Positions 1 to 15,619 of a stretch of 15,619 nt of DNA are shown here, piece after piece. Source of the stretch: Candidatus Latescibacterota bacterium (GTDB lineage Bacteria; Latescibacterota; UBA2968; UBA8231). Location of the stretch: assembly GCA_965205655.1 (NCBI GenBank), contig CBDBIJ010000074.1, forward strand, positions 1 through 15,619, given 5' to 3'. The notes under the pieces were generated by a model. That model did not search any database. It was not told where the DNA came from and saw only the letters and a list, made by a program, of their open reading frames with translations. Made by a program: the position numbers and the translations under genes. Every line of letters begins with the position of its first letter. Position 1 is the stretch's first letter.

Positions 1-1204
1 GCCGTGCTGAACGTCAGATCCCGATTCCATTGCTCGTTGCCGCCTGGATCGGTCGTCAAGCTGTCCCCGTCCGGGGTGACGGCCCCAATGAGGTAGCGGT
101 AGGTGGTGGCAGGCGTCAGATCCGACAGGGTGATACTGTGGGTTCTGAGAATGTCAGCCGAAGTGAGTGAGATCGGGTAGGCATCAGAGGACGGCACCTC
201 GCCGTAGTCGATTGTCGCCAGCGCGATCTGATTGAACCGCACGTCGATCGTCGCTCTCTCGGCGCTGAGGATACGGGCTGGAGGTGTCAGAAGTCGCAGC
301 GGCTCCCGCTGTCGCCGAGTCCGAAAGCTCCCGGTCTTGACCACACTCGCGTCGTCCTCCGTCAGCATGCCAGCTGCGATGAGACCGTCGGCACCCACGA
401 GCCGGGAGGTGACGACGAACTCGTACTCCGTATCCGGTTCAAGCCCGCAGCAGAGGCGATGTGAAAGAGAGACCCCTGTCCCTCATCGAGTCGCGCTTCC
501 TCTATGTCGGGCTCCAGTCCGATTTCGTTGACCAACAAACGGGTGTCGCAGGCGCGGTTCGTGAACCAGTTCGCCACGGCCGTCGACGGCGTCGTCTGAA
601 TGTCGAGGTCGGTTCCCGTCACCTGCCGCAAGTCGGGCGCTGCCCTGGTGCGGAAGAATCCGGCGTGGAGCTCGCTGCGATTGTCCTGCAAGCTGACGGA
701 AAGAGCTTCGTATTCGTATTGAGTATCTGAGAGAAGCCCTGCCGTCGTGATCCGGTGCCGGCGAGACCGCAGAATGCGGTCGAACGCCTGAAGTGCCTCG
801 AGGAATCCCTCTTCGTACGGCGGGTCAATACCGCCAGCTGATAAGGCCGCTCTGAACGGATCGGTATCCCCGTCACCAACATCCACACCAGCGTCGATGA
901 GGAGGAGGGTGGCGTCGAGAATCAGTGAGGTCGTGCCCTGCAGGTCGGGGTTGACGGCAACCTGCCATTCTGGCGCGTCCGTCACCCGGTAGCGCAGGGT
1001 GTCATTGACTCCGGGGAAACGGCTTTCCCAGCTGATCGTGGCGGCGTCGTGCTGACGCACGACGTCGAAGTTGAAGATCCGGTTTGCCGCTGTGGCGTCC
1101 GTCGCCAGGCCGATTGTGAGCGAAACCACGAGCCGCCGCAACGCAGCGAGATTGACATGAGTCGTTTTCCCCCTCCAGATGGCCGAGCGCACCGTTTTCG
1201 TCAT
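1..1204 (-). CDS. Secreted multi-fibronectin type III (FN3) domain protein; 3' end beyond window start; one-base frameshift at ~444-446
   Basis: ORF 362..1231 has a signal-peptide-like stretch (LRRLVVSLTIGLATDATA) and FN3-like motifs (ATISWES, HRITTAGLLSDTQYEY...FFRT). Adding one G to the G run at 444-446 (- strand) gives AGLEPDTEYEFVV...GSFRT and a third unit HSITLSDLTPATTYRY...LTFST, open to position 1. The track's GTG start at 1231 lies inside the IS30 end; ATG at 1204 is the first host-encoded in-frame start. Confidence 0.75.
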
Positions 1205-1230
1205 CGTAGCATCAACTTTGAAGTGCAACA
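1205..1230. repeat. IS30 right inverted repeat
   Basis: cgtagcatcaactttgaagtgcaaca lies just downstream of the reconstructed transposase stop (TAA 1233-1235, - strand) and aligns with the reverse complement of 3792-3817. Confidence 0.75.
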
Positions 1231-1232
1231 CC

Positions 1233-1256
1233 TTAAGGATTGTAGCACTCCTCTGG
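1233..1256 (-). other. Detached native 3' tail of the IS30 transposase (PEECYNP*)
   Basis: Joining 2818 to 1262 on the - strand reads aaa cga ctc gga tat cta acc cca gag gag tgc tac aat cct taa = KRLGYLTPEECYNP*, the usual IS30 C-terminal PRKxLGxxTPxE motif. Confidence 0.9.
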
Positions 1257-1262
1257 GGTTAG

Positions 1263-2813
1263 CCTTGATTCGGCAAAAATCAGGCGACTTTTCGTAGAGC
1301 TGCGCTGATTTTTCGGAACTGTTTTTCGGCCTTCTTGTTGCGTTGCAGACGCAAAGTGGCTCGTCCTTCCGGGTGCATCAAGTGTCCGGCGCGGTTGAAC
1401 AGCTCGAAACGTAGCGTGCGCACGGATTTCAGGGCCCAGCGGGCGGTATTCTTCCTGGTTCGGTGGCGCTTTATTAGCCCGGATTCGATCTGGAAATTGG
1501 CTAGGAGATTGTGCGCCAGCACGACAAATTGTTGCCAGACGCTGTTGGCCCGGTAGTCATCCGTGGGAATGGCGTCGAAGGCCAGCCCCGTCTTGAGTTC
1601 GCCGATGGCTTTTTCGTGTAGGCCGCGACCACCCATGAAGCGCCAGAGCGATTTTGCATCGAAAGGTAGGTTGGTGGCCAGCGCGGAGTATTCCCAGGTG
1701 CCGTTATCCGGCTCGAACAGGTCCAACTGGTAATTCTTGCGCGTGGGATGCATCACCCGCTTGCGAAAGATGACCACGTTAAGGGTGCGTTTCCACTTGC
1801 CGACCTTGACCGAAGAAAAGAAGCCGTCGATGCCGTCTTCGACGCGCTGCCAACGACGACGTTGGCGGATCTGGGTTTGCAGGTCCAGGCAGCGCCAGAA
1901 CGGCACCTTGATAGCATACTGGGCGCGATGAGCATCCAGCGTCGCCATCACATCCTCTCTGAAAAAGGCGCCGTCCATGCGAAATCGCAGCCGGTATGAG
2001 CGCCCCAGGGTCTGTTCGATTTGCTCGAACACCGCCTGTAGAAATGGGATGGAGGAAGCGCCATCGTTGACGTTGCCCGGACGGTTGTGGAGCCGGAGAA
2101 AATGACCGCTGTCGGCCAGGTAAGCGGTGATGGGATAGTAACTGGGGACCTTGCGATGATGCGGGTTGTACCCACGGCAGGCACCGCCGACCTTGTGGCC
2201 GGTGCACAGCACCGTGCCATCGATGTCGATGCTCAGTGTGCGGGCCTTCAACAGACCGATCACCCCGGCGACGACATCGGCGTTGAGCGTTTTCAACGCC
2301 TCTTCGGCGCCCACCGTGAAGCGTTTGAGCCAGCGGCTGACACTGCCGTCGGTGGGCAGGTCTTTCAGACCGCAAAACCGCTGCAGCAAAGGATCTCCTT
2401 GCAAGAAGCCCAGATGTCGCAGTCGACGGCCACCCACCACCAGCAGACCGAGGAGCACCCGACACAGACCTACCATGCCGAAATCACTGCCCGGAACGAC
2501 GGCAGACAGGTGCCGACGCAATTGACGGTTCCATCCGATGCCGCGCAAATACCGGATCAACAGCTCCAAACCGGCATACGAAGTGAGGCCTTCGGCGGTG
2601 AATTCGACGGCCAAATTGTGGTTGACGCGCGTCCTCAAATCCGCTTTCTTTCGTCTCACGGTACGTGGCCTTTCGTTTTTGGTGAAAAGGGAGTATCGCC
2701 ACTTCCGAATAACCGGAACGAAAGGCCTTTTTGCTATGGGAGATTCTCAAATTCACCGCCGAATGGCGCGCACTGAACAGCCAAAATTTCACCGAGTTAA
2801 TGCCGAATCAAGG
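1263..2813 (-). mobile_element. IS1380-family insertion sequence, 1551 bp, apparently complete
   Basis: Perfect 13-bp TIRs ccttgattcggca (1263-1275) and tgccgaatcaagg (2801-2813). 4-bp direct repeat TTAG at 1259-1262 and 2814-2817. Single 459-aa transposase. Confidence 0.93.
1280..2659 (-). CDS. IS1380-family DDE transposase
   Basis: Motifs LTSYAGL, IDIDGT, YNPHH...YYP, LRFRMDGAF and RGLHEKAIGELK...N match IS1380-type transposases; 459 aa, uninterrupted. Confidence 0.92.
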   Translation of the reverse strand: MRRKKADLRTRVNHNLAVEFTAEGLTSYAGLELLIRYLRGIGWNRQLRRHLSAVVPGSDFGMVGLCRVLLGLLVVGGRRLRHLGFLQGDPLLQRFCGLKDLPTDGSVSRWLKRFTVGAEEALKTLNADVVAGVIGLLKARTLSIDIDGTVLCTGHKVGGACRGYNPHHRKVPSYYPITAYLADSGHFLRLHNRPGNVNDGASSIPFLQAVFEQIEQTLGRSYRLRFRMDGAFFREDVMATLDAHRAQYAIKVPFWRCLDLQTQIRQRRRWQRVEDGIDGFFSSVKVGKWKRTLNVVIFRKRVMHPTRKNYQLDLFEPDNGTWEYSALATNLPFDAKSLWRFMGGRGLHEKAIGELKTGLAFDAIPTDDYRANSVWQQFVVLAHNLLANFQIESGLIKRHRTRKNTARWALKSVRTLRFELFNRAGHLMHPEGRATLRLQRNKKAEKQFRKISAALRKVA

Positions 2814-3735
2814 TTAGATATCCGAGTCGTTTTCGTGGTCTTCGGTTGAGTTTTCGTGCGATGGCGTTGCAGTCGTACTGGGTGAGGTCGGCCATGCTTT
2901 TTTTCTTGGACAAGTACTGTCGAATGAGGCCATTGGTGTTCTCGTTGGTGCCTCGTTCCCAGGCGTGATGGGGATTGGCGAAGTAGAAGCGGGTATCGGT
3001 GACGCGCTCGATGTCGGCGTAGCTGTGGAATTCGGTTCCGTTGTCTGCGGTGATGGTGTGTACGGGTCGGGGTTGGCGGTGGATGAGCTGGAGAGTCCGT
3101 CGGCTGAGCTCGTCGGCCGTTCGCGCGTTGAGCTTTCCGATCTCGACGTACCCGGTCTTTCGTTCCACGAGGGTGACGACGCACGGCCTGCCGTCGCCGA
3201 GCATTGTGTCGGCCTCCCAGTGTCCGACGCGGGAGCGGTTGTCGGCCGCGGCGGGTCGGTCCTCGATCGGCCTCTTTCCGGCCAGTCGTCCTCGAGAGTC
3301 GTAGGTGCCGTGTCGCTTACGTCGTAGTTTGGTGGCGCCGCGCAGGTGCTGGTAGAGGGAGCCACCGCGTCGTTTGTCAGCCCAGACGTGACGATAAATG
3401 GTCTCGTGGCTGATCTCGAGGATTCGGTAGCGACGGAGCCATCCAGCGATCTGCTCGGGGCTCCAGTCGTTCTTGAGCAGTTCCTGGACGAGATCCCAGT
3501 CAGCGGTGGAGAGGCGGAAGTTCCGCCGCGAGTGCGACCGCCTGGTGCGCGCGTAGCCGTGCGCCTGCAAAGGCCGGTAGAATCCATCCGCTCGCCCGCG
3601 GTTGCGTTGGACCTCTCGATAGATCGAACTTGGATGCCGTCCAAGGGTCCGTGCGATCTCAGCCACGGTTACCTCTTTTCGTCTCAGTGCCCAAATGATG
3701 TATCGTTCTTCACAGGTGATCTGGTGATACGCCAA
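2797..3735 (-). CDS. IS30-family transposase; last 7 native residues replaced by LIRH encoded by the IS1380 end
   Basis: N-terminal HTH (IARTLGRHPSSIYREVQRN), WSPEQIAG, ISHETIY, DDE triad in GHWEADT / TITADNGTEF / WERGTNENTNGLIR, and LNRRPRKRLG. TTG start preceded by GGAGG. Confidence 0.93.
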   Translation of the reverse strand: MAYHQITCEERYIIWALRRKEVTVAEIARTLGRHPSSIYREVQRNRGRADGFYRPLQAHGYARTRRSHSRRNFRLSTADWDLVQELLKNDWSPEQIAGWLRRYRILEISHETIYRHVWADKRRGGSLYQHLRGATKLRRKRHGTYDSRGRLAGKRPIEDRPAAADNRSRVGHWEADTMLGDGRPCVVTLVERKTGYVEIGKLNARTADELSRRTLQLIHRQPRPVHTITADNGTEFHSYADIERVTDTRFYFANPHHAWERGTNENTNGLIRQYLSKKKSMADLTQYDCNAIARKLNRRPRKRLGYLTLIRH

Positions 3736-3791
3736 CGTAGCCTCCCTTCCTTTAGCCGGGTTAGGAGACTACAGTATCCCAGATCGCCTCT

Positions 3792-3817
3792 TATCGCACT
3801 TAGTATGTGAATTCGCG
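3792..3817. repeat. IS30 left inverted repeat
   Basis: Reverse complement cgcgaattcacatactaagtgcgata aligns with 1205-1230 and is followed by the AT duplication. Confidence 0.7.
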
Positions 3818-3886
3818 ATCATTAATATCGTCAGCGACGACGAGGACTCCGCGGACGACGAAACGTCCCGCGGCCTGAGGCGGAAA

Positions 3887-5462
3887 GTGAACGCGGAGAA
3901 AGAGGAAAGTCGGAGTCACGCTGCACCCGGTCCCGCGGCGTCTACAGAGGAAGGGGAGCTTTCCGTCGATAGAATCGCTGAGCTTCTCGGGCGCGTGGGC
4001 GAGGAAGGTCCACCCGATGTCGCCTGGGAGCTCAGCGTCCACGTCAACAGCCTGTCGGAAGCCGTCAGGGATCTGACCGTGCGAGTGGGCGCTCTGGAAG
4101 AGGAGAATCGCACCCTTCAGGACCGGCTCGCCAGCGGTCACAAGGAATACGCGCAGCTCAGAGAATCGATGGACGAGCTGCTCAATTTGCACGAGCTCTC
4201 GGAAGCAATCAGCACGAGCTTCAAAATCGCTGACATTCTCGAAGCTCTCATGGATCTGTCAGGTCGCGTCATCGGACTACGAGAGCTGCGGCGTCTTCGC
4301 CCTGGCAGAGGAGGGGAAGGGTCTGACTTCCATGGCGGTGCGGGGAGCGGGCTCTCGAGGGTCACCGGATACCGACGGGGCCGACAATAATCTTTCCTTT
4401 GACGTCCGCGTTCAGGCTCAGTGGGATGACGGAATAATCGACTGGGTGCTCAAGGAGGGGCGGCCGGTGGTGATAGACGACATGGAGTCGGTGCGAGCGG
4501 CGGCTCAAAAAAGTGGGCGCAGCTTCGTCATCATTCCCCTGATGGTCGGCGGCAAGGAGATCGGCGTGTTCACCCTATACTGCCGCAAGGCGAAAGACGA
4601 TTTCACGCTCGGCGAAATCGAGCTGCTCGGTGTGCTCGCCAACCAGACAGCGGCGGCCATCGAGAACTCTCGGCTCTACACCGATCTCGAGATTTCTCAC
4701 CAGCGACTCAAGGAGTCCCAGCGACAGCTGCTCATGTCCGCCAAGCAGGCCGCCATCGGCGAGCTGGCGGGGGGCGTCGCCCACGAGGTGAACAACCCGC
4801 TGCAGATCATCTTGAGCAGAGTGCAGCTGATGATCGCCCAGAGCAACACGGAAGAGAAGGTGACGGACGGGCTGCGTCTCATCGAGACGAACGTCCGACG
4901 CATCTCCAAGATCATCAGAGCCCTCCTCGGTTTCGCCAGTCACAATACCGCAAACGCCGAATGGATGGCGCTCGACATGCAGCAGGCCATCCTGCAAGCC
5001 TCCGAGCTCGTGAAGCACCAGCTCGACGCCCAGCTCATCGAGGTCGAGATCGACGTGCCCGATGATCTGCCCCCCATGCTGGGAAACATCGGCGAGCTGG
5101 AGCAGGTGTTCATCAACCTGATGCTCAACGCGCAAAACGCCATGCCCGATGGCGGCAGGCTGCAGATCAGCGCCCGCCGGGATGGCGGTCAGGTGGAAAT
5201 CCGCTTCAGAGACTCCGGAGAGGGGATTCGCGCCGAACATCTGGATCGCATCTTCGAACCTTTCTTCACCACCCGCGTCGGAGAGGGCGGTACGGGCCTC
5301 GGACTGGCGGTCAGCTACCGCATCGTAGATGCCCACGAAGGCACCATAACCGTGGACAGCGCGTCCGGCGAGGGCTCCACATTCATTGTCAGGATGCCGA
5401 TTCGCAAGGGCGAAGCTGTCACCGACAGCTCTGCAGACACCACACAATCCTTCGCCACATGA
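3887..5462 (+). CDS. Cytoplasmic GAF-domain sensor histidine kinase (coiled coil-GAF-HisKA-HATPase), ~524 aa, split by a +1 frameshift at ~4274
   Basis: Removing one G from atcGGactac (4274-4275) joins ORFs 3887..4390 and 4332..5462 as ...RVIDYESCGVFAL.... GAF motifs IIPLMVGGKEIGVF and LANQTAAAIENSRLY; H box AHEVNNPL; N box EQVFINLMLNA; G1 DSGEGI; F box IFEPFFTT; G2 GTGLGL. Confidence 0.9.
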
Positions 5463-6097
5463 TGCTTCCCTCGCCCCAGACAGTTCAACTCATTTTCATA
5501 GACGTTCTTTTCATCTGTCTTGCCGCCGGCATCTTTTTCTGGTTTCGCTCCTGGCTCAAGGGAGAGAGACGTCAGATCGACCGCAGACTCGACGCTCTCG
5601 AATCACATCGGGAAAGCCTCGAGCGGTTGGGAACCAGGCTGTTGTCGGCCAGCCGCAGCCTGGAAGGGATTCTCTCGGAGCGGCGATCGCCGGACGAGCG
5701 TCTCGGCGACGCTGTGTCTCCCCCTCAGCGCGGGCGGGTGACGACATCTGCACCGGCGGCTGATTGGGCGCAGAGGCTCTCGGAACTGCGCCGCGCAGCC
5801 GAAGCGACCGCGGGGGATGCCGCCTCGCGGGGCGGGACGGCATCGCCATCGCGCGCTCGGGACAGCGGCCCTCGCAGCAGGGTGTCTGGGGCAGAAGTCG
5901 ATCGACACTCGCGCAATCGCGCTGCAGATTCGCGCGGGTCGGAGACGGTGGCGCGTGGAAAGGAGCAGTACGGCTGGGCCCGGCAGCTTCTCGAGCAGGG
6001 CATGTCCGCCAGCGAGGTCGCCAGGAGAGTGGGGCTGGGTCTGGCCGAAGTCGAGGTCCTCAAACGAATGAACGACTACAGCGACGCTAACCCCTGA
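5459..6097 (+). CDS. Membrane-anchored hypothetical protein: N-terminal TM, coiled coil, low-complexity linker, C-terminal HTH-like tail (DUF6115/DUF2802-like)
   Basis: TM LIFIDVLFICLAAGIFFWF; heptad stretch IDRRLDALESHRESLERL; tail ARQLLEQGMSASEVARRVGLGLAEVEVL; ATGA overlap with the kinase stop. Confidence 0.7.
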   Translation: MMLPSPQTVQLIFIDVLFICLAAGIFFWFRSWLKGERRQIDRRLDALESHRESLERLGTRLLSASRSLEGILSERRSPDERLGDAVSPPQRGRVTTSAPAADWAQRLSELRRAAEATAGDAASRGGTASPSRARDSGPRSRVSGAEVDRHSRNRAADSRGSETVARGKEQYGWARQLLEQGMSASEVARRVGLGLAEVEVLKRMNDYSDANP

Positions 6098-6099
6098 AC

Positions 6100-7161
6100 T
6101 CAGCCGTCGATAATCTGCCCGAGATGGCGCACCAGCGTTTCGATCTCGTCATCGGTACCCACGCTAATCCTGATACAATCGCGCAAACGCGGCTCCTGAA
6201 AATAGCGCACGAGGACGCGTCGTAGTTTCAGCTCTTCGTACACCGTCTCCGCCGGGGGGTCGGCGATCCGAGCCAAGACGAAATTCGATTCAGAATCCCA
6301 TACGTCGAAACCCAGTCGGCGCAGCTCTGCGGTGAGAGACTGCCGGGACAGCCGCACTCGCTCCGCATTCGCTTTCATGGACTGCACGTCGTCGAGCGCC
6401 GCTTCAGCTGCGACCTGGGCCAAATGGCTGATATTGTAATGCTCCTTGGCCTTGCCGAGCCCGGTGATGAGCTCTGGGTCGGCGAAGCAGTATCCGATCC
6501 TCATGGCTGCCAAGGAGAAGGATTTTGACATAGTGCGCATGACGATCAGGTTGGAGAAGCGCTCGAGCAGGTGGATGCAGCCGCCATCGGTAAAGTCGAC
6601 GTAGGCCTCGTCGACGACGAGGACGCCGCCGAGGTTGGAGGCAACAGCGGCGATGGCTTCGCTGGACACCGAGGTTCCGGAAGGCGAATTTGGATTCGCG
6701 AGAATGGTCAGTGGCGCGTCGGCGTCGGCAAAATTTGCAGGGAGAGAGAAGTCCTCCTCGAAATCGCGCTTCACCAACGCGCCCCCCTGCAACTGGACGA
6801 GCTTCTCGTAGTACGGGTATGTGGGATGCGGCACGACGACGTTCTGCCCGACGGCTACGAAGCAGCGGACGGCGAGATTGAGCAGCTCATCGGAGCCATT
6901 GCCGACGAGAATTCGCTCCACCGGCAGGTCGAAAAGCCGGCTCAATCTGTGTTTGACACCGCTGGCGTCTGGATCGGGATACAGTCGGAGACCTTCGTCA
7001 CAGGCCTCGCGGAGGCGCTGCAAGACGGTCGAGGATGGAGGGTAGGGGTTTTCGTTCGTGTTGAGCTTGATGACCTCCCCATCATCCCGCGGCTGCTCCC
7101 CCGGCACGTACCCCTGCATGGCGTCGATGTGGGGAAGAACCTTTGGGGGGGAGGAGCTCAT
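6100..7161 (-). CDS. hisC: Histidinol-phosphate aminotransferase
   Basis: YVPGEQP, IKLNTNENPYPPS, LYPDP, GNGSDE, ANPNSPSG, VDEAYVDF, PLP-lysine motif RTMSKSFSLAAMRIGY, IRISVGT. Confidence 0.95.
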   Translation of the reverse strand: MSSSPPKVLPHIDAMQGYVPGEQPRDDGEVIKLNTNENPYPPSSTVLQRLREACDEGLRLYPDPDASGVKHRLSRLFDLPVERILVGNGSDELLNLAVRCFVAVGQNVVVPHPTYPYYEKLVQLQGGALVKRDFEEDFSLPANFADADAPLTILANPNSPSGTSVSSEAIAAVASNLGGVLVVDEAYVDFTDGGCIHLLERFSNLIVMRTMSKSFSLAAMRIGYCFADPELITGLGKAKEHYNISHLAQVAAEAALDDVQSMKANAERVRLSRQSLTAELRRLGFDVWDSESNFVLARIADPPAETVYEELKLRRVLVRYFQEPRLRDCIRISVGTDDEIETLVRHLGQIIDG

Positions 7162-7254
7162 TGCATTACCAGCGGTCGAGGATTGCTCATGTATCCCAAT
7201 AAGGGAACTCCGCGATAGCGATCAGGTCAACCTCTGTTGCAGGACGATAGCCAG

Positions 7255-7524
7255 ATGAACGTAGCGCTGACGAGCAGGGAGATCGAGCTCATCCTCGCGT
7301 GGAAGGGGAAGCCGTTCTGGCCCGATGAGGAGCGAGTGCTGGGGAAGCTGCGACGTGCACTTGAAAGCGAGGGGGGTGAGTTGGGGCTCAGCCGTCTTCA
7401 GATCGGAATAATCAACGGCTGGATCGAGGAGCAGGTCGCGAGCCACCGCGGCGGAGGAGATGCGATGAACCCGGAGGAGTCTCTGATTCTCGGCAAACTG
7501 CGGGCGGCTCTGGAGGGCGACTAG
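7255..7524 (+). CDS. Small hypothetical protein (89 aa) made of two similar halves
   Basis: ATG at 7255 after AGGA; fills the gap between hisC and rel; internal repeat PDEERVLGKLRRALE / PEESLILGKLRAALE; stop overlaps the rel stop (CTAG 7521-7524). Confidence 0.75.
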   Translation: MNVALTSREIELILAWKGKPFWPDEERVLGKLRRALESEGGELGLSRLQIGIINGWIEEQVASHRGGGDAMNPEESLILGKLRAALEGD

Positions 7525-9726
7525 TCCGGCAGATCCGGCTCGTCAACTCTGTGCACGTGAGTGACGCCGTCCAGCTGGGATATCTTTTTCATCAGGCTCT
7601 GCAGCTGCCGGGTATTCTTCACATCGATCCAGAACGTGTCATCGACCACATGCTGTCTGGTCTGGGCGGAGGTGCGCTGGATGTTGGCGTCCGTGTCGGA
7701 GATGGCCCGAGCGATATCGGAGAGCAGGTACTTCCGGTCGTTCCCCGTGACGAGCAGCTGAACCGTGAAGGCCTGCTCTTCCTCCACGTCCCATTCTACC
7801 ACAACGAGCCGGTCGGGATGCTCGGCGATGTCGGCCGCGTTGGGACAGTCGGCGCGGTGCACGGAGATTCCCCGCCCACGGGTGACGAGACCGATGATGG
7901 AGTCACCGGGAATCGGCGTGCAACACTTCCCGAAATGAATCATCATGTCGTCCACACCCTGGATACGGATTCCGCGCCGGTCCCGCAGCCTTGGGAAGCG
8001 AATGCGACGCTTTGGCCGCTCCGGTAGAAGGCGATTGACGACGCCGCTGACTGTCAGATCTCCGCTACCGATGCCGGCGTAGAGATGCTCGGCATCGGCG
8101 ACGCCGAGGTCCTCAGCGAGCTCGTCTAGGGCATCGCTTTCGACCCGGTGGCGGTACTTCCTCAACTCGTGCTCGAGGATTTCCTGGCCCAGGCGCACGC
8201 TGTGAGCGAACTGCTCCTCCTTCAACCAGCGACGGATCGCCTGCTTCGCCTTGGCGGTTTTCACCATCTCCAACCAGGCCACGCTTGGATTCTGATGCGG
8301 CGAGGTGATGATCTGCACCGTGTCGCCGCTGTTCAAGGCCGCGCCCAGAGGCACGATCTGACCGTTCACCTTGGCGGTGAGACAATGCAGGCCGATGTCG
8401 GTGTGGATGGCGAAGGCGAAATCGATGGGCGTGGCCCCATTGGGCAGCTGATGGAGGTCCCCCTTGGGAGTGAATGCGAAGATCTCGTCCTGAAACAACT
8501 CGATCTTCAGGCTTTCCATGAATTCCACCGGATCGGTGGCATCCCGCTGCCAGTCCAGCACCTGACGCAGCCAGTTCATCCGGTGATCCAGATCGCCCCC
8601 TTCAGTGCCGATGCCGGATTTGTAGCGCCAGTGCGCGGCAATGCCGAATTCGGCCGGTGTAGTGCATCTCGTCAGTGCGGATCTGCACTTCGACGGGGAT
8701 ACCCCTGGGGCCGATGACGGTCGTGTGAAGGGACTGGTACATGTTTGTCTTTGGGGTGGCGATATAATCCTTGAATCGGTCCGGGATCGGATGGTAGATG
8801 GTGTGCACCAGACCGAGAGTGTGATAGCACTCGCGGATCGTGCCCAGGGTGATGCGAACCGCCTGCAGGTCGAAGATCTCCTCGAACGGTTTGCCTTCCG
8901 CCTTCATCTTGTTGTAGATGCTGTAGAAATTCTTCGGCCTGCCGGTGATCTCCGCCTCGATACCCCCCTTGTACAACTCGGTCTCGATCGGACTTTTGAA
9001 CTCGTCGATGTAGACTTCGCGATCTTCCCGCTTCAGCACCACCTTGTCGCGAATATCGGCATACATCTCGGGGTCGATGTACTTGAGCGACTGATCCTCA
9101 AGCTCCCAGCGGATTCGCGCCAGGCCAAGGCGGTTGGCGAGTGGCGCGTAGACTTCCACGGTCTCGAGCGCGATACGCTTCTGCTGCTCGGCGTCGACGT
9201 GGCCGAGGGTCCGCATGTTGTGAAGGCGGTCCGCAAACTTGATGAGGATAGCGCGGATATCCTCCACCATGGACAGCAGCATTTTGCGGTAGGTTTCCGC
9301 CTGCCTCGCCTCCCGGCTCTCGTAGCGGAAGCGCTCGATCTTGGTGACGCCATCGGTGAGGGCGGCGATCTTCGGCCCGAACTCCTCGGCGACGCGCTCG
9401 ATCGTGACGGGCGTATCCTCGACAACATCGTGGAGGAGGCCGGCTGCGACGGTGGTCGAGTCGAGGCGCAGCTGGGCAAGGATTCGAGCCACTTCGACGC
9501 AGTGTTGCATGAATGGACGGCCGGAGCGGCGAGTCTGGCCGTCATGCTGGGCGTTGGCAAAGTGGTATGCCCGAGCGATGAGACTGAAGTCAGCCTGCTC
9601 GTTCGACGACGCAACTTCGATGAGAAGCATTTGCAGCTGCAGATGGCCGCTCGACTGTTCGAGCAGTTCGTCCAGGCTCAGCGGTGGCGATGTGGTGGAG
9701 GAACGACTTTGGGGATGCACGGTCAT
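7521..9726 (-). CDS. rel: Bifunctional (p)ppGpp synthetase/hydrolase (long RelA/SpoT homologue), ~734 aa, split by a +1 frameshift at ~8654
   Basis: HD hydrolase motifs LLHDVVED and KFADRLHNMRTL; synthetase GRPK, RFKDYIA (RxKD type), YQSLHT, EVQIRT. Removing one base at 8654-8655 restores AEFGIAAHWRYK and joins to TGS (FTPKGD...DFAFAIHTDIG), CCTPIPGD/VHRADC and ACT domains. Start at ATG 9726 chosen because it gives a typical length. Confidence 0.95.
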
Positions 9727-9745
9727 CGCTGTAGACCTACAATTG

Positions 9746-9769
9746 CGCTGGGAGCGCGCGCTCCCAGCG
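9746..9769. repeat. Perfect 24-bp palindrome upstream of rel
   Basis: cgctgggagcgcgcgctcccagcg is its own reverse complement. Confidence 0.9.
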
Positions 9770-9923
9770 GTGGTGGGTGCTTTGCGAGCGGTGGGCGCCT
9801 GTGGAGTCAGCGACGACGCGTCTGCCTCGAATATACTCAAAGGGTGCGTACCGAGAAAACCGTTGACCGGCTAGCTCAGCACCACAGATGAAAGCGGCAG
9901 AAGGGGTTACGGCAGAAGAGAGC

Positions 9924-9951
9924 ATTGGAGCCTGCTGCGACCGGCTCCAAT
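9924..9951 (-). terminator. Candidate terminator or stabilising hairpin after the 110-aa gene
   Basis: 9-bp stem attggagcc / ggctccaat with a 10-nt loop, 12 nt past the stop; followed on - by a weak pyrimidine tract (gctctcttct). Confidence 0.45.
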
Positions 9952-9963
9952 CGTGTCGAAGGG

Positions 9964-10296
9964 TTATTCCTCGGCGACGGTGGCGGCTTCTTCTTCTTCT
10001 TCGAGTTCGGTGAGGGGGAAATCCGGATCCGGGACCTCGAGACCTTTTTCCTTGAGACGCGGCATAAGGCCCTTGAGGTCGCTTCGCAATCTCTTGATGC
10101 CGTGCGTCAGGCTCGTGTTTTGATTCTTCAGATCCGTCTCCTGCTCGTCCAATCGAGATCCCTCGGCGCGAACATCCCGCAGGGCCATGTTTTTAATCGA
10201 GATGGCCTGCTTCATGCGCAGGATCTTGCTGGAGCACAGATACTGAATCATCAGGGCCCCGCAGATACAGACAACGGTTATGATCCACCAATACAT
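9964..10296 (-). CDS. Hypothetical single-TM coiled-coil protein with acidic tail
   Basis: N-terminal hydrophobic WWIITVVCICGALMIQYL, long heptad-like helix, C-terminal ELEEEEEAATVAEE; near-consensus promoter upstream. Confidence 0.8.
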   Translation of the reverse strand: MYWWIITVVCICGALMIQYLCSSKILRMKQAISIKNMALRDVRAEGSRLDEQETDLKNQNTSLTHGIKRLRSDLKGLMPRLKEKGLEVPDPDFPLTELEEEEEAATVAEE

Positions 10297-10381
10297 GACG
10301 GGCTATCGCAGCCTCTTGTCGCCCAAGCTGCTTGTGAGCAGCGCGGTTAAGGGTAGCTTTACAGCTCTGGTTTTTGCGCGG

Positions 10382-10410
10382 ATTGTAGTCAACATGAGAT
10401 CCCATGTCAA
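10382..10410 (-). promoter_or_regulatory. Sigma70-type promoter TTGACA-N17-TACAAT
   Basis: The - strand reads ttgaca tgggatctcatgttgac tacaat: perfect -35, 5/6 -10, 17-nt spacer, about 85 nt upstream of the ATG at 10296. Confidence 0.8.
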
Positions 10411-10442
10411 GCCATAAGCACGCGGCTGGACGACAGCAGAGA

Positions 10443-10829
10443 ATGCCCGTCTCGATGCCCACGCGGGGGGATATCATTCTCGTGATAGCGGTCGCGCTCG
10501 GCGCGGTCGCCTGGACTGTGGGGGCAGCGCGGCGAGCGGTGGAGACCGTCCCGCAACGCGCCGTTGTGGAGCTGAATGGCGTCGTGCAGGGAGCTTACTC
10601 ACTGGATGAACCCCAGCTGCACCACGCAAGGGGCCCCCTCGGGGTAACGATCATCGAGGTCGTCGACGGAGGTGCGCGGGTCGTCAGCTCGCCGTGCCTC
10701 AACAAGATCTGCATGCAAACGGGTGTAATTCGACTCCCCGGCGATGTCGCGGTCTGCGTGCCGAACGGGATTCTACTTCGACTCGAAGGAGGCGTGCCGG
10801 ATTCACGCTTCGACGGAGTCACTCGCTAG
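10443..10829 (+). CDS. NusG domain II-containing (Lin0431-like) membrane-anchored protein
   Basis: N-terminal GDIILV plus TM, then GPLGVTIIEVVDGGARVVSSPCLNKICMQTG.I...GDVAVCVPN with the family's three Cys. Start at 10443 or 10455. Confidence 0.85.
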   Translation: MPVSMPTRGDIILVIAVALGAVAWTVGAARRAVETVPQRAVVELNGVVQGAYSLDEPQLHHARGPLGVTIIEVVDGGARVVSSPCLNKICMQTGVIRLPGDVAVCVPNGILLRLEGGVPDSRFDGVTR

Positions 10830-10878
10830 TGCCCCGACGCCGCGTGCCGGCCGATCCCGACTACGGGGAGGTAGGAGG

Positions 10879-11397
10879 ATGTCGCCGGTGATCGCAACGC
10901 GTACCCTGGCCCGACTCGGTATGATCACGAGTGCGGCGCTGATTCTGTTTACGCTGGAGTCGCTGGCGCCGCGTCCGCTTCCGTGGATGAAGCTGGGCCT
11001 GGGGAATGCGGCCGTACTCCTCGCCTTGGTAACTCTGGGCCCTTTCCACGCGATCGCCGTGAGCGCGGTGAAGATCCTCGCTGGATCCCTCATGACGGGC
11101 AGCCTGGGAAGCCCCGCCTTCGTCATCGGCGGTGGCGCCAGCCTTTCGAGTGTGTCCTGCATGGCGCTGCTGCACCGAACAGTGCCGGGGGTGTTCAGCG
11201 CTGTGGGACTGAGCGTGGCAGGAGCGGTCGTTCACCAGCTCGCACAGCTGGTCATCGCATACCTCTACATAGGTCACGCTGGACTATTCTCCTTCGTGCC
11301 GCTGTTCCTGGTAAGCGGTCTGATCAGCGGCGCTCTCATCGGGCTGGTCGTGTTTTGGTGCGTGAGGCAGCTGGCCAGACTGGGATGGAGCGAATAG
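10879..11397 (+). CDS. Gx transporter family membrane protein (annotated as heptaprenyl diphosphate synthase component I family)
   Basis: LESLAPRPLPWMKLGLGN, FSAVGLSVAGAVVHQLAQL, about 5-6 TM segments; strong SD (GGAGG/AGGAGG) before ATG 10879 or GTG 10888; usual partner of NusG-II genes. Confidence 0.88.
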   Translation: MSPVIATRTLARLGMITSAALILFTLESLAPRPLPWMKLGLGNAAVLLALVTLGPFHAIAVSAVKILAGSLMTGSLGSPAFVIGGGASLSSVSCMALLHRTVPGVFSAVGLSVAGAVVHQLAQLVIAYLYIGHAGLFSFVPLFLVSGLISGALIGLVVFWCVRQLARLGWSE

Positions 11398-11419
11398 CAG
11401 CTCAGTCCACGGCCACAAA

Positions 11420-11448
11420 TTGCGGCACAGGAGGGAATTACTCATTAT
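11420..11448 (+). promoter_or_regulatory. Possible promoter TTGCGG-N17-CATTAT for the giant permease gene
   Basis: Spacing is exactly 17 nt within an AT-rich intergenic patch; matches to consensus are only partial. Confidence 0.3.
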
Positions 11449-11515
11449 TAGCCGCCATTCGCCGCCAGATCAGTGGCCGATGTTCACAGCGAGGGACCAG
11501 ATCGATCCACGGAAC

Positions 11516-14500
11516 ATGACATGGGCCCTAACACATCGACTCGTAGCCACCTACACGAAATCGATCCCGCTGCTGGCGGTCGCGGCACAGCCCTGGTTGT
11601 CTACGCCCGCCGCAGCCACCGTGGACTACCCCGCCCTCCAGAAGCTGGCGACCGAGAGCGAGCTGCGCGACCGCATCGCTCGCTTTACCGATCTCGGTTC
11701 GCGCGTCGTCGGATACTCCGGTGCCGACGAGTCGGCTCTCTACATCCAGCGCATCTATACCGAGATCGGTCTCGACGATGTAACCGTCCACACCTACGAC
11801 GTCTCCATCCCGGTGGACAAAGGAGGGCATCTGCGCCTCGAAGGGTGGGATGAAACCGTGGACCTTCACGGGCTATGGCCGAACCTGGTGCGGACGTCGA
11901 CGCTGCCTGACGGAGGCATCGACGCGCGCCTGATCTACGCCGGCCGCGGCGAGCTGAGCGAGATGAACGGCCAGGACGTGGAGGGCGCCGTAGCTGTCAT
12001 GGAGTTCAACTCGGGCGACAACTGGCTGAATGCCGCCTATCTGGGAGCAGTTGGGATCGTCTTCATCGAGCCGGACTCGACCGTCTACCTCGAAGGAGAG
12101 CGGAAGTTCCTCACTATGCCCCTCGATGTGCCCCGGTTCTGGATCGGCAAGCGCGAGGGCGAGGAGTTCAGACGCCGGTTGACGGCAGCCGACGTGCGCG
12201 AACTCGGTCTCCAGGCGCATTTGGAGTACCGCATGGACTGGGAGCGCCGCCCCGCGTGGAACATTATGGGCAGCATTCCCGGCTACGATCCCCTGCTCAG
12301 GGACGACGTCATCGTAATCGAGGCGTACTACGACGCCATGTCAGTAGTTCCGGGCATCGCCCCCGGCGCCGAGCAGGCGGCGGGCATCACAGCGCTCCTG
12401 GAACTGGCGCAATACTTCCGCGATTACCCGCCGCCGCGAACGGTCGTCTTTCTGGCCACATCGGCACACCACCTCGGCTTGCGGGGCATCGACGACTTCA
12501 TCCAGCGCTACCTGAGGAAAGAGGACCCGTTTGTCGACCGCATGCTCATCCGCCGCGTTGTGGAAGCGTCGTTGTCGCGTGGGCTGATCCCACAAAGGGG
12601 CGTCTACTACGATCTCGGTGAGCGGACCTTTTTCGGCAAGGAGACGCTCGTTCAGGAGGTGGCGACGGCGGATTCGATCCTCGTCCGCTCGGTCCTCAAC
12701 ACGGCTCTGGCGACCGGAGAAGTTGTCGATCGCTCAGCCGGCGGACTCAGTTTCGACGGCAGGTCCTTCGCCAACGAGGCGGAACTTTCCGCGCTGTTGA
12801 TAGAGGACGAAGATCTGCGGCTCGACTTCTACCGCGAATGGGTAGAGCCCCAGGTCGACACGATGGCAGTCAAACTGTTCATCAGTCTCGATCTTTCGAC
12901 CCAGACCGATGAGCTCGGGGTGTGGAACAGCAATGCGAGCTTCTACTATAAGCGCTATTTCGCCCCTTTCGGAAAGAATTTCATGAGGTACGCGCGAGAG
13001 CTGAGCCGCGAGCTTGGTTACAACCCCCGCGACGTGCTCGTCAACGGCATCAGCCCGGAGGGCGGCAAGAGCTGGGAGACCTACGTGCCCGGTGAAATAT
13101 CCGTCAACAGCGAGCTCGTGCTCGACACCGGGACGCCGGCGCTGGCTTTCGTAACCGTGAACGACGCCCGCTTCCTCGTGGACACTCCCTTGGACCGCGT
13201 CGAGCAGGTCAACTACGGGAATCTACAGCGTCAGATCCGCGCCCTGGCGGCCATGTTCCACATGGCGCTCGACGACCCCGAGCTCTTCCCGGACTTCAAA
13301 ATGCGCCTGAAGGATACCGTGCGGACCATGCGGGGCAGGACGATGGTATTCCCGCGTCGCAGCATCGTGCCGGACATGCCGAGGAAGAAGGGGGTGGCCG
13401 TCGTCCGCAACGGCAAGCAGAAATCCTACAAGGGGGTACGCGGCGAGTATTTCGAGGCGGTCGATGAACGAGGCGCCTTCTACATCAACCGCATCCGCGT
13501 CGAGCAGGTCCAGATCGAAGGCTACTACATGGATCCGGCGACCGGCGAGGTCACCTATGCGCCTGACAGGGGAATCCAGGGTGACGGGTCCTACAAGATG
13601 AAGGGCAAGATGGATTGGCGCGACAAGACATGGATGGTCATCCTCTTCCCGTGCGAATCCTTCAACTTTTTCGACATCGTCGATCCGCGGTATCTGACCA
13701 AACTCTCCGAGGTGAAGGTCTTCGACGATACCAACACGGCCCCGGTGGAGTTCGGATACACGATCGGCGAGGGGCCGTCGGCAAAAGACGAGCCGGTAGG
13801 CGTGCTGTTCGCGCGACCCGGATCGGTCATCAAAGTCGGCTTCGGGGCAAACATCCTGGGGTTCCGCTCGCTGCTGCTCAACGCGACGGTGGCCGACGAC
13901 AAGGAGCGGGCCCTGGGCGACGGATTCGTCATCGGTCCGGAAACGTCCTTCGGGAAGACGTCCTACCTGGCCGCCAGAGACATGTGGATGCTCGACGAAG
14001 GTCGCATGCGCGAGCTTCGCAGCTTCGCCATCGAGAGCGCGAGGCTGACCGATCTGCACGACAAAGCGAAGGTCGAACTCGACAGGGCCGAGGTTGCCCT
14101 CGGCGCCCGCAAGTGGGACGATTTCGTGCGTCACACTCGGGCCGCTATGGGCCTTGAATCCCGGGCCTACCCGGATGTGAAGTCGACTCAGAACGACGTC
14201 ATACAGGGCATCATTTTCTTTATGGCGCTGGTCATTCCCTGTGCCTACTTCGCCGAAAGGCTGCTGATCACGGCGGCGACGATCAAGAACCAGATCTTCG
14301 GCTTTGCCGGCATCTTCATCGTCATCTGGATCATCCTTTCTATGGTCCACCCCGCTTTCGAGCTGTCCAATCCCTTCGTAATCCTGCTCGCCTTCGTCAT
14401 CCTGACGCTCGCCGTGCTCGTCAGCTGGATCATCGCCGGACGCTTCAACGAACAGATGAAGAAGCTCAGGACGGAAGTGGCCGTCATTCACGATACCGAC

Positions 14501-15619
14501 GTGTCCCGCTCCAGCGCCTCTTTCACGGCGTTTCTGCTGGGCATCTCGAACATGAAGCGCCGCAAACTGCGCACGGCGCTCACGTTCATCACACTTCTGT
14601 TGCTCACCTTTACCGTGCTCTCCTTCACATCGATTCAGACGTCGCTGCGGTTCACCCAGATCGAGCGGGACAACGAGGGGCTCTACGAGGGGATTCTGAT
14701 TCGCAGCAAGGCCTGGACCCCGATGGAGGCATCCGTCCTCGAGTACGCCGAGAGTAATTTCGGCGATATCGCCACGGTGGCCCCGCGTTGCTGGTACGAC
14801 AACAAAAAGAAGGTCTTCATCAAGATGATGTACGGCGACGGCGCCCACGACGCACTCGGGGTGCTGGGGCTGACCCCGCAGGAGACGGAGGTGAGCGGGC
14901 TCGACCGCGCTCTCGTCGCCGGGAGGTGGTTCGAGCCGGGCGAGAGAAACGTCTGCATCCTCCCCAACGACATGATCGGCGAGGACAAACTGGAGCTCGA
15001 GGCCGCCGACATAGGAACGGCTCAGATCCGCGTTTTCGGCGACTACTACACCGTCATCGGTGTGGTGGACTCCAAGCGCATGAAGCAGCTCAAGGATCTG
15101 GACGACGAGATGATGACGCCAGCGGACTTCGCAGTCACCGGCGGCGCCGCGATCCAGGAACTGGCCAAGGAGGAGGAGCGGGAGAAACAGGGGCTCGAGG
15201 ACACCAAGGTGGTCATCAAGCCCTTCGTCCACATCGAGCCAGCCAACACGCTCATCATCCCGTACAACACACTGAGGACCGTCGGCAGCGGCAATCCGCT
15301 GCAATCGGTGGCGGTCCGCCTCGAGGAGGGAGTGGACGTTCGCGCCGAGATCGAGCGCTTTTTGTCGCGGCTGGCCGTGACCCTGTTCGCCGGCATCCGC
15401 GAGCCGGGGACGGACTACATCGGCGTCTCCGTCTACAGCTCCCTCGGAATGACCTCGCTCACCGGCATGGCGAACCTGTTCATCCCCATCCTGATCGCGG
15501 CCCTGATCGTGCTGAACACGATGATGGGGAGCGTGTACGAGCGCTTTCGCGAGATCGGCGTCTACTCGTCGGTGGGTCTGGCACCAGGTCACATCGCCTG
15601 GCTCTTCATCGCCGAATCG
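11516..15619 (+). CDS. Giant fusion protein: PA/M28-peptidase-like ectodomain, beta-rich domain, extra TMs and MacB/FtsX-family ABC permease; >1368 aa, truncated by the window end; absent from the ORF track
   Basis: Manual translation from ATG 11516 (alternative 11480) found no stop up to 15619. M28-like motifs: SRVVGYSG, LIYAGRG (PA), NIMGSIPG, EAYYDAM, GAEQAAGITALLELA, FISLDLS, VDTPLD. Three TMs at ~14200-14440. Permease motifs SNMKRRKLRTALT, GRWF, YTVIGVV, NTMMGSVYERFREIGVYSSVG. Confidence 0.92.
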   Translation, partial: MTWALTHRLVATYTKSIPLLAVAAQPWLSTPAAATVDYPALQKLATESELRDRIARFTDLGSRVVGYSGADESALYIQRIYTEIGLDDVTVHTYDVSIPVDKGGHLRLEGWDETVDLHGLWPNLVRTSTLPDGGIDARLIYAGRGELSEMNGQDVEGAVAVMEFNSGDNWLNAAYLGAVGIVFIEPDSTVYLEGERKFLTMPLDVPRFWIGKREGEEFRRRLTAADVRELGLQAHLEYRMDWERRPAWNIMGSIPGYDPLLRDDVIVIEAYYDAMSVVPGIAPGAEQAAGITALLELAQYFRDYPPPRTVVFLATSAHHLGLRGIDDFIQRYLRKEDPFVDRMLIRRVVEASLSRGLIPQRGVYYDLGERTFFGKETLVQEVATADSILVRSVLNTALATGEVVDRSAGGLSFDGRSFANEAELSALLIEDEDLRLDFYREWVEPQVDTMAVKLFISLDLSTQTDELGVWNSNASFYYKRYFAPFGKNFMRYARELSRELGYNPRDVLVNGISPEGGKSWETYVPGEISVNSELVLDTGTPALAFVTVNDARFLVDTPLDRVEQVNYGNLQRQIRALAAMFHMALDDPELFPDFKMRLKDTVRTMRGRTMVFPRRSIVPDMPRKKGVAVVRNGKQKSYKGVRGEYFEAVDERGAFYINRIRVEQVQIEGYYMDPATGEVTYAPDRGIQGDGSYKMKGKMDWRDKTWMVILFPCESFNFFDIVDPRYLTKLSEVKVFDDTNTAPVEFGYTIGEGPSAKDEPVGVLFARPGSVIKVGFGANILGFRSLLLNATVADDKERALGDGFVIGPETSFGKTSYLAARDMWMLDEGRMRELRSFAIESARLTDLHDKAKVELDRAEVALGARKWDDFVRHTRAAMGLESRAYPDVKSTQNDVIQGIIFFMALVIPCAYFAERLLITAATIKNQIFGFAGIFIVIWIILSMVHPAFELSNPFVILLAFVILTLAVLVSWIIAGRFNEQMKKLRTEVAVIHDTDVSRSSASFTAFLLGISNMKRRKLRTALTFITLLLLTFTVLSFTSIQTSLRFTQIERDNEGLYEGILIRSKAWTPMEASVLEYAESNFGDIATVAPRCWYDNKKKVFIKMMYGDGAHDALGVLGLTPQETEVSGLDRALVAGRWFEPGERNVCILPNDMIGEDKLELEAADIGTAQIRVFGDYYTVIGVVDSKRMKQLKDLDDEMMTPADFAVTGGAAIQELAKEEEREKQGLEDTKVVIKPFVHIEPANTLIIPYNTLRTVGSGNPLQSVAVRLEEGVDVRAEIERFLSRLAVTLFAGIREPGTDYIGVSVYSSLGMTSLTGMANLFIPILIAALIVLNTMMGSVYERFREIGVYSSVGLAPGHIAWLFIAES

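What the first reader, a model, noticed from the sequence alone, without database searches (positions are those of the whole stretch)
11516..15619. Hidden giant M28-like ectodomain fused to a MacB/FtsX ABC permease: candidate uncharacterised export or processing machine
Seen: one open frame of at least 1368 codons with a signal-like N-terminus, ~890 aa of predicted extracytoplasmic sequence (M28-like with PA domain, beta-rich region, helical linker), three extra TMs, then MacB-type TM1, a periplasmic domain and the FtsX SVxERxREIG motif. Known: MacB/FtsX/LolCE permeases mechanically drive extracytoplasmic partners, which are normally separate proteins (for example EnvC for FtsEX). Inference: here the partner is covalently attached, suggesting an ATP-driven capture or handling module for a peptide or surface substrate. 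The ATPase and accessory genes should lie downstream, outside the window.
Basis: partly seen in the sequence, partly recalled or inferred. Interest (0 to 1): 0.8.

Follow-up and report, generated by a model that had tools for sequence, protein, structure and literature searches.

The report
Shared ATP motor, many peptidase-like heads
This is a real, about 1,600-residue membrane protein of uncultured Latescibacterota in which a peptidase-shaped outer head lacking the usual zinc site is fused to one half of a MacB-type membrane motor, and its likely partner half and ATPase lie elsewhere in the genome, probably shared by several such proteins in an undescribed machine that most likely captures peptides for a neighbouring transporter.

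Summary
Observation confirmed. The frame is real, runs off the contig and continues on contig C76 (full length 1,597 aa). Order: PA-plus-M28 fold, beta region, helical stalk, three extra TM helices, a complete MacB module, then a helix-grip-like cytoplasmic domain. The M28 site is rewired: none of 124 family members keeps the catalytic Glu pair or the last His.

Downstream lie two OPT-like genes, an unknown gene and a PqqD-like gene, but no ATPase (ATPase near the giant in 3 of 80 related loci). The likely missing parts are on contig C114: a 231-aa FtsX half without periplasmic domain and a LolD-type ATPase. The small half is single-copy in 138 of 151 phylum genomes, while giants number up to six. 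It shares one operon with the giant in four genomes and is absent with it from one family.

Best reading: an asymmetric type VII ABC motor shared by several receptor-plus-OPT modules. Binding and substrate are untested. My paper searches found no study. This scan found the family and full operon before on other DNA.

The parts
11516..15619 (+). Giant PA/M28-like-MacB/FtsX fusion gene, first 1,368 of about 1,597 codons; open at the contig end, C-terminal 146 aa on G000 contig C76:1-441
11516..11617 (+). N-terminal leader, weak signal-peptide-like, ending PAAA; start uncertain by a 1-base difference at 11526
   Evidence: sequence; weak hydropathy; indel in 3 of 4 runs; signal function is inference
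11618..13276 (+). M28 aminopeptidase fold with PA insertion (about 11807-12241)
   Evidence: Pfam M28; model pLDDT 94.6; Foldseek 6hc6 E 7e-22; VIA-align 1rtq Z 29.0, rmsd 2.5, 265 aligned
12326..13183 (+). Rewired active-site positions: Tyr (12326), Glu (12371), His (12467), His/variable (12470), Asp (12890), Asp (13181) in place of the His, Asp, Glu, Glu, Asp, His of active M28 enzymes
   Evidence: alignments to 6hc6, 2ek8, 2anp; column counts in 124 sequences; coordinates
12530..12847 (+). About 105-residue insertion in the M28 domain, restricted to this orthologue group; modelled as helices with two beta-hairpins
   Evidence: present in 12 of 124 aligned sequences; model; no internal sequence repeat found
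13313..13936 (+). Beta-rich periplasmic region, fold not assigned (weak CarboxypepD_reg hit in 2 of 17 relatives, best E 0.0016)
13952..14197 (+). Three-helix stalk leading to the membrane
   Evidence: model
14198..14434 (+). Three extra TM helices with conserved ERL and HPAF motifs, absent from MacB
14507..14635 (+). MacB-type elbow helix and TM1
14636..15451 (+). MacB-type periplasmic domain
   Evidence: Pfam MacB_PCD; VIA-align 3ftj Z 14.7, rmsd 3.1, 179 aligned
15458..15619 (+). TM2 and conserved coupling-helix region (ERxREIG...GLAP...LF.AE); TM3, TM4 and the cytoplasmic C-terminal domain lie beyond the window
   Evidence: Pfam FtsX; conservation; model

Best explanation
The gene encodes the large half of what is likely an asymmetric type VII (MacB/LolCDE-like) ABC motor, whose small half (a 231-aa FtsX protein with no periplasmic domain) and LolD-type ATPase are encoded elsewhere and are probably shared by several paralogous large halves, the whole most likely capturing peptides for uptake through the neighbouring OPT-like protein. 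Shown: the domain layout, the loss of the canonical zinc site, the gene linkage and the copy numbers. Inferred steps: (1) large half and small half pair in the inner membrane and bind two ATPases through their coupling helices; (2) the PA/M28-like head binds a peptide or peptide-like substrate in a rewired pocket without ordinary hydrolysis, as a receptor; (3) ATP binding and hydrolysis move the periplasmic part, as in MacB mechanotransmission, and release or hand the substrate to the OPT-like/DUF6785 protein encoded next door, which carries it across; (4) the PqqD-like and 300-350-aa soluble proteins act on the cytoplasmic side as adaptors. Different paralogous giant-plus-OPT pairs would give different specificities on one motor. 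I put the three-subunit motor at about 0.8, the sharing among paralogues at about 0.65, and the uptake direction and peptide substrate at about 0.4.
For: Giant, OPT-like, unknown, PqqD-like, small FtsX and ATPase form one same-strand run in 4 of the 17 giant-bearing genomes examined outside this class (L148-L151). In 80 metagenome loci fetched by the small FtsX alone: ATPase 68, PqqD-like 34, unknown gene 22, OPT-like 16, giant 14 (10 of the 28 loci of 9 kb or more), in several gene orders and at GC 0.29-0.71. Small FtsX: exactly one strong match in each of 138 of 151 genomes; giants: at least 3-6 in several closed genomes. Among 34 genomes tested, 23 have the giant; of these 23 have the OPT-like gene, 22 the ATPase and 21 the small FtsX; the other 11 have none of the four. 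The own C114 ATPase groups (96/97) with the full-operon ATPases. Coupling-helix residues stay over 90% conserved in 124 giants. BceB is a precedent for two MacB halves of which one lost its periplasmic domain (PMC5985334, passages). OPT kinship: Atlas clusters with PF03169 in 33% and 15% of members, 432 aligned columns to a true OPT at E 0.0067. One giant is fused to DUF6785 (P0127).
Against: The 11 genomes lacking all four genes are one family, so one loss event, not 11. In this class the small FtsX was found near the giant in 0 of 80 loci, so pairing here rests on other lineages. OPT membership is below the Pfam cut-off (25.3 bits against 25.8; 0 of 17 members at E 0.1; no solved-structure match). 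The pocket keeps Glu/Asp, His, Asp, Asp under strong conservation, which fits a remodelled enzyme as well as a receptor. Type VII systems described in the papers read act in efflux, extraction or activation, not uptake. PqqD-like and unknown genes are missing from many giant loci (38 and 39 of 80). No substrate clue was found among the neighbours.
Confidence: 0.45

Rival explanations
1. Same motor, but the head is a remodelled single-metal enzyme (ligase, transamidase or slow peptidase) that modifies an envelope protein, lipopeptide or lipid-linked substrate presented by the motor, in the manner of GPAA1 or YbbAP-TesA.
For: Acidic residue at the bridging-ligand position in 106 of 124, His at the catalytic-base position in 121, Asp in 111 and 102 at two further ligand positions. 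A Glu151-to-His mutant of the Aeromonas aminopeptidase is titled functional (PDB 2anp; reference title only). GPAA1 is proposed to use one metal with three ligands (PMC4111754, passages). TesA receives substrate from YbbAP (PMC12646458, passages).
Against: Each of the two canonical metal sites has lost a ligand; 0 of 124 keep Glu at either position of the Glu pair or the last His. No shared substrate or glycosylation gene accompanies the module across lineages. It does not explain the OPT-like partner.
Confidence: 0.25
2. A sensing or membrane-protein handling complex: the head is a scaffold like nicalin or nicastrin, and the motor remodels or signals to the OPT-like partner rather than feeding it cargo, as BceAB does with BceS.
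For: The family profile matches nicalin (E 3e-11, the longest M28-type stretch) and nicastrin (E 7e-4). BceB has the same one-periplasmic-domain asymmetry and binds a membrane partner. The giant ends in a helix-grip/KA1-like cytoplasmic domain (Z 8-9).
Against: Active aminopeptidases score higher by profile and by structure. No kinase or regulator recurs among the neighbours. Paralogue expansion fits substrate variety better.
Confidence: 0.13
3. An export and maturation line for a ribosomally made peptide: the PqqD-like protein binds a precursor, the OPT-like protein or motor exports it and the head processes it.
For: PqqD domain above cut-off (E 1e-12); MacB-family systems export peptides.
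Against: No modifying enzyme recurs among the neighbours (the gene caller ignored frames under 60-70 aa, so small precursors were not tested). The PqqD hit is below the cut-off of all four NCBIfam chaperone models. Near-universal, single-copy presence of the motor in the phylum is unlike a biosynthetic cluster.
Confidence: 0.08
4. The giant is a MacB-like homodimer that uses a generic ATPase; the small FtsX is a separate system that merely shares operons.
For: MacB and FtsX are homodimers. A second ATPase of the same group occurs without the small FtsX (own C29; two copies in 9 of 9 closed genomes checked) and lies near a giant in 3 of 80 loci.
Against: The small FtsX has no periplasmic domain of its own (four TM segments, about 50 residues between TM1 and TM2), is linked to the giant in several gene orders and is absent with it.
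Confidence: 0.09

Closest known systems
LolCDE (heterodimeric type VII ABC)
   Same: Two different MacB-type permease halves plus a separate LolD-type ATPase; structural match to LolC/LolE; best NCBIfam match of the ATPase is LolD, below cut-off.
   Different: One half has no periplasmic domain, the other carries an 860-residue extra head, three extra TMs and a cytoplasmic domain; this genome has a separate LolD-like ATPase beside a 417-aa permease (C58); no LolA link seen.
BceAB (B. subtilis)
   Same: Two MacB halves, one without periplasmic domain; works with a membrane partner (PMC5985334, PMC12646458, passages).
   Different: BceB is one chain with a kinase partner; here two genes, an M28-like head and OPT-like partners.
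YbbAP-TesA (E. coli)
   Same: Type VII motor with a hydrolase-fold protein on its periplasmic side (PMC12646458, passages).
   Different: TesA is a separate, active esterase; here the head is fused, of M28 fold and lacks the canonical site.
PA-containing M28 aminopeptidases (BSAP/YwaD 6hc6, 2ek8, PaAP) and their non-catalytic relatives (transferrin receptor, nicalin, nicastrin)
   Same: PA plus M28 fold, Z 26-29; profile matches.
   Different: Canonical dizinc ligands replaced; fused to an ABC permease. That the last three are non-catalytic is recalled, not from a call.
Group II ECF transporters (recalled analogy, not tested)
   Same: One single-copy energising module apparently serving several substrate-specific membrane modules scattered over the genome.
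   Different: Unrelated folds; here the shared part would be a small FtsX plus ATPase and the specific part a giant permease plus OPT-like protein.

Membership tests
Type VII ABC permease (MacB/FtsX) | Four-TM module with periplasmic domain between TM1 and TM2 | tested here: met
   Pfam MacB_PCD and FtsX above cut-off; hydropathy; model matches MacB, LolC, YtrF
Type VII ABC permease (MacB/FtsX) | Coupling helix after TM2 for an ATPase | tested here: met
   E1340, R1341, E1344, I1345, G1352, F1362, E1365 conserved in 93-99% of 124 sequences
Type VII ABC permease (MacB/FtsX) | Cognate LolD/MacB/FtsE-type ATPase, fused or linked | tested here: inconclusive
   Not fused, not adjacent here; a dedicated ATPase group is operon-linked in other lineages and its orthologue is on C114; binding not measured
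Type VII ABC permease (MacB/FtsX) | Dimer of two permease modules and ATP-driven mechanotransmission | not testable with these tools
   Inferred from linkage and copy number only
MacB proper (MacAB-TolC efflux) | N-terminal fused ATPase, MacA adaptor and TolC partner | tested here: not met
   No ATPase domain in P0001; NCBIfam MacB score 35.7 against cut-off 966; no such family among the 40 commonest neighbours as read from their sequences
M28 metallopeptidase (active) | Aminopeptidase alpha/beta fold | tested here: met
   Z 29.0, rmsd 2.5 over 265 residues to 1rtq
M28 metallopeptidase (active) | Dizinc ligands His, Asp, Glu, Asp, His and catalytic Glu | tested here: not met
   Pattern Tyr, Glu, His, variable, Asp, Asp; 0 of 124 with Glu at the Glu pair or the last His; mapping by sequence alignment, model coordinates not inspected
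Nicalin/nicastrin-type pseudo-peptidases | Closer to them than to active M28 enzymes | tested here: inconclusive
   Profile E 3e-11 and 7e-4, but aminopeptidases rank higher; no tree built
OPT/YSL transporters (downstream partner) | PF03169 above cut-off or clear profile homology | tested here: inconclusive
   25.3 bits against 25.8; 0 of 17 members; E 0.0067 to a true OPT; Atlas clusters with OPT in 15-33% of members
RiPP biosynthetic cluster | Precursor peptide and modifying enzyme beside the PqqD/RRE protein | tested here: inconclusive
   No recurring modifying enzyme; frames under 60-70 aa not examined

The most novel reading that the evidence does not exclude
A new class of importer: a type VII ABC motor built from unequal halves powers OPT-fold carriers, one single-copy small-half-plus-ATPase module driving a swappable set of giant pseudo-peptidase receptors, so that MacB-type mechanotransmission is used for nutrient capture across many uncultured bacteria and probably archaea.
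Probability: 0.3. Interest if true: 0.85.

Novelty: new variant of a known kind. Interest (0 to 1): 0.64.

Why it matters
The type VII ABC systems covered by the papers read here act in efflux, lipoprotein extraction or hydrolase activation. This one is near-universal in a ubiquitous uncultured phylum (138 of 151 genomes for the small half), has over a thousand divergent relatives (1,249 clusters at E 1e-30 or better) and combines parts for which my searches found no joint description: an asymmetric motor, a rewired peptidase head, OPT-fold partners and a PqqD-like protein. Locating the small half and ATPase in trans turns an apparently orphan permease into a defined set of genes that can be co-expressed and tested. 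If one motor serves many receptors, it would be a second case of the shared-energiser design known from ECF transporters, in an unrelated fold.

Tried and rejected
Assembly artefact or two genes: rejected. ATPase downstream: not found on C76 or in 20 stretches around relatives. Active dizinc peptidase: rejected on ligands. Special kinship with nicalin/nicastrin: considered; neither appears among the listed structural matches, which does not exclude it. Link to glycosylation: glycosyltransferase-like genes (label from my reading of the sequences) precede the small FtsX in this family, but no such gene recurs in the full operons; treated as local synteny. Upstream NusG-II and Gx-type genes: confined to this orthologue group, not counted as parts. 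Tandem repeat in the M28 insertion: not supported by sequence. Fold of the beta region: no solved-structure match, not folded alone. Fold of the 347-aa protein: only unnamed Atlas clusters, no Pfam hit. Sequencing runs: no RNA holder listed. Promoter scan gave one site on the other strand. Paper searches without a description of the system: FtsX, M28, DUF6785; 0 papers; 1 unrelated; DUF6785/DUF6784: 0 papers. The library lacks most subscription journals; no supplements were read, and bioRxiv supplements are closed, so a table entry could have been missed.
Full report
Observation. The window is the whole of contig C74 of a 4.0-Mb, 84% complete genome. A stop-free frame runs from 11420/11516 to the contig end. 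Pfam finds M28, MacB_PCD and FtsX above cut-off; PA is not hit. A 1,597-aa protein, P0001, is 99.6% identical over 1,365 residues, and contig C76:1-438 of the same genome encodes its last 146 residues (145 identical). All 31 genomes searched have matches, many as unbroken frames of 1,500-1,680 aa. An independently assembled contig covers 10345-15191. The fusion is real. Named relatives are mostly Candidatus Latescibacterota, some filed as Gemmatimonadota. Residue numbers below follow P0001 (window residue minus 2).

Anatomy. The model of the ectodomain (866 residues, pLDDT 94.6) has an M28 fold with PA insertion. Best matches are PA-bearing aminopeptidases (6hc6, E 7e-22) and the Aeromonas aminopeptidase (Z 29.0, rmsd 2.5, 265 residues). 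A 105-residue insertion is found in 12 of 124 aligned sequences. A beta-rich region of unassigned fold and a three-helix stalk follow.

The peptidase site. By alignment to solved M28 enzymes, the six key positions are 269, 284, 316, 317, 457 and 554. In 124 sequences (P0001, 111 library representatives of 1,350-2,000 aa out of 150 listed, and 12 closer relatives) they read Tyr 90 (His 9), Glu 89 or Asp 17, His 121, variable, Asp 111 and Asp 102. None has Glu at 316 or 317 or His at 554. So it is not a canonical dizinc peptidase. The pocket is not decaying either: the replaced residues are conserved. A Glu-to-His mutant at the 316-equivalent position of the Aeromonas enzyme is titled functional (PDB 2anp; reference title; paper not read), and GPAA1 is proposed to use one metal (PMC4111754, passages). 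A receptor and a remodelled enzyme both remain possible.

Neighbours. On C76 the gene is followed by two OPT-like genes (799 and 801 aa, 70% identical), a 347-aa unknown and a 144-aa PqqD-like gene, then a flagellin gene on the other strand. In 80 loci from named genomes: OPT-like 51, DUF6785 54, either 74, unknown 39, PqqD-like 38, ATPase 3, small FtsX 0. These are the 80 best matches, so closely related and not independent, and some contigs are short. The OPT label rests on weak but concordant evidence and fails the Pfam cut-off. One library protein has DUF6785 fused to the giant (P0127).

The missing motor parts. Among 33 ABC ATPases called in the own genome, two related LolD/MacB-type ones had no adjacent large permease (C114, C29). 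The C114 one follows, across an insertion element, a 231-aa FtsX protein with four TM segments and no periplasmic domain. This small half has exactly one strong match in each of 138 of 151 phylum genomes (E 1.5e-32 or better; next rows 6e-20 or worse) and is directly followed by the ATPase in 29 of 30 loci. Of 34 genomes tested further, 23 carry the giant; these have the OPT-like gene in 23, the ATPase (E under 1e-70) in 22 and the small half in 21, the two misses being 84% and 89% complete. The remaining 11, all one family, lack all four; I set aside one weak match to a 331-aa frame in G058 as a generic FtsX. In 4 of the 17 giant-bearing genomes outside this class the order giant, OPT-like, unknown, PqqD-like, small FtsX, ATPase is one same-strand run (L148-L151). 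A metagenome scan with the small half alone gave 80 loci with ATPase 68, PqqD-like 34, unknown 22, OPT-like 16, giant 14 (10 of 28 loci of 9 kb or more), in several orders. In a 36-sequence tree the own C114 ATPase groups with the full-operon ATPases at 96/97; the C29 copy is a long branch of unsure place in the wider group. Giants number at least 3-6 in several closed genomes against one small half and two ATPases.

Mechanism. MacB-type permeases work as pairs of modules, and BceB is described as two modules of which one lost its periplasmic domain (PMC5985334, passages). The simplest reading is that giant and small half form such an unequal pair on two ATPases, and that in this lineage one small half serves several giants. 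The head would bind a peptide-like substrate and the ATP cycle would pass it to the OPT-like partner. Latescibacteria are predicted protein and polysaccharide degraders with oligopeptide uptake (PMC4454575, passages; FtsX is not mentioned there), which fits but does not show this.

Comparison and novelty. It works like LolCDE, BceAB and YbbAP-TesA (PMC12646458, passages) and is a type VII permease by topology and coupling helix, but it is not MacB and not an active M28 peptidase. Searches found no description; subscription journals and supplements were not covered. Earlier notes of this scan report the same family and the full operon in Armatimonadota, Planctomycetes-type and sulfate-reducing bacteria; those taxa I did not verify beyond Atlas labels. 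One note said relatives encode a dedicated ATPase, before I searched for it; I found the small half before reading. What this window adds is the split arrangement: motor genes in trans, single-copy small half, several giants, joint absence in one family.

Verdict. Real, conserved, uncharacterised; a new variant of type VII ABC systems. Interest 0.64.

Noticed in passing
window 7521-9840 (-): relA/spoT is split into two frames (HD and synthetase; TGS and ACT) by a 1-base difference near 8654 that three of four laid runs lack: assembly error or strain-specific frameshift.
   Followed up: partly
window 10404-11397 (+): NusG domain II and heptaprenyl diphosphate synthase component I (Gx-type) genes directly upstream on the same strand; seen only in this orthologue group. 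In 25 of loci L036-L082 a DUF6785 gene lies directly upstream of the giant; it is missing here.
   Followed up: partly
L003 (G000 C76) 475-5507: Two OPT-like genes 73% identical in DNA, separated by a 220-base scrap holding 23 bases identical to the start of the 347-aa gene and 93 bases 84% like the giant's TM2 region: trace of a duplication or recombination with another copy of the locus.
   Followed up: partly
L001 (G000 C121) 9577-18871: Paralogous locus giant, OPT-like, DUF6785; giant and OPT-like gene are each split by a frameshift. The genome has matches to DUF6785 on eight contigs.
   Followed up: partly
L116 (G000 C114) 3550-4691: Transposase-like frames inserted between the small FtsX gene and its ATPase, which are adjacent in 29 of 29 relatives; may affect ATPase expression in this strain.
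   Followed up: no
window 1280-2659 (-) and 2797-3735 (-): Two transposase-like frames (IS1380-like and IS30-like by recall, not scanned); they interrupt the region between a large secreted-protein-like gene and a GAF histidine kinase.
   Followed up: no
L030 12232-19915 (-), L031: A giant paralogue followed by a UPF0182 membrane protein instead of an OPT-like gene.
   Followed up: no
P0170, P0177, P0180, P0183: Family members of 2,450-3,050 aa with extra N-terminal or inserted regions of about 1,000 residues, not identified.
   Followed up: no
L151 7839-10718 (-), L003 475-2874: OPT-like partners carry a variable insertion near the C-terminus (one with a Reg_prop propeller hit), suggesting swappable periplasmic domains.
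   Followed up: no
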